From positions 1-64,000 of the forward strand of contig CAKJXZ020000014.1 of the NCBI GenBank assembly GCA_918234285.1: a stretch of DNA of 64,000 nt, in the 5' to 3' direction. Position numbers and translations under genes: made by a program. Numbering within the stretch: position 1 is the stretch's first letter; every line of letters starts with the position of its first letter. The DNA is from Pseudomonadota bacterium. GTDB lineage: Bacteria; Pseudomonadota; Alphaproteobacteria; RF32; CAG-239. The notes beneath the pieces were generated by a model. That model did no database searches. It was given only the letters and a program-made list of their open reading frames with translations, and had not been told where the DNA came from. This document shows positions 1 through 64,000 of this stretch, piece after piece.

Positions 1-605
1 AAAATAATCAGCTGACTACGTTAAAAGGAGCACCGCAGAAAGTCGGCGGAGATTTTCGTTGTGAAAATAATCAACTGACTACCTTAGAAGGTGCGCCGCA
101 AAAGGTTGGCGGAGTTTTTGATTGTGGCAATAACCAGTTAAACACCTTAGAGGGAGCACCGCAAGAAGTCGGTGGACATTTTAGTTGCCACAATAATGCT
201 TTGACAACACTTAAAGGCGCGCCGCAAAAAGTCGGCGGACGTTTCAGTTGCTTCAGTAATCAATTGACCTCATTGCAAGGCGCACCGCAAGAAGTCGGCG
301 GACGTTTCAGTTGCTTCAGTAATCAACTGAAATCATTGTTCGGTATCAGCAAAGTAGGGGATGATTGGAAAATCTTTTGCGACGATGAGCTGGGTGAAAA
401 ATACGGGTTTACCATGTCTAAAGATGCCGGAATAAATTATGAAGATTTGCTCGAAAGTCAGACCTATCAGAATGAAATTGCGATGCACAGAATTGCTTGT
501 AAAAGACACGGGCAAAATCGCGCTGAAGAAGATGCCAAACGGCAGGCTCGACATAAGGCCGGATTTGCCGCTTTCAAAAAGAAAAAAGAAGAAGAGCGCG
601 AATAA
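1..605 (+). CDS. 21-aa repeat (LRR-like, LTxLxGAPQxVGGxFxCxxN) protein, 5'-truncated by the window edge
   Basis: Frame is open from position 3 (NNQLTTLKGAPQKVGGDFRCENNQLTTLEGAPQ...) into ORF 201..605; C-terminus KAGFAAFKKKKEEERE; paralogue of the next gene. Confidence 0.85.
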   Translation, partial: NNQLTTLKGAPQKVGGDFRCENNQLTTLEGAPQKVGGVFDCGNNQLNTLEGAPQEVGGHFSCHNNALTTLKGAPQKVGGRFSCFSNQLTSLQGAPQEVGGRFSCFSNQLKSLFGISKVGDDWKIFCDDELGEKYGFTMSKDAGINYEDLLESQTYQNEIAMHRIACKRHGQNRAEEDAKRQARHKAGFAAFKKKKEEERE

Positions 606-613
606 AGGAGATT

Positions 614-2017
614 ATGATAATGGCTAAGTTGTGGCAACAAATAAAGAAGATGATGAAAGATAAGCCGGAGTTGGAGCTCAGCGGGTCTGCCGGGAATTTT
701 ACCTTAAAGCAGGACGGAAAAACCTATGACTTGTATAATTTGCCGGACGGATTTGTGATTAAAGGCAATTTGGATTTAAGCAACAAAGAGTTGGATGAAC
801 TGCCGGATTTATCCAAAGTGGTGATTAAAGGTGATTTTCGGTGTAATGACAATAAACTGACGTCGCTCAAAGGCGCGCCTAAGGAAGTCAGCGGAAGTTT
901 TTATTGCTACGGTAATGACCTGACTTCGCTCGAGGGGGCGCCGCAAAAAATCGGCGAGAGTTTTGAATGTTTTAAAAATCCGTTGGAATCGCTGGAGGGG
1001 GCACCGCAAGAAGTCGGTAAACATTTTATATGCAGCGGCAGTAAGCTGACGTCGCTCAAAGGCGCACCTAAAGAAGTCGGCGGAAGTTTTGATTGCAGCG
1101 ATAACGCGCTTACCACCCTGGAAGGCGGACCGCAAGTTGTGGGTAAGAACTTTATCTGCACTTGCAACAATCTGACCGATTTGAAAGGCGGACCGCAGAA
1201 AGTCGGCATAGATTTTGATTGTCACAGCAACGAACTGACTTCGCTGGAGGGAGTGCCGCAGGAAATTATGGGAGATTTTGATTGCAGTTATAACCGGCTG
1301 ACTTCGCTTAGAGGGGCTCCGCAAATTGTTTACGGATATTTTGATTGCCAAAGGAATGCCCTGGCTTCATTGGAAGGAGCATCGCAAATAGTCGGCGGAA
1401 ATTTTGATTGCCACGGTAATCAGCTAACTTCTTTACAAGGAGCACCACAAAAAGTCGGCGGAAATTTTGATTGCCACGGTAATCAGCTAACTTCTTTACA
1501 AGGAGCACCACAAAAAGTCGACGGATATTTTAGTTGTTATAATAATCAACTGTCCACCTTACAAGGAGCACCGCAAGAAGTTGGCGGATTTTTCAGTTGC
1601 AGCAACAATCAACTAACTTCTCTGGAAGGTGCACCGCAAAAAGTCAGCGAAGGTTTTCATTGCTACGATAATCAACTGACTTCATTACAAGGAGCATCGC
1701 AAGAAATCGGTGGAGATTTTTATTGCCATACCAACGCGAATTTACCCTCTTTGTTCGGATTGCCGAGAATGCTGAAAGATGGTGAAATATTTTGCGATGA
1801 CGAGTTGAAAGAAAAATATGGTTGTACGTCATTGGAAAATGGCGGTATTTATTACGAAGAGTTAATTGCCAGCGCCAAATACAAAAGCGAGGAGTCCGCT
1901 CATAAAATTAGGCAGAAAAAACACGAGGAATGGGTGAAAAAAGACTCTGAAACTAAGGCCAAAAACAAGGCCGGATTTGCCGCGTTCAAAAAGAAAAAGG
2001 CCGAAGAACGCGAATAG
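614..2017 (+). CDS. 21-aa repeat (LRR-like) protein with about 15 repeats
   Basis: About 14 full units of consensus VGGxFxCxxNxLTSLxGAPQx plus one partial; AAGGAG upstream (true start may be 620); tail KAGFAAFKKKKAEERE. Confidence 0.88.
   Translation: MIMAKLWQQIKKMMKDKPELELSGSAGNFTLKQDGKTYDLYNLPDGFVIKGNLDLSNKELDELPDLSKVVIKGDFRCNDNKLTSLKGAPKEVSGSFYCYGNDLTSLEGAPQKIGESFECFKNPLESLEGAPQEVGKHFICSGSKLTSLKGAPKEVGGSFDCSDNALTTLEGGPQVVGKNFICTCNNLTDLKGGPQKVGIDFDCHSNELTSLEGVPQEIMGDFDCSYNRLTSLRGAPQIVYGYFDCQRNALASLEGASQIVGGNFDCHGNQLTSLQGAPQKVGGNFDCHGNQLTSLQGAPQKVDGYFSCYNNQLSTLQGAPQEVGGFFSCSNNQLTSLEGAPQKVSEGFHCYDNQLTSLQGASQEIGGDFYCHTNANLPSLFGLPRMLKDGEIFCDDELKEKYGCTSLENGGIYYEELIASAKYKSEESAHKIRQKKHEEWVKKDSETKAKNKAGFAAFKKKKAEERE
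1391..1520 (+). repeat. Exact 63-bp tandem duplication inside the repeat-protein gene
   Basis: gtcggcggaaattttgattgccacggtaatcagctaacttctttacaaggagcaccacaaaaa starts at 1391 and again at 1454. Confidence 0.9.
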
Positions 2018-2126
2018 GGAGTTATATCAATATTTTTAGGCATGTCGTGTTTTGCATCGCGTTGCGGATAATTAACGTTGACAAAAACGGATTTGTGTGT
2101 TATGTGTACCTTAACCAAAAATTTTT

Positions 2127-2603
2127 ATGACTATGAATATGTGTATATTAAAAAATGCCTTATTAGGCGTAGTTTTGCTCGTGTTTGCAACATTGTTGAA
2201 CTGCGGGTTGATTATGATGGGGACTCCCGGCTTGTTTATGACTCTTGCGCTGATGGCAGCACTGTGTTTGTTGAGCTATTCCTATGATTTCGGCTTGGCT
2301 CTTGACCGCTGTCTGCTGGCAATCGCCGTGGCGTGTTTCTACATCAGTAGCATTTGGTTTCCGGAGTTGCTGGCCGTGTTGGTTTGCGGTGCCGCGTTGG
2401 TAGTAGAATTACTGAGGTTCCCGAGACAAGATTTGGCTCAATATTTATCGGTTGTGGTGCTTTATGTCCTTTCAGCGGATATCGCCTTTTACGTTATGGG
2501 TGATCCGGTGTTGGAATGGAGCGATGCGGTACTGGTTCTGACCGCTGTCGTGATATCGATAATGAGCCTTTACATCGATTATAAAAAACAAAGGAGTGCT
2601 TAA
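2127..2603 (+). CDS. Hypothetical polytopic membrane protein
   Basis: 158-aa ORF with 5-6 hydrophobic segments; TTGACA at 2078; hairpin terminator overlapping the stop. Confidence 0.7.
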   Translation: MTMNMCILKNALLGVVLLVFATLLNCGLIMMGTPGLFMTLALMAALCLLSYSYDFGLALDRCLLAIAVACFYISSIWFPELLAVLVCGAALVVELLRFPRQDLAQYLSVVVLYVLSADIAFYVMGDPVLEWSDAVLVLTAVVISIMSLYIDYKKQRSA

Positions 2604-2624
2604 AAGTACTCCTTTGTTTTTTTT
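2586..2624 (+). terminator. Intrinsic terminator
   Basis: aaacaaaggagt...actcctttgttt followed by a T-run. Confidence 0.75.
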
Positions 2625-2703
2625 CTCAATTTAAATTTGCAAAAAATACTTGCTAAATATAAAAATATTTTATATACTTAGACAAAATCAATATTATCTA
2701 GAT

Positions 2704-3600
2704 ATGAAAAAGCTATTATTTATCGCACTGTGTGCGATGTTCTGCCTTTCGGTGAATGCGCAGAACGAAGATGATGTTGCTGTTGAAAGTACCGCAACAA
2801 GTATGTCATCAGCCAGTTCGCAGTTTGAAGAACAGCTGAATGAACTTGCGGCTCTGATTGAAGCATATCGAGAGATGAGCCTGAAAGTGGATTCTGCTGC
2901 TTCCGATTCAACTGCTGCTAAAGTCGGTTATGTGCCCATCCGCGGCAAGAGTAAGTTCATGCGCAGGCATTTGTTCTACCAAACCTTGGATGTCAGCACC
3001 TCATTGTCAACCGATAATGACCCGGACCTGCCGGAACAAACATCCAACGGTCAGGATATCGATGTGGGACAGTTGGATTCACCGACTTCGTTTGCACTGG
3101 ACTTCGGCTGTTCGTGGACGTTTGTACCCGGACACGAGGAGGGCGATATGCTGAGGTTGAATCCGCTTGGTTTTGCTTATAGCTGCGGTATAATGTCTAT
3201 GTTCAGTAGACAAGAAAAATACGGTACTGTCTGCAGTTTCTTGCTTAAAGGAGGTGTTGAAACCGGTAACGGCCATATCATGGGTATCGGAATAGATATT
3301 TTGGGCGGCTACGGTAAGTCAACGGGTGATACCTACAAAACCGTATATAAGGAAAATGAGTCCGGTAAATTGGCTAATCCTTATACGGAGTGGTGTTGGC
3401 AATATGGTGCACAAATCTGGTTGCGCAACAACTTGCTCAGTACTGCAGTGAAAAATTCGGAAATGCTGATTTACGCGCGATTTGTTCGCTCCGCCAATCC
3501 GCATAGTGCAAGTACCTATACTTCAGATACTCTTTCGTATGATGACTATTGGAAGGGTGAGAATTGGAGTTTTGGTATAACTTTCCGACACAGATTCTGA
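2704..3600 (+). CDS. Exported protein, probable outer-membrane beta-barrel
   Basis: Signal peptide MKKLLFIALCAMFCLSVNA-Q (ATG 2704), short coiled coil, beta-strand-rich C-half ending WSFGITFRHRF (terminal Phe); promoter TTGCTA-17-TATACT at 2650-2678. Confidence 0.7.
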   Translation: MKKLLFIALCAMFCLSVNAQNEDDVAVESTATSMSSASSQFEEQLNELAALIEAYREMSLKVDSAASDSTAAKVGYVPIRGKSKFMRRHLFYQTLDVSTSLSTDNDPDLPEQTSNGQDIDVGQLDSPTSFALDFGCSWTFVPGHEEGDMLRLNPLGFAYSCGIMSMFSRQEKYGTVCSFLLKGGVETGNGHIMGIGIDILGGYGKSTGDTYKTVYKENESGKLANPYTEWCWQYGAQIWLRNNLLSTAVKNSEMLIYARFVRSANPHSASTYTSDTLSYDDYWKGENWSFGITFRHRF

Positions 3601-3603
3601 AAT

Positions 3604-3641
3604 AAAAAAGGCGTTGCTCATAATCGGGCAACGCTTTTTTT
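3604..3641. terminator. Bidirectional intrinsic terminator between convergent genes
   Basis: aaaaaaggcgttgctc...gggcaacgcttttttt. Confidence 0.8.
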
Positions 3642-3643
3642 GT

Positions 3644-4378
3644 TCATTTTTCCAAATTAATATCTGAAAATTTGAGCTCATAGACCGGGTAAACGGCTTG
3701 CGGGATGGTGGCGTATTCTTTCTGCACGGATATTCTGTCCGGCATAAACACTGCAACATTGGCGCTGACCGTGTCGGTATTTTTGTCACTCAGTGCCGTT
3801 GTCGAAAGCCAGAAGCCGCCGTCAGTAAAACCGGCAGTACGCAGGGCAGAACTGATTTTAGCAGTATCCGGTTCGAGTTTCTTTATCTCATCAACGGTAA
3901 GCATAAATGCCTGAGATTGACTGACAAAGACATCGCTGTATTCCAAACAGTATTGGGCAGCATCAACCGAAACGTTCATCAGGCCATCAGCCATTTGCTT
4001 GATGAAATGTGTGGCATTCAGACCGCTTAACAGTCCAATGGTGTCGATGTCGAAACCCTGCGAACAGAACGGAAGAATTGCCTTATGCAAGCACATCATC
4101 AGCATTGCTTCGCGACGAGGATACGTTGCAAGCACCAGAGCACTACACTTTCCTTCAGTATAAGTCTGGCTGACCTTACCGTCGTTATACAGAAACATTC
4201 CCGGTTCGATTTCCTCAAAGGAAGTGACAAACACCGTTTCTTTTTGTTTTTGTGTCAGAGCGGTCTGGATTTTCCGCAAATCAATCTTACCGTTGACTAC
4301 CCAGTCGATGACCACCTCTTGAGGTGTCATTCCCAACTTCTCCAAAAGAGAAGCAATTTTTTCCATTTTATCCTTCAT
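3644..4378 (-). CDS. Hypothetical protein, possible degenerate DUF1566/C-type-lectin-like domain
   Basis: Motif order SGLNAT..I / AAQYCLEY / ISSAL..AG / FWLST / VYPV resembles that fold; own promoter TTGACA-18-TACCAT. Confidence 0.6.
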   Translation of the reverse strand: MKDKMEKIASLLEKLGMTPQEVVIDWVVNGKIDLRKIQTALTQKQKETVFVTSFEEIEPGMFLYNDGKVSQTYTEGKCSALVLATYPRREAMLMMCLHKAILPFCSQGFDIDTIGLLSGLNATHFIKQMADGLMNVSVDAAQYCLEYSDVFVSQSQAFMLTVDEIKKLEPDTAKISSALRTAGFTDGGFWLSTTALSDKNTDTVSANVAVFMPDRISVQKEYATIPQAVYPVYELKFSDINLEK

Positions 4379-4485
4379 AATTCTCTAAATAATTCTACAA
4401 ACGCTAAATATGGTAGCATTATACCATGTTTACTGTCAATAAAAAAAGTGCTTGACACGGCGATTTTTTGTGATATGAAGGTAGG

Positions 4486-4720
4486 TGTTATTGAATAGTT
4501 TATATATAATTGTGTCGTGAGATACATAAGGTTCGCAGATTTTTAGTTGACAATGTCGAGAGACAGACTCCTTTCTTCGGAGCGGCAGTCGGGAGATTCC
4601 CGTTTTCCGAACTGGTTTTGTGTTTTTCATGGTATTAAGGTTTAAAGTGAGACTAAAAGTATAGCGATACTTTGATCCCCGCGGTTTTGGTTTTTCGGCC
4701 GCGGGGGTATTTCTTTTTTT
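4486..4720 (+). ncRNA. Candidate small RNA, unit 1 of a tandem pair
   Basis: TTGACA at 4452, no convincing + strand ORF, GU-rich long-range pairing, 3' module of about 64 nt (hairpin plus terminator) shared with unit 2. Confidence 0.4.
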
Positions 4721-5043
4721 TTAGGCATTTTTAGTTGACAATATTTGAATATGTGATAAATTATGTCTAAATTCATATTATGAAGTTATTGTTGGGTTGA
4801 TCATCGTTATAGTGAGATGACCTTCTAAAGACATATAGAGACACTATTTATCGCAAGTGAGCGTTGTATGGTTTGAAATTCTGTCGGGAGACAGATTCGG
4901 ATTTTGCCGACAATTGCGAAATTCTCGGTAGGATTTTGTGAGATTATGTTTTTCATAGTTTTAAATTTTTGAAGATAACAAAAGTATAGCGATACTTTGA
5001 TCCCCGCGGTTTTGTTTTTTCGGCCGCGGGGGTATTTCTTTTT
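4655..5043 (+). repeat. Direct repeat of about 64 bp (copies at 4655-4718 and 4980-5043)
   Basis: aaaagtatagcgatactttgatccccgcggttttg[g/t]tttttcggccgcgggggtatttcttttt, one mismatch between copies. Confidence 0.92.
4770..5043 (+). ncRNA. Candidate small RNA, unit 2 of a tandem pair
   Basis: TTGACA at 4735; shares tgtcgRgagacagaYtc, tgtttttcat and the 3' module with unit 1. Confidence 0.4.
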
Positions 5044-5059
5044 AAAACTAAGCCGGTTT

Positions 5060-6037
5060 TTATACAACTTTATCAAATTCCTTTTTCAGCGGGCGTTCAA
5101 ATAAGCTGCGAATGGTTGATTGAATGTCAGCCCCTTCAAACACGACTTTGTATAAAGCTTGGCAAATCGGCATTTCCAAATTTTCCCGATCGGCAATGGC
5201 TTTAACCGCTTTCAACGTACCAACACCCTCAGCCGACTTTTGATAAGCTTCGCCTTTGGCCAACAATTCGCCAAACATACGATTATGGCTGTTGCGCGAG
5301 AACAGCGTTGCCTCATAGTCGCCCAAGTGAGCCAAGCCGTAGACCGAAGAAGGGTTGCCGCCCTTATGGGCAATCAATCTACCCACTTCAATCGGAGCGC
5401 GCGTCATCAAAGCGCCCTTTAAGCCGTACCAATTCAGGCCGTCCAAAATGCCGGCAGCAATACCGATAACGTTTTTGAGAGCCGCGCCGACTTGGTTGCC
5501 GATAATATCCGTACCGTAATAAAAACGGATTAAATTGCTCGACATCAGCTTAATCACGCGGTCTTGCGTTTCCGGCTCGTAGCTGTCGATAACCGCGGCC
5601 GACGGCACGTTTTTCATATAATCTTCAACGTGTCCCGGGCCGCCCAGTGTTGCTACGTGAACTTTCTGCTTCATTTCGGAGAGGAACACATCAACCAAAA
5701 TTTCCGCCGATGGTTCTTCCAATCCTTTCATGGCCAGCAAAAAGGTTTTGCCTTCAACGTTATATTCGCTGATTTGTTTGGCCAGACCGCGCAATCCTTG
5801 GCAGTTGATGGAGATGATAATGAAGTCGTTTTGCAGAGTTTCAGCCATACTGGTAGTTAAATACATATTGTCGCTTAAACTCAAATACTCATTTTTACGC
5901 TCGTTTTTCAGTTCTTCATAAGTGGGAGAACCGTTTAATCCGTAGAGCAGAACCGACTCAACCGCAGTGCGATTGGCCATATACCAACCCAAAAAAGTTC
6001 CCCAACGACCGCAGCCGATAACCGAAATTTGCTTCAT
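5060..6037 (-). CDS. gpsA: NAD(P)H-dependent glycerol-3-phosphate dehydrogenase
   Basis: GCGRWG Rossmann motif, MKGLE, GGPGHVE, ALKNVIGIAAG, GDYEAT, SHNR, EGV; start MKQISV at 6037 with GAGGTG SD. Confidence 0.93.
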   Translation of the reverse strand: MKQISVIGCGRWGTFLGWYMANRTAVESVLLYGLNGSPTYEELKNERKNEYLSLSDNMYLTTSMAETLQNDFIIISINCQGLRGLAKQISEYNVEGKTFLLAMKGLEEPSAEILVDVFLSEMKQKVHVATLGGPGHVEDYMKNVPSAAVIDSYEPETQDRVIKLMSSNLIRFYYGTDIIGNQVGAALKNVIGIAAGILDGLNWYGLKGALMTRAPIEVGRLIAHKGGNPSSVYGLAHLGDYEATLFSRNSHNRMFGELLAKGEAYQKSAEGVGTLKAVKAIADRENLEMPICQALYKVVFEGADIQSTIRSLFERPLKKEFDKVV

Positions 6038-6121
6038 TTCACACCTCACAAAATAGTTTCTTTGCCTTATTATGAAATAAAAGCACGGGATAGACAACGG
6101 AAATTATAAAAAATTCACAGA

Positions 6122-6487
6122 TTACTTTTTATGGAAAAAACTTTTGTTATGCAGTTGTCCGCGCACGGTTTGAATATAGTTGTAATTGCAGAACGAAGCA
6201 TAAGCTTTGTCGTAACTGTCGGAACCGAAAGTATAGAAAACCTTGTTGGCAACGTTGCGAATGGCCGAATCGATGGTTTCAAACGCCGTATTATAATCGG
6301 CATCGAAATTGTTGCGTTTTTTCTTTTGAACTATGTCGTGATAAGCGGCAATTACTTCCAGAGTTTTGTTGGCAAAATCGTGGTCACCTTTGTCCGCAAA
6401 GAAATGCATTATCTTTACGGTTGTTTGGTAAAAGCATTTATTTATTAAAATATTTCTCTGTTTTGTATTATTACCGTCAACAATCAT
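6122..6487 (-). CDS. Hypothetical protein
   Basis: 121-aa ORF directly downstream of, and co-oriented with, the HNH-motif gene. Confidence 0.55.
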   Translation of the reverse strand: MIVDGNNTKQRNILINKCFYQTTVKIMHFFADKGDHDFANKTLEVIAAYHDIVQKKKRNNFDADYNTAFETIDSAIRNVANKVFYTFGSDSYDKAYASFCNYNYIQTVRGQLHNKSFFHKK

Positions 6488-6587
6488 TTTAACCGAGTTT
6501 CTCCGTCAAAAATCCTTTGCAGGATAACATATTTCAAATCAAATATCAAGAGTTAAATTTTATAAAAACGACAGAGGTTAACCAGAA

Positions 6588-8930
6588 TTATTTGGTTTTT
6601 TTGTTTTTGTTTTTCAGATGCCAAGACAAAGCGCGGTTCGGATTATTGGAAAGGCTCGGCGCTCTTTTCGGTTGCGGTGTTTTATCAATCACCGCAATAT
6701 TGCCGCGGCGCTCCCGATTCATTTTATCCAGCTGGCGCGCTTTTTGCAACTCGGCCTGATTGCCTAATTCGATACCTTCGGCCGGTTTGAGCAAATCATC
6801 CATATATTGACGCAAACGAGGCAAATCCAAATGCGGAACAGTCAGATTATTGAACTTGTTTTTCTGCTCTTTGCGATAATCAATCATCTGCTGTTGCGCC
6901 CTGATATTTTCCTGCAACGTTTCTTTATCAAAAATAAAGCTACGGAAATCAATCATTGCCTTAATCCCTGATTTAGCCATAACCGCAAAAGAAAGAGCAC
7001 GTCCCATATAGCCGGAGATGCGGTTGTTTTTGGTAATCAACATGTTTTGCGGCACATATTTGGTGCGGTGCGTGATGTTTTGGTTCATCCGAATCTGGCC
7101 GTTGCGATCAACGTTGTTTTCGTTCAGGTGAATCAAATCATGGAAATCTTTATTAATCAGCACGATGTGTTGGTTAATTTCCGTAAACGGCTTACCGGTA
7201 ACTTTTTCAAAATAAGCGATGTTACTCAGCGCAAAGTTATGGTGACCGTTGAAGTCTTTATTGGCTCGACCGGCCCGCATATCGGCGATTACGCTTTCCG
7301 CAGCCGCTTCAGCTTCCGCAGCGACTTTCTTCTGAATTTTGATATCGCTTTTCTTTTGGGCAACACCGTCGTTTATCAGCTGCATGGTAAATTTTTGCTG
7401 ATAATAGCTTTGCAGCGACTTACGCAATTCCGCTTCGTTGTTTGCCACCAGCTCTTTGAAGTAGCGGCATTTGTCGGACGCAACGGCCAAACCTTCGTTA
7501 TCGGCAAACGACTTGGTGCGGGAGGCAACGGAATGGTTCAGCAAATATGCAACGTCGGCATAGGTGAATTCGGCAATTTTTTGCGGAGGAATATCCATGG
7601 CGCAGATTTTTTTGGATAAGGCATCTTCCAACTGCGCAAATTGCGGAACTTGTTTGCAGATATTCCAAACTTTGGATTGCGATAAGTCATAATCTTCCGG
7701 CTTATAATGTGTCGAGGTATAGTCGGCAATTTTCTGTTTCATTTCTTCCGAAGCATTCGGATTGACAAGGTGTTCTCTTATCAGCAAAATTTCCTGCATA
7801 AACGGTGACAAACGCTTTTTCGGCTGATTGGCGATCATCCCGTCCCAGGCTGCACGCATAACTCTTGATTTAACGAAATCGGTTTCTTGCAGGTCGAGCG
7901 AAACGCGTTTGGCTTCTTCTATTGCCGCTGCTAACTTGCTTTTATCCGGCGCATTCAAAAAATCATCCATCTGAGCTTTTAAGGAGGCGGCTTCCGTCGG
8001 GTTAAACTCGTGCAGATTTTTGCACAGGTCCATAAATACCGGGAGCTTGGTGTTATAAAAATTATCCGGAGTATCGCCGAGCAAATCTTGCTTCATCTCG
8101 TCCAAATGATTTACGAATTCGGATTCATACGGCGGCTCCTGATACCATACCACCTGCATTCCGTTACTGTCGAGAAAATCACTGAATTCCTGAGTGCTCT
8201 TGGCAAACGAAACATTTTTGTTTTTCTGGGTTTGCAAAACGTTTTCGATGTTGCGGATAAAGCCGTTGCGGAAGGTACGCGATTTTTCTTCGGTTGTGCG
8301 GAAGTCAAATACCTGCCGTCCTTGTGCTTTGCGGGCGATAAAGAACTGCATTTTGCGGATAAAATCAAGTGAAATACTCAAGTTGCGATTAATCAGGCTG
8401 TTACCGCCCTTGCTGGCCGCATCTTCCTTGTGCCTTTTTTCAATAAAGGCATCGATTTTTTGCAAAAAAGCATCCAGACTCTGAGCGTGTGCTTCATCCA
8501 TGCTAAAAGAAAGCGGATTGATAATTTGGTTGGTTTCTATGTTTTTGGTATCAATCTGAATAAAGTCGTCGTTAATGACGTAATTCGGCGCGGCATCGGC
8601 CGGTTGCGGAAATTCACTGTTCATAAAATATGGGAAGATGTCGCGAATTTCTTGGCGCAAGCCTGCCACTTCAACATTATCTTCCAGGTTGTTGCGTTCG
8701 TTTTGCCACTGATTTAAGTCGCGGTATATTGAGTTAAGCGCGTAAACGTATGAGATTTCTCGAGTCGGTATGTCCGATTCGTTATAACTGGCGCCGCCGT
8801 TACGGGTGCCTTGGTTTTTTTGTGCTTCGTTTAAAACGCCGGAATAGTTGGCCAAAGCCGGCGCGCAGGCGAGGTTAATCCCGGCCTCCGGCAAATCGTC
8901 AATGGTTTGATATCTCGTGTCAACTGCCAT
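6588..8930 (-). CDS. Large orphan protein with an internal HNH-like nuclease motif
   Basis: FNGHHNFAL...INQHIVLINKDFHDLIH; shares DYDLSQS and adjacent blocks with 52440..54008; basic C-terminus. Confidence 0.7.
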   Translation of the reverse strand: MAVDTRYQTIDDLPEAGINLACAPALANYSGVLNEAQKNQGTRNGGASYNESDIPTREISYVYALNSIYRDLNQWQNERNNLEDNVEVAGLRQEIRDIFPYFMNSEFPQPADAAPNYVINDDFIQIDTKNIETNQIINPLSFSMDEAHAQSLDAFLQKIDAFIEKRHKEDAASKGGNSLINRNLSISLDFIRKMQFFIARKAQGRQVFDFRTTEEKSRTFRNGFIRNIENVLQTQKNKNVSFAKSTQEFSDFLDSNGMQVVWYQEPPYESEFVNHLDEMKQDLLGDTPDNFYNTKLPVFMDLCKNLHEFNPTEAASLKAQMDDFLNAPDKSKLAAAIEEAKRVSLDLQETDFVKSRVMRAAWDGMIANQPKKRLSPFMQEILLIREHLVNPNASEEMKQKIADYTSTHYKPEDYDLSQSKVWNICKQVPQFAQLEDALSKKICAMDIPPQKIAEFTYADVAYLLNHSVASRTKSFADNEGLAVASDKCRYFKELVANNEAELRKSLQSYYQQKFTMQLINDGVAQKKSDIKIQKKVAAEAEAAAESVIADMRAGRANKDFNGHHNFALSNIAYFEKVTGKPFTEINQHIVLINKDFHDLIHLNENNVDRNGQIRMNQNITHRTKYVPQNMLITKNNRISGYMGRALSFAVMAKSGIKAMIDFRSFIFDKETLQENIRAQQQMIDYRKEQKNKFNNLTVPHLDLPRLRQYMDDLLKPAEGIELGNQAELQKARQLDKMNRERRGNIAVIDKTPQPKRAPSLSNNPNRALSWHLKNKNKKTK

Positions 8931-8992
8931 ATTTCATTCCCTAATTTAGGTCAGTATAACAGATATTTTTTGTAATGTCCACAATTTTGTCG

Positions 8993-9022
8993 AAAAAAAC
9001 TCCCGTTTGAGCGGGAGTTTTT
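8993..9022 (-). terminator. Intrinsic terminator after the small nrdD-like gene
   Basis: aaaaaaactcccg-tttgag-cgggagttttt. Confidence 0.75.
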
Positions 9023-9048
9023 GCAGGTATTTTGAAAAATTTTACCGA

Positions 9049-9261
9049 TTATTCGGCGGCGCAAGCACAATCTGCAGTGCCATAATCCAAGTGCGATACG
9101 GCCTTTTCTTCGGTAAAGCACTTACGGGAGTAATATTCTGACTTTTTACCTTTATTGAATTCGGAAACCGGACGATGATAACCCATTACGCGCGTCCAAA
9201 TTTCACACGGTTGGCGTTCGGCGTCGGTTAAAGCAATATCATTAAAGTTGATAACAGTCAT
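9049..9261 (-). CDS. Stand-alone C-terminal glycyl-radical domain of anaerobic (class III) ribonucleotide reductase
   Basis: CEIWTRVMGYHRPVSEFNKGKKSEY matches the NrdD C-terminal RVxGY motif; AAGGAG SD; NrdR boxes upstream. Confidence 0.85.
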   Translation of the reverse strand: MTVINFNDIALTDAERQPCEIWTRVMGYHRPVSEFNKGKKSEYYSRKCFTEEKAVSHLDYGTADCACAAE

Positions 9262-9310
9262 TTTTATTCTCCTTATTTAAGTGTTAAAATTGTTTCGCTG
9301 ATTCTGATGT

Positions 9311-9357
9311 ATACTATATATAGTGTTAACAAAAAGTAAATAAACAATATATAGTAT
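9311..9357. promoter_or_regulatory. Tandem NrdR boxes
   Basis: atactatatatagtgt (9311-9326) and aaacaatatatagtat (9342-9357) fit acaCwAtATaTwGtgt and lie 31 bp apart, upstream of an RNR-related gene. Confidence 0.85.
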
Positions 9358-9486
9358 TTAATATTTATGTGCATGAGTGAAAAATAATACTAAGATTCAT
9401 ATAGTTAGAAGCATAAAAAAATTTTTTGCTTTACTTTCTTTTTTTTTCCTTTTAGCTTTAAATTGTAGTGCAAAAAAAGCATTGCA

Positions 9487-9676
9487 GGGCGTCAGAAACC
9501 CTTTGAAAAACTCATTAGTCGTATGCATAGACGACTTAAATATTGTATGCCGACGTTTGTTCTTTGGGGACGGATGTCGGCTGAATAAGGCTATTCGGCC
9601 AAATAAGCCGAGCCGTTTTTTAATGAGTTTATCACGGTTTCTGAACATCCGCCCGCTTCTTTCGAAGTGGGTTTTT
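9487..9676 (+). ncRNA. Candidate structured leader or sRNA ending in a terminator hairpin upstream of the glycosyltransferase
   Basis: tcagaaacc/ggtttctga and aaactcatta/taatgagttt stems enclose 2-3 hairpins; cccgcttc/gaagtggg plus T5 follows. Confidence 0.4.
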
Positions 9677-9700
9677 AATTGCAAAAACGAGGATGTGAAG

Positions 9701-10741
9701 ATGAAAAAGATAAGCTATAAAGTCGGCAAAGTTTCGGAAGATGTCGGAGTCGTGTCAATTATTGTGCCGGTATATAATGCGGCAAAATTTCTGGATAGGA
9801 GCCTGCAAAGCCTGCAGAATCAAACGTATCCGTATTGGGAGGCGCTGTTGATTAATGACGGCTCGACGGATAATTCGTTGCAGATTTTGCAACAGTATGC
9901 CGCGTGCGACTCGCGATTTAAGGTAACAGATAAGCCAAACGGCGGAGTCGCATCGGCTCGCAATGTCGGTTTGGAGCAGGCAAGCGGCAGATATATCGCG
10001 TTTTTGGACCCAGACGATATGGTAAGCCCGCAGTTTTTGGATATCATGCTTAAAGTTATGCGGCAAAACGACTCGGATATGGTGTGGTGCAAACGGAAAA
10101 ATTGTACCGAAGAAGACGGTTTTGAAGTGTGTGAAACCTATCGCGATTATCAAGTGGTAAAAGCCGGTTATGCTCTTGATTATTTTATTGAGCGCCGCAA
10201 ACCGGGATTATCGATATCAATGTTCGGCAAATTATATAAGGCGGAAATATTACGCAATATGCGTTTTGATGCCTCGTTTCGGGTAATGGCAGAAGACTTT
10301 GAATTTTCTATGCGCAGTTTTGAGCGTTGCGGCAATACCGCCTGTGTTTGTCGCAAAATGGTGATTTATCGGCAAAACAGCGCCAGTTTGACCCATCGCC
10401 GGTTGTCTTATGATGCGGTTGACGATCATTTGCGATTGCTGCGTTTTACGGTATGGCATTTTAAGGACGCACTGCCGCGAAAGGCGCGGATAAAGCTGTG
10501 GAAACGCCTGATGCCGCTTGTTTTTCGCTATGTTTGCACCGTCCCCCGCAAGGAGTGCGAAAATTATGCCGACTATTGGCAAAAATATAGTGCAATCTGT
10601 CGGCAGATGGCCGAAGAAGGAACGTTTTTCCCGCAATATCTGCCGCTATTTCAGCGTTTTTTGTGTCGGATGTTTTTGGCTCAGAATTGGTCAAGGCTTA
10701 ATTTTTGGCTTAAGTTATATGAGCGGGTGAAACATCGATAA
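9701..10741 (+). CDS. Family 2 glycosyltransferase
   Basis: VSIIVPVYN, INDGSTD, NGGVASARNVGL, FLDPDD, ED motifs; start MKKISY at 9701 with GAGGA SD. Confidence 0.9.
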   Translation: MKKISYKVGKVSEDVGVVSIIVPVYNAAKFLDRSLQSLQNQTYPYWEALLINDGSTDNSLQILQQYAACDSRFKVTDKPNGGVASARNVGLEQASGRYIAFLDPDDMVSPQFLDIMLKVMRQNDSDMVWCKRKNCTEEDGFEVCETYRDYQVVKAGYALDYFIERRKPGLSISMFGKLYKAEILRNMRFDASFRVMAEDFEFSMRSFERCGNTACVCRKMVIYRQNSASLTHRRLSYDAVDDHLRLLRFTVWHFKDALPRKARIKLWKRLMPLVFRYVCTVPRKECENYADYWQKYSAICRQMAEEGTFFPQYLPLFQRFLCRMFLAQNWSRLNFWLKLYERVKHR

Positions 10742-10800
10742 AATATGCAGTATTGTCATCGAATACGGCTGAGTGATTTAAACATTTTACCGTCGGCGGA

Positions 10801-10828
10801 TTGCATTTGCAAAAATCGCTCCCTATAT
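10801..10828 (+). promoter_or_regulatory. Putative RpoH (sigma32)-type promoter of clpB
   Basis: TTGCAT-N15-CCTATAT resembles the alphaproteobacterial CTTGAA-N15/16-CCTATAT consensus, upstream of a heat-shock gene. Confidence 0.55.
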
Positions 10829-10853
10829 ACTTTGGTATAAGGAGTGTAAAAAG

Positions 10854-13385
10854 ATGAACTTAGAAAAATATACAGACAGAAGCCGCGGCTTTTTGGAAGA
10901 AGCTCAAAAGCTTGCGGTGCGGCGCAATAACCCTTATCTGCTTCCGGCACACTTGCTTAAAGTAATGCTCGAAGACAAGGAGGGAATGGCGACGCATTTA
11001 ATCGGGCAGGCCGGCGCCGATGTTAACGCGGTGCGGGCGGCAGTGGAACAGGAACTCGCCAAGCAACCGAGTGTCGAAGGACAGAATGTTCAGCTCAATA
11101 TGTCGCAAGATTTTATGCGTATGCTCGACTCGGCCGAACAAATGGCACAGAAAGCCAAAGATGCGTACGTCAGTGTCGAACGCTTATTGCAAGCCGCTTT
11201 AATGCAAAAAAATTACGGAGTTGATCCGCAACGGCTTAATCAGGCAATAAATCAGTTGCGTCAGGGACGGACGGCCGATTCGGCCACGGCAGAGGACGGC
11301 TTTCAGGCCCTGAAACGCTTTGCCGTTGATTTTACCGAGCGGGCGGCACAGGGCAAGAACGACCCGATTGTCGGGCGTGATGAGGAAATCCGTCGCACCA
11401 TTCAGGTGTTGTCGCGGCGCACCAAGAATAACCCGATTCTTATCGGTGAGCCTGGTGTCGGCAAAACCGCCATTGTCGAAGGTTTGGCACAACGTATTAT
11501 TAACGGCGATGTACCGGATTCTTTGGCACATAAGCGGCTGATGGCGCTTGATATGGGCGCGCTGATTGCCGGTGCCAAGTTTCGCGGCGAATTTGAGGAA
11601 CGCTTAAAGTCGGTGTTGCAGGAAGTGCAAGCCGCCAACGGGCAGGTGATTTTGTTTATCGATGAAATGCACACGGTGGTAGGGGCCGGTGCGGCCGAGG
11701 GCTCGATGGATGCGTCTAACCTCTTGAAACCGGCGTTGGCACGCGGCGAGTTGCATTGTATCGGTGCCACAACTTTGAAAGAATATCAGAAATACATTGA
11801 AAAAGATGCGGCATTCGCGCGGCGTTTTCAACCGGTGTATGTCGGCGAAACCGATGTGGAAGACACCGTGTCGATTTTGCGCGGCATCAAAGAAAAGTAT
11901 GAATTGCACCACGGTGTGCGCATTGCCGACTCGGCTTTGGTGGCGGCGGCAGTGATGTCGAATCGTTATATTTCCGACCGTTTTCTGCCGGATAAGGCCA
12001 TCGACTTGGTGGACGAGGCGGCGAGCAAGCTCAAAATGGCACTCGACTCCAAGCCGGAAGAACTTGATGAAATCGACCGCAAGCTGATTCAGCTCAAAAT
12101 CGAGCGCGAGGCTTTGCGTAAGGAGAGCGACGAGGCTTCGCAGGAGCGTTTGCAAAAAATTATGACAGATATTGCCGATTTGGAGAAGCAATCGGCGGAG
12201 AAAACCGAAGAGTGGAACGCGCGTAAAAGTAGTTTGAACGAAACCAATCTGTTGCGCGAAAAGTTGGACAGCGCCCGTATCCAGATGGAGCAAGCATTGC
12301 GCAACGGCGAATTTGAAAAGGCCGGCGAATTGCAATATAAGGAAATTCCGGAACTGGAAAAACGTCTGCAAAACATTCGCGAACAGAATAATATGCAGTC
12401 TTCCGTGGAAACGGTAACGCCGGATATGATTGCCTCGGTGGTTTCTAAATGGACCGGTATTCCGGTAGATAAACTGGTGGGGAGCGAGCGCGATAAGTTG
12501 CTGAATTTGGAAAATAATTTAGCCTTGCGCGTAGTCGGACAAGATCATGCCTTAAAGGCAGTAGCCAATGCCGTGCGACGTTCGCGTGCCGGCTTAAAGG
12601 ATCCGAATCGGCCGATAGGTTCGTTTTTGTTCTTGGGACCGACCGGTGTCGGCAAAACCGAGCTGGCAAAAGCTTTGGCCGAATTTTTGTTTGATGAAGA
12701 CAATGCCTATATCCGCATCGATATGTCGGAATATATGGAAAAGCATTCGGTGGCACGTCTAATCGGTGCACCTCCTGGCTATGTCGGCTATGACGAAGGC
12801 GGAGTTTTGACCGAAGCGGTCAGACGTCGGCCGTATCAGGTGATTTTGTTTGATGAGGTGGAAAAGGCGCACCCTGATGTGTTCAATCTGTTATTGCAGG
12901 TTTTGGACGAAGGGCGTTTGACCGACGGTAAAGGACGCACGGTTGATTTCAAAAACACGTTCATTATTCTGACTTCAAACCTGATAACCGAGCCGACAGA
13001 GGACTATATGCCGATTTTGCGGCAATATTTCAAGCCGGAGTTTTTGAATCGTCTGGATGAGATTCTGGTGTTCAATTCGCTTAAAAAAGAAGACATTCGC
13101 CGCATTTTGGATATTCAAATCGCGCGGTTGCAAAAGCGTTTGAGCGAGCGTCATATCGCCATCGAGCTTGACGATAAGGCGCATGATTGGTTTGCCGAAA
13201 ACGGTTATAGTCCGGAATTTGGGGCGCGGCCGTTGAAGCGCACAATTGTACAGGAACTGGAAAATCCGCTGTCGATTATGTTGCTTGACGGCGAAATCGG
13301 TGACGGAGCCACGGTAAAAGTGACAACAGATGCCGATAATCACATTGTGCTGAAAAACACGGTCAAGGATATTAAATATAATTAA
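10854..13385 (+). CDS. clpB: ATP-dependent chaperone ClpB
   Basis: Two AAA+ modules ([16 protein letters not shown]), [10 protein letters not shown], coiled-coil M domain, GAPPGYVGY. Confidence 0.97.
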
Positions 13386-13401
13386 GCACGGCATAGTGCG
13401 C

Positions 13402-13436
13402 AAAAAAGGCGGAAGATTTATTCTCCCGCCTTTTTT
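13402..13436. terminator. Bidirectional terminator between clpB and nagB
   Basis: aaaaaaggcgg...ccgcctttttt. Confidence 0.8.
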
Positions 13437-13445
13437 GTAAGGTGT

Positions 13446-14237
13446 TTAGAATTTATTTTTATCAATTTCTTTGAAATAGGCGACCGTCTCGCTTTCCAAT
13501 TTGACGGTGGCGGCATCGTCGCAAGCAATAATGCCGTGCGGGTGCTGTTGTAATATGCTTATCGGCCAAGCATGAGTTATGCCGCCCTCAATGGCGTTTT
13601 TAAGCGCATTTGCCTTTTCGGCGCCGGTAGCCATAATCATCACTTCTTCGGCATCCATCAGAGTGGAGATGCCGATGGTCAAAACCAACGGCGGCACTTT
13701 GGAGATGTCATTATCAAAAAAGCGGGAATTGGCTTTTAAAGTGCTCGGAGTCAGCATTTTAGCGCGAGTGCGGGAGCACAGCGAAGAATACGGCTCGTTA
13801 AAGGCAATATGGCCGTCAACGCCGACACCGCCTATAAACAGATTGACGCCGCCGTATTTTTTGATGTTGGCTTCGTAAGCAGCACATTCTTTGGCATAAT
13901 CTTTGGTCAGACCGTCGAGAAAATAAACGTGTTCTTTTTTGATATTGATGTATTTAAGGAATTTATCCCATAAATAATATTGAAAACCGCGCTCATCGCC
14001 GGCTCCGATGCCGATATACTCGCCCATACCGAAAAATACGACGTTTTCAAAGGAGACTTTGCCTTCTTTATAATATTGTGCCAGGTGTTTGAACATACCG
14101 AGCGGAGTTGAGCCTGACGGCAAACCCAGTACAAACAGACGCTTTGGCGAAGGACGATGCTTGTTGATGCGATAGACCACATAATCGGCAGCCCAACGTG
14201 AAAGTTCTTCATAATCTTTTTTGATGACAACACGCAT
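13446..14237 (-). CDS. nagB: Glucosamine-6-phosphate deaminase
   Basis: FVLGLPSGSTP, GGVGVDGHIAFNEP, ANSRFF, LQQHP. Confidence 0.93.
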   Translation of the reverse strand: MRVVIKKDYEELSRWAADYVVYRINKHRPSPKRLFVLGLPSGSTPLGMFKHLAQYYKEGKVSFENVVFFGMGEYIGIGAGDERGFQYYLWDKFLKYINIKKEHVYFLDGLTKDYAKECAAYEANIKKYGGVNLFIGGVGVDGHIAFNEPYSSLCSRTRAKMLTPSTLKANSRFFDNDISKVPPLVLTIGISTLMDAEEVMIMATGAEKANALKNAIEGGITHAWPISILQQHPHGIIACDDAATVKLESETVAYFKEIDKNKF

Positions 14238-14251
14238 TGTAATTCTCCTTA

Positions 14252-14461
14252 TTAATAGTGCGGCGGCGGGGTTTCTTCGGCCAAAGGTTTAACCACATCC
14301 TGATTGATATTATTTTTCAGCCACTCGTTTTGTTTTTGTAAATGGCTGATTATTTTGCCTTGTTTAATCAGCATTTCACTCAAATCATCAATGGCTTTTT
14401 GCTGATTATCGAGAGCCATTTCAATATCGACAAGGCGTTCCATTATTTCTTGTTCGTGCAT
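14252..14461 (-). CDS. slyX: SlyX family protein
   Basis: 69-aa coiled coil ending ETPPPHY. Confidence 0.88.
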   Translation of the reverse strand: MHEQEIMERLVDIEMALDNQQKAIDDLSEMLIKQGKIISHLQKQNEWLKNNINQDVVKPLAEETPPPHY

Positions 14462-16638
14462 TATTTATTCTCCGGGTTGGAAATCGGCATTTTGTTGACA
14501 TATTCAGAAATTTTATCTTCGTCGACAATACCGATATTCAATGTTTTCAGTCGGTTGATAAGGTGTATTCTCTCGTCCTCGGAGAGTTCTTCTTTATTGC
14601 CGTCGGCGTCGGTACGTGTAAATTTTATACCGTAACCGTCTTCGGACACTTCTAAAGTAATGCGACCTTTTTCATCGTATTCGCGATATTCGTTGCCGGA
14701 CCAGGCACCGTTTTTGAGCATTTTTTCGGTTTTTTTATTACCGTTGGGATAATATGTAGTCAGCATTCCGTTGATTTTATCGTTTTTGTAAAACATGGTA
14801 AAAGCGATTTTGCCGTCTTCATAATATCCCGTAACTTTGCCATCGGCAACACCGTTGACAAAAGGTACCTGCATCAAAAGTTTTCCGCTGTCATAATAGT
14901 TGGAAATCACGCCGTCAATCACCCCTTTATCATATTTGATTTGCGTGATGAGACCGCCTTTTTCGTTATATTCTTTATACACACCGTTATAGACACCGTG
15001 CGACATATCGACTTCGGTATGAACGTTGCCGCTTTGCGGATAGTAGGTTTTCATCGGGCCGTCAGGCTCTCCTTTAACATAATTCAGTTCTGCTTGCAGA
15101 GAGCCGTCCGGATTAAAAACCGTCAATTTGCCGGTCAGATTTTCCTTAACCGCTTTACCGTCGGCATTATAATAAAGCTCAGATGGCTGTTTGCCGGCAG
15201 TAGGGGTTTCCAATTTATACTTAACTTTGCCGGAAGGATAATAACCGGTGACTTTTCCCTGATAAACGCCGTCGTCGTATGCCACCTCTTGCATAATGTT
15301 ACCGGATTTATCCAAATCTTCGATAATCCCTGATATCTTGCCGTCGCGATACGGGATAATCGTACCAATCTGTTTACCGCCTTTTTGATAAAGACGCGCT
15401 TTGCCGTTGACAATATTCTCAAGGTATTGTGCTTCAAAGATTTTTTGCCCGTTGATGTCGTAGTTGACAACAAAATTACTGAGTTGTCCGTCTGAGAAAA
15501 CCATAGTACGTTTGGTTTTACCGTTTTCGTAAAACTCGGTGGCGGGGCCGTCAAGTTCGCCATGGCGATATAAATAATCGTGTTTCAATCTGCCGTTTTC
15601 GTAGTATTCCAGCTCATGACCTTCCATCAGCCCGTCAACAAATTCGGCCTCGGCCATTTTTACGCCGTTTTCGTAATAACGTATGGTTTTGCCGGTTATT
15701 TTGCCGGATTTATACGGAATTACGGCATAAGGTTTACCGTTGGGGTAGTTGAGGGTGAGAGGGCCGTCGACAATATCGTCAACATAATTTGCCGAAGTCA
15801 GCAGAACCCCTTTATCGTTGTATTTTTTGTATTCTCCTTGTTTAAGACCGTTAACGAAATTGTATTGTTCCCGGATTTTGCCGTTTGGCCAATAGGTTGT
15901 GGCAATACCGTTTATTCTGCCCTTTTGGTATTCGGCACTTGCAATCAGTACACCTTGTTCGCTGTAGGTGCGTTGCGGTCCCTCCAGTCGGTCGTTTATG
16001 TATTGCGAAGTCTGGAATAATTCGCCGTTTTCATAAAAGAGTTGCTCCAGTCCGTCTTCTTTGCCGTGCGAAAATGAGGTTTCGCGGCGAATTTTGCGGT
16101 TTTCGTAAAATTCCTGCATTTTGCCGTGTAATCGGCCGTCTTCGTCAAAATAGAATATGGCTTTAACTTTTCCGCTCGGATAATAGGCGGTCTCTTTTTC
16201 GTGTTGCTTATTGTTGATGAAGGTGGTTTCGCTGACCAGAATTCCGTCCTTATCATAAGATTTGGCCGGTCCGTTCAGCATATCGTCGGCATACGTGTAT
16301 ATTTTTTCGAGCTGACCGTTTTTGTAATAGGTTTTGGTTTCGCCTTCGCGTTTGCCGTGGATATAGTTGACCTCGGAACGTAAAGTGCCGTCGGCATAAT
16401 AATTGAAGGCCTTGCCGTTGCGTTCTCCGTTAACATAATTGGTTTCACTGCGGATTGCCCCGTTGGAGAAGTAGGTTTTTTCCACTCCGTCGGCATGTTT
16501 GACGGTGTAGCTGTTATGGGTGTCCAGAGCTTCTTTTTGAATTTGTTCGTGGTCAATTCTCGGATGCCAATCCGTTTTCACGACGATGAAAAATACTGCC
16601 ATTACGGCAATTAATGTGAGCAGACGACCTTTGTTCAT
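14461..16638 (-). CDS. Membrane-anchored MORN-variant repeat protein (YwqK-like)
   Basis: N-terminal TM helix, then many YYxNGxxxxExxYxxGxxxG repeats; start MNKGRLL at 16638 with GGAGA SD. Confidence 0.85.
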   Translation of the reverse strand: MNKGRLLTLIAVMAVFFIVVKTDWHPRIDHEQIQKEALDTHNSYTVKHADGVEKTYFSNGAIRSETNYVNGERNGKAFNYYADGTLRSEVNYIHGKREGETKTYYKNGQLEKIYTYADDMLNGPAKSYDKDGILVSETTFINNKQHEKETAYYPSGKVKAIFYFDEDGRLHGKMQEFYENRKIRRETSFSHGKEDGLEQLFYENGELFQTSQYINDRLEGPQRTYSEQGVLIASAEYQKGRINGIATTYWPNGKIREQYNFVNGLKQGEYKKYNDKGVLLTSANYVDDIVDGPLTLNYPNGKPYAVIPYKSGKITGKTIRYYENGVKMAEAEFVDGLMEGHELEYYENGRLKHDYLYRHGELDGPATEFYENGKTKRTMVFSDGQLSNFVVNYDINGQKIFEAQYLENIVNGKARLYQKGGKQIGTIIPYRDGKISGIIEDLDKSGNIMQEVAYDDGVYQGKVTGYYPSGKVKYKLETPTAGKQPSELYYNADGKAVKENLTGKLTVFNPDGSLQAELNYVKGEPDGPMKTYYPQSGNVHTEVDMSHGVYNGVYKEYNEKGGLITQIKYDKGVIDGVISNYYDSGKLLMQVPFVNGVADGKVTGYYEDGKIAFTMFYKNDKINGMLTTYYPNGNKKTEKMLKNGAWSGNEYREYDEKGRITLEVSEDGYGIKFTRTDADGNKEELSEDERIHLINRLKTLNIGIVDEDKISEYVNKMPISNPENK

Positions 16639-16744
16639 AATTCTTCTCCGTTGCAACTGCGAGTAATCGGTTTGTGATGAAGTTAGCACGTATTTTTATA
16701 TTCTTCAAGCGCTTTAATGCAAATTAACAGCCCAACGAAGGATT

Positions 16745-18121
16745 TTAACGATGGTCGGAAATCAAGGCGCTGATTACGGCCGGCAAAGTTTCCGGGTTTT
16801 CTTTTTTGAGGGTTTGATAAACTTTGAGTTCGCTGTTGCTCAGCGGGGTGGCAATTCCGTATGTTTGGTAGAAACGAGCGCTTTCTTCTTTCATTTCTTT
16901 GGCCTTGGCTTCCAGTCCCTGCGCCTGATAATATTCGGATAATTTTTGTTGGGCATTGGCAATTTGTTCGGAATAAAGAATGCGGTCACCGATATCCAAA
17001 ACTGTTTGATAAGCTATCATGGCTTTGCTTTTGGTATCTTCAAGCATATAAACATCGCCGAGGCGGCTCCATGCCGTAACATTCTTAGGTGAAAGTTCGG
17101 TCGCCAGTTCAAAAGAATTATGTGCCAATTCCAAATCGCCGAGTTTGGCAATATTACCCATGAGGCAAGCAATATTGGCAGCCATTGCATAAGTCAGATT
17201 GCGGATAATTCCGCTTTCTTTTTCGGCCTTTTGCATTTGCGAATTGAGTAAAGACTGCAATAAAATCAAACACGAAGAAGAATCGCCGTTAGATAGGTCA
17301 ATCATTGCGGCAACCGGCGTCGGAAGCGGTTGTTTTTGCGGCGGCAGATTAAATTTACCGGATTTGCACAGATCAATGAATTTGTTGATGGCGGAAACGA
17401 TTTGAATAATATCTTCTTCCGACATTTGGGTTTTGTTGTGGTAATACAGGGACTGAGCGATTTTCTGCTCGGTGACGCCGTGGCCGAGCATACCCAAGAC
17501 GACGGCCACCGGGTTATCCGGTGTATCATCGATTTCTTCTTTTGTTTCCGGCTCGATATCTACATTCTTTTTATTTCCGCGTGTTTTCTTAATGGCGGAA
17601 ATTTGCTGTTCTTCGAGCATTTTACGGCGGCGCTGACTTTCTTGAGCGTGCTTTTGCATTTTTCTTTTCAGTTCAAGATAATCCTGTTCCAAATGCAAAT
17701 AATCGGCGGTTTGTTGCGAGGCCAGAATCAAGTCGGCGGAAAGTTTTTGGTCTTCCTGCAACTTTTCAAATTCCTCACTGTCGAAAACTTGCATGAAATC
17801 TGCATCGTTATCGTTGGCTAAGGTTAATTCCGGTTCTTCAACGGTATAAAACAACCCGTCCGGTTCGGCATTTGCGTCTTCCATTTCGGCGCGGCCGGCA
17901 CTGAAGGTATCAAGCAGTGATTTGATGTAGATTATAATGATAATCAGCAAAAAGAGAAAAAATAAGAACAGTACTATAAAGCCGTTGGGGCCGAACTCTG
18001 CCATAACCAGCTCGTGAATATGATTATAGCGAGCATAAAACTGCGAAATAAGGTTATGCCATTCAGCTTCGGGCGGAAGTTGAAACAAAGCTATTCGGTT
18101 TATTAATTCCATATTAAGCAT
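16745..18121 (-). CDS. Membrane protein with C-terminal TPR-like repeats
   Basis: TM segment near the N-terminus; ATELSPKNVTAWSRLGDVY TPR pattern. Confidence 0.7.
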   Translation of the reverse strand: MLNMELINRIALFQLPPEAEWHNLISQFYARYNHIHELVMAEFGPNGFIVLFLFFLFLLIIIIIYIKSLLDTFSAGRAEMEDANAEPDGLFYTVEEPELTLANDNDADFMQVFDSEEFEKLQEDQKLSADLILASQQTADYLHLEQDYLELKRKMQKHAQESQRRRKMLEEQQISAIKKTRGNKKNVDIEPETKEEIDDTPDNPVAVVLGMLGHGVTEQKIAQSLYYHNKTQMSEEDIIQIVSAINKFIDLCKSGKFNLPPQKQPLPTPVAAMIDLSNGDSSSCLILLQSLLNSQMQKAEKESGIIRNLTYAMAANIACLMGNIAKLGDLELAHNSFELATELSPKNVTAWSRLGDVYMLEDTKSKAMIAYQTVLDIGDRILYSEQIANAQQKLSEYYQAQGLEAKAKEMKEESARFYQTYGIATPLSNSELKVYQTLKKENPETLPAVISALISDHR

Positions 18122-18185
18122 AAAAATGACTACCTTAAATCTTTTATAACTTCAATTTATACAATTCATATCCAAAAGTAAAGAA

Positions 18186-19670
18186 TTATCTCTCAGCCCT
18201 GTGCTTTTCAATCAGCGCTACCAATTCGTTGTCGCCGGTTTCTTTGGCATACTCCAAGGCAATCTGCCAATTTGAGGCCGCGTTATCGGTGTAATCGGTA
18301 AGTTCGTCAATTAATGCCAAATTAGCATAATCGGCGGCCAAACCCTCGCAGCGGCGGTGGCTTTGTTCCAGATGCAAGGATTGCTGAAACAGAACTTTGG
18401 CGCGCTGTAAATCCTTTTTTTGCAAATAAATCAGACCGAGCAAACTGTAAGCATTGGCAGTATGGAAACTGTTCGGGTGAGCCCGATTGATTTGCAGAAT
18501 TTTGCGCAATTTTTTCTCGGCTGCGTTATAACTGCGCATTTTGTATTGCGCTTCCGCTGCCAAGTACAAACATTCGGCTGCAGCAGAAAAATTCTTTTGT
18601 TTTAGATACAGATTACAGGCTTCTTCGGCGGCTGTCACCGTGAGGCGATGCTGCTTTTTCTGGAAGTGAATATGGGCAAAAAGCTGCAGCGAAAAAGCGG
18701 TGCCATACTGATTTTTAAGCTGCTTTTGCATTTCAAGCGCCTGTTTAATATAGTCGGTAGCCGCCGCGGGATTGTTTTGTGCCAATTTAAGCAAAGCAAG
18801 TTGATTTAATATATCGGCATGTAATTGCGTCGTAACGGGGAGTTGCAGAGCCTTCCGATATTCGTCATCGGCTTCCTCAAAACGATTTTCAAATACCATC
18901 AGCATTCCCTTGGCTGTACGGGCTTTGGCCAAAAAGAGAGGAGCGTTTTGGGTTTGATAAATCTTGAGGGCAGAATCAATCATGGTTTGAGCAATATCAT
19001 TAACGCAGCTTATGCGGTAAATTTCAGCCAATATCAGATGGCAGGCCGCGGTTTCCATGGCAAATTGCTTTTTTTGAAAAAATTTGAGCGCAGCCGAAGC
19101 GTTTTGTGAAGCCGAGAGCATATCACCTTCGTGTAAATAAGCATAAGCCGCAATCGCTTTGAAATATGCCTGTGCGGTACGGTCGTACTGCGATAAGAGC
19201 GGATTTATCTTTTCTACGGCTGAGAGCAGAGTACGTCGGTCATGCACCAAATGTGCCGTCAGCGGAATATATACGCCGTATTTGCGGTCGGTAATTTGCG
19301 GAATATGCCGACGTTTGATTTGTTTACTGGCCTCGTTGATATCGGAGTGTGCATGCAACAACAAAGACAGAGCCGGATGTTTTATTTGCAGGTAAGCTAC
19401 GGCCGGCGCGGTGTTACCACCGATTAGCGCGCGGAGGGAAGCGTGGGCTTTTGCCTCAGCAGAAAAAAATAAAACTCTCACCGATTTGTTCAGAATATCG
19501 GCCGAAAACAGCAGATTTTGATTGCTTTGCTGTTGACGTTTCAAAATATTTATTCGCACCAGATTTTGCAAAAAACGCAAGCGTATATGCAGACGCCATA
19601 TGAGCGCCGGCAGCAAAATCACACAAACGAGCAGAAAAGATATAACCCATTCAAAATATTTTTCCGACAT
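18186..19670 (-). CDS. TPR repeat protein with N-terminal membrane anchor
   Basis: Repeated A..L..LG/A..Y..AL helical pattern. Confidence 0.75.
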   Translation of the reverse strand: MSEKYFEWVISFLLVCVILLPALIWRLHIRLRFLQNLVRINILKRQQQSNQNLLFSADILNKSVRVLFFSAEAKAHASLRALIGGNTAPAVAYLQIKHPALSLLLHAHSDINEASKQIKRRHIPQITDRKYGVYIPLTAHLVHDRRTLLSAVEKINPLLSQYDRTAQAYFKAIAAYAYLHEGDMLSASQNASAALKFFQKKQFAMETAACHLILAEIYRISCVNDIAQTMIDSALKIYQTQNAPLFLAKARTAKGMLMVFENRFEEADDEYRKALQLPVTTQLHADILNQLALLKLAQNNPAAATDYIKQALEMQKQLKNQYGTAFSLQLFAHIHFQKKQHRLTVTAAEEACNLYLKQKNFSAAAECLYLAAEAQYKMRSYNAAEKKLRKILQINRAHPNSFHTANAYSLLGLIYLQKKDLQRAKVLFQQSLHLEQSHRRCEGLAADYANLALIDELTDYTDNAASNWQIALEYAKETGDNELVALIEKHRAER

Positions 19671-19737
19671 TTACCCTCTGTTAGCATTTTAAGACTATAT
19701 TATCTATAATTGTTCATTATATAAGGGTTATTTTAAA

Positions 19738-22176
19738 ATGGCTATTACAAAATTAAATTCTAACCAACTTTATCGCAAGTGTGATACTTCGCAATTCGGT
19801 TTCAGTACCACGGCAGATTTGGCCGAGCGTCTTTCCGCCTTGGGACAAGACAGAGCCATCAGTGCCGTTGAATTGGGGATACATATTCGTTCACGCGGAT
19901 ACAATCTGTTTTGCCTCGGACCGGAGGGAACGGGTAAAACCAGTCTGGTTAAGAGAATTTTGGAAAAAGAGGCAAAAAAGCGCAAAACGCCTGATGATTG
20001 GGCTTATATATATAATTTTGAGGAGCCGTATAAGCCGAAAGCCATTCGTTTTCCGGCCGGATGTGCCGGCGAGTTTGCCAAAGATGTCGATGATTTGTTG
20101 GACGAACTTTCATCGTCGTTGACGGTTTTGGTGGAATCTGATGAATATAAGGCGGCATTGGGAATTATAAAGCAAAAATATAAGTCAAAACGCGAAGATT
20201 ATATCAACATTTTGCAAAAGAAGGCCAAAGGCAAGCGCGTGTCGTTATTGCATATGCAAATGGGTTTGGTGGTCGCGCCGATGAAGGACGGCGAAGTGCT
20301 GAGCCCGGATGTTTTCGACCAACTCCCGGATGATGAAAAAAAGCTGATTATGGATGATTTGAATGCCATGCAGGAAGAAATTGAGAATGCAACGCAGGAT
20401 TTACCGAAATGGGAAGAAAAGCAAAAGGACGAAATAGATGCTCTGCGTCTCAGATTTGCCAAGGTGGCGGTTAAAGAACCGATTGATGAGTTGCGCAAAA
20501 AATATAAAGGACTTTCGCAAGCAACAAAATTTTTGAAATCCATTCAAGATCATATTCTGGATAATGTCGACGATTTTGTGCCGGAAGATAAAGAGAAGAA
20601 TCTGATATCCGGTAATAACGAAGATGAGCCGCTGCAAATGTTGCTAAGCCGGATGAAACAGCCGGAAGATGACAAATTTGCCAAGCTCAAAGTCAACGTT
20701 ATCGTTAAAAACACACCGGATTCCGGAGCGCCGATTATTACGCTCGACCATCCGACACAAGGGAATTTGGTCGGTAAGGTTGAAAGAATACAACAATACG
20801 GTGCGTTGTTGACCGACTTTACCTTGATTAAGGCCGGAGCTTTGCACAGCGCCAACGGCGGTTTTCTGCTTTTGGATGCGCGCAAGGTTTTGGAACAACC
20901 GTTTGCCTGGGATTCATTAAAACGGGCGATTGCCTCCAAACGCATTAAAATCGAGGCTCCGAGTGAAGATACCAGTTTTACGACGATTTCGCTCGATCCG
21001 GAACCGATACCGCTCAGTATCAAGATTGTGCTGACCGGCGATTTTGAAATTTATGACCTGTTGTGCGAGCGTGATCCGGACTTCAGGGATTTCTTTAAAG
21101 TCGAGGCCGATTTTGGTACGATTATGGATCGCACACCGGAAAATGAGGTAGAATATGCCAAGCTCATCGGCTCGCTTTCGCAAAAGAAAGGTCTGCGCTC
21201 GCTGAATAAGCAGGCGGTGGCCCGTGTGATTGAACACGCGTCGCGTTTGGCCGATGATGCCAATAAACTTACGGCTCACATTTCATCCATCGGTGATTTG
21301 TTGCGAGAAGCCGATTATTGGGCGCGCAAGTCCAATTCCAAGCAAATCGGCAAAAATCATATTGACCAGGCAATCGACGCGCAGATTTACCGCTCCGACC
21401 GGGTGAAGAAAGCCATGCTTGAAGAAATCGACAAGGGAACGATTTTGATGGATGTTGTTGGCGAAAGAGTAGGTCAAATCAACGGTTTGGTAGTATATGA
21501 CTTTTCGAATTATACCTTTGGTAAGCCGGCTCGAATCACCACGCAAGTGCGGATGGGTAAGGGCGATTTTGTGAATATCGAGCGCGAAGTGTTGATGAGC
21601 GGCCCGATACACAGCAAAGGTGTCTTGATTTTGAAATCGCTGATAGCCAATCGTTTTGCCAAGCATTCGCCGCTTTCGCTTTCCGCATCAATAGTGTTTG
21701 AACAGTCTTACGGCGGGGTAGACGGCGACAGCGCTTCGTCAACCGAATACTATTGTATGGTTTCGGCGATTGCCGAGTTGCCGATTAAGCAGAGTATTGC
21801 CGTGACCGGTTCCATTAATCAGTTCGGTGAAATTCAGCCGATTGGCGGGGTAAACGAAAAAATCGAAGGTTTCTTCGACGTGTGTGCCTATAAGGGGTTG
21901 ACCGGTAATCAGGGAGTGATTATTCCGCGGACCAATGTTGATAATTTGATGTTGAGAGCCGATATTTTGCAGGCGGTGGAAGAAGGTAAATTTACGATTT
22001 ATGCCATCGACACGGTTGATGACGGTATCGAGATTTTGACCGGCAAAAAGGCCGGAAAGCCTAATGCCAAAGGCGAGTACCCGAAGAATACGGTAAATTA
22101 TATGGTGCAACAAAGCCTTAAAGAATATTACCGCGATTATGTGCATTATGCCAAAGAAACCAACGGCTGCCTGTAA
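19738..22176 (+). CDS. Lon-like (peptidase S16) AAA protease
   Basis: LGQDRA, GPEGTGKT, GALHSANGGFL, VDGDSAS, IGGVNEKIEGF (Ser-Lys dyad). Confidence 0.9.
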   Translation: MAITKLNSNQLYRKCDTSQFGFSTTADLAERLSALGQDRAISAVELGIHIRSRGYNLFCLGPEGTGKTSLVKRILEKEAKKRKTPDDWAYIYNFEEPYKPKAIRFPAGCAGEFAKDVDDLLDELSSSLTVLVESDEYKAALGIIKQKYKSKREDYINILQKKAKGKRVSLLHMQMGLVVAPMKDGEVLSPDVFDQLPDDEKKLIMDDLNAMQEEIENATQDLPKWEEKQKDEIDALRLRFAKVAVKEPIDELRKKYKGLSQATKFLKSIQDHILDNVDDFVPEDKEKNLISGNNEDEPLQMLLSRMKQPEDDKFAKLKVNVIVKNTPDSGAPIITLDHPTQGNLVGKVERIQQYGALLTDFTLIKAGALHSANGGFLLLDARKVLEQPFAWDSLKRAIASKRIKIEAPSEDTSFTTISLDPEPIPLSIKIVLTGDFEIYDLLCERDPDFRDFFKVEADFGTIMDRTPENEVEYAKLIGSLSQKKGLRSLNKQAVARVIEHASRLADDANKLTAHISSIGDLLREADYWARKSNSKQIGKNHIDQAIDAQIYRSDRVKKAMLEEIDKGTILMDVVGERVGQINGLVVYDFSNYTFGKPARITTQVRMGKGDFVNIEREVLMSGPIHSKGVLILKSLIANRFAKHSPLSLSASIVFEQSYGGVDGDSASSTEYYCMVSAIAELPIKQSIAVTGSINQFGEIQPIGGVNEKIEGFFDVCAYKGLTGNQGVIIPRTNVDNLMLRADILQAVEEGKFTIYAIDTVDDGIEILTGKKAGKPNAKGEYPKNTVNYMVQQSLKEYYRDYVHYAKETNGCL

Positions 22177-22197
22177 TTAAACCTTGCAATCCGAAAT

Positions 22198-22246
22198 AAA
22201 CACAAAGCACCTGAATACAATTTTCGGGTGCTCTGTGTTTGATTTT
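22198..22246 (+). terminator. Intrinsic terminator
   Basis: aaacacaaagcacc...ggtgctctgtgttt. Confidence 0.65.
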
Positions 22247-22353
22247 TCGCATAAAATAAAAAGTTGTGAATCATTTGCTTAAAGTGGTTTTGTTTTTGTC
22301 CGCTTGGCATTATATATTAGTCAATCGTTTAATTTAACTAAAGGGAAGGAAAA

Positions 22354-22644
22354 ATGAAAACTGTTACGCGTGTGAGCATTACCGAAGCCATTTATGAAGA
22401 AATCGGATTATCTCGTAAAGACTCCGGCGATGTTTTGGATATGATTATCGAAGAAATTAAGTCGGAATTGGCTAAAGGTAATGATGTCAAAATTTCTTCG
22501 TTCGGCACTTTTGCATTGCGCAAGAAAAATGCGCGAATCGGCCGTAATCCAAAAACCGGAGTTGAGGCCGCGATTACTCCGCGCACCGTGATTTCGTTTA
22601 AGCCTTCACAAATTTTAAGAAAGGCTGTCAGCGGCGTAAAATAG
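22354..22644 (+). CDS. ihfA: Integration host factor subunit alpha
   Basis: VKISSFGTF, RIGRNPKTG, ITPRTVISFKPS; followed by a MerR gene as in alphaproteobacteria. Confidence 0.92.
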   Translation: MKTVTRVSITEAIYEEIGLSRKDSGDVLDMIIEEIKSELAKGNDVKISSFGTFALRKKNARIGRNPKTGVEAAITPRTVISFKPSQILRKAVSGVK

Positions 22645-22669
22645 CCGTTTTTGCCGAGGAGGCTGAATT

Positions 22670-23116
22670 ATGATGATTAATAAGTCTAAATCCGCATTTA
22701 AAACCATTGCCGAAGTGGCAGATGAACTTGGTGTGGCAACCCACGTTTTGCGCTTTTGGGAAACTAAATTCAGCCAGATAAAGCCAATGAAAACCGGCGG
22801 CGGAAGGCGTTATTATCGTCCGGATGACGTGGAAATCATCAAGCTGATTAAAAGTTTGCTTTATAACAATCGCTATACAATCGAGGGGGCGCAGCAACTG
22901 ATTAAAACTAAGGGGCTGAAGGCGTTGCTCGGCGAAGAAGAAATTCAAAAAGATTTCTTTGAGACACAGGCGGAAAGAACCGCCGAACCAGCGGTAGCGC
23001 CGGCAGCACCGGCAACGGTTTTGGTGCGGCAGGAACTCAGTAAAGAGGCGATTGAAAGTATTTCCGGTGCGGTTAGCACCTTAAAAAACCTACGTATGAA
23101 GTTGACAAATTTATAA
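22670..23116 (+). CDS. MerR family transcriptional regulator
   Basis: [13 protein letters not shown]...[10 protein letters not shown]...RRYY...YTIEGA. Confidence 0.9.
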
Positions 23117-23352
23117 CGGCTTAATTAATTGCGGCGGAGATTAAACATCTCCGCTTTTTTTATGTTGAAATTGTGTATCCGACGCGGTTTTACAGTTTTT
23201 GTCTTTCGCGTAAAAATCGGCGCAGTTAATAAAAAATGTAAAAAAATAAAAATTTTTCTTGATTTTTGACAAAATAAGCGTATACTGGCAACAGTTAAGC
23301 AATAATCATGTCTATAATTTAGAAAAACTCACAAACACAAATACAAAAAAGT

Positions 23353-23772
23353 ATGAGAAAAATTGTTTTAGGTCTTGTCGGCCTCGCACTGACAATGTCA
23401 GTTGTTTCCTGCCAGAAAGCAGATGATGAGTTGGGTACCCCAAAGGTTGAAATCAAAACCCCGGAAAAGTTTGTCGGCAGAGGCGATTATCCGGTGGAGA
23501 TTATCAGCCAGAATTTCAGGTATGGCAAGGCCGGTTGCACGGGTGTGGTTGAAACAAACTACTGCACGTTTCCGGTTGGCTTCGACTGCGATGCAAAATC
23601 TACAAGAGTTCGCATTGAGGAAGAGGCGATTATGATTGATCCCTTCTTTGTTCAGGGCGGATATGTCGTAGTTGAAGCTCTCTCTGCCGAGGAGAAGGTG
23701 CTTGATTCCCGACGGGTATGGTTCGATATCATCGATACCGACGAAAAACTCCACTCTTGGGGCGGAAGGTGA
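23353..23772 (+). CDS. Hypothetical lipoprotein
   Basis: MRK plus hydrophobic stretch plus VVSC lipobox-like site; own promoter and terminator (23799-23838). Confidence 0.7.
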   Translation: MRKIVLGLVGLALTMSVVSCQKADDELGTPKVEIKTPEKFVGRGDYPVEIISQNFRYGKAGCTGVVETNYCTFPVGFDCDAKSTRVRIEEEAIMIDPFFVQGGYVVVEALSAEEKVLDSRRVWFDIIDTDEKLHSWGGR

Positions 23773-23924
23773 AAGTGAAATTTTTTTTGAGTGAGAATAA
23801 AAACATCCGACGGGTAAAACCGATGGATGTTTTTGTTTTTACGATGTTTTTTTGAATATTATGGTGAGTGTTTTCGGGGCTTTTAAAAAAGTTCGTAATT
23901 TTACGATTATTTTTGTCATTCCTG

Positions 23925-23953
23925 TTGACAAAACGCTTTTATTATGATAAAGT
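23925..23953 (+). promoter_or_regulatory. Sigma70-type promoter of the AAA/vWA operon
   Basis: TTGACA-N17-TAAAGT with TG extension. Confidence 0.6.
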
Positions 23954-24013
23954 GACACATAGATATATTTATATATTGAAAATTGGACGAAAATAGTTGA
24001 GAAAGGTAATAAA

Positions 24014-26716
24014 ATGGCTAAAAACTATGCTTATATCGGTTCCGAGAATTGTCCTATTCCGTACATGAACGATGACGGACAATTAGTACTTCTGCGTGAT
24101 GACAATACTTATATCCGTCTGCCGGTTATGTATGACGGCACTCCTGAAGACGTTCAGGCTAAGGTGCTGGGTAAAATGATGCGAAATTTTCCGGTCAGAA
24201 GCAGAATTAATGACTTTGTAGAAAACTTGCGTCGCCGCAGCGACAATATCGACGTCAATATTGAAAGCAGCAATATCTTTGCCCATCGTCGTCGCGCCAA
24301 ATTTATCAAAGGTGAGCCTGGACGCGGTAAAACGCACGATTTGAAAACCCTTTGCAAAATGGTGGATCCGCAAGGGGGTATTTACGTTAACTGTAAAGAT
24401 CGCGACTTGAAAACCTTGATTGTGCAGACTGTTTTGGATACGTCAAATATTGATGTTGAAAAAAATGCCATTGATGCCCGTATCAAAATGTATAACAAGG
24501 GCGATAAAAGCGCTTTATCCGCTGAAGGTATTTCACTTTTGAAAACCATGTTCGATGATGCTTTTACTATTGATGAAAGCGGTAAAATTTCGCTTGATTG
24601 GAACGGTGCACGCGGCAATACATCTTTGGATTCCGCCGACAGGGATAAAGAATTCGTAAGTTTGCTACAGCAGTTCTGCAAACGTGAAAATATCGACTAT
24701 TCGTACAATATCAACAGCGTCGGCTTTGTGGAAAAAGACGGCGAGTTATTACAAGCGCTTGAAAGCGGCCGTCCGATTATCTTAGATGAAATCAACCGCG
24801 GTAAAAACCAAGACTTCCTGTTGCCGTATTTGGACTTTTTGAACGGCAGTTACGAGGATATAAAAATTGTCGGTGCCAACGGCAGAGAAGTACACCTTTC
24901 CAAGGAAGATTTACCGGATACCTTTATGTTGGAAGCCACCGGTAACCCTGAAACCGCGGAAATGGGTATTAAAGAAAAAATGAGCGAGCCGTTGCGCGAT
25001 CGTTTTGATATTTCCGAAATGGCCGATTTTAATCCGAAAGATTTTACGGATATGTATTGCTCTTTGATGACCGGTGTTCCGGTTTCCATCATCAGAGATG
25101 CTTATCAGCTTGAAAATGAGGAAGACTTATCCAATGTTTGTAAGTTTTTGCGCACCGTGGGTTTGAGCAAAAAAGAAGTAGATGCAATTCCGCCGGAGCA
25201 AATGATATATCTGGACAACGTGGGAATGTTTTTGGAAACGGCAGAATGTATCGGTAAGGCTCTGTATGAGATTTATCAGTACAAAAAGGACACGGTAATC
25301 AGCTCCAAAACCGGTGTATATTGCGAAGACCAGGTATTGCGTAAACACATCCAGGACGAACCGTACAGCTTCCGTATTTTGGAAGATATTTGCAATCGTG
25401 CTCGGACCTATATTCCGCAACGCGCCGGCAAATCGTCCAATAACCCGTTCTTGAACTATTCATTCGCCAAGCCGTCCGGAAGCAATACCCTGCAAATGCG
25501 CTTGCGCAACCAGGGCGAAGGCTGGGAAAAGGCTATTATTGGCGCGGTTAAAGAAGTGTTCAGTTGCAAGGGAATGAATCCGGAATTGGGCGGACAGGTT
25601 TTAGGTATTGCCAATCAAATTCTGGGACGTAACGGTATCGGCGACGAAGAAAAGCTGATGGAGGCCAGAGCGCTCGACATGCCGCGTTTGAAAGATATGT
25701 TTGATTTTCCGATTCCGGGTGAAAAGAGTACCAAGAAGGCAAGTCAGGAAGCTCTGCGCATTCAGGAAATGATTTGCAAAATGGTTCGCGAAAGATATCC
25801 TTCCAACGAATCCAAGAGCAATGATGAAATTGTCGATCCTTTCGTAATTGAAGGTGTTTTGACAACCGTCAGAGAAAATCCGTTGGATCAGCATGCTTTG
25901 CTCGGAAAAGCCATTTTGGTTAACAATGCCGAAGAAACCAACAACCAAATGCCGTTCATCAAAAACGCGGCGGTGGTGGAAACGCTCGGTACCGCTTCGC
26001 TGGTAGAAACCAAGCATTTGGCAGATGTCGATGCATTTTTGACCACGTTGACCATCGATGGCCTGTCTGAAAGCAATTTAGGCACGATTTGGCCGAGTAT
26101 TTATTCCATGGACAGAAGTAAAGAGGAACCTCTGGAAATTCTTTCCGGACGCCACAGCAAAATAGCATACAACTCGTTTATATTGAAAGATGCTCAAGAT
26201 AATCCGATTGCGCTTGATATAGTTCACGTTAAAATGCCTGACGGACAGAAGGCCGGCGAACCTCATACGCTGATTGTCGGCGAGAAGATTTCTCCGGTGA
26301 TGGCATTCCGTCTGAAACAAAACGGTATTACCTATATCGACCGAAACGGCGGAGATGTGGCAGAAAGCGAAGACTCCGGCAAAAAACAGAGCGTGGAAAA
26401 GAGAATCAGAGAATGGATAAACAAAGCCGAAGTAAATGCCAATGACGATACTCTGGAAGTTTTGCTGACTGGAGCTGTTGATGAAAAATTCGATATTTCC
26501 AGCGTTGGTAATGTACAAAGTCTGTTTAAGTCCGGTCTGGAAAGCCGCAATATGGATAATATGGCACAAATGACCACGTTTACGACTTCGGAACTCGATC
26601 GCGGGGTTGATAAGGCCGAGGCCTTTATTGACGGAGACGGCTCCAGAGTAAGCGAAGAAACCGCTAAGGTATATCAGGTTTTCGCCAATTTGGAAGATAG
26701 AAGTAACGATTATTGA
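24014..26716 (+). CDS. MoxR/dynein-related AAA+ ATPase with long unknown C-terminal region
   Basis: Walker A GEPGRGKT, Walker B IILDEINR, sensor-1 ATGNP, Arg finger PLRDRF. Confidence 0.82.
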   Translation: MAKNYAYIGSENCPIPYMNDDGQLVLLRDDNTYIRLPVMYDGTPEDVQAKVLGKMMRNFPVRSRINDFVENLRRRSDNIDVNIESSNIFAHRRRAKFIKGEPGRGKTHDLKTLCKMVDPQGGIYVNCKDRDLKTLIVQTVLDTSNIDVEKNAIDARIKMYNKGDKSALSAEGISLLKTMFDDAFTIDESGKISLDWNGARGNTSLDSADRDKEFVSLLQQFCKRENIDYSYNINSVGFVEKDGELLQALESGRPIILDEINRGKNQDFLLPYLDFLNGSYEDIKIVGANGREVHLSKEDLPDTFMLEATGNPETAEMGIKEKMSEPLRDRFDISEMADFNPKDFTDMYCSLMTGVPVSIIRDAYQLENEEDLSNVCKFLRTVGLSKKEVDAIPPEQMIYLDNVGMFLETAECIGKALYEIYQYKKDTVISSKTGVYCEDQVLRKHIQDEPYSFRILEDICNRARTYIPQRAGKSSNNPFLNYSFAKPSGSNTLQMRLRNQGEGWEKAIIGAVKEVFSCKGMNPELGGQVLGIANQILGRNGIGDEEKLMEARALDMPRLKDMFDFPIPGEKSTKKASQEALRIQEMICKMVRERYPSNESKSNDEIVDPFVIEGVLTTVRENPLDQHALLGKAILVNNAEETNNQMPFIKNAAVVETLGTASLVETKHLADVDAFLTTLTIDGLSESNLGTIWPSIYSMDRSKEEPLEILSGRHSKIAYNSFILKDAQDNPIALDIVHVKMPDGQKAGEPHTLIVGEKISPVMAFRLKQNGITYIDRNGGDVAESEDSGKKQSVEKRIREWINKAEVNANDDTLEVLLTGAVDEKFDISSVGNVQSLFKSGLESRNMDNMAQMTTFTTSELDRGVDKAEAFIDGDGSRVSEETAKVYQVFANLEDRSNDY

Positions 26717-26796
26717 TGCAAACAAAATCGGTATCAGCGGAACAACGCTGATACCGACGTGATTTTCAATAATTTGGAACAGAGAGGTAAGGAATA

Positions 26797-27102
26797 ATGA
26801 AAAAAGATAAAAAATTGGATATAATTTCCAGCGAGATGTTTTTGAAACAAATTTTATCCGGTCCGTATGAAACCGTCGGTACCTGTCGGGTGTTCAGTAT
26901 TGACCGCGAAGCGGATATCAAAGAAGCGGCTCGTTCCGACAAAGTTGCCGTATGTGCCGATATTGCCGCATTTAAGCAAAATTTGGGAAGCGATAATGTT
27001 CCGAATGTTATGATTTCACAACATTTGTTGAATAAGACATTGTTGACACAGTTGGCAGAAGCATCTTCGGCCGAAAAAAATATTATATGGATTAACGACT
27101 GA
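26797..27102 (+). CDS. Hypothetical protein
   Basis: 101-aa ORF with AAGGA SD, co-oriented within the operon. Confidence 0.6.
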   Translation: MKKDKKLDIISSEMFLKQILSGPYETVGTCRVFSIDREADIKEAARSDKVAVCADIAAFKQNLGSDNVPNVMISQHLLNKTLLTQLAEASSAEKNIIWIND

Positions 27103-27119
27103 TAACCAGGAGTAGTGGC

Positions 27120-30100
27120 ATGGATAACGCCTATAAATCTGCTGATGAAATTATGCATAAACCGTTTGCACCTTTGCGTATGGAGACGAGTGAAAAGTTT
27201 TTTGCGCAAAAGCTGACGATGACAGATTTCACCGAATTGAGCACCAGAATGTTGCAAGCCGCACAACTTATTCCGGATATTTCCGTATCGAATCTCGGTA
27301 TTGAAATCAAAAAGGCTTATGAGTTTTTGAAGACCGGTAAGTGTGAGGAATATCCGGATATTAAGGATCCGGCACAACAATATGTTTGGGGTATGGCACT
27401 GGCCTGTTCCGAATGCGACCCGCAAATTCGCGCCCGCTGGCAGGAACCGGAAAAACATCAGCCGATTTATAAACTGGAAGTCTGGGATAAATTAAAACGC
27501 AGCGCACCGGCAATCAGTGAGTTGCGGCGTCATGCTTTTATGGTCACGGAAATGCCGTTCTTGAAAGAAGATGTCGAACTTAAATGGGGTGCTTGCAACT
27601 ATCCGAACGTGGGTTTTTATTTTGACCCGCAAAACAATATGATTAATCTGGATTTGGTGTGGGCGCTTATCGGCGGTTTCGAACATTCGCGTGCGGCTCA
27701 ATTACATGAAATCGGACACAGCCGCGGTACTTTGAAATTTACGCGCAAGCTCAATGAGTTGAAAAAAACGTATGACGAGCTCAACGAAAAGGCGCGCAAG
27801 CGTACCATTACCAAGGAAGAATATAAGAAACTTAAGAGTGTGGCGCGCGAATATCAATTTCGTTTTTCCATTTTTGATGAGGCGGAAAACAGCTATGCCA
27901 ATCGGTTTGCGGTAAATGCTTTCGATTACGGTATGGTGCGTCAAGATGTCGGTTATGACTTGAACTCAATTGAAACTCAGCTGTTCAGCGTCGGCTCTGA
28001 TATTTTAGCAAATCGTAAGGAGCCTAAGTTACCGCAAGATACTCCGGCCAATCGTGCTTATAACTTTAAGCGGGCATTGCGTTTATCTTTCCATGTCAAT
28101 AATGACATTATTGAGGACAACGTAAAAGGCTGGCAGGATTTGGGTGTCAATGTCGACTGGATAGAATATACCGATGATAACGGTAAGGAAATTAAGGGCG
28201 TCGAGGCGCTGAAAAAATTGCGCGAAATGGCGACCCGTCTGGAGAAATTGCAGTTAAGCGAACGCGACTATCATAAGCCGCAAAAGCAGATTATTAAACT
28301 GTTTGAAGAATATTCGCAAAAAAGATGCGATGTGATTGATGAAATATTCGAGCGTTTTGCCAAGAGATATTATGACCAGACCAAAGAACAGGAACGCGAG
28401 GACGGAAAGCAACAGGGGCCAAACGGTAGAGATGGACAAGGTGGTCAACCGGGCGGACAAGGTGGTCAATCGGGTGGACAAAGCCAAGGCGGACAGGGCG
28501 GTCAACCGGGCGGACAAGGCCAAGGCGGGCAAGAGCCGAATGAAAACGAAAATGATTCGCATCAGGGCAAAGATAATTCCGGTGATAAAAATGATTTGCC
28601 GGGAACCGACCAAGAAGACAATAAAGTTAATGAAGACGGAGCCGGCGGCGATGGCGACGAGAAGGATAAATCCGGAAAAGGCGGCGATGGCGACGAGAAG
28701 GATAAGTCCGGAAAAGGCGGCGATGGCGACGAGAAGGATAAATCCGGAAAAGACGGCGAAGGCGACGAGAAGGATAAATCCGGAAAAGACGGCGAAGGCG
28801 ACGAGAAGGATAAGTCCGGAAAAGGCGGCGAAGGCGACGAAAAAGGCAAGGGTCAAAAGTCGGGTAAGGATCATGACGATTTGCCGGGTGTCGGCGAAGG
28901 CGATGACAGAAGCGGCGAAGACGCACAGAATAACAAAGGCAAGAAAAAGTCCAAACCGCGCGCCGGCAGTGACGAAGAAAGAGCAGAATTTGTGGATAGT
29001 TTCGACCAAAAAATTTCCGATGAAGATCTGACACCGGAGAATATGGTGCCGCTGGAAGATTTGCCGGAAACTCCGGAAGAGCTGTATAAGCAGTTGATTG
29101 AGGCCATAATGGATGGCATTAATGACGGCGAGGGTATGGACGCCACGGATATTATTCGTATGTCGCCGGAAGAAGAACAGGAAAACTGCGAAAAAGAATA
29201 TTCCGAAGACAACAGCGACCATAAGCGGCAGGAATCTTCCAAGCATAAAAAAGTTAAAAGCGACACTGCTGCCGTATCGTACGAGTTGCCGAAGAAACTG
29301 CTGAAAGAAAACGAATATCAGAAGATTATCGGCAAGCATCAGGGAACTATCGAAAAATTGCGCAATAAGTTTATTGAGCTGCAAAACAAATATTATGACT
29401 ATGTTCCGGATCAGGATGTTTTGGCCAGCATTCCGGATGCCGGCGATTTACGGGTAGATATTCCGTCATATATCGAGCGGCTCAAGAAGCAGGCTATGGG
29501 TGAAGAACTGAAAGAAAAGGATTTCGAAAACTATATCATCAGCTCCGAAGCCAGAGAAGAAACCAAAGCGCCGATAGATGTTGTTATCTTGATTGATAAC
29601 TCCGGCTCGATGACATATGATAATATGGATAAGACGGCGATTGAAATCGGTTGCTGTTTGTTCCAGGCAACGCGCGATAATCCGGCATTTAACGTATATG
29701 TCGAGATGATGCATAATCCGGTCACGTGGATTGCCAAACCGGGCGAGAACAGCATAGAAATTTCGCAGCGCTTAGCCACTGTTATGCACAGTGAATGGTA
29801 CGGTGACGATAAAATCGGTGCGTGTATTGAAGATACCATCAAAGAGGTGAGCAAGCGTGACCCTGCCTCCAGCCACGAGGGTATGATAAACTTCTTTATG
29901 ATTACCGACGGCGGACATACCGATGGCGGAAGCTCCTTTGAACTGGTGGATAACATTGTTAAGAGTGATTTGCCGATTACGTTTAACTGGGTACTGACCG
30001 AATCGTTCGCAGAAAGCTATGTTGAGGATCTGATTAATGCACATCGTACCGGTACCGGAGGCAAGCGCATTGACTATGTTGAACATGTGGACGGTGACAA

Positions 30101-30239
30101 CGTTTTGGAAAAACTGGTACCGATGATTGAAAAGCGGGTGGAAGATGCCATGCATATTTCGGCGCAGAAAACCAGCGATAAAAAAATGGATTTGAATACT
30201 TTTATAGAAAAGAAAGGACGCGGTGATTACGATGGTTAA
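27120..30239 (+). CDS. HExxH metallopeptidase-like domain, acidic/Gly-rich linker and vWA (MIDAS) domain protein
   Basis: QLHEIGHS with downstream E; DVVILIDNSGSM and ITDG MIDAS motifs; GQGGQ and GDEKDKSGK low-complexity linker. Confidence 0.82.
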   Translation: MDNAYKSADEIMHKPFAPLRMETSEKFFAQKLTMTDFTELSTRMLQAAQLIPDISVSNLGIEIKKAYEFLKTGKCEEYPDIKDPAQQYVWGMALACSECDPQIRARWQEPEKHQPIYKLEVWDKLKRSAPAISELRRHAFMVTEMPFLKEDVELKWGACNYPNVGFYFDPQNNMINLDLVWALIGGFEHSRAAQLHEIGHSRGTLKFTRKLNELKKTYDELNEKARKRTITKEEYKKLKSVAREYQFRFSIFDEAENSYANRFAVNAFDYGMVRQDVGYDLNSIETQLFSVGSDILANRKEPKLPQDTPANRAYNFKRALRLSFHVNNDIIEDNVKGWQDLGVNVDWIEYTDDNGKEIKGVEALKKLREMATRLEKLQLSERDYHKPQKQIIKLFEEYSQKRCDVIDEIFERFAKRYYDQTKEQEREDGKQQGPNGRDGQGGQPGGQGGQSGGQSQGGQGGQPGGQGQGGQEPNENENDSHQGKDNSGDKNDLPGTDQEDNKVNEDGAGGDGDEKDKSGKGGDGDEKDKSGKGGDGDEKDKSGKDGEGDEKDKSGKDGEGDEKDKSGKGGEGDEKGKGQKSGKDHDDLPGVGEGDDRSGEDAQNNKGKKKSKPRAGSDEERAEFVDSFDQKISDEDLTPENMVPLEDLPETPEELYKQLIEAIMDGINDGEGMDATDIIRMSPEEEQENCEKEYSEDNSDHKRQESSKHKKVKSDTAAVSYELPKKLLKENEYQKIIGKHQGTIEKLRNKFIELQNKYYDYVPDQDVLASIPDAGDLRVDIPSYIERLKKQAMGEELKEKDFENYIISSEAREETKAPIDVVILIDNSGSMTYDNMDKTAIEIGCCLFQATRDNPAFNVYVEMMHNPVTWIAKPGENSIEISQRLATVMHSEWYGDDKIGACIEDTIKEVSKRDPASSHEGMINFFMITDGGHTDGGSSFELVDNIVKSDLPITFNWVLTESFAESYVEDLINAHRTGTGGKRIDYVEHVDGDNVLEKLVPMIEKRVEDAMHISAQKTSDKKMDLNTFIEKKGRGDYDG
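28644..28845 (+). repeat. 36-bp coding tandem repeat, about 5.5 copies (GGDGDEKDKSGK)
   Basis: ggcggcgatggcgacgagaaggataaatccggaaaa repeated in frame with few substitutions. Confidence 0.92.
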
Positions 30240-31596
30240 GATTACGGATACGATAGAAATCCATGACGGTGTAGCGCTGATGATCGGGCGGCACGATGAT
30301 GCCTACGGTCCGAATATTACGCCGCGCGGCGCGATGTTTGCTTATGCCATGGGCAAATACGGAGCGGAATATTTCAGAATCGATCCGCCGGAGATGATTG
30401 TGCATTCGCCGGTATCGCGGGCACGTAATACGGCATTGATGCACCGTAACACCATGATTTTCAACGAGATGGGTAATCCGGAAATGTCGACGGATATGCG
30501 CCTGCATGAAAAAGCCGGTGGTGAGATGATGTGTCTGGCGGCGGAAGAGGCCATTCGCTATGCAGGGAATATGGGTTATAAAACCGTTGAAATTATCACT
30601 CACTCCGATTCTCCTTTCAGTATTGCCCAACATTTCGGCGGTTATAACAGCAGCGGCTTAAGCTACGGCGGTATGGTAGTGCTTAAAGCCGACAACTGGG
30701 ATGATATGCTGAACAAAAAAACATACGGACAGTCATTTGTTAACAGTTCGCAAGAATTGGCGCGCGTAGTTTTGGGTAATTTGGCGGTTGATGTACTCAA
30801 TGTTATGAGCATGCCGGATAATTCGTCGTATGTGGATGCATTACACAGAAATGAAGAAGCGCGAGAAATTTGGCGAAAAGCCGGCATACAAGATTATTTC
30901 GGACTTGAGCAAAAGCTTAATGCGATTATTCAGGCCAAAGCAAAAGAATCGCCGGAATGGCTTATAAAGGCGCTTAATGGCGAAGAAGTCGAATCGGTGG
31001 TGGCGCCGGATGAGTTTATGCAAATGTATGATGCCTATAAATATTGGCTGCAAAATATGGCACTGGCAGTCGGAATTAATCCGTGCGAATCGACCGACAG
31101 TCGGTTGTATGATGAAAACGGTAAATTCAGATATATTTGGGGCAGCACGCAATCCAAAATGATGGACAAACTGGGGGGACTTAATAGGCGGGTGCGTACG
31201 CTTTCGGCGGCACTTTCCGATGATGACCAAGATTATCTGTACCCGATTTTGAATGCGGCAGTACAAAAAATGGAAGGCAAACGCTATACGGAGCGCAAGG
31301 CCAGAGTGGCCGGGCATGCCGGCAGTATCGGTCTTAATGTTCCGGGATATACCGATATGATGCAGCCGGAGAAGTTCAGCCCGGAATTTGATTCGGGTAA
31401 GAAGGATTCTTATAAGAGGGAAGAAACCGAGGACCATCCGCTGTTGCACGCCTTGTTGGCGGCCAGAATGCGGGCGGTGGCACGTAAAGAAGCGGCAGAA
31501 AAGGCGGAGGCGCAAAGAAGCGCTCCGACACCGAGCGGAAACGCTCCGTCGGCGGCGGATATTGCTTTGAATAAAGGCGGCAACGACGGGAAATAA
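30223..31596 (+). CDS. Histidine phosphatase (SixA-like) domain protein with unknown C-terminal half
   Basis: IGRHD, HSPVSRARNTA and IITHS supply the R-H...R...H catalytic set. Confidence 0.7.
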   Translation: MITMVKITDTIEIHDGVALMIGRHDDAYGPNITPRGAMFAYAMGKYGAEYFRIDPPEMIVHSPVSRARNTALMHRNTMIFNEMGNPEMSTDMRLHEKAGGEMMCLAAEEAIRYAGNMGYKTVEIITHSDSPFSIAQHFGGYNSSGLSYGGMVVLKADNWDDMLNKKTYGQSFVNSSQELARVVLGNLAVDVLNVMSMPDNSSYVDALHRNEEAREIWRKAGIQDYFGLEQKLNAIIQAKAKESPEWLIKALNGEEVESVVAPDEFMQMYDAYKYWLQNMALAVGINPCESTDSRLYDENGKFRYIWGSTQSKMMDKLGGLNRRVRTLSAALSDDDQDYLYPILNAAVQKMEGKRYTERKARVAGHAGSIGLNVPGYTDMMQPEKFSPEFDSGKKDSYKREETEDHPLLHALLAARMRAVARKEAAEKAEAQRSAPTPSGNAPSAADIALNKGGNDGK

Positions 31597-31621
31597 TATT
31601 ATATAGATAAGGAGAACGGTA

Positions 31622-34600
31622 ATGGCCGAGCACAAGTGTATTGAATTGAACGAAAAACTCACAGAAGACGGGCTCTTTAATTTTTACACCTTGTATGATA
31701 TAGATGATGAAGAATTCGGCTATCTGAAGAAAGATAAATTCTATTTGGATGCGGCCAAGAAGACCTTTGATATAGCCAATTATGCCGAGAGAGAAGACCC
31801 GGCCGATGAAGTTGCCTTATTGAAAACAGCCAGGTGGAAGCCGGAGAAAGAGGATGACGGTCATGCCATTTCCGAATTGTTTGATGCCGAAAGTATTCTG
31901 CGCGAATCGGTTAAGCGCGACGGCGGTAAGAATTTCACCAAACTTCTTAAAGAGGAAATGGAACATGATAATTATCTCCCTGTCGAATATTTAGAATATT
32001 TGGCTCAGCATGAATTTGCCGCCGAAATATTGGCCGCAAATCCGGATATTGTTGCTGCCGCAAAAGAATCGTTCAATGTTTATAATTGCGGTTTCAGGGC
32101 TAATTATGCTGTATTTGAAACCAGCATGAAAAACTATGCGGAGAAACTCGAAAAAATTGCCGACAGTGAGGTGTTTAAGCCGTATTTTGACGCGCGACGA
32201 CAAATAGAAGAATCGCAAAAATTAGATAGAAACGATGCTTGGGCGAAGGGATTGGCGGCATCGGAGAAAAGATTGTCTTTCATTCAATTGGAAATTTATT
32301 TTAATGAAATTGTTAAGGCTTTACCGACGCATCCGGAGTTAATTCCGTTGGTGGCCAACAGTCTTAATGTTAAGCGCAGTGACTATCCTTCTGATTGGCA
32401 TTACGACAGCGACTTTGAATCCGCCAAGGAAGAAGCCAAAAAATTAAGAGAATCCGGCAAGTTGACCTATGAATGCTATGTGGCCGCCATGAAAGCCGAT
32501 AAGCTGGAATATGCCGAGTTTAAGGACCGCGAGGAAATCATCAAAACATATTTGCAGCAAAAGGATTTGAATATCTTTGAACTCAAAAATTGTCTGGAGA
32601 TTAACAGTCAAATTACCGAGGAATTTATCCGCAGCGTTCCGGAAATTCGCGAGCGGGTGGAAAAGTTGTTTGAGAATCCGCGCAATTATAAAGTGCAGGA
32701 GCAATTTAACGATTCACCGACGCTCAATAAGTTTTTTAATGTGTCGGAAAAGTTGGCTGTTGCCGAAAAGAATTTGCGCAAGATGAGCGGCGGCGAAGTG
32801 TTTGATATTTTAACGCAAAGCGTAAATGATATCCCGGAAGCGCGCGAGGCGAAGCGACAAATGCTGATGCTGCAGAAATATTTCAACCAAACGAAAGGTT
32901 TGAGCGAATACAGCCCGGGGGCGGATTTGTATAATTCCTATTATAATGACGGCAAACGCTGGGGGAGTTTGAATCCGCTGCTTAACGATGTCGGCACTTA
33001 TAAATGTTCGCCGGAAATGGCCGCGGTTTTGGAAGAGCGTATTGCCCGCATATTTGCCCATCATAACTATCACGACATACCGCGCCATGTGGCCAGATAC
33101 AGCTTTATAAGCGGTGCCGGAATGGAGCATTTTGCCAAAGAGATGACAAAGGCACTGATTAAAAATCCGGATTCTTATCAATCCAAGTTTTATTTGAAAT
33201 ATTCGCAATATGTGTTGAATCAATGGCAGCAATTCAAGAGCTCTTACGGAGATATGGCGACGAAGGTGGTACCGGAGATGATTAAAAGAGGGCGCCTCGA
33301 CATTTCTGAAAAGATTTTGTACGATATGAACACGGCAAGAGGCAGAATAAAGGAATGGACGTCGGAAAATATGAGAAAAGAGCTGAAGAAAGACGTCAAC
33401 TCGCCGGTTTCCAAGTATTATCTGGAGCGAATCGAATCATACTTCCCAAGTACCGAAACTTTGGCCGAGGTGGTCGCGGATTTTGTGGCCGCGGATAAAG
33501 GTAAGCATTTGCCGGAAACCGAAAGATTGTGCAAGGCGCTGCTGAAGTTATATAATCATAAAGGCATCATGAAAGAAAATGCTTTAGAATTTGAAAACAG
33601 CTTACTTGATATCTATCAGCACCATAAAGATGCCGACATAGCCGATATGTTAGAAAAGAACAGTAAAGACATTGAAATCAAAGAAGACAAGAGTAAGCAG
33701 CTGTTCGAGTATTATGAAAAATGGCAACATATCGGTTTGAAGGGCTTCGAAAATGTTGTCGATAAGATTTTGGCCGAGACCAAGGAGCTGCATTTGAGCG
33801 ATGCGGCAAAACATGGCAAAAATATAGATTTTACCGCACTGCACGAGAAATTTAAAACGGCCGGGATTGAGGAAATCGAGTGTGACTGCAAAGTATCCGA
33901 ATTGAAGCAGTTGATGCAAGGACATCCGCATTTGAGAAAAATTACCATAAGCTCGAAGGCGGGATTGGATGACATACCGGAAATAATCGCCGGTTGTCCG
34001 AATTTGGAAGAAATACGACATTATACTGACGGAAAACACAGCAAGCAGGACACACAGAAGTTATATGAGTATCTGATGACAAGCCGACCGGAAAGATTAT
34101 TTGACGTTGACTATACATTCACATATGAACAAGCCCGAAATCTGATGGAAAAATATCTGACGCTGACGGTGGAAGTCAAATACGGCGAGAGTAAAGAATA
34201 TGAGGCGCTGATGGAGTTACGCAAACGCAATGAGCATATTCGAGAGATTTTTCGCGGTTATAATATGGATGGCGATGAGGCAAAAATTACCGATGACAAA
34301 ACACTTAAAAAGGTGATTCAAAGCAAAGGTTTGGCGGAGTGTCTGGAGATTATACCGGAAGAAAGACGTCCGAGTTTTGAGAAGCTATGCAGTTCGATGG
34401 ACGGTTTCCATGACGCGGTTAAGAAAAGTTACGGCAACGCGTATAGCAAAGTTATTGCCAAAGTTGCAGGTTTGACCGGTGCCGTCGATTTCAAAAACGA
34501 GATAGAATTGCGGCAGGCAATCGCCAAAGATAAGGTTATGGAATTTTTGAACGGATTTGCCGATGATAAGCGACCGAACGTTAAGTTGCTGAACGGACAT

Positions 34601-34855
34601 CAGGTTGACGACGCTACGCCGTTTGAGAACTTGGCCAAGAAAAAGAAAAACCGGGTGGAATTGGCGGCGGTAATTGAAGCCTTTAGGCCGAGCGATAATG
34701 ATTTGGACGCTTTGGCGGCCGGTAGCACTGCCAAATCAACTTTGCGCGGGGTGGTTGAATATGTTAAATCAGAGCGGCAGGAAAAAGTCCGGAAAGAAAA
34801 GGAAAAAGCCAGGTTTGCACAGTGGAAGGCCAAAAATATTCGTGACGATAAATAA
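31622..34855 (+). CDS. Giant orphan helical protein with late LRR-like segment (paralogue A)
   Basis: 1077 aa, AAGGAG SD; collinear similarity to the next gene (ESVKRDGGKN/ESLQKDGGKN, KALPTHPE/KALPEHPE, TLNKFF). Confidence 0.8.
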   Translation: MAEHKCIELNEKLTEDGLFNFYTLYDIDDEEFGYLKKDKFYLDAAKKTFDIANYAEREDPADEVALLKTARWKPEKEDDGHAISELFDAESILRESVKRDGGKNFTKLLKEEMEHDNYLPVEYLEYLAQHEFAAEILAANPDIVAAAKESFNVYNCGFRANYAVFETSMKNYAEKLEKIADSEVFKPYFDARRQIEESQKLDRNDAWAKGLAASEKRLSFIQLEIYFNEIVKALPTHPELIPLVANSLNVKRSDYPSDWHYDSDFESAKEEAKKLRESGKLTYECYVAAMKADKLEYAEFKDREEIIKTYLQQKDLNIFELKNCLEINSQITEEFIRSVPEIRERVEKLFENPRNYKVQEQFNDSPTLNKFFNVSEKLAVAEKNLRKMSGGEVFDILTQSVNDIPEAREAKRQMLMLQKYFNQTKGLSEYSPGADLYNSYYNDGKRWGSLNPLLNDVGTYKCSPEMAAVLEERIARIFAHHNYHDIPRHVARYSFISGAGMEHFAKEMTKALIKNPDSYQSKFYLKYSQYVLNQWQQFKSSYGDMATKVVPEMIKRGRLDISEKILYDMNTARGRIKEWTSENMRKELKKDVNSPVSKYYLERIESYFPSTETLAEVVADFVAADKGKHLPETERLCKALLKLYNHKGIMKENALEFENSLLDIYQHHKDADIADMLEKNSKDIEIKEDKSKQLFEYYEKWQHIGLKGFENVVDKILAETKELHLSDAAKHGKNIDFTALHEKFKTAGIEEIECDCKVSELKQLMQGHPHLRKITISSKAGLDDIPEIIAGCPNLEEIRHYTDGKHSKQDTQKLYEYLMTSRPERLFDVDYTFTYEQARNLMEKYLTLTVEVKYGESKEYEALMELRKRNEHIREIFRGYNMDGDEAKITDDKTLKKVIQSKGLAECLEIIPEERRPSFEKLCSSMDGFHDAVKKSYGNAYSKVIAKVAGLTGAVDFKNEIELRQAIAKDKVMEFLNGFADDKRPNVKLLNGHQVDDATPFENLAKKKKNRVELAAVIEAFRPSDNDLDALAAGSTAKSTLRGVVEYVKSERQEKVRKEKEKARFAQWKAKNIRDDK

Positions 34856-34867
34856 GGAGTGCGTAAC

Positions 34868-37800
34868 ATGGATAATTATAAATTATGGAAAAAATTAAAA
34901 GATCAGGCGGCAAAACAAGGGTATGTCGATTATATCGGCTTTCTGCATCTTGATACCGACTTTATTAATGAAAAATTGCCGAAAGATGCGCAGATGTTGG
35001 AGGTAGTTAAGAAAACTGTCGATATTGCCACCTATGATGATACGGAAGAAGGTGTTGATGAATGCCACTTATTAAGTATGGTAGAAATTGCCAAGAAATT
35101 TTGCAATGCCGAGGAAATTTTTAACGAATCGTTGCAAAAAGACGGCGGTAAAAATTTGGAAAAACAGTTGCGCCGTGGGGCAAAAGCACAAGGCGGCTCT
35201 TCCGGTTTTTTATACGATATGATGTACTATATAGGAGATAATCCGTTTTTTGATAAGGTATTGGCGGAGAATCCGGATATAGTCGAAGGTTTGAAAAAGT
35301 ATTTTGATGTAACCATGAGCGGGTTGACGGGTGATAAAAAATTAGATGACGAGCTGGAAGAAGATTATATTAGTTCGGTTATCAAGATTGCCGACAGCGG
35401 AAAATTGGCGCCGTATTTTGACGCATATGCGATAATGAACGCTACAATGGAATTAAACGAAAAAGAGAAGTTTTTGCGTCGTATGCAAAATTCAGCCGCT
35501 AGACATGACGGAAAGTTGACGCCGGGAATACTTAAAAAACGTATAGATGAAATTTTGAAAGCATTGCCGGAGCATCCGGAGATTCTGCCGATAATTGAAA
35601 AGAGCTTTGTTTTGGACAGTAAGGAGAAGCGTAGAGAAAGATACAAATACACCGACGACGATTCTGCATATGAGTATGTAAATGAATCATATGAAGCAGA
35701 TGAAACAGCGCTCGCAACAATTTGGGAACGCGGGTTGCTGAATGAGTTCTTCAACGTTGAAAAAGCGTTGGAACACGGCAAACTCGGCGGCAAAGAGGGT
35801 TTGGCTTATGATGATAAGGAACGAATTGTCAATTTATATTTGCAGCGCGACGATTTGAACATATATCAGTTGCGAGCCTGTCTGGCAATTAGCCGAAGCG
35901 CGACGGAATGGGCGATTCACGACCATCCGGAAATCAAAGAGCGTGTCAATAAAATGCTGGAAGGTGCTCAATCGTATAAGTTGTTGCAGAGCTTTGCCGA
36001 CGATGCTACCCTGAATAAGTTTTTTGATATGAAAGAAAGATTCGAGCGCTCGGCCGAGGCGGTGCAACAGCTGAGCGGCAAGGAAGTATATACGATTTTT
36101 ACCACGCCGGAAAGCGAAATTCCGGAAGCGGCGGAGATGAATCGGCAATACCGGATAATTAAAAAATATCTCGAACAAACCAAGGATTTGAGTAATTACA
36201 GTTTTAATGACGATTTGTGTTACACCAGTTTTCGTAAAGACGAACGTTGGGTCGAAGACGGCGGGCTGAACGAGCTTTTGCAAGATGCCGGCACCTTTAA
36301 GGGAGCGCCGGAAATAACGCAAATGGTCGATGAATGTATCGGTCGGATTTTCGCTCACTATATCTATGATACTCAGGGCAGAAAATCGCGGTTTAACTAT
36401 ATAAGTACGTGCGGAATTGATGAGTTTGCCAAGAACATGAAAGAAGAAGTAACAGCCGACCCGGATTCGCCTAAAGCGCAATTTTATTTGAAGTATGCCT
36501 CGATAGTATTGGACCAGTACACTTCGTTCGACCGTACGTATATTGAGACGGCTGCGGTTTTGCTGCCGGAAATGGCAGAAAGAGGTCGGTTTGACGTTTG
36601 CAAACAAATCTTTATGGGGATGAAACAGGCGGACGGATATTACAGCGGTGCCAACACCTGGTGTTTGGAAAATATGCAAAAAGTGCTGTCGTCCGCGGAA
36701 ACCGAAAAGCCGCTGTTTAAGTTTTATTTGCAAAATGCCAAAGAATTTTGTTCGACAATCGACCAATATTTGGAATTTGCCGCGGTACTCGTCGGCAAAG
36801 ATATGAATGCGCATCCGGAAATCACCGCTCAATTGGGCAAGGAAATCGGCGAGATGTATAAAGAAATGACGCCGGAAAATCCGCAAAAATGTGCCGATAA
36901 ACTGGCGCGTATTTATCAATATTATCCGGCGCCGGAATTTGCCGAGATTATTGCCGAGGACAGCAAACCTTTGGAACTGAAGGAAGAAAATTTGTGCACG
37001 TACTACACCAATTGGATATGTACCGGTCAGCAGAATTTTTCGGACGCGGTGGAACGTATCCTGGCCAGACAGGGAAAGTTTGTTTATGATCCGCAGGACG
37101 GTATTGATTATAAGCCGTTGTTGGAGCGGATTAAGCAGTCCGATATTAAGGAAATAGTAGTGCGTAAGCTGTTGCCGTCGCAAGATACCGATTTTGCCCT
37201 GAGCGGTTATAAAAAGCTGGAAAAGATAAATTTCGGTGATTGCGTGGGTGTAATCAATGCCGAGGCGCTGTTTGATAATCCATCCTTGAAGATAATTGAA
37301 AAAGAATACGACGGGAAGATTACCGTTAATAATCTGGAAAAGCTGTTTGGTGATGCTTTGCCGAGTTTGGAGGAGTTCAAACTGCGGCCGACGGTTATAC
37401 CGGAGCAGGAAGAAGCATTATATAATCTTTTGATGCAGCAAAAACCGGAGAGCTTGCACACGTTATGTTATGACTTTGCTAAAGAAAAAGCCATGAATCT
37501 GATGTACAAAAATATACTGTTGGTGGTGAACAGCCAAAATATGGATACCTATCGTGATTCTCTGATATCGCGCAACGAGCAGTTTATCAGCTTCCATAAA
37601 GGTGAGAGGTCGTTGGAGCAACGCTATGTACTGGATTACGCGATTAGTGACAAAAGATTGGTCGAAGCTTTGTCTGTCATACCGCCGGAAAAACGGCCGA
37701 CGTTGCAACAGATGGAGGAAACGTTTGACTCCGAAAATCCGAACAAACTGCATGAGCGTATCAAAGAGAGTTACGGCGAAGACCGGTATCAGGAGGTTAT

Positions 37801-38218
37801 ACAACAAGTGAGGAATTTGACGGCCGGCAATGAAGTTAAATTGAGTCTTGATTTGCAACTGGCTTGTCGCAACCACGTGTTCATCGAACATCTGCGGGAG
37901 CTGCCGGCGGAGAAGCGGCCGAAGCTTTCCGAACTGTTTGCAGCCGTTAACTCGCAAATTATCAATGGTACTATTGCCGATAATTTGCTCGGAGAAGACG
38001 GGAAGGCCAACCGAGAAACCTGGCAGCGAATCATTGATATATTGAAGCCGAGCGACGAAGAAATCATTAATACGACCAAGATGAAAAAATGTTCCGCAGA
38101 AATGAAGGAAATACTTGACAGTGTGCGTACGTTGCGCAAAGATCTCAAAGAGATGGTCGTAAAAGAAAAGCGACGTTCCGCTTTCGAAAGTTGGAAGAAA
38201 AACAATACAAAAGATTAG
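34868..38218 (+). CDS. Giant orphan helical protein with late LRR-like segment (paralogue B)
   Basis: About 1116 aa from ATG 34868 with AAGGAG SD; KKLEKINF, PSLKIIE and PSLEEFKL LRR-like strands. Confidence 0.8.
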   Translation: MDNYKLWKKLKDQAAKQGYVDYIGFLHLDTDFINEKLPKDAQMLEVVKKTVDIATYDDTEEGVDECHLLSMVEIAKKFCNAEEIFNESLQKDGGKNLEKQLRRGAKAQGGSSGFLYDMMYYIGDNPFFDKVLAENPDIVEGLKKYFDVTMSGLTGDKKLDDELEEDYISSVIKIADSGKLAPYFDAYAIMNATMELNEKEKFLRRMQNSAARHDGKLTPGILKKRIDEILKALPEHPEILPIIEKSFVLDSKEKRRERYKYTDDDSAYEYVNESYEADETALATIWERGLLNEFFNVEKALEHGKLGGKEGLAYDDKERIVNLYLQRDDLNIYQLRACLAISRSATEWAIHDHPEIKERVNKMLEGAQSYKLLQSFADDATLNKFFDMKERFERSAEAVQQLSGKEVYTIFTTPESEIPEAAEMNRQYRIIKKYLEQTKDLSNYSFNDDLCYTSFRKDERWVEDGGLNELLQDAGTFKGAPEITQMVDECIGRIFAHYIYDTQGRKSRFNYISTCGIDEFAKNMKEEVTADPDSPKAQFYLKYASIVLDQYTSFDRTYIETAAVLLPEMAERGRFDVCKQIFMGMKQADGYYSGANTWCLENMQKVLSSAETEKPLFKFYLQNAKEFCSTIDQYLEFAAVLVGKDMNAHPEITAQLGKEIGEMYKEMTPENPQKCADKLARIYQYYPAPEFAEIIAEDSKPLELKEENLCTYYTNWICTGQQNFSDAVERILARQGKFVYDPQDGIDYKPLLERIKQSDIKEIVVRKLLPSQDTDFALSGYKKLEKINFGDCVGVINAEALFDNPSLKIIEKEYDGKITVNNLEKLFGDALPSLEEFKLRPTVIPEQEEALYNLLMQQKPESLHTLCYDFAKEKAMNLMYKNILLVVNSQNMDTYRDSLISRNEQFISFHKGERSLEQRYVLDYAISDKRLVEALSVIPPEKRPTLQQMEETFDSENPNKLHERIKESYGEDRYQEVIQQVRNLTAGNEVKLSLDLQLACRNHVFIEHLRELPAEKRPKLSELFAAVNSQIINGTIADNLLGEDGKANRETWQRIIDILKPSDEEIINTTKMKKCSAEMKEILDSVRTLRKDLKEMVVKEKRRSAFESWKKNNTKD

Positions 38219-38240
38219 AAATTATTCGGGAAGGTAAACA

Positions 38241-39353
38241 ATGGATTTGAGAGTATATTATAACAGTTACGGGCAAAGGGTGCCTTTGGGAGTTTTATCT
38301 GACCGTGATGAGAGATATATTTTTGAGTACGATGCCGGGTTCGAATACAGAGAAATCGATGTGTGTCCGTTGTTTCCGTCAGCCGAGGTGCTAAAGATAA
38401 AAGGCACTAGAAATATGTTGCCGTGTTTGTTTTGGGACTTTTTGCCGTCGGGGTTTAATGCCGAAGTTTTGTATAAATTGAGTTCAGCGACAATTCCGCT
38501 TTTGAAACAGCTGGCAATGCACGGCCGACGCGGTGTCGGCGCATTGGAGTTTGAGCCGGAACTGGCTTATAATTACGAAAAAATACCGGTTGATTTGGAT
38601 ATGATGGAAAGCGATATCCGTTATGAAAACAATTTGAGCCGGCAGTTTCGTTTGTCCGCAGGTATTGCCGGGCATACGCCGAAAGTCGCGGTCAGAGTTT
38701 CAAAGGATAAGCAACAAATTTATGAAGATACCGACGAAGAAAATTTTGCCGATTGGATAATAAAATTGCCGTCGTCGCGGAAAAATCCGCTGGACGGGGT
38801 GGCCGAGTATGTTTATAATAAAATGGCAAAAAAGGCCGGTATTACCGTGCCGCAGTTTCATCTGTTTGATTCAAAAGCGGCGGCCGGATATTTCGGCAGC
38901 AAGCGTTTTGACTATCAAAACGGCGTAAAGCGCCATGTTCTTTCCATCGGCTCGCTGATGAACAAAAACTATTTGTTTGAAAGAATTTACCTCGGTTATT
39001 ATACGGATATTGTTAAAAAAATCGCGCCGGAAGAAATAGAAAAATTGCTGAGATTACTGATATTTGATTTGAAGACCGGCAATGAAGATATTCGCGGCAG
39101 GGGGATTTCCATGATTTTGACCGAAGAAAATAAGTGGATTTTGGCGCCGGCTTATGGTTTGGTGCCGTTCTCTTTGGAAAATGATTATACCCCAAAAATG
39201 CTGAAGAAAGATTACGAAAAAGATGCCGTCGATGCGCTTATTTATGATTTGTGCGAAGCGGCGGAATTTGACTTTGGTGCAACCGCCGAAATGATTGTAC
39301 AGGTTGAGGACGCGGTGGCCAGTTATTCTCGTCTGAGTTTGGAACTTAAATAA
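38241..39353 (+). CDS. HipA-family kinase-like protein, probably catalytically degenerate
   Basis: N-terminal coupled domain (YIFEYD, DFLPSGF, GVGALEFEP), IAGHTPK, WIIKLP, SKRFD, GNED, LAPAYG. Confidence 0.8.
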   Translation: MDLRVYYNSYGQRVPLGVLSDRDERYIFEYDAGFEYREIDVCPLFPSAEVLKIKGTRNMLPCLFWDFLPSGFNAEVLYKLSSATIPLLKQLAMHGRRGVGALEFEPELAYNYEKIPVDLDMMESDIRYENNLSRQFRLSAGIAGHTPKVAVRVSKDKQQIYEDTDEENFADWIIKLPSSRKNPLDGVAEYVYNKMAKKAGITVPQFHLFDSKAAAGYFGSKRFDYQNGVKRHVLSIGSLMNKNYLFERIYLGYYTDIVKKIAPEEIEKLLRLLIFDLKTGNEDIRGRGISMILTEENKWILAPAYGLVPFSLENDYTPKMLKKDYEKDAVDALIYDLCEAAEFDFGATAEMIVQVEDAVASYSRLSLELK

Positions 39354-39422
39354 ATTATATCTGTTTATCAAGATGTTATGTACCGCCGGAAGAGGATCCT
39401 TGTCGGTAAAGGCAAAAATATC

Positions 39423-39450
39423 TTGACATTTTTATTTTTGGAATTATCGT
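39423..39450 (+). promoter_or_regulatory. Promoter of the NAD salvage operon
   Basis: TTGACA-N16-TATCGT; the predicted start near 39456 coincides with the base of the leader hairpin. Confidence 0.6.
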
Positions 39451-39455
39451 AGAAT

Positions 39456-39569
39456 TGTTCTCGGTGCTTGCAGGGCTTATAGGCAGAGAACATTATAAAA
39501 CCGAGCCGGTTTAATGAGATGAAAGTATTTTTATTTTGTTAGCGGCTCCTGTTTAAAGGAGTTTTTTTT
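39456..39569 (+). promoter_or_regulatory. Candidate riboswitch/cis-regulatory RNA, copy 1
   Basis: Stem tgttctc/gagaaca, 2-nt bulge, stem tgcttg/taggca, loop cagggctta; hairpin aaacc-gagcc-ggttt; gagccg/cggctc competes with the SD-sequestering ggctcct/aggagtt plus U-run. Confidence 0.7.
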
Positions 39570-40112
39570 ATGAGTAAATATAAGTATAAACACGGTTTTT
39601 GCATTATGCGTGCCCAGCCGTTTCATATCGGGCACCAAAAAATCATTGATCAGATGTTGAAAGAATGTGAGCGCGTAACGGTGGCTCTGGGGTCGATTCA
39701 GGAACAAGGGACGGCGCGTAACCCGCTCAATTATACTACCCGCAAGAAAATGATTCAGAATATTTATCGCGACAAGCCGGAATACGAGCGGCTCAAAATC
39801 ATCGGGCTGTTTGATATCAATAATCCGGCAGAGTGGGGAGATTTTGTGGTTGATTTCTTGAAAGAAAGTTTTCCGGATTTACCGTTGCCTGAGGCCTATT
39901 ATGCCGGTTCGGAATATGACGCGCACTGGTTTAAAGACCATTTCAAACATATTGTGTTGGTAGATCGTACCGATCCGAATTTTCCGTTTGTGACAGGGAC
40001 TATGGTGCGTGATATGATTAAATTCGGCGACAAGCGTTGGAAAAATTTTGTGGCGCCGGAAAATCATCATCTGGTGGAAGAACATTTTAATAAGAAAAAA
40101 GGTATTGTTTAA
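39570..40112 (+). CDS. NadM-like nicotinamide/nicotinate mononucleotide adenylyltransferase
   Basis: MRAQPFHIGH (HxGH), LGS, RNPLNYTTRKKMI, TGTMVR; NAD operon context. Confidence 0.82.
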   Translation: MSKYKYKHGFCIMRAQPFHIGHQKIIDQMLKECERVTVALGSIQEQGTARNPLNYTTRKKMIQNIYRDKPEYERLKIIGLFDINNPAEWGDFVVDFLKESFPDLPLPEAYYAGSEYDAHWFKDHFKHIVLVDRTDPNFPFVTGTMVRDMIKFGDKRWKNFVAPENHHLVEEHFNKKKGIV

Positions 40113-40119
40113 TTTTACG

Positions 40120-40190
40120 CGTCTGCGTCTTGCGCAGGGCTTATGCAAGACAGACGATTTTAACCTGATAAGCCTGAAGGGAAGGAAATT
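40120..40190 (+). promoter_or_regulatory. Candidate riboswitch/cis-regulatory RNA, copy 2
   Basis: Stem cgtct/agacg, 2-nt bulge, stem gtcttgcg/tgcaagac, identical loop cagggctta; downstream taagcc complementary to the loop and adjacent to the SD. Confidence 0.7.
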
Positions 40191-40814
40191 ATGACTCAAA
40201 ATATTTTAATGCGGATAGATTTTCAAAATGACTTCGTGCATCCGCACGGTGCGCTCAGTCTGAATGCACCGGAACTTATCACAAAACATCAAAAATTTGC
40301 CGATGCGCTGTTTGACGGCAGTTTTGATAAAATTATCGATACGTATGACACGCATTTTGCCGAAACTTACGGCAATACCTCGGAATCCGACAGCTTTCCG
40401 CCGCATTGTGTGCAAGGCACTTGGGGGTGGCAGCAGGCGGCGCCGTTTAAGCCGGATTTGGCGGTTGAAAAAATGTATAAATCCACCACCAATATTTGGA
40501 ACGAGTTGAAACAATATCGCACTTTGCAACAGGATTGGGGTGATACCAACGTTTATTTGTGCGGCGTTTTGAGCGACGTGTGTGTTAAACAGGCCTTAAA
40601 CGGGCTGTTAAAACACGGTGCTAAAGTGGTGATTATCGAGGATTTATGCCTGGGAGCCAATCAGCAAATCGGCGATATTTTGCAAAAAGAAGCTTATCAG
40701 CCGTTTATTGAGGCAGGTTATCTGCGACGGATTACGACAGCGCAATTTTTCCGCAAAGAATTGCATAATAAAAAAGTTCAACACAATTTAGTTCATAAAA
40801 GTTTAGGAGAATAG
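40191..40814 (+). CDS. pncA: Nicotinamidase (isochorismatase family)
   Basis: IDFQNDF..G.L, DTH, FPPHCVQGTWG, K, GVLSDVCV. Confidence 0.85.
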   Translation: MTQNILMRIDFQNDFVHPHGALSLNAPELITKHQKFADALFDGSFDKIIDTYDTHFAETYGNTSESDSFPPHCVQGTWGWQQAAPFKPDLAVEKMYKSTTNIWNELKQYRTLQQDWGDTNVYLCGVLSDVCVKQALNGLLKHGAKVVIIEDLCLGANQQIGDILQKEAYQPFIEAGYLRRITTAQFFRKELHNKKVQHNLVHKSLGE

Positions 40815-40816
40815 CC

Positions 40817-42310
40817 ATGACAAATACCAGACCGAATATTTTGGAAAACGGAACGCCGTTGTTTTGCGATTTATACCATTTAACCATGGCGCAAGCGTGG
40901 TTTTTGGACGGTAAAGCCGAGGAAATCAAAACTTCGGAAGCGTTCTTTCGGAAAAATCCGTTCGGCGGCAGTTATTTGATGTGTGCCGGCTTGGGTGAAT
41001 TTGTGCAGTGGCTGGAAAATTGGCATTTTACCAAAGATGACATTGATTATCTGCGTCAAGAAAAGAATGCCGACGGCAGTGCGCGTTTTGATAAGCGTTT
41101 TCTGGAATTTATCAAAGACAAAAAACTGCAAATCAGTATTAATGCGGTGCCGGAAGGAGAATTGGTGTTTCCGAACGAGCCGGTGTATTCCGTAACCGGT
41201 CCGACTTGGCAGGTTGATTTGGTGGAAGCGGCCTTGTTAAACGCGTTTAATTCGCAGAGTTTGGTGGCAACCAAGGCATCGCGTATGATATATGCTGCTT
41301 CTTTGGACGGCAAACAACGTCCGCTTTTGGAATTCGGCTTAAGACGCGGGCATGAGATGGGCGGATTTTCCGAAACCAGAGCGGCATTTATCGGCGGTGC
41401 AACCGGCACTTCCAACACCGCGGCGGCCAAACATTACGGGATTCCGGATTCCGGTACTATGGCGCACTCTTTTGTGATGAGCTACGAAAAAGAGGTTGAT
41501 GCCTTTAAGGCCTTTATGCGCGGCAATCCGGGGAATACCACGCTATTGGTCGATACTTATGATACACGCGAGGGAATTAAGCATGCCATTGAAGCAACTA
41601 AGGAAGTCGGTTTGCCGCTGATGGGAATGCGGGTGGATTCCGGCGATTTGGCATATTGGGCGAAGGAAGCGCGCAAAATGATTGATGCCGAGGGCGATAA
41701 TCCGTTGTTTGCCAATGTAAAAATGGTGGCTTCCAATGACTTGGATGAACACCTGATAGAAAATCTGCTGATAGTGCAAAAGGCGCCGTATGATGTTTTG
41801 GCGGCGGGTACCAAGTTGGTTACGGCTTATGATACTCCGGCATTGGGCGGAGTGTTTAAAACCAAGCAATATATGGGACGTCCGTGTATCAAAATCGCCG
41901 AAGGAAAAACTACCATTCCGGGGGCGACCAATGTGGTGCGAATCATACGCAAAGATAAGTTTGAGGGCGATATTATCTGCGGTGCGGCCGATACGGATTT
42001 GGTGCAAGACGGCAAGCTGAGCCGCAATATTACTTCGTATACGCTTGACAGCCTGAACGGATTGAAACGCAATTTTAAAGCCGGCGAGCAGGCTTATTTG
42101 CTGTTGCAACCGGTGGTGCAAAACGGCAAGGTAATCAATCCGCCGGAGTTGAATTTGCAAAAACTGCAGCAACGCGGCAAGGCTAATTTGGCACGGCTTG
42201 ACGAAGCATACAAGCGTTTGGCCAATCCGCATATTTACGGCGTGGGATTGGAAACAAACCTGTATAATACGCGGCAAAGTCTGATTATGAATGCCGGGAA
42301 GGGGAGATAG
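40817..42310 (+). CDS. pncB: Nicotinate phosphoribosyltransferase
   Basis: DLYHLTM, FFRKNPF, EFGLRR, GTMAHS, LVDTYD, RVDSGDL, ASNDLDE. Confidence 0.95.
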   Translation: MTNTRPNILENGTPLFCDLYHLTMAQAWFLDGKAEEIKTSEAFFRKNPFGGSYLMCAGLGEFVQWLENWHFTKDDIDYLRQEKNADGSARFDKRFLEFIKDKKLQISINAVPEGELVFPNEPVYSVTGPTWQVDLVEAALLNAFNSQSLVATKASRMIYAASLDGKQRPLLEFGLRRGHEMGGFSETRAAFIGGATGTSNTAAAKHYGIPDSGTMAHSFVMSYEKEVDAFKAFMRGNPGNTTLLVDTYDTREGIKHAIEATKEVGLPLMGMRVDSGDLAYWAKEARKMIDAEGDNPLFANVKMVASNDLDEHLIENLLIVQKAPYDVLAAGTKLVTAYDTPALGGVFKTKQYMGRPCIKIAEGKTTIPGATNVVRIIRKDKFEGDIICGAADTDLVQDGKLSRNITSYTLDSLNGLKRNFKAGEQAYLLLQPVVQNGKVINPPELNLQKLQQRGKANLARLDEAYKRLANPHIYGVGLETNLYNTRQSLIMNAGKGR

Positions 42311-43093
42311 ATGATGGAAAAACTTTGGCATAAATTGCAAAGCGGCTTGCGGCAATATTGCGCCGAAAACGGTTTTAATAAAGCAATTCTCGGACTTTCC
42401 GGCGGGCTGGATTCGGCGCTGACCGCGGTGTTGGCGGCAGATGTTTTAGGTGGCGAAAATGTTACGGCGATTATGATGAAAACTCAATATACATCTGATT
42501 TGAGCCTGCAAATTGCCCGCGAAACGGCTAAGCTCAACCATCTTGATTATCATGAGTTGGATATTGAACCGTTGGTGCAGGCGGAAATCGGCTTTTTAGC
42601 GCAGGCTTTTAAGGCTCCCGTGCGCGGTATTACGGCAGAAAATTTGCAGGCACGCATTCGCGGACAGCTGTTGATGGCGTGGTCCAACCAAAACGGCGGG
42701 TTGGTGTTGGCTTGCGGCAACAAATCGGAGGCATTGACCGGATATTGTACGCTCTATGGTGACACTTGCGGCGGTTTAATGCCGATAGGTAACGTATATA
42801 AAACCACGATTTTCGCATTGGCCAAATGGCGCAATACTTTAGGATATGCTTTGCCGGAAGCGGTAATCACGCGGGCACCGTCGGCAGAACTTGCGGCAGG
42901 GCAAAAAGATGAAGACTCGTTGCCGCCATACGCTGTTTTGGACGAAGTATTGAAATTGCTTTATGATGAGCAAAAGTCAGTAGCAGAAGCGGTTGCTGCC
43001 GGATTTAATACGGCTTTGGTCGAGCGGGTGGAAAAATTAATTCGCCGCTCGGAGTTCAAACGCAAACAGATGGCGACTGCTCTGGCGGTATAA
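42311..43093 (+). CDS. nadE: NAD+ synthetase (single domain, no glutaminase domain)
   Basis: LGLSGGLDS, ENLQARIRG, GNKSE, GYCTLYGD, APSAEL..GQKDEDSLPPY. Confidence 0.95.
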   Translation: MMEKLWHKLQSGLRQYCAENGFNKAILGLSGGLDSALTAVLAADVLGGENVTAIMMKTQYTSDLSLQIARETAKLNHLDYHELDIEPLVQAEIGFLAQAFKAPVRGITAENLQARIRGQLLMAWSNQNGGLVLACGNKSEALTGYCTLYGDTCGGLMPIGNVYKTTIFALAKWRNTLGYALPEAVITRAPSAELAAGQKDEDSLPPYAVLDEVLKLLYDEQKSVAEAVAAGFNTALVERVEKLIRRSEFKRKQMATALAV

Positions 43094-43109
43094 TATCCGA
43101 AATCCGTGC

Positions 43110-43140
43110 AAAAAAACGTTCCGCAAGGGACGTTTTTTTT
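43110..43140 (+). terminator. Intrinsic terminator of the NAD operon
   Basis: aaaaaacgttcc-gcaa-gggacgtttttttt. Confidence 0.85.
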
Positions 43141-43222
43141 ACGGCAAATTTTGAAGCCGGAATTATATTGCAAAATGACAAAAATAGTGCTACTATAATG
43201 CGGAACAAATAAGGGGAAATTT

Positions 43223-45262
43223 ATGACCGAAGAAAAAACGCAAAGAGAACGCAATCAGGATATCTTGGAGGCATACGACGGGTCGGACATTATGCATCCG
43301 CAGGTTATATTGCGCAAAGTTAAGCAAGTTGACGGCAATATTCTTGATGATGAATTGTTCGGCGTGAAGCTCAGTTGCTATCGCGCATATGATGCCTATG
43401 AAATAATGGAAAAGTTGCCGGAGAAATTTCAATGGGCAGGCTGGAGTATTGCCGATTTTATGGCTGAATATACAAAGCTGCTGGAGCACCCGACGGAGAG
43501 AATACAGTTGGAAGCGTTGGCAAAAAGCGGTTGCCGGATTTTTATTGAGGACAAATGCTCCTCAATGGGAGGAAACAGTAAAAGTGCCGGATACAGAGGA
43601 CAATCTTCACATATTGCGGGAAAACCGGCCATTAAATTGGTGGCATACATATTTGGCGACAGAACTTTTTTGCACGAAGCCATACATAATTCGGATTTGC
43701 GTTTGGGCTGGAATTATTTCACTAAGCAAAAGATTTATCAGGCGGCGATTATGATGCTTGACGCGCAAAAAATTCAAGCTTCTCACGGCTATCAAAGCGT
43801 AAAAAAACTGCGCCAGATTAACGAGGTTTATCAGGACGGCGAAATATATACCGAGGGCTTGGCCTGGATTGGCTCCATGTCGATGGAAGAATTGGCTCAT
43901 GAAAAAAATCATATCGGCAAAAACCTGAAAGTTCTGCATTCTCTGTATACCGAGGCATTGTTAAAAGAGCAAGGGGCGGTGTTGGATTGTTTTCGCTTTT
44001 GGCAACCTTCGGCGCATATAGAAAAATTGTTGGAAACTTATAATGCCAACGGCCAGAAAATCGGCAAAGAGCGCGATAAAATATTAAAACAACAGAAGCA
44101 TCTCTGGGACGAAATGATGAAATTCCGTAAGGAAATAAATAAACTCAAAGTAAACGGGCTGGAGAGCAAAACATTGTCGCTTGGGGGCGGTTCGTATTAT
44201 TGCCAAACCGGCGGCGTTAAATCGCTGTTTCCGTTGTATATGGCGCAAGACAAGGCCGACAAAGCATTTCAACAAATTGAAGATGATGAAAAATTGTCGT
44301 CGAACACCAAAAAGCGGAGGCATACCGCAGTATTAAAAGCGTTGTTTAAGGAAATTAAGGCGGGAGATTTGAACGTTCCTTCATTGTTTGCGGAAAAGTT
44401 TTTGACCTGCGAGGAATATCTGTATAAAATGCGTAAATATTATCCGTCTTATGATTATAATGATATGCTTTTCGATTTGTCGCCGAAGGAAAACGAGCCG
44501 AAAGGAATCGCCGGGCGTAAGCGGCTTTATGATAATTTGGAGGCTCAGGCCAATATTTTGTATATGCAGATGCATTCCGTTTATACGCTCAAGGAGTGTG
44601 CGTTGGCATATTTATATAAGGCATATCACGAATCCGTGCGTTCCGGCGATGAAATGGTCAAAATGGCAATGATGAACGATATGAGTTCGCTTGAACATAA
44701 AAGAGAGTATGTAAAAGACTTGATAACCAGAGCGCGGGAAAAAACGTCGCGGCGTATGACAGGGCGTTATGCGGCAGAAGCCTTTATGGGCATGGAATAT
44801 TTGTTGCAGAAATATAATCTGCCGCGAAATACGCACGGGGTGTTGGAAGCGGATGATTTGCGGAATTTTCACACTTCGGAGAAAGTCGTTGATGATTTAA
44901 AATGGCTTAAGACCGAAGAAAATGCCGACGGCTTGCCGCTTGAAATGTATAAGTGTTTTGATGCGGGAATTGTCAGCGATTATTGCTCGCGACCGGCAAG
45001 CGCTTTCAATGCTAAAAGCGAGGATTACTTACCGAATAACTATAGAAATCAGGACTCACAAAAGGTTGCCTATACTCGCGCCTTGTATGAATTTTTGGCA
45101 CTGCGACACGCTTATCAGGCCAAAACGCATTGCAAGAAATTTCCGCAACATTTGCAGTTGCAGGCGTTTATGCCGAACTCCGATTATTACAGACAAATCA
45201 GATCTTTAGCGGCACCTCAGGTAATTTCTGCAAAAGATTCTAAAGATAACGGCGGAAAGTGA
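43223..45262 (+). CDS. Orphan protein with HExxH zinc-metallopeptidase-like motif
   Basis: TFLHEAIHNSD with a downstream EIYTEGLA helix; 679 aa. Confidence 0.65.
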   Translation: MTEEKTQRERNQDILEAYDGSDIMHPQVILRKVKQVDGNILDDELFGVKLSCYRAYDAYEIMEKLPEKFQWAGWSIADFMAEYTKLLEHPTERIQLEALAKSGCRIFIEDKCSSMGGNSKSAGYRGQSSHIAGKPAIKLVAYIFGDRTFLHEAIHNSDLRLGWNYFTKQKIYQAAIMMLDAQKIQASHGYQSVKKLRQINEVYQDGEIYTEGLAWIGSMSMEELAHEKNHIGKNLKVLHSLYTEALLKEQGAVLDCFRFWQPSAHIEKLLETYNANGQKIGKERDKILKQQKHLWDEMMKFRKEINKLKVNGLESKTLSLGGGSYYCQTGGVKSLFPLYMAQDKADKAFQQIEDDEKLSSNTKKRRHTAVLKALFKEIKAGDLNVPSLFAEKFLTCEEYLYKMRKYYPSYDYNDMLFDLSPKENEPKGIAGRKRLYDNLEAQANILYMQMHSVYTLKECALAYLYKAYHESVRSGDEMVKMAMMNDMSSLEHKREYVKDLITRAREKTSRRMTGRYAAEAFMGMEYLLQKYNLPRNTHGVLEADDLRNFHTSEKVVDDLKWLKTEENADGLPLEMYKCFDAGIVSDYCSRPASAFNAKSEDYLPNNYRNQDSQKVAYTRALYEFLALRHAYQAKTHCKKFPQHLQLQAFMPNSDYYRQIRSLAAPQVISAKDSKDNGGK

Positions 45263-45304
45263 TTTTTTACTTGACAAAATATTTCAATGTGCTACACTGA
45301 ACCC

Positions 45305-45650
45305 GTATTGATATTATGTATATACCGTTTATTTTATGATTAATCGGACATTCAATTAGGTTCGCGCTTCTTCCCCCGCTCAAAATATAGACACCAGGGA
45401 TTAAGGAAGACGCACGAGGGAGAGTTTTAGCACGGTCGGTACCAAAGGAAGGTACTTGTAACCTATACGGCTTGACTTTCTTGCAATGATTTATCGTTGC
45501 CCTGCTATCTGATTGTGATGTCCAAAACGTGGCTTATTCTTTTATTCGGATTATAATCCGATATTGGAAATAAAGCCACAAAAGAATGAGTGCCGTTTGC
45601 AAAACAAATGGCACGAAAGTAAACGGCCCCGCTTATGTGGGCCCTTTTTT
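45305..45650 (+). ncRNA. Candidate structured ncRNA of about 345 nt
   Basis: TTGACA-16-TACACT promoter (45271-45298), no credible ORF, many stems, terminal ggccc/gggcc plus T6. Confidence 0.5.
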
Positions 45651-45744
45651 ATTTTAAAATATCATACTTTTTTATTTGACAAAAAGGAAAATAAATGCTA
45701 CTTTAATCGGAGTTTATTTATTACTTACAAATTTTTCTCAATTT

Positions 45745-46329
45745 ATGTACAATCCAAACGAAGTGAATCCCTATTTTTTCGGGGATGCAGACAAGGTCGA
45801 TGAACTGTGTGAATTGTTGAAGGATGCTCGCAACATCGTGGCACCCGACGACGAGAAGTATTTGTTCGAGCCCGCCTATAGGCCGGCGCTGTTCGAGTAT
45901 CTAAAGCACCATTCCCTGCACGAGATTAATCAGGGTTTGATGTTTCGCCAGGAGAACGAGGATGTTCTTCTGCTCTTTCTGGAAAACTGGGTGCTCGGTT
46001 CGGTATACGAGGCCAGATTATTTGAGCCGGAGTTCCGCGGTAAGTATCTGATGAAGTACATCGAGTTTCATAACTTTGCCGACCACGACAACGAAATGCT
46101 CCTCTGGGGAAGAGGTATGCGCGAGTATCGTCGTTTCTATATCAACCAAACGGAGTTCCATATCCGTGAGGCTGAGTTGAAACTGCTGAAACCGGAAAAT
46201 GCCGAGGACCTGCAAATCTACGTTAAGAACAAGAGGCGCTTCTTCCGCGATGTCGAACCCGAGTTCCGCAAGAAGGCAGCTCCCGAGTTGGTGGCTCTGT
46301 ACGATTTGTATCACAACGCTAAGGCGTAA
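45745..46329 (+). CDS. Hypothetical protein with degenerate internal repeats
   Basis: Start MYNPNEV at 45745; repeats like E..LFEP....L..Y; promoter TTGACA-17-TACTTT at 45676; terminator 46334-46380. Confidence 0.7.
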   Translation: MYNPNEVNPYFFGDADKVDELCELLKDARNIVAPDDEKYLFEPAYRPALFEYLKHHSLHEINQGLMFRQENEDVLLLFLENWVLGSVYEARLFEPEFRGKYLMKYIEFHNFADHDNEMLLWGRGMREYRRFYINQTEFHIREAELKLLKPENAEDLQIYVKNKRRFFRDVEPEFRKKAAPELVALYDLYHNAKA

Positions 46330-46378
46330 TTATATCCCCGAAATGCTGCTTGAATGCCGCGTTCGGGGATAAAATTTT

Positions 46379-46759
46379 TTAATAACAATCGTCGCCGTTG
46401 AAATTAAAATCCGTTATAATATTGTTGCGGATTACAAAGGTGGTTTTGCAATAAAACAACGGTGTCGGCACCGGCAAACCGTAGTCAGGAACCGCCATGG
46501 CGGCATAACTCAACTCACCGGCATAGGGCTGATAATTATCGTCTGCCGGTTTATTCGCCGAGCCAAAATAAACGGCTAAATAGGTGTTATCGGCAACCGG
46601 AGTGATTTGCTGCGGCTGGCCCCATGAGGTATAAAGATAAGCAGCACTTTTGCCAACCATATCTTCAAGCTTTTCCTGATATACGGAGCGGGAATAGCCA
46701 ACGTTTTGACAAGCGGAAACAAGAAGTATTCCCGCCAACAAATATATGAATTTTTGCAT
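46379..46759 (-). CDS. Hypothetical lipoprotein
   Basis: LVSAC lipobox; WGQP and CKTTF motifs. Confidence 0.75.
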   Translation of the reverse strand: MQKFIYLLAGILLVSACQNVGYSRSVYQEKLEDMVGKSAAYLYTSWGQPQQITPVADNTYLAVYFGSANKPADDNYQPYAGELSYAAMAVPDYGLPVPTPLFYCKTTFVIRNNIITDFNFNGDDCY

Positions 46760-46760
46760 T

Positions 46761-48077
46761 TTATTTCCTTATACTTATATCCTGATTTTGTTCGCATATT
46801 TTACTGAGGCGCGCCAAATCGTCTGCGCGTATGCTTACGGTATAAGTATTTTCGTTTTCCGAATTTTCAAGTTTTTCTATGTGGCTGTTTTGGTGCAGCC
46901 AAGCCGCGGTTTTGCCGTCGGATACGGGAAAAATAACCTGGCAACGAATATGCGCCGAGGTCAGTTTTTGCTCGATAAGGTGCAAGAGACTATCGCAACC
47001 GGCACCGTTATAGGCCGAAGTCAGAACCGTTCCGTTCTTATCTTTGATTTTATTGTGCCAGCTCTGTCTTTCGTCGGGCTCCAGCAAGTCGGACTTATTC
47101 AGGACCTCGATATAGTTGTCGGCATATTGAATTTCGTTAAGACCGAGGTTGGCCAAAACCTGCAGTACGTCGGTGCGTTGGGTATTGCTGTCCGGATTGG
47201 AAATATCGCGCACGTGGAGGATGATATCGGCATTCAACACTTCTTCCAAGGTAGCGCGGAAGGCCATAATCAGTTCGTGCGGCAAATCAGAAATAAAGCC
47301 CACGGTGTCGGAGAGGATAATCTCCATACCGTGCGGCAGGGCTATTTTGCGCATAGTCGGGTCAAGCGTGGCAAAAAGCATATCCGCCGCCATTACATTG
47401 CTTTGCGTCAGTTTATTGAATAAAGTGGATTTTCCGGCGTTGGTGTATCCCACCAAGGCAACAATCGGGTAGGGCACTTTGCGGCGGGCACTGCGTTGAA
47501 TGTCGCGGGTTTTCCGCACCTTTTCCAAATCTTTTTTTATGCGGACGATTTTATCATCAATAATGCGGCGATCGAGTTCGATTTGGGTTTCGCCCGGGCC
47601 GCCCAAAAAACCGGCACCGCCGCGCTGACGCTCCAAGTGAGTCCAACTGCGGACCAAGCGCGAGCGCTGATAGGTTAAGTGTGCCAGTTCAACCTGTAAT
47701 GCACCTTCTTTGGTTTGCGCCCGCTCGCCGAAAATCTCCAAAATAAGCGCGGTGCGATCAATAACCTTCAGTTTGAGTTCGCGCTCGAGATTGCGTTGTT
47801 GAATCGGGCTTAAGCGCGTGTCAACCACCATCAGGTCGATATTTTGCTCGGCGATAATCGGCTGCATCCGCTCGATAAAACCGCGACTGAAATAGGTGGC
47901 CGGCTTGAGTTCTTTTAAGTTGACGATTTCGCTGTATGCAATATCCAGCTTGATGGCTTGAGCCAAGCCTTTGGCTTCTTCCAAACGGCTTTCGGGAGAC
48001 AAACTCAGGGTTTCGCCCGCAACAATCGGGCAAATAACACAAGTTTTGCAAACAGGATTTTGTTGATATTCTATCAC
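46761..48077 (-). CDS. hflX: GTPase HflX
   Basis: GPGETQIELDRR, GYTNAGKS, FATLDPT, DTVGF, NKSD; downstream of hfq. Confidence 0.96.
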   Translation of the reverse strand: MIEYQQNPVCKTCVICPIVAGETLSLSPESRLEEAKGLAQAIKLDIAYSEIVNLKELKPATYFSRGFIERMQPIIAEQNIDLMVVDTRLSPIQQRNLERELKLKVIDRTALILEIFGERAQTKEGALQVELAHLTYQRSRLVRSWTHLERQRGGAGFLGGPGETQIELDRRIIDDKIVRIKKDLEKVRKTRDIQRSARRKVPYPIVALVGYTNAGKSTLFNKLTQSNVMAADMLFATLDPTMRKIALPHGMEIILSDTVGFISDLPHELIMAFRATLEEVLNADIILHVRDISNPDSNTQRTDVLQVLANLGLNEIQYADNYIEVLNKSDLLEPDERQSWHNKIKDKNGTVLTSAYNGAGCDSLLHLIEQKLTSAHIRCQVIFPVSDGKTAAWLHQNSHIEKLENSENENTYTVSIRADDLARLSKICEQNQDISIRK

Positions 48078-48292
48078 TATTCTTCGGCAATATCCAATGC
48101 AACGCTCGGCATAATGGTAGAAACAGCGTGTTTATATACCAACTGTGTATGACCATCGCGGCGCAACAACAAACTTTCTTCATCCTGTGCCGTAATAATG
48201 CCCTGAAGCTTAACACCGTTAATCAAAAACACGGTGACGGCCACTTTTTCTTCTTTAATATCGTTCAAGAAATCACTTTGTACTTTGTTCAT
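48077..48292 (-). CDS. hfq: RNA chaperone Hfq
   Basis: [26 protein letters not shown]. Confidence 0.93.
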
Positions 48293-48439
48293 TATTTTTA
48301 TCCTTGTTTAAAAGTATCTCTGAGATTACGATATAAAACTTTTTTGCATAAAAATCCACGATATTTGTACTTTTTTACACGGAATATTTACGATTTTACG
48401 CCTAAAATATCAAAAAATACGCAAACAAAGGAGGGTAGC

Positions 48440-49510
48440 ATGAAAAAAATAATCTTTACCGGCGGCGGTTCTGGAGGTCACGTAACGCTGAATTTAGGGT
48501 TGATTCCTTTGTTTTTGCAGGCCGGATGGGAAGTGGTTTACATCGGTTCCAAAACCGGAATTGAAAATGAACTTATTAAAAAAATTAAGGGTGTGAAATA
48601 TTATCCGATTGCCACCGGCAAGTTGCGTCGCTATTTTTCGTGGGAAAATTTTAAGGATGCGATGCGGGTGCCGCTCGGAGTGTTTGAGGCTTGGAATATT
48701 ATTCGCAAAGAAAAGCCGGATGTGGTGTTTTCTAAGGGCGGTTTTGTATCGTTTCCGGTGGTGTTCGGAGCCTGGCTTAACGGCATTAAAAAGGTTTATA
48801 TGCATGAATCCGATGTTACGCCTGGACTGGCTAATAAAATGTCGTTGCCGTTTGTCAGCACTTTTTTCACCACTTTTGCCGATACGGCCGATTATGTTAA
48901 CGATAAGAGAAAGGTGCGTTGCGTCGGGCCGGTATTGACCGACCGTTTGAATAACGGCGATGCGGAAAAGGCGCGAGATATGTGCAATTTTAAATCGGAT
49001 AAGCCGGTGCTGATGTTTGTCGGCGGTTCACTCGGTGCCAAAAGCATTAATAATGCCGTGATTAAAAATCTGGAAGCGTTGCTCGAAAAATATCAGATTA
49101 TCCATATTTGCGGTAAGGGTCAGACAACACTTGCGCGTTGTGAAGACTATGCTCCGTTCGAGTTTGTGGATAAGGAATTTAAGGATTTGATGGCATTGGC
49201 TGATGTGGTGATTTCACGTTCCGGTTCCAACGCTATTTTTGAGTTGCTAAGCCAGAAAAAACCGATGTTGTTGGTACCGCTGCCTTCAACTTCGAGCCGC
49301 GGTGAACAGTCACTTAATGCCAAATCGTTCCAAAAACAGGGTTTTGCCGAAATTTTGCGCGATGACAAGGTGGAAACCGATTTGCCGAAAGCAATAGAAA
49401 ACGTGTTTAAGTATCGGCAGGATTATATTACCAATATGGAAAATGCCGAGTGGAAACGCACCACCAATCAGGAATTGTTTGAGGAAATTTGTAACGATGC
49501 GCAAGTATAA
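48440..49510 (+). CDS. murG: Undecaprenyl-PP-MurNAc-pentapeptide N-acetylglucosaminyltransferase
   Basis: FTGGGSGGHV, GKLRRYF, SKGGFVS, HESD..PGLAN, GGSLGA, SRSGS, EQ..NA; ATG 48440 with GGAGG SD. Confidence 0.92.
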   Translation: MKKIIFTGGGSGGHVTLNLGLIPLFLQAGWEVVYIGSKTGIENELIKKIKGVKYYPIATGKLRRYFSWENFKDAMRVPLGVFEAWNIIRKEKPDVVFSKGGFVSFPVVFGAWLNGIKKVYMHESDVTPGLANKMSLPFVSTFFTTFADTADYVNDKRKVRCVGPVLTDRLNNGDAEKARDMCNFKSDKPVLMFVGGSLGAKSINNAVIKNLEALLEKYQIIHICGKGQTTLARCEDYAPFEFVDKEFKDLMALADVVISRSGSNAIFELLSQKKPMLLVPLPSTSSRGEQSLNAKSFQKQGFAEILRDDKVETDLPKAIENVFKYRQDYITNMENAEWKRTTNQELFEEICNDAQV

Positions 49511-50204
49511 AAATATTGTTATTTTAACCGGTGCCGGTATTTCCGCCGAATCCGGATTGGCAACTTTTCGCAGTGAGGACGGGTTGTGGAACAAACATCG
49601 GGTGGAAGATGTGGCCACCATTGAGGCATTTTATCGCAATCCCGATTATGTGCACGAGTTTTATAACGAAATGCGGCCGGAGCTGTTTAATACTCAACCT
49701 AATGCCGCGCATAAGGCAATTACGACTCTGCAGGAAAAGTACCCGGCCGAAATAAGCGTGATAACGCAAAATGTCGATACTTTGCATGAAAAGGCCGGTA
49801 ACAAAAACGTATATCACATTCACGGGCAGATTAATCAGATGCGTTGCTTAAATTGCGGTCATGTGTTTGAAACTTGGGGCGAATTTTCTTCGGAAGATGT
49901 GTGCGAAAATTGCGGTATGGCCGCGACCTTAAAGCCGAATATCGTGTTTTTCGGCGAAGATTTATTGTATATGGATAAAGTTGATGAATTGCTGAAGACT
50001 TGTGATTTGTTTTTATCAATAGGCACTTCGGGGGTGGTGTATCCGGCGGCCGGATTTGTGCAGATAGCCAAGATATTCGGGGCGGATACTTACGAATTTA
50101 ATATGGAAAAAACCTCAAACAACCTGATGTTTGACGAACATATCTACGGTCCGGCCGGTACGACATTGCCGGAGTTTGTGGAAAAATTGCTGGCGGAAAA
50201 ATAA
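49497..50204 (+). CDS. cobB: Sir2-family NAD-dependent deacylase
   Basis: GAGISAESGLATFR, TQNVDTLHE, HG, CxxC..CxxC, GTSGVVYPAA; start MRKYK at 49497. Confidence 0.93.
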   Translation: MRKYKNIVILTGAGISAESGLATFRSEDGLWNKHRVEDVATIEAFYRNPDYVHEFYNEMRPELFNTQPNAAHKAITTLQEKYPAEISVITQNVDTLHEKAGNKNVYHIHGQINQMRCLNCGHVFETWGEFSSEDVCENCGMAATLKPNIVFFGEDLLYMDKVDELLKTCDLFLSIGTSGVVYPAAGFVQIAKIFGADTYEFNMEKTSNNLMFDEHIYGPAGTTLPEFVEKLLAEK

Positions 50205-50245
50205 AAGAGCCAAACGTTCGTAAAGAACGAATGGCTCTGTCATCT

Positions 50246-50506
50246 CTAGAGGTTGGGATGAAATTTTTCAATCATCTGACTGACTTCATCAGCAACCCGA
50301 GGTTCTGCCGGCGCTATTTTTTGCAGCAGGGTCTTGATTTTCGGAACCTCGTCAAGGGGGATGTTTTCAACTTCACCCATTTTGTCCTCCAACATCTTGA
50401 TGATGCCGTTGCGGATTACATGACTGTTCTCAGATTCCTGTTTCAAAGATTGGCTGATAAGGCGCAATGGTAGCAGAAGCCCGCTTGTTTTTTTGTTTTC
50501 ACTCAT
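50246..50506 (-). CDS. Hypothetical protein
   Basis: 86-aa ORF preceded by a perfect sigma70 promoter. Confidence 0.6.
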   Translation of the reverse strand: MSENKKTSGLLLPLRLISQSLKQESENSHVIRNGIIKMLEDKMGEVENIPLDEVPKIKTLLQKIAPAEPRVADEVSQMIEKFHPNL

Positions 50507-50543
50507 AGATATATATAACTAAATAATTTTTTCACAATTTCTC

Positions 50544-50572
50544 ATTATATGCTCTCAGATTATAAATGTCAA
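50544..50572 (-). promoter_or_regulatory. Perfect sigma70 consensus promoter
   Basis: Minus strand reads TTGACA-tttataatctgagagca (17 nt)-TATAAT. Confidence 0.8.
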
Positions 50573-50598
50573 GTATATAAAATCAAATATCGTAAAAA

Positions 50599-51015
50599 CT
50601 ATTCGGCATTTATCCATTCGAGGGTATCCTTAGTGATACATATCAGTACGGCTACGAACAGTCGGACCATACTCCACAATACGGAAATTGCCTGCAAAAA
50701 ACAAAGAACGAGTGAATAACACACCACAAAATAGATGAGCAATACAATCATCAAATTGATGAAATAGTTTAAAACAGAGAATGATCCGCTTTGCCAATAG
50801 TCACCAATCTCGGCAAACAACGCGAGCAAAACGTTTACAACGTACAATACCCTACAGGTTTTTTGCATATTAGGGTGCTTGGCAAAAGTGAATTTCTGAT
50901 ACCGCGCCAGCGGTATGCTCATGTCATTGAGATAAAACTCACAACCGGTCAGAAAAGCCGCCAGTAACAAACCGACCCAGAATATCGGGTTACCGTAACT
51001 TAATAGTAATTCCAT
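50599..51015 (-). CDS. Hypothetical membrane protein
   Basis: 3-4 hydrophobic segments; promoter TTGACA-17-TACACT at 51087-51059. Confidence 0.6.
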   Translation of the reverse strand: MELLLSYGNPIFWVGLLLAAFLTGCEFYLNDMSIPLARYQKFTFAKHPNMQKTCRVLYVVNVLLALFAEIGDYWQSGSFSVLNYFINLMIVLLIYFVVCYSLVLCFLQAISVLWSMVRLFVAVLICITKDTLEWINAE

Positions 51016-51095
51016 ACATAAAGATATTAAATAACACACTAATTTTTAATTGTGCGGCAGTGTATTATTCTTTTATCAATCTGTCAATAAGTGAT

Positions 51096-52040
51096 TTATT
51101 TGTATGAAGCGCGTTTTAAGCGGTCGTTGATGGCTAGTCCCAGACCGTTACGCGGAATAGGGGCTACGGCGATTTTGCCGCGCAAGGCTGAAGAATCGGC
51201 CAAACGCAGATAGGCAAACAGGTTGCCGGCGGCCTCCTTAACATCGCCGCGCGGGCTTAAGTTTATATCGCCGTCTATTTTGCCGAAGCCGATGAAATAT
51301 TCGTCTTTATCCGGTCGGACTACATTGATGCGCAAGACGTTGCGCGGAGCATAATGACGCAGTAATTGCCCCGGTGCGGAAGGTAAATCCGGATTACCGG
51401 CGGAAAGCAAAACTTCTTCGCCCAAAAATTCTTCAATATCTTCTTTGGCCGTACCGCCGGCACGCAACATAACCACTTGCGGACCGGTTAAATCCAAAAT
51501 GGTTGATTCAACCCCGACCGCGCAAGGGCCGCCGTCCAAAATCATATCAACTTTATCGCCCAAACCGTCGGCAACATGTTGCGCCGTGGTCGGACTTATG
51601 GATTGGTATTTGTTAGCCGAAGGTGCCACAATCGGCACTCCGCTCTTGCGGATAAGTTCCAATGCCATCGGGTGACGCGGCATTCTGACCGTCAGCGTAC
51701 GCAAACCGGAGCAAGCCAAGTCAATTGCCGGATTTTCTTCAATGCGTTTTAAAACAAAGGTGAGCGGCCCCGGCCAAAAACGTTTGGCCAACGCAAATAC
51801 GCGCGCATCGGTGGCAGCATATTCTTTCAAAAAATCAACTTCGGCAATATGCGAAATCAGCGGGTCGAAATGCGGCCGCTGTTTGGCGGCAAAAATAGCG
51901 GCAACCGCCTGTGCGTTGTATACGTTAGCGCCCAAGCCGTAAACCGTTTCGGTCGGAAAGGCCACCAGTCCGCCGTTTTTAATAATCGCAGCGGCTTTTT
52001 CCATATTTTGCGGAGTATTTTTGTAAATATTATCAGTCAT
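51096..52040 (-). CDS. tsaC: L-threonylcarbamoyladenylate synthase (Sua5 type)
   Basis: VAFPTETVYGLGA, KQRP..DPLI.H, FWPGPLT, APSAN, GVESTI, APG...HYAP. Confidence 0.95.
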   Translation of the reverse strand: MTDNIYKNTPQNMEKAAAIIKNGGLVAFPTETVYGLGANVYNAQAVAAIFAAKQRPHFDPLISHIAEVDFLKEYAATDARVFALAKRFWPGPLTFVLKRIEENPAIDLACSGLRTLTVRMPRHPMALELIRKSGVPIVAPSANKYQSISPTTAQHVADGLGDKVDMILDGGPCAVGVESTILDLTGPQVVMLRAGGTAKEDIEEFLGEEVLLSAGNPDLPSAPGQLLRHYAPRNVLRINVVRPDKDEYFIGFGKIDGDINLSPRGDVKEAAGNLFAYLRLADSSALRGKIAVAPIPRNGLGLAINDRLKRASYK

Positions 52041-52041
52041 C

Positions 52042-52443
52042 TCAAAAATTAAATATCTTACTCAAAGCATAATCTAACTCGACTTCTCCGTACTTATCCG
52101 TAACTTTAAAATCGTTGCGATCGATAATCAGGTATTCGCCCAGAGTGTAGTCATAACAAAGCAAATCAAAATCGTTGTATCCGAGCAAAATGGTGTTTTC
52201 CGGCTTTTTCATCTGCTCGTTTTTATCAATGATATCCAAATCGTCGTCAACCGTGGCACCGAAAAGATAAGAACCGTCGAATTTCATTCCGTTATAATGG
52301 TGGAGAAAATCTGCATAAGACTTAGGTATCAGACCCAGTCCCATGTTATGCAGAACTTTTTGGGCAATAATCAGCGCTTCGGCCTCTAACTTTTCTCCGT
52401 GGGCAAACTTTTTGCCTTTGATTTCATTCAGAAATGTATTCAT
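52042..52443 (-). CDS. SUKH/SMI1-KNR4 (YrhA-like) immunity protein
   Basis: IPKSYADFL..YNG..FDG..LFG, ILLG, LLCYD; 4-nt overlap with the upstream HNH gene. Confidence 0.75.
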   Translation of the reverse strand: MNTFLNEIKGKKFAHGEKLEAEALIIAQKVLHNMGLGLIPKSYADFLHHYNGMKFDGSYLFGATVDDDLDIIDKNEQMKKPENTILLGYNDFDLLCYDYTLGEYLIIDRNDFKVTDKYGEVELDYALSKIFNF

Positions 52444-54008
52444 AGCTCATTTCCTTTGTTGTTTTTTATCAGCTTCAGATTTTTCCCCGCAGCCTTGTTA
52501 ATGCTCTTCTTTGCCTTGGAGTCAGGCACAATCCAATCGGTAAAAATCTGTAAGTCTTCGGCAGAAACGTTGATTTTATCTTGCAACATGCTAATCAGGT
52601 TGCGGCGCTCGTTACTCAAGTCGCGTTTAGAATATTCAATGTTGTAGCGGTCGGCGATTTCCGGAATGTTGTTAAAGCGCTGCAGTTGCATTTCATAATA
52701 GTTAACCACGTTTTGCTTATCTTGATTAATGCGCTTTTGCAAACTGCTGTTTTTATCCCAATCGCAACTGATTTCAAAATTAAAACCGTCAAGCAACGCC
52801 ACATTGGAATCATACATATTGATACGGGAAAAATACATCTCGTTGTTTTTTGCAACTTCGTCGGTGTCATCAAACCCGTGGAAATAGGCGCGATGCATTT
52901 CATGCTCGACCAGCACCAGATTGGTCGGATAATTTACTTTGGCCAAATAATCGTCGTCGTTGGCAAATTTCACGGCGTTTTTATGGTGAACCTCAAAGCA
53001 CGGCATATCATCTTTGCTCAGCGGCAGGCCGTTTTCATCGCGGGCAACAAGAATATTTTCTTTGTCTGCCAGAAACATTCGATCCATCAGCTCTTCCGGT
53101 ATCTTATCGCCGACTTTATAGTCTTCACTATAGTACGGGGTGTTACGCAAATCTTTGATAATGCGCGGAGTAAAATTGATTTCCGTCACCACCAGAGTAG
53201 AAATATCGCAGCAACCGCTTTTAGCCATACGTCGGCACAGCGAAACAACTTTGCGCTCGTCCAGACCATTGGCAATCAGCCGATTATATAAGGTTTTGCC
53301 CTGTTCGCGCATAAAACTCTTAACAAACTTCTTTTTATAGCCGGTTTTAAGGAACAATGCCTTCATCGATTCCGGAGTTTTGGCAAAGGATTTATGAATA
53401 ACATCGCAGAAATCGCTGACCGACATAACCTTGAGCGCGTCGGGATTAATGCCGTTTTTATACATATAGCGGCGAACGTTTGGGGCAATCGTGCGGAAGC
53501 TCTCAAACTGATTGAAAACGCGCCACATCGGCGATTGTGATAAATCATAATCCTTCAGTTTGAATTTGCCGCGGTTTTCGTTTTTGCAGAAAAATTTGTA
53601 ATACGAGCTGAGTTCGTGTTCGCGGCGGGCATCAATTGAGCCGTAACATTCCATCCTTACCAGCTTTTTTTCGTCATCGGACAGCGGATAATAAATATTG
53701 CCGGCATCATAAAAAGAGCCGCACATCCAACCTATCATCTCAAGGCAGTCAGCGCTTAAATCAAGCAATTTCTCCTGCATCTTGGCCGGAGAAATCGTGA
53801 CTTTGTTATAAGTAATGTCGTGCAACAGGTCAACCAGAGCAATTTGTCGCGGATATTCCAGATTGGTAAAATTTTCCTGAAAATCAATGGGATTGCGCAG
53901 AGTTTCCCATAAGTCGGCATTATCCTTGATAAATCTGCCGGTAAGTTCAGATGCACTCGGTAGAAAATCAAAATGTTTTTCGGCGTATGTCTTCTTTCTG
54001 CGGCTCAT
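52440..54008 (-). CDS. Putative HNH nuclease toxin
   Basis: FEVHHKNAV...VNYPTNLVLVEHEMHRAYFH; coupled to a SUKH gene. Confidence 0.72.
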   Translation of the reverse strand: MSRRKKTYAEKHFDFLPSASELTGRFIKDNADLWETLRNPIDFQENFTNLEYPRQIALVDLLHDITYNKVTISPAKMQEKLLDLSADCLEMIGWMCGSFYDAGNIYYPLSDDEKKLVRMECYGSIDARREHELSSYYKFFCKNENRGKFKLKDYDLSQSPMWRVFNQFESFRTIAPNVRRYMYKNGINPDALKVMSVSDFCDVIHKSFAKTPESMKALFLKTGYKKKFVKSFMREQGKTLYNRLIANGLDERKVVSLCRRMAKSGCCDISTLVVTEINFTPRIIKDLRNTPYYSEDYKVGDKIPEELMDRMFLADKENILVARDENGLPLSKDDMPCFEVHHKNAVKFANDDDYLAKVNYPTNLVLVEHEMHRAYFHGFDDTDEVAKNNEMYFSRINMYDSNVALLDGFNFEISCDWDKNSSLQKRINQDKQNVVNYYEMQLQRFNNIPEIADRYNIEYSKRDLSNERRNLISMLQDKINVSAEDLQIFTDWIVPDSKAKKSINKAAGKNLKLIKNNKGNEL

Positions 54009-54136
54009 TATACTAACCCCGGTTACACATTGAAATTTGTTTTGTCTAAACTATATCAAAAAAATATTATAAAGTCTACTATTTTTTAACGATATTCAAC
54101 GATTATAATAAAAAAAGTTCTGTGAAGGAGGAAATA

Positions 54137-55561
54137 ATGGTTGAATTTGTAATCGGGCGCAATATCGGTGCCAAAGGGGATAAAGTTATTGCGGCGGCAA
54201 AGCCGGAAGATATCGTTAAGTTGCTTAACGATAATGAAGCGGGGTTGGTTGCTGCCGTTAAAAAGCAAAAACCGGAAGATAAAATTAAAGAATATGATTT
54301 GGGCGAATATAAGGTGTTTGTCGCCGTGGTTAAGGCCGATACGGCGGTAGAATGGCAAAAGTTTGGCGGGGCGATGTGGCAAAAAATCAAGAATTGTCGC
54401 ACGGTTAAGGTGGCACTGCCGAAGATTGATACCTCAAAAGTGTATGACTTTGCGCTCGGTGTCGAGCTGACCTCTTATCGCTTTGATAAATATTTTACCA
54501 AGAAAAAAGAATCGTTCTATCCGAAACTGGAAAAAATCGCTTTTACCAATACCGGTCTTAAAGATATGAGCGGCTACAAAGATGTTGCCGCCGTAGCCAA
54601 TGCCGTGCGCTATGCTCGCGATTTGATTAACGAACCGGCAAATGCCATGACGCCGGAAATTCTGGCCGGGGATATTAAGCGGTTGGAATATCTCGGTTTG
54701 GAAGTGGAAATTTTGGAAGAAACCAAAATGCGGGAGCTTGGTTTTAATCTGGCACTGGCGGTGGCGCAAGGTTCGGTTAATCGGCCGCGAATTGCGATTA
54801 TCAAGTGGCGCGGCAATCCGAAAGACGATAGATTTGCGGTCGGTCTGGTCGGCAAGGGTGTAACCTTTGACAGCGGCGGTATATCGATTAAGCCGGCGGC
54901 TAATATGGGCGATATGAAACAAGATATGGCCGGTGCGGCGGCAATGACGGCGGTGATGAAATCGCTGGCTTTGCAAAAAGCGCCGAAAAACGTGGTGGCG
55001 GTTGTCGGTTTGGTGGAAAATATGCCTTCGGGCAGTGCTTATCGTCCGGGGGATGTTTTTACCTCTATGTCGGGACAAACCGTGGAGGTGTTGAATACCG
55101 ATGCTGAAGGGCGGTTGGTGTTGGCTGATTGTCTGACCTATATTCAAAAGATGTTCAAGCCGAAATGTATTGCCGATATGGCGACCTTGACCGGGGCGAT
55201 TATTATTGCGCTGGGCCATACTTTTGCCGGTATTTTTGCCAATAACGATAAGCTGGCGGAAAAGATTACGGCGGCCGGCAAACAGAGCGGCGAACGCGTG
55301 TGGCGGTTGCCGATGGATGCCGAATATGACAAGCAGATGGATTCTACGATTGCCGATATGCGGAATATCGGCAACGGACGTGCGGCCGGTTCGGCTACGG
55401 CGGCTTGTTTCTTGCAACGCTTTATCGAAAAAGGTACGCCTTGGGTGCATATCGATATTGCCGGTATGGATTTGAGCGAAGGTACGAATGTTTTGTATCC
55501 GAAAGGAGCAAGCGGCTTCGGGGTGCGTTTGCTCAACACGTTTATTAATTCGCTGAAATAA
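54137..55561 (+). CDS. pepA: Leucyl aminopeptidase (M17)
   Basis: VGKGVTFDSGG, MKQDMAGAA, NTDAEGRLVLAD, ATLTGA, WVHIDIAG; ATG 54137 with GGAGG SD. Confidence 0.95.
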   Translation: MVEFVIGRNIGAKGDKVIAAAKPEDIVKLLNDNEAGLVAAVKKQKPEDKIKEYDLGEYKVFVAVVKADTAVEWQKFGGAMWQKIKNCRTVKVALPKIDTSKVYDFALGVELTSYRFDKYFTKKKESFYPKLEKIAFTNTGLKDMSGYKDVAAVANAVRYARDLINEPANAMTPEILAGDIKRLEYLGLEVEILEETKMRELGFNLALAVAQGSVNRPRIAIIKWRGNPKDDRFAVGLVGKGVTFDSGGISIKPAANMGDMKQDMAGAAAMTAVMKSLALQKAPKNVVAVVGLVENMPSGSAYRPGDVFTSMSGQTVEVLNTDAEGRLVLADCLTYIQKMFKPKCIADMATLTGAIIIALGHTFAGIFANNDKLAEKITAAGKQSGERVWRLPMDAEYDKQMDSTIADMRNIGNGRAAGSATAACFLQRFIEKGTPWVHIDIAGMDLSEGTNVLYPKGASGFGVRLLNTFINSLK

Positions 55562-55597
55562 TAAATCAGCCGCTGACAACGGCGGCCGGGAATATAT

Positions 55598-55637
55598 AAA
55601 ATCCGCTTGAGGTAAGATGCTTCAAGCGGATTTTTTT
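55598..55637 (+). terminator. Intrinsic terminator
   Basis: aaaatccgcttgag...ttcaagcggattttttt. Confidence 0.85.
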
Positions 55638-55643
55638 ATTAAG

Positions 55644-55918
55644 GTCATACCTCAACCTGCGCTGTGCCGGAGGAACAAAAACAACCTCTAAATGTTGTTT
55701 TTGGACGATGGGCGAAGGAAACTTAATGAGCCGTAACGGTAGTAACGGCGAATTTAGTAGACGAGTGACCGAAGTAAGCCGTAGGTGAAACAAGAACAGG
55801 TTGTCAAGGTATCTCGTCTTCTGGCACATAGTGCCACTTCCAATTCACAAAAGATATAGCGCTTCGCAAAGGTTAGATGCCTGGACGCGGTGATGCACTG
55901 CACACCGCGAGGCATGAC
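55644..55918. repeat. GTCAT...ATCT / AGAT...ATGAC palindromic (CGTC-type REP/RPE-like) doublet with a nested insertion
   Basis: gtcatacctcaacctg [about 135 nt] caggttgtcaaggtatct ... agatgcctggacgcggtg...caccgcgaggcatgac. Confidence 0.65.
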
Positions 55919-55974
55919 GCTATTTTTATGCCGCCACGAGTGATTTTTTTATTGTTGTCATTAAAAAATAACAA

Positions 55975-56075
55975 GTCATCGCTCGCTTTGCCGTAAGGCA
56001 AATGCGTCAAGCGATCTTCCGATTTTTTAAAATTCGAAGATGCCTTGACGTTTTCTGGCGAAAACGAGGCATGAC
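55975..56075. repeat. Second GTCAT...ATGAC palindromic doublet
   Basis: gtcatcgctcgc...gcgtcaagcgatct ... agatgccttgacgtttt...aaaacgaggcatgac. Confidence 0.7.
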
Positions 56076-56189
56076 TCTACATAAAGCCGCGAGGGATTTT
56101 TTTGTTTGACTCTGATGTATTTTTTATTTAAGGTATGTGCCGTAAAATCTATAATTATACTAAATTATTAACTTTAAATATTATTACTT

Positions 56190-56597
56190 ATGAATTTAAA
56201 ACTACTGAAAATCATTAGGAGTGTATGTCCAAAAAATTGCATTGTAAAAAGTCTGTCAACCAGACGCAAAGGCAATCCGGACCTGGTGGTTGTAAAATTT
56301 CCGGCCAATATGATTACACGGGGCTGTACCGTATATGATTGGGAAATTGAGCAAACACATGACTTACATCATAGCAAAATCCGTCCGTTGAAGCTCCCTG
56401 AAGGCGACAGAATGTTCTATTACTGCGGAGAGTTTTTTGTGTTTTATTCACCTTACGACGGATTCTTGAAAGATTTCGGAAAATATACCACATATAAGGT
56501 ATTCGGTGAATATGAATATCAACGATATGTCGGTGAATGCTGCGATATCAACAAACTTCTCTCTTATCTGACCGATACGGAAGATATTGTTTATTGA
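56190..56597 (+). CDS. Hypothetical protein
   Basis: 135-aa AT-rich ORF with own promoter-like sequence and downstream hairpin. Confidence 0.6.
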   Translation: MNLKLLKIIRSVCPKNCIVKSLSTRRKGNPDLVVVKFPANMITRGCTVYDWEIEQTHDLHHSKIRPLKLPEGDRMFYYCGEFFVFYSPYDGFLKDFGKYTTYKVFGEYEYQRYVGECCDINKLLSYLTDTEDIVY

Positions 56598-56656
56598 ATA
56601 CAAAAAAATCCCCCGCCGCTCAACCGCCGCGAGGGATTTAATTTTTTATACAGTGA

Positions 56657-57169
56657 CTAAATGTTACCGAATAAATCAGCTTTCAGCACATCGCCAAGTT
56701 CGATATTATATTTATCGGCCTGACCGGCATTAACCTCCAACACCGCGCGCGGTCTTTTCGGAGCAACAATCGGGGTTATGTCATTCGGCTGTGCATTTTT
56801 ATAAATGTAGAAAACAACGCCGTTTTCATCCAGAAACAGCATATCCAGCGGAATCAGCGTATCTTTCATCCAAAATGCAATCTGTGCATCTTTCGGTGCA
56901 ATATTAACATCAAACAGCAAACCGTAGTTCTCATCAATAGAGGTGCGTCCCATTAAGCCGTGATAAATCTTTTCCTGTGTATCGGCAACATTGATTTGGA
57001 AAGTATTCTTTGTCTCTCCGCCGTCTTTAGCCACAACCGCGGCTTCGGAAACTGCCGGCCATTCAAGAGAGGCTTTGTTGGCGGCCTGGTTATTTTCTTC
57101 ATCGGAACATGCAGACATCAAAACCATTGCTGCCAGCGCTAAAATTCTGTAAAACTTAAACATAATCAC
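56657..57169 (-). CDS. DUF192 family lipoprotein
   Basis: MSAC lipobox; GLMGR, FWMKDTLIPLDMLF, VLEVNAG. Confidence 0.88.
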   Translation of the reverse strand: MIMFKFYRILALAAMVLMSACSDEENNQAANKASLEWPAVSEAAVVAKDGGETKNTFQINVADTQEKIYHGLMGRTSIDENYGLLFDVNIAPKDAQIAFWMKDTLIPLDMLFLDENGVVFYIYKNAQPNDITPIVAPKRPRAVLEVNAGQADKYNIELGDVLKADLFGNI

Positions 57170-57348
57170 TCCTATTTTTATCGTTTGACGTGTGTATGGT
57201 ACAGCACATTTTCAATAAGTTCAAACACATTTTAATAATTATTTACAAAAAAAACGTTAATTTTTTTGGGGAAAAACAGCTTTTCCGTTTGTGTTAATAT
57301 GTAATATTTTCTAAATTATATGGCAAAGAGCCATAGAGGAGAAGAGAT

Positions 57349-57819
57349 ATGAGAAAATTGTTGATTGCGGGTATGTCCCTGATTTTAAGCGGTTGTGCCG
57401 GGTTGTTCAACGGTCCGGATTGCCGTTTATCCGAGGATGAATACGTTTCTAAAATTGCCGAGGCAAGATTGGAGGGAGTTGTTCATTTTGATGACGGTAA
57501 AGCCGATTTGAAGAAAAATGATTTACAGATTATCCGCGATGTTGCCGCCAAAACGACCGACGATGCGATATTGGTTGTTTACGGACATGCTTCGCACCGC
57601 ACTCGCACCAAAGATCCGATACAGCGGATTTTGGTAAATATCGATATTTCCAATGAACGAGCCGTCAATACGGCAAAAGCTCTGGCAGCGGCCGGTGTTC
57701 CTGCCGATAAAATAAGCACTATTGCCATGTTCGACAGTCGGCCGGTCAAAAAGGAAGTTACCCGTGCCGATGAAGCAGCCAATCGTCGTGCGGAAATTTA
57801 TTTGTATCGGCTTAAATAA
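57349..57819 (+). CDS. OmpA-family peptidoglycan-binding lipoprotein
   Basis: LSGC lipobox; VHFD, YGHAS, ISNERA, ANRRAEI. Confidence 0.85.
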   Translation: MRKLLIAGMSLILSGCAGLFNGPDCRLSEDEYVSKIAEARLEGVVHFDDGKADLKKNDLQIIRDVAAKTTDDAILVVYGHASHRTRTKDPIQRILVNIDISNERAVNTAKALAAAGVPADKISTIAMFDSRPVKKEVTRADEAANRRAEIYLYRLK

Positions 57820-59573
57820 TGCAAAATAACATTTCTTTGGGCGGAAATATATGGAACGAGCCGGCAACGGACGATAAGCTTTGTCATCATATGTCCGAAG
57901 TTTGCGAGGTTCCGCTTTCTATTGCGCAAATTTTGTGTCTGCGCGGTATTGCCGCCGAAGAAGCCGATAATTTTCTGCACCCGAAAATTCAGAAATTGAT
58001 GCCGGAGCCGACGGTATTGAAAGACATGCAAAAAGCGGCCGAGCGGATTGCCGCGGCGGTGGAAAAGCACGAGCAGATAGCGATAATCGGCGATTATGAC
58101 GTTGACGGAGCTACTTCCACTTCTATTTTAACCCGTTTTTTTCGTCAGGTCGGGATTGAGCCGCTTATCCATATTCCGAGTCGGGAAGAAGGCTACGGGC
58201 CGAGTGATGTCGCATTTAAGGAATTTGCCGACGGCAAGGCGAGTTTGGTTATTACCATAGATTGCGGCACTACGGCATTTGAAGTGTTGAATCGGGCTGC
58301 CGAAAAATTTGATATCATTATTATAGATCACCACGAGGCCGAGCCGATTTTGCCCAAAGTGTATGCGGTGGTAAATCCGAAACGTTTGGACGAAGACAAT
58401 CCGTACACCTATTTGCAATACATGTCGGCCGTGGGTGTGGGGTTTATGGTGTTGGTAGCGGTGAACAGGTTGTTGCGCTTGCACGGCTTTTATCAAAATC
58501 GAGAAGAACCGGATTTGTTGCAACTGTTGGATTTGGTGGCTTTGGGGACGGTATGCGACGTAGTGCCGTTGCTCGGTCTCAATCGGGCTTATGTGCGGCA
58601 AGGACTGAAAGTAATGCACAGAATGCAAAATATCGGGTTGCGGCAACTGATGAAGGTTTTGAATTTGCAGGAAGCGCCGACGGCGTATCATCTCGGTTTT
58701 GCTATCGGGCCGCGGATTAATGCCTGCGGTCGGGTGGGCGATGCGCGGCTCGGAAGCCGTTTATTGTGTTCGGAAAGCGAAGAAGAAGCGCAGATGCTGG
58801 CCGAACAATTCAATCAGTTTAATTTTGAGCGTAAAGAGATAGAAAATTTTGTTTTTCTGAATGCAATCGAACAAATTGAAGGCACGCCGCAAGAATATCC
58901 GATGGTGTTTGTTTACGGACACGATTGGCACCAAGGTGTTATCGGCATTGTGGCCGGAAAATTGCGCGAGCGTTACAATGTTCCGGCATTTGTAATGTCG
59001 GTGGAAGCTGATGAAGTAAAGGGTTCGGCCCGTTCTACCGAAGGGATTGATTTAGGTGCGCTGATTCTTTCGGCCAAAGAAAAGGGAGTTATCAGCAGCG
59101 GCGGCGGACATATTATGGCAGCCGGTTTTTCTCTGAGTGAAGAACAGATACCGGAATTCAGAAAATTCGCCGGTGAATATATTTTGTCGCGGCTCGGCAG
59201 CGAAAAAATCGTGCCGGTGCTGAATATTGATGCGATAGTCAGTCCGAGCGCGGTCAACGAACAATTTGCCGAGGAGTTACAACTGCTTGAACCTTATGGT
59301 ACCGGTAATCCCGAACCGCAGATAATGTTACGGGATGTGCGTTTCGGTTGGGCGCAGATTGTGGGTAGCGGTCATGTTAAGTGCACGTTGTTGTCGGCAG
59401 CGGGTAATAGAGTTCCGGCGATTGCTTTTCGGGCTGCCGATAATGCCATCGGGCAGGCAATATTGCAAAACAGCGGCGAAGTGTTCGACGTGGTGGGATA
59501 TGTGCGCTGCGACAGCTGGCAGGGACGTAAACGCGTACAAATGTTAATTAACGATATAAAGAGGAAGTCATGA
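57819..59573 (+). CDS. recJ: ssDNA exonuclease RecJ
   Basis: GDYDVDG, EGYG, DCG, DHH, GTVCDVVPL, GPRINA.GR, GSARS, GGH.MAAG. Confidence 0.96.
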   Translation: MQNNISLGGNIWNEPATDDKLCHHMSEVCEVPLSIAQILCLRGIAAEEADNFLHPKIQKLMPEPTVLKDMQKAAERIAAAVEKHEQIAIIGDYDVDGATSTSILTRFFRQVGIEPLIHIPSREEGYGPSDVAFKEFADGKASLVITIDCGTTAFEVLNRAAEKFDIIIIDHHEAEPILPKVYAVVNPKRLDEDNPYTYLQYMSAVGVGFMVLVAVNRLLRLHGFYQNREEPDLLQLLDLVALGTVCDVVPLLGLNRAYVRQGLKVMHRMQNIGLRQLMKVLNLQEAPTAYHLGFAIGPRINACGRVGDARLGSRLLCSESEEEAQMLAEQFNQFNFERKEIENFVFLNAIEQIEGTPQEYPMVFVYGHDWHQGVIGIVAGKLRERYNVPAFVMSVEADEVKGSARSTEGIDLGALILSAKEKGVISSGGGHIMAAGFSLSEEQIPEFRKFAGEYILSRLGSEKIVPVLNIDAIVSPSAVNEQFAEELQLLEPYGTGNPEPQIMLRDVRFGWAQIVGSGHVKCTLLSAAGNRVPAIAFRAADNAIGQAILQNSGEVFDVVGYVRCDSWQGRKRVQMLINDIKRKS

Positions 59574-60223
59574 AACAGGAAAACAAAACGGAAAATACGT
59601 TTTTTCGTAAATTGAAAAACTACTTTTTTACCGGTGTGATTGTGGCGGCACCGGTGGCGATTACGATATATATGTCGTATCACCTGGTGATATGGATAAA
59701 CGAGGTAACCAAAAAGCTGATACCGCAGCAATGGAAAATCGGCGATTTTGTGCCGTATGCCGTGCCGGGGTTGGGCTTATTGTTGCTGATTTTGCTGTTG
59801 TTGTTTATCGGTATGCTCACTACCGGCTATATCGGTAAGTTTTTTGTGCGCCTGTGGGAAAAGATTATCCGCAAAATGCCGGTGATTTCAAGCATATATT
59901 CGTTGTTGAAACAAATTTTCGAAACGTTTTTATCGCAAAAATCCCGCTCGTTTAACGAGGTGGTGTTGGTGGAATATCCGCGCAAAGGACTGTGGTCGAT
60001 TGCATTTGTCAGCAACAACGAAACCGGTGGCGAAATTGATGCCAATACCAAGCAAAAGACTTTGAGTATTTTTGTGCCGACGACGCCGAACCCGACTTCC
60101 GGATTTTTGATTTTTGTGCCGGAAAATGATGTGATTAAACTCAATATGAGTGTTGAAGACGGCATTAAATATGTGATATCATGCGGCATCGTCACGCCGG
60201 ATATGAAAGATAACGAAGAATAA
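59570..60223 (+). CDS. DUF502 family membrane protein
   Basis: Two TM helices; VVLVEYPRKG, FVPTTPNPTSGF. Confidence 0.9.
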   Translation: MKQENKTENTFFRKLKNYFFTGVIVAAPVAITIYMSYHLVIWINEVTKKLIPQQWKIGDFVPYAVPGLGLLLLILLLLFIGMLTTGYIGKFFVRLWEKIIRKMPVISSIYSLLKQIFETFLSQKSRSFNEVVLVEYPRKGLWSIAFVSNNETGGEIDANTKQKTLSIFVPTTPNPTSGFLIFVPENDVIKLNMSVEDGIKYVISCGIVTPDMKDNEE

Positions 60224-60234
60224 GGAAAACGAAT

Positions 60235-60786
60235 ATGAGAACTAAGCTTTTATCAACTGTTGTGTTGCTCGGATGCTGTCTCGGTTGGCAGGCAGAAGCC
60301 GGATGGTGGGCAGACAGCTATAATTTTTTGAAAACCGATATCAAAGAAATTTGGAACGAGCATGATTATGATTTGTTTGTACCATTTTATGCTTGGCATA
60401 ATCGTCTGACTTATGACCGTGAACATTTGGACAGATATAACGAGTATCCGTGGGGCGCCGGTTTGGGTATTTCGCATATTAACGACGAAGGAACGTGGTC
60501 GGGCTTGTATGCTTTGGGCTTTAAGGATTCCAACTCGTATTTTGAAACATACTTCGGTTATGCCCGCCAGTGGAACTGGTTCGCCGGTTCGGAAAATCAG
60601 TGGCACGCCGGTGTAGGCTATACTTTGGGTTTGACACAACGTCATGAGTATCATTATATTCCGGTGCCGTTGCCGTTGCCGTTGGTGGGTGCGGGATATC
60701 GCAATATTGAAGTGCACGGGGCATATATTCCGGGTGTTAAAAACGACGGAAACGTGTTCTTTATGTTTGCCCGTTTACATATATAG
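60235..60786 (+). CDS. pagP: Lipid A palmitoyltransferase PagP
   Basis: Signal peptide; WHNR..YD..YNE.PWG.G.G, FKDS, P.PLPL, YIPG..N.GNV.F. Confidence 0.88.
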   Translation: MRTKLLSTVVLLGCCLGWQAEAGWWADSYNFLKTDIKEIWNEHDYDLFVPFYAWHNRLTYDREHLDRYNEYPWGAGLGISHINDEGTWSGLYALGFKDSNSYFETYFGYARQWNWFAGSENQWHAGVGYTLGLTQRHEYHYIPVPLPLPLVGAGYRNIEVHGAYIPGVKNDGNVFFMFARLHI

Positions 60787-60789
60787 GAG

Positions 60790-61641
60790 ATGAAGATGGA
60801 GCAGAAAATTATTCAAGTCGGAAAGGTGGCACTCGGCAATAGGTTGCCTCTGGCGCTTATATCGGGACCGTGTCAGATTGAGAGCCGTGAACACGCGATT
60901 TTTATTGCCGGTTCGTTGGTGGAAATTACGCAAAAATTGGGGTTGCCGTATATTTTTAAGGCTTCGTTTGATAAAGCCAACCGTACCTCAATCAACAGTG
61001 CTCGCGGCGTAGGGTTGGAAGAAGGAATGAAAACGTTTGAGCAAATTCGTAAGCTGTATCCGGATTTGCCGATTTTGACCGATATTCACGAAGTATGGCA
61101 GTGCGCCGAAGTGGCAAAATATGTTGATGTGCTGCAAATTCCGGCATTTTTGTGTCGGCAGACCGATTTGGTGGTGGCGGCGGCCAAAACCGGTAAGGTG
61201 GTCAATATCAAAAAAGGACAGTTTTTGGCGCCGTGGGACGTGAAAAATATCGTAAAGAAGGTCGAAGATTCCGGAAATCATAATATTTGCATTACCGAGC
61301 GCGGCACCAGTTTCGGCTATAATACGCTGGTTACGGATATGCGGGCATTTCCGCAAATGGCAAAAGATACCGGTTATCCGCTGATTTTTGACGCTACGCA
61401 CTCGGTGCAACAGCCGGGAGGATTGGGCGGAACTACCGGCGGACAGCGTGAATTTGCGCCGGTGTTGGCACGAGCGGCGGTGGCCGTGGGTGTGGCCGGC
61501 GTGTTTATCGAAACGCACGAAAATCCGGATAAGGCACTCTCCGATGGTCCGAACTCTATCAAATTGAGCGATATGGAACGGGTGCTGACCGAGTTGATGG
61601 CATTTGATAAAGTCAATAAAACTTTGATAAAAGAATATTAA
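60790..61641 (+). CDS. kdsA: KDO-8-phosphate synthase
   Basis: GPCQIES, KASFDKANRTS, QIPAFLCRQTD, KKGQF, DATHSVQ.PG, SDGP. Confidence 0.96.
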   Translation: MKMEQKIIQVGKVALGNRLPLALISGPCQIESREHAIFIAGSLVEITQKLGLPYIFKASFDKANRTSINSARGVGLEEGMKTFEQIRKLYPDLPILTDIHEVWQCAEVAKYVDVLQIPAFLCRQTDLVVAAAKTGKVVNIKKGQFLAPWDVKNIVKKVEDSGNHNICITERGTSFGYNTLVTDMRAFPQMAKDTGYPLIFDATHSVQQPGGLGGTTGGQREFAPVLARAAVAVGVAGVFIETHENPDKALSDGPNSIKLSDMERVLTELMAFDKVNKTLIKEY

Positions 61642-61690
61642 GAATTTTGTGCTATAAACGGGACAACAGGGTTTTATTGACAGGTAGAAT

Positions 61691-62419
61691 ATGCAATTCA
61701 GCGGCGAAGGATATATCATTAAAATCAGAAAACACGGCGAACAATCAGCGATTGTGACGCTTGTTTGTCCGCATAAAGGCAAAATCATCGGTTATGTTAA
61801 GGGTGCACTCAATAAACGCGGGCTGGGAGTTTTTCAAATCGGTAATTACATTTCATTCAATGCTTATGCCAGAGTGGAAGAAAATATGTTAAGCCTGCAC
61901 GGAGTGGAGTTGGTGCATTCGCACGCAGCCGATTTTGTGCTGAATGAAGATAAAATTGAAGCGCTAGTCTCGTTGTGCCGATTGTTGGATGAGTGTGTGG
62001 CACAAAACGACGATTTGGGTTCTTTTTATGGCGCGGTTGATGATTTTTTCTGCCACATTAACGATGATAACTGGCTGGCGTATTATTCGTTTTTTGAGTT
62101 TTATTTGCTGGATTTTCTGGGCATCGGTCTGGATATCAAAGAATGTGCGGTTACCGGCAAACATACGGATTTGCTATACGTTTCGCCGAAAACCGGACGT
62201 GCGGTATGTGCCGAAGTCGGGGCGCCGTATAAGGATAAATTGTTTGCTTATCCACAGTATATAGCCGAGAAAAATTATCGCCCGCAACACAAGGAAATTA
62301 CTGATGTTTTGGCAATGACCGGCAGCTTTTTGCAAAAGAATTTTTTAGCACAGCACAACTTGCAATTACCGGAAAATCGTGTTAATCTGCTGAAATTCGG
62401 GAAAATGTATAAACTTTAA
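61691..62419 (+). CDS. recO: DNA repair protein RecO
   Basis: RKHGE..AIV, G.GLD..CAVTG, YVSPKTGRAV. Confidence 0.92.
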   Translation: MQFSGEGYIIKIRKHGEQSAIVTLVCPHKGKIIGYVKGALNKRGLGVFQIGNYISFNAYARVEENMLSLHGVELVHSHAADFVLNEDKIEALVSLCRLLDECVAQNDDLGSFYGAVDDFFCHINDDNWLAYYSFFEFYLLDFLGIGLDIKECAVTGKHTDLLYVSPKTGRAVCAEVGAPYKDKLFAYPQYIAEKNYRPQHKEITDVLAMTGSFLQKNFLAQHNLQLPENRVNLLKFGKMYKL

Positions 62420-62428
62420 GGTGAAATA

Positions 62429-64000
62429 ATGGTTGATGAAGCGCAAAAAATAAAAGACGTACAGTTCGGAGAAGAATTGAGTAAACGCTATTTGTCGTAT
62501 GCAATGTCGACCATTGTATCGCGCTCGTTGCCTGATGTGCGCGACGGGTTGAAACCGGTACATCGGCGCCTGATGTATGCCATGCGGCAGTTACATTTGG
62601 ACCCGAAAAACAGTTTTAAAAAATGTGCCCGCGTGGTCGGTGATGTCATCGGTAAATATCATCCGCACGGCGACAGCGCAGTATATGGCGCCATGGTGCG
62701 TTTGGCTCAGGATTTTTCGGTGCGCTATCCGCTGGTAGACGGGCAGGGTAACTTCGGTAACGTTGACGGCGACGGTGCCGCGGCTATGCGTTATACCGAG
62801 GCGCGCTTGACCGAATTTGCCATGGATTTGATGGACGGATTGAACTCCGATGCGGTTGACTTTACCGATACTTATGACGGCGAGGACAGCGAACCGGTGG
62901 TAATGCCGGCGATGGTGCCGAATTTATTGTGCAACGGCTCGATGGGTATTGCCGTGGGTATGGCTACCAATATTCCGCCGCATAATTTAAGCGAACTCAG
63001 CGATGCGTTGCTGTTGATGATCGATAATCCGGATTGCAGTGACGAAGCGGTGGTGCGCAAGGTACAGGGACCGGATTTTCCGACCGGCGGTATGTTGGTT
63101 GATTCGTTTGAGACGATTTTGAATAACTATAAGCAAGGTAAAGGGAATTTCCGTATTCGCGCCAAGTGGACAACCGAAGATTTGGGGCATGGACAATATC
63201 AAATTGTGGTGACCGAGATTCCGTATCAGGTAATAAAATCAAAGCTGATTGAAAAGATTGCCGAGTTGCTGTTGAATAAAAAGTTGCCGCTGTTGAACGA
63301 TATCAGAGATGAATCGGCGCAAGATGTCCGCATTGTATTGGAGCCGAAAAATCGTACGGTGGATGCGGCGGTATTGATGGAACAGTTGTATCGGCAGACC
63401 GATATGGAAGCCAAGTTCAATATGAATATGAATGTGCTCGATTTGGACGGGGTGCCGCGGGTGATGAGTTTGAAGCAGGTTTTGCACGATTATCTGGTTC
63501 ATAGAAATAACGTTTTTTTACGTAAAATCAATTTCAGATTAAATAAAATTAATGCAAGACTTGAAATTCTTGAAGGCTATTTAATCGCTTATCTCAACTT
63601 GGATGAAGTAATCAGAATCATTCGGCAGGAAGACGAGCCGAAAGCGGTGTTGATGCAGACGTTTAAGCTGACAGATAACCAGGCCGAGGCGATTTTGAAT
63701 ATGAAATTGCGCAATTTGCGCAAACTCGACGAGGAAGAAATCAAGGCCGAGCATACCGATTTGCTGGCGGAAAAGGCAGGGCTCGAGGTGTTAGTCGGCG
63801 ATGAAGCCAAGCGTTGGGCCGCGATTGCCGAAGAAATCAAACGCATTAAGGAAAAATACAGCAAGAAAACTGCGTTGGGACGGCGGCGTACGGAGATTGC
63901 CGAACCGCCGGCGGAAATTGAATTTACCCCGGAAGTGTGGATTGAAAAAGAGCCGATAACCGTTATTTTGTCGCAAAAAGGTTGGATACGTTGTCTCAAA
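62429..64000 (+). CDS. parC: DNA topoisomerase IV subunit A, 3'-truncated by the window edge (absent from the ORF track)
   Basis: ATG 62429: [47 protein letters not shown]...[19 protein letters not shown]...[10 protein letters not shown]; alpha-type ParC pattern and recO-parC adjacency. Confidence 0.88.

Follow-up and report, generated by a model that had tools for sequence, protein, structure and literature searches.

The 64,000-nucleotide stretch of DNA analysed here (hereafter the window) carries two copies of one RNA fold, a type A copy at 39456-39512 and a type B copy at 40120-40190, and sequence comparison gives good support to their candidacy as a new class of riboswitch that controls NAD salvage. 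We consider it likely that they belong to a cis-acting riboswitch class not yet described, which is present twice in a single NAD-salvage operon, acts as an OFF switch and probably responds to NAD+ or a close relative.

The operon consists of four genes, which lie on the + strand together with all the features given below. The first, preceded by the type A copy, encodes a NadM-like (archaeal-type) nicotinamide/nicotinate-nucleotide adenylyltransferase of 180 aa (39570-40112; assigned with Pfam and NCBIfam), whose product matches the Pfam family CTP_transf_like at 3.5e-8 and the NCBIfam NMN adenylyltransferase models at 1e-14 to 7e-15, the latter all under the curated cut-offs. A 78-nt spacer, inside which the type B copy is found, leads to a gene for a pncA-like nicotinamidase (40191-40814), directly followed by pncB for nicotinate phosphoribosyltransferase (40817-42310) and this in turn directly by nadE for NAD synthase (42311-43093). 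By these assignments the operon covers the complete route from nicotinamide through nicotinate and NaMN to NAD, and it is the recognisable route to NAD in this organism, because a search of its own genome saw no NadA and gave no family match for PnuC. The pncA step, from nicotinamide to nicotinate, is how gut bacteria feed the NAD metabolism of their host.

Upstream of the operon, the promoter scan predicted a sigma-70 promoter (TTGACA-16-TATCGT, 39423-39450, 10/12 consensus positions) with transcription starting at ~39456-39458, i.e., at the first bases of the type A hairpin P1, which is where an earlier note on this DNA had the first copy begin. The same register, TTGAC(A/T) followed 16-17 nt on by TAnnnT, was seen by eye (unscripted) in 17/17 type-A upstream regions. 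A pig-gut metatranscriptome run yielded 4% of words and contigs of relatives that were 85-95% alike, without transcript ends; one of these contigs extends upstream of the predicted start.

In the type A copy, P1 (39456-39492) is formed by a lower stem (39456-39462 with 39486-39492), a GG bulge (39463-39464) and an upper stem (39465-39470 with 39480-39485) that ends in a G-U closing pair below the loop CAGGGCUUA (39471-39479). The second hairpin, P2 (39498-39512), pairs AAACC (39498-39502) with GGUUU (39508-39512) and exposes the loop GAGCC (39503-39507), complementary to the P1 loop bases GGCUU (39474-39478). Scan, folding and comparison together predict an expression platform at 39543-39569, in which CGGCUC (39543-39548) is the antiterminator partner of GAGCCG (39503-39508), the terminator hairpin GGCUCCU/AGGAGUU (39544-39563, reported as a terminator-like site at the same positions by the promoter/terminator scan) holds the ribosome-binding site AGGAG (39557-39561), and a U run (39562-39569) adjoins the ATG at 39570.

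The type B copy repeats this layout with other stems: its P1 (40120-40156) has a lower stem (40120-40124 with 40152-40156), a GC bulge (40125-40126), an upper stem (40127-40134 with 40144-40151), again with a G-U closing pair, and a loop CAGGGCUUA (40135-40143) identical to that of type A. P2 and expression platform coincide here (40163-40186, from sequence and comparison), as CCU (40164-40166) pairs with AGG (40178-40180) of the ribosome-binding site AGGGAAGGA (40178-40186), while the P2 loop UAAGCC (40169-40174) is complementary to the P1 loop bases GGCUUA (40138-40143) and the ATG follows at 40191. The general sensor that emerges measures ~57-60 nt and comprises a 13-bp P1 with a 2-nt 5' bulge, a G-U closing pair and the loop N-A-G-G-G-C-U-U-A, an A-rich linker, and the short helix P2 with RAGCC in its loop facing GGCUU(A) of the P1 loop; the distance from bulge to loop is 6 bp in type A and 8 bp in type B. 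The bulged hairpins and their identical loop had been described in the earlier note correctly to the base, as had the loop-complementary segments GAGCC and UAAGCC; the AACC that it placed ahead of the complement is also present and is the 5' strand of the additional helix P2, which the note had missed. ViennaRNA reproduces both P1 hairpins with z values of -1.2 to -2.3, little different from shuffles; single-sequence folding overall spanned z values of -0.5 to -2.3, which by themselves say little. The case that the fold is more than chance is made by comparison and not by single-sequence energy.

As had been supposed, no known family covers the element, and the note's other checks open to computation also turned out the way it had foreseen. 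Rfam 15 had no hit at gathering score anywhere in the 64-kb window, the only matches within 39300-40300 being six at 9.5-18.4 bits (E of at least 1.5), and RF03013 (nadA, NAD+-I) had none above its cut-off of 37.5 in the genome, where its best score was 16.9 bits on another contig. The motif is undescribed in the literature searched, a scope outside which most subscription journals and supplements fell and where orphan-motif lists, e.g., the supplements of PMC8632094, could hold it. Within the 2,005,265-base genome, the exact 11-mer GCAGGGCTTAT occurs in only these two places, and allowing one mismatch gives 17+15 matches, comparable to the 11+15 of a control pattern. The covariance model R1, built for P1 from 25 gapless sequences, likewise recovers only the two sites in its own genome at E<=1, with 54.8 bits for type A and 53.2 bits for type B, so that by both searches copies are not scattered genome-wide.

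Across the order, R1 matched 62/151 genomes at E<=0.01 (149 of the 150 other genomes sampled being of one family), with two sites in 49 of them, one in 13 (two of these single matches being weak, 24-26 bits) and more than two in none; the paired sites of the 49 two-site genomes lie 0.66-0.84 kb apart. Two alike hairpins close together could also belong to a repeat dispersed over the genome (REP or MITE) or resemble each other by chance, an explanation that we regard as exceedingly improbable given that no matching genome exceeds two sites, that the position is fixed before two specific genes and that a sample of 150 further genomes of the phylum gave no match. All unique copies collected (53/53 type-A and 52/52 type-B) precede the NadM-like gene or pncA, in agreement with the NAD-related context that the earlier note had emphasised. 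This context amounts to one operon type plus one paralogous operon, which is less than is seen for riboswitches standing ahead of several unrelated pathway genes. In the genus to which the window belongs, PncB was found in 10/41 genomes; of the genus genomes covered by both the R1 and the PncB search, the 15 that gave no R1 match are all without PncB, and genome G135 has both, hence the element travels with the operon.

The unique copies were retained from 54+54 candidates, three of which (L129, L136, L116) were dropped as chance. Alignment with MAFFT of the two window copies alone, or of types A and B together, misaligned the 3' parts and was used for gapless stretches only. In A3 (25 sequences, no gaps), 97.1% of the cells are paired vs 35-51% with a slid partner, both sides have changed in 10/11 pairs, and the score was reached by 0/500 shuffles, a kind of figure that overstates significance because the sequences are kin. 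In A7 (57 type-A-like sequences, which favour the model structure because they were aligned to that model, R2), the lower stem of P1 is 100% paired with 5/5 pairs changed on both sides, the upper stem 98.8% with 5/6, and P2 86.3% with 4/5. In A8 (54 type-B sequences, MAFFT), P1 is 97.3% paired, with 9/13 pairs changed on both sides. Taken across A3, A7, and A8, 96-98% of the cells are paired vs 27-53% when slid, and 10-14 pairs have changed on both sides. P2 takes the forms AAAC(C/U)/(G/A)GUUU, GAAC/GUUC, CGGC/GCCG, and GAG/CUC in type A and has 3 bp only in type B. Many of the stem changes produce G-U pairs, which make sense only in RNA, and therefore the covariation is one at the RNA level. 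By these comparisons the helices P1 and P2 are strongly supported, and the covariation of stems first noticed between the two window copies extends to their relatives.

The same data bear on whether P1, as an inverted repeat in DNA that in type A overlaps the predicted transcription start, could be the operator of a transcription factor such as NiaR, NrtR, or NadR. We find this highly improbable: an operator would keep its sequence, whereas the arms here vary yet stay complementary, often through G-U pairs; the conserved part is the loop and not the arms; and type B is situated within the operon, right at the ribosome-binding site.

The contact between the P1 loop and its 3' partner is moderately supported by the comparison. 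In the main family it is 99.3% paired in A7 and ~99% in A7 and A8, and because both strands are invariant, it shows no covariation there. Distant relatives, outside the family, show compensated changes: in four type-B copies (G244, G619, G666, G670) a GGCC loop faces GGCC in the partner, the type A copy of G244 combines a GGCUA loop with UAGCC, and of the paralogues that of G290 has GACUA opposite UAGUC and that of G619 has GGCAA opposite UUG(G)CC. An uncompensated change is found in the type A copy of G706, where the loop GGCAAA faces the partner GAGCC with 3 bp left, and the terminal pair of the contact is lost in G619 type A, G290 type A, and G706 type B. Compared with shuffles, single loop/partner matches, all of them short, gave p values of 0.08-0.9, only the type B copy of the window being significant (p 0.009). 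Since AACC is the 5' strand of P2, the P1 loop would meet the loop of P2 in an interaction of the kissing type or a pseudoknot.

Loop-loop pairing between two hairpins is known from the purine and the guanidine-II (mini-ykkC) riboswitches; the latter have the loop ACGR and carry the ribosome-binding site in their second hairpin. Judged by analogy, kissing two-hairpin aptamers such as guanidine-II would be the nearest architectural relatives of the element, from which they differ in loops, ligands, and genes, and no Rfam match links them to it. The H-type pseudoknot aptamers preQ1-I, SAM-II, and fluoride (~50-60 nt) have a loop that pairs with a 3' segment overlapping the expression platform; in contrast, the 3' partner here sits inside the loop of a second covarying helix and P1 is long and bulged, and by Rfam there is no sequence or model similarity between these three and the window element.

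The platforms are conserved along with the sensor. In type A, GGCUCC...GGAG plus a U run stands directly 5' of the start codon in 52/53 unique copies, and this arrangement is kept despite a variable spacer of up to 177 nt. The base after GAGCC can pair with the base before GGCUC in 44/52 copies (G-C 35, A-U 8, G-U 1; unpaired 8). The proposal that GAGCCG is contested between the P1 loop and the terminator arm thus has conservation on its side, and folding agrees: the minimum-energy fold was the antiterminator in 5/6 type-A leaders folded, blocking GAGCC, which is what the loop contact would do, gave the terminator at a cost of 1.2-3.4 kcal/mol, and in the type-A leader of the window the two states are equal (-31.6 vs -31.5). 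In type B, ACCC is paired with AGGG in 30/30 copies, while AGGA, which has no third G, is found opposite ACCU (13) or ACCG (1) and in no case opposite ACCC. For both types, comparison and model folding predict mutually exclusive structures coupled to the sensor.

A bound ligand would stabilise the contact between the P1 and P2 loops and hence P2 itself. In type A, this contact would withdraw GAGCC(R) from its alternative partner (Y)GGCUC, upon which the terminator could form and bury the ribosome-binding site, switching off the whole operon. In type B, the 3' strand of P2 would itself be the ribosome-binding site, and the translation of pncA would be blocked. The folded sensor would accordingly mean OFF in both places, through termination and occlusion in type A and through occlusion in type B.

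A conserved hairpin loop combined with a choice between terminator and antiterminator is equally typical of protein-mediated attenuation, of which PyrR and TRAP are examples, and the control of a single operon type is what autoregulatory leaders show. The same RNA switch might therefore answer to an RNA-binding protein that reports NAD status, e.g., one of the enzymes of the operon itself, which would attach to the P1 loop or to the folded loop contact while the RNA itself would bind no small molecule. We rate this as rather unlikely, as RNA-RNA pairing, which covaries in relatives, accounts for at least part of the loop's conservation, one sensor drives two different platforms, and the operon comes without a linked RNA-binding gene, its neighbours being a HipA-like kinase and ORFs without a family. 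A leader peptide was also considered and dropped, there being no conserved ORF, as was a T-box-like mechanism, there being no specifier-like feature.

For a riboswitch, which we prefer, the ligand would most likely be the end product NAD+ or a late nucleotide (NaAD, NMN, NaMN), because the folded state would be OFF and the operon makes NAD from nicotinamide/nicotinate. Small-molecule binding, the identity of the ligand and the direction of the switch are points that we infer. The same architecture could in principle serve another ligand, namely nicotinate/nicotinamide, PRPP, ADP-ribose, or an unrelated signal. Among proteins that regulate NAD genes, NiaR senses nicotinate and NrtR ADP-ribose, and another operon, composed of a NadM-like paralogue and an F420_ligase-family gene, is preceded by two variant copies whose loop has 7 nt; yet a conserved fold that means OFF is more in keeping with an end product than with a precursor, since a precursor should rather induce salvage, and we hold a ligand of this other kind to be improbable.

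Few coenzymes are as abundant and as ancient as NAD+, and to our knowledge only two NAD+ riboswitch classes have been described, NAD+-I and NAD+-II, each of which reads mainly one half of the molecule. NAD+-I, placed upstream of nadA in Acidobacteria in the accessible text of PMC6859854, likewise controls NAD-synthesis genes, but its model RF03013 does not match here and this class is excluded by it. NAD+-II, as presented in the accessible parts of PMC7749635 and PMC10085692, was described from Streptococcus ahead of pnuC, and has a pseudoknot in which the ribosome-binding site pairs with the 5' strand of the internal loop separating P1 from P1a, as well as a P1a apical loop that is variable and dispensable. 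The element shares with NAD+-II, in the form given there, an NAD-related gene, a small aptamer, a putative long-range pseudoknot over the ribosome-binding site (OFF), and an A-rich strand beside P1. Unlike in those descriptions, its apical loop is the most conserved part, near-invariant and itself the predicted pseudoknot strand, and its bulge has 2 nt. Further differences are its occurrence in gut Alphaproteobacteria ahead of a NadM-like gene and pncA, in a genome that gave no PnuC family match, and the terminator platform of type A, no such platform being mentioned in the accessible parts of PMC7749635 and PMC10085692. The element is thus set apart from NAD+-II by its topology, as judged from the one described in these parts of the two sources.

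To the extent that these partial sources reflect it, the known classes are taxonomically narrow, i.e., Acidobacteria (nadA) and Streptococcus (pnuC). We tentatively propose, as quite possible while stopping short of calling it probable, that the element represents a third, structurally unrelated NAD+ class ('NAD+-III'), with a ~60-nt kissing two-hairpin aptamer that would govern an entire Preiss-Handler salvage operon on two levels, by termination at the leader and on translation at pncA, found only in uncultured gut/rumen Alphaproteobacteria, and with the 7-nt-loop variants as a sister subclass of altered ligand. If true, a third class would help to explain how the NAD level is set in bacteria without known protein regulators, would provide sensors of NAD-pathway metabolites with a small aptamer of natural origin, and would mean that riboswitch classes still lie hidden in lineages for which metagenome-assembled genomes are the only source.

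Beyond the order, R1 gave nothing but weak matches when run against 151 genomes of the class, each standing for one family. Those in G290, the single genome of its order, and in G283 are real by gene context, and the one in G313 (L072) looks like chance. A protein search found the NadM-like gene in 10/401 genomes of the class, and divergent forms of the element stand upstream of it in four other alphaproteobacterial families (G283, G290, G244, G619); in the family of G619, R2 matched 4/80 genomes. A pattern scan of named genomes returned 70 loci, of which 45 reached at least 30 bits with R1, and 45/45 of these carry titles of uncultured Alphaproteobacteria, proteobacterium, or 'Azospirillum' MAGs, with gut or rumen named in many of the titles; the lineage would be GTDB RF32/CAG-239. 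The other 25 are chance loci without an R1 match, including the Alphaproteobacteria record L080 and records titled Prevotella, Flavobacterium, Lachnospiraceae, Woesearchaeota, and others; by our own estimate, ~56 matches to the pattern are expected by chance in random sequence. A family-wide pattern scan, with matches in 126/201 genomes, was not used as a prevalence figure since the control pattern also matched often. A MAFFT alignment of type A with all five variants (A4) misaligned the two with a 7-nt loop and was left out of the counts. R2 at E<=0.1 did not reach these two, whose structure was read directly from the sequence; these variants hint at differing ligand specificity within the fold.

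The patchy distribution of the salvage operon (NadM-like adenylyltransferase, pncA, pncB and nadE) and of its two RNA elements was evident both in the genus and in the order: PncB was present in 10 of the 41 genomes of its own genus, and the candidate riboswitch element was found in 62 of the 151 genomes of the order. These data suggest that the operon was repeatedly lost or transferred within these small-genome gut Alphaproteobacteria.

The type A leaders, which precede the NadM-like gene, varied in the distance between P2 (the helix whose loop carries the RAGCC segment) and the terminator. This spacer measured 28–56 nt in most copies vs. up to 177 nt in the long type A leaders (L038, L070, L127, L138, and L114), where approximately 90 additional nt, themselves containing inverted repeats, separated P2 from the terminator. 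The pairing partners GAGCC and GGCUCC were retained in all of these long leaders, and the additional stretch looks like a small insertion tolerated by the variable type A spacer.

Two divergent loci outside the main family (L161 on contig C27 of genome G619, and L162 on contig C4 of genome G290) carried a variant with a 7-nt loop (AGGGCAA or AGGACUA) upstream of NadM-like paralogues, its pairing partner being altered as well to match the changed loop. The paralogue downstream of the variant had 48% identity to the NadM-like protein of the window and was followed by a gene of the F420_ligase family (PF01996, 400–420 aa). These variants may constitute a sister subclass of the element with another ligand. 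The L162 paralogue contained one in-frame TAA.

Within the 3' part of the window's NadM-like gene, a promoter-like site (39990–40018) and a terminator-like hairpin (40023–40041) were recognized by consensus match only. Two long ORFs flank the locus (34859–38218, 1119 aa; 43223–45262, 679 aa); neither had a match in Pfam, nor the 679-aa ORF in NCBIfam. A HipA-like kinase gene (38241–39353; HipA_C 1.8e−24, Couple_hipA 6.3e−6) adjoins the NAD operon promoter on its upstream side.
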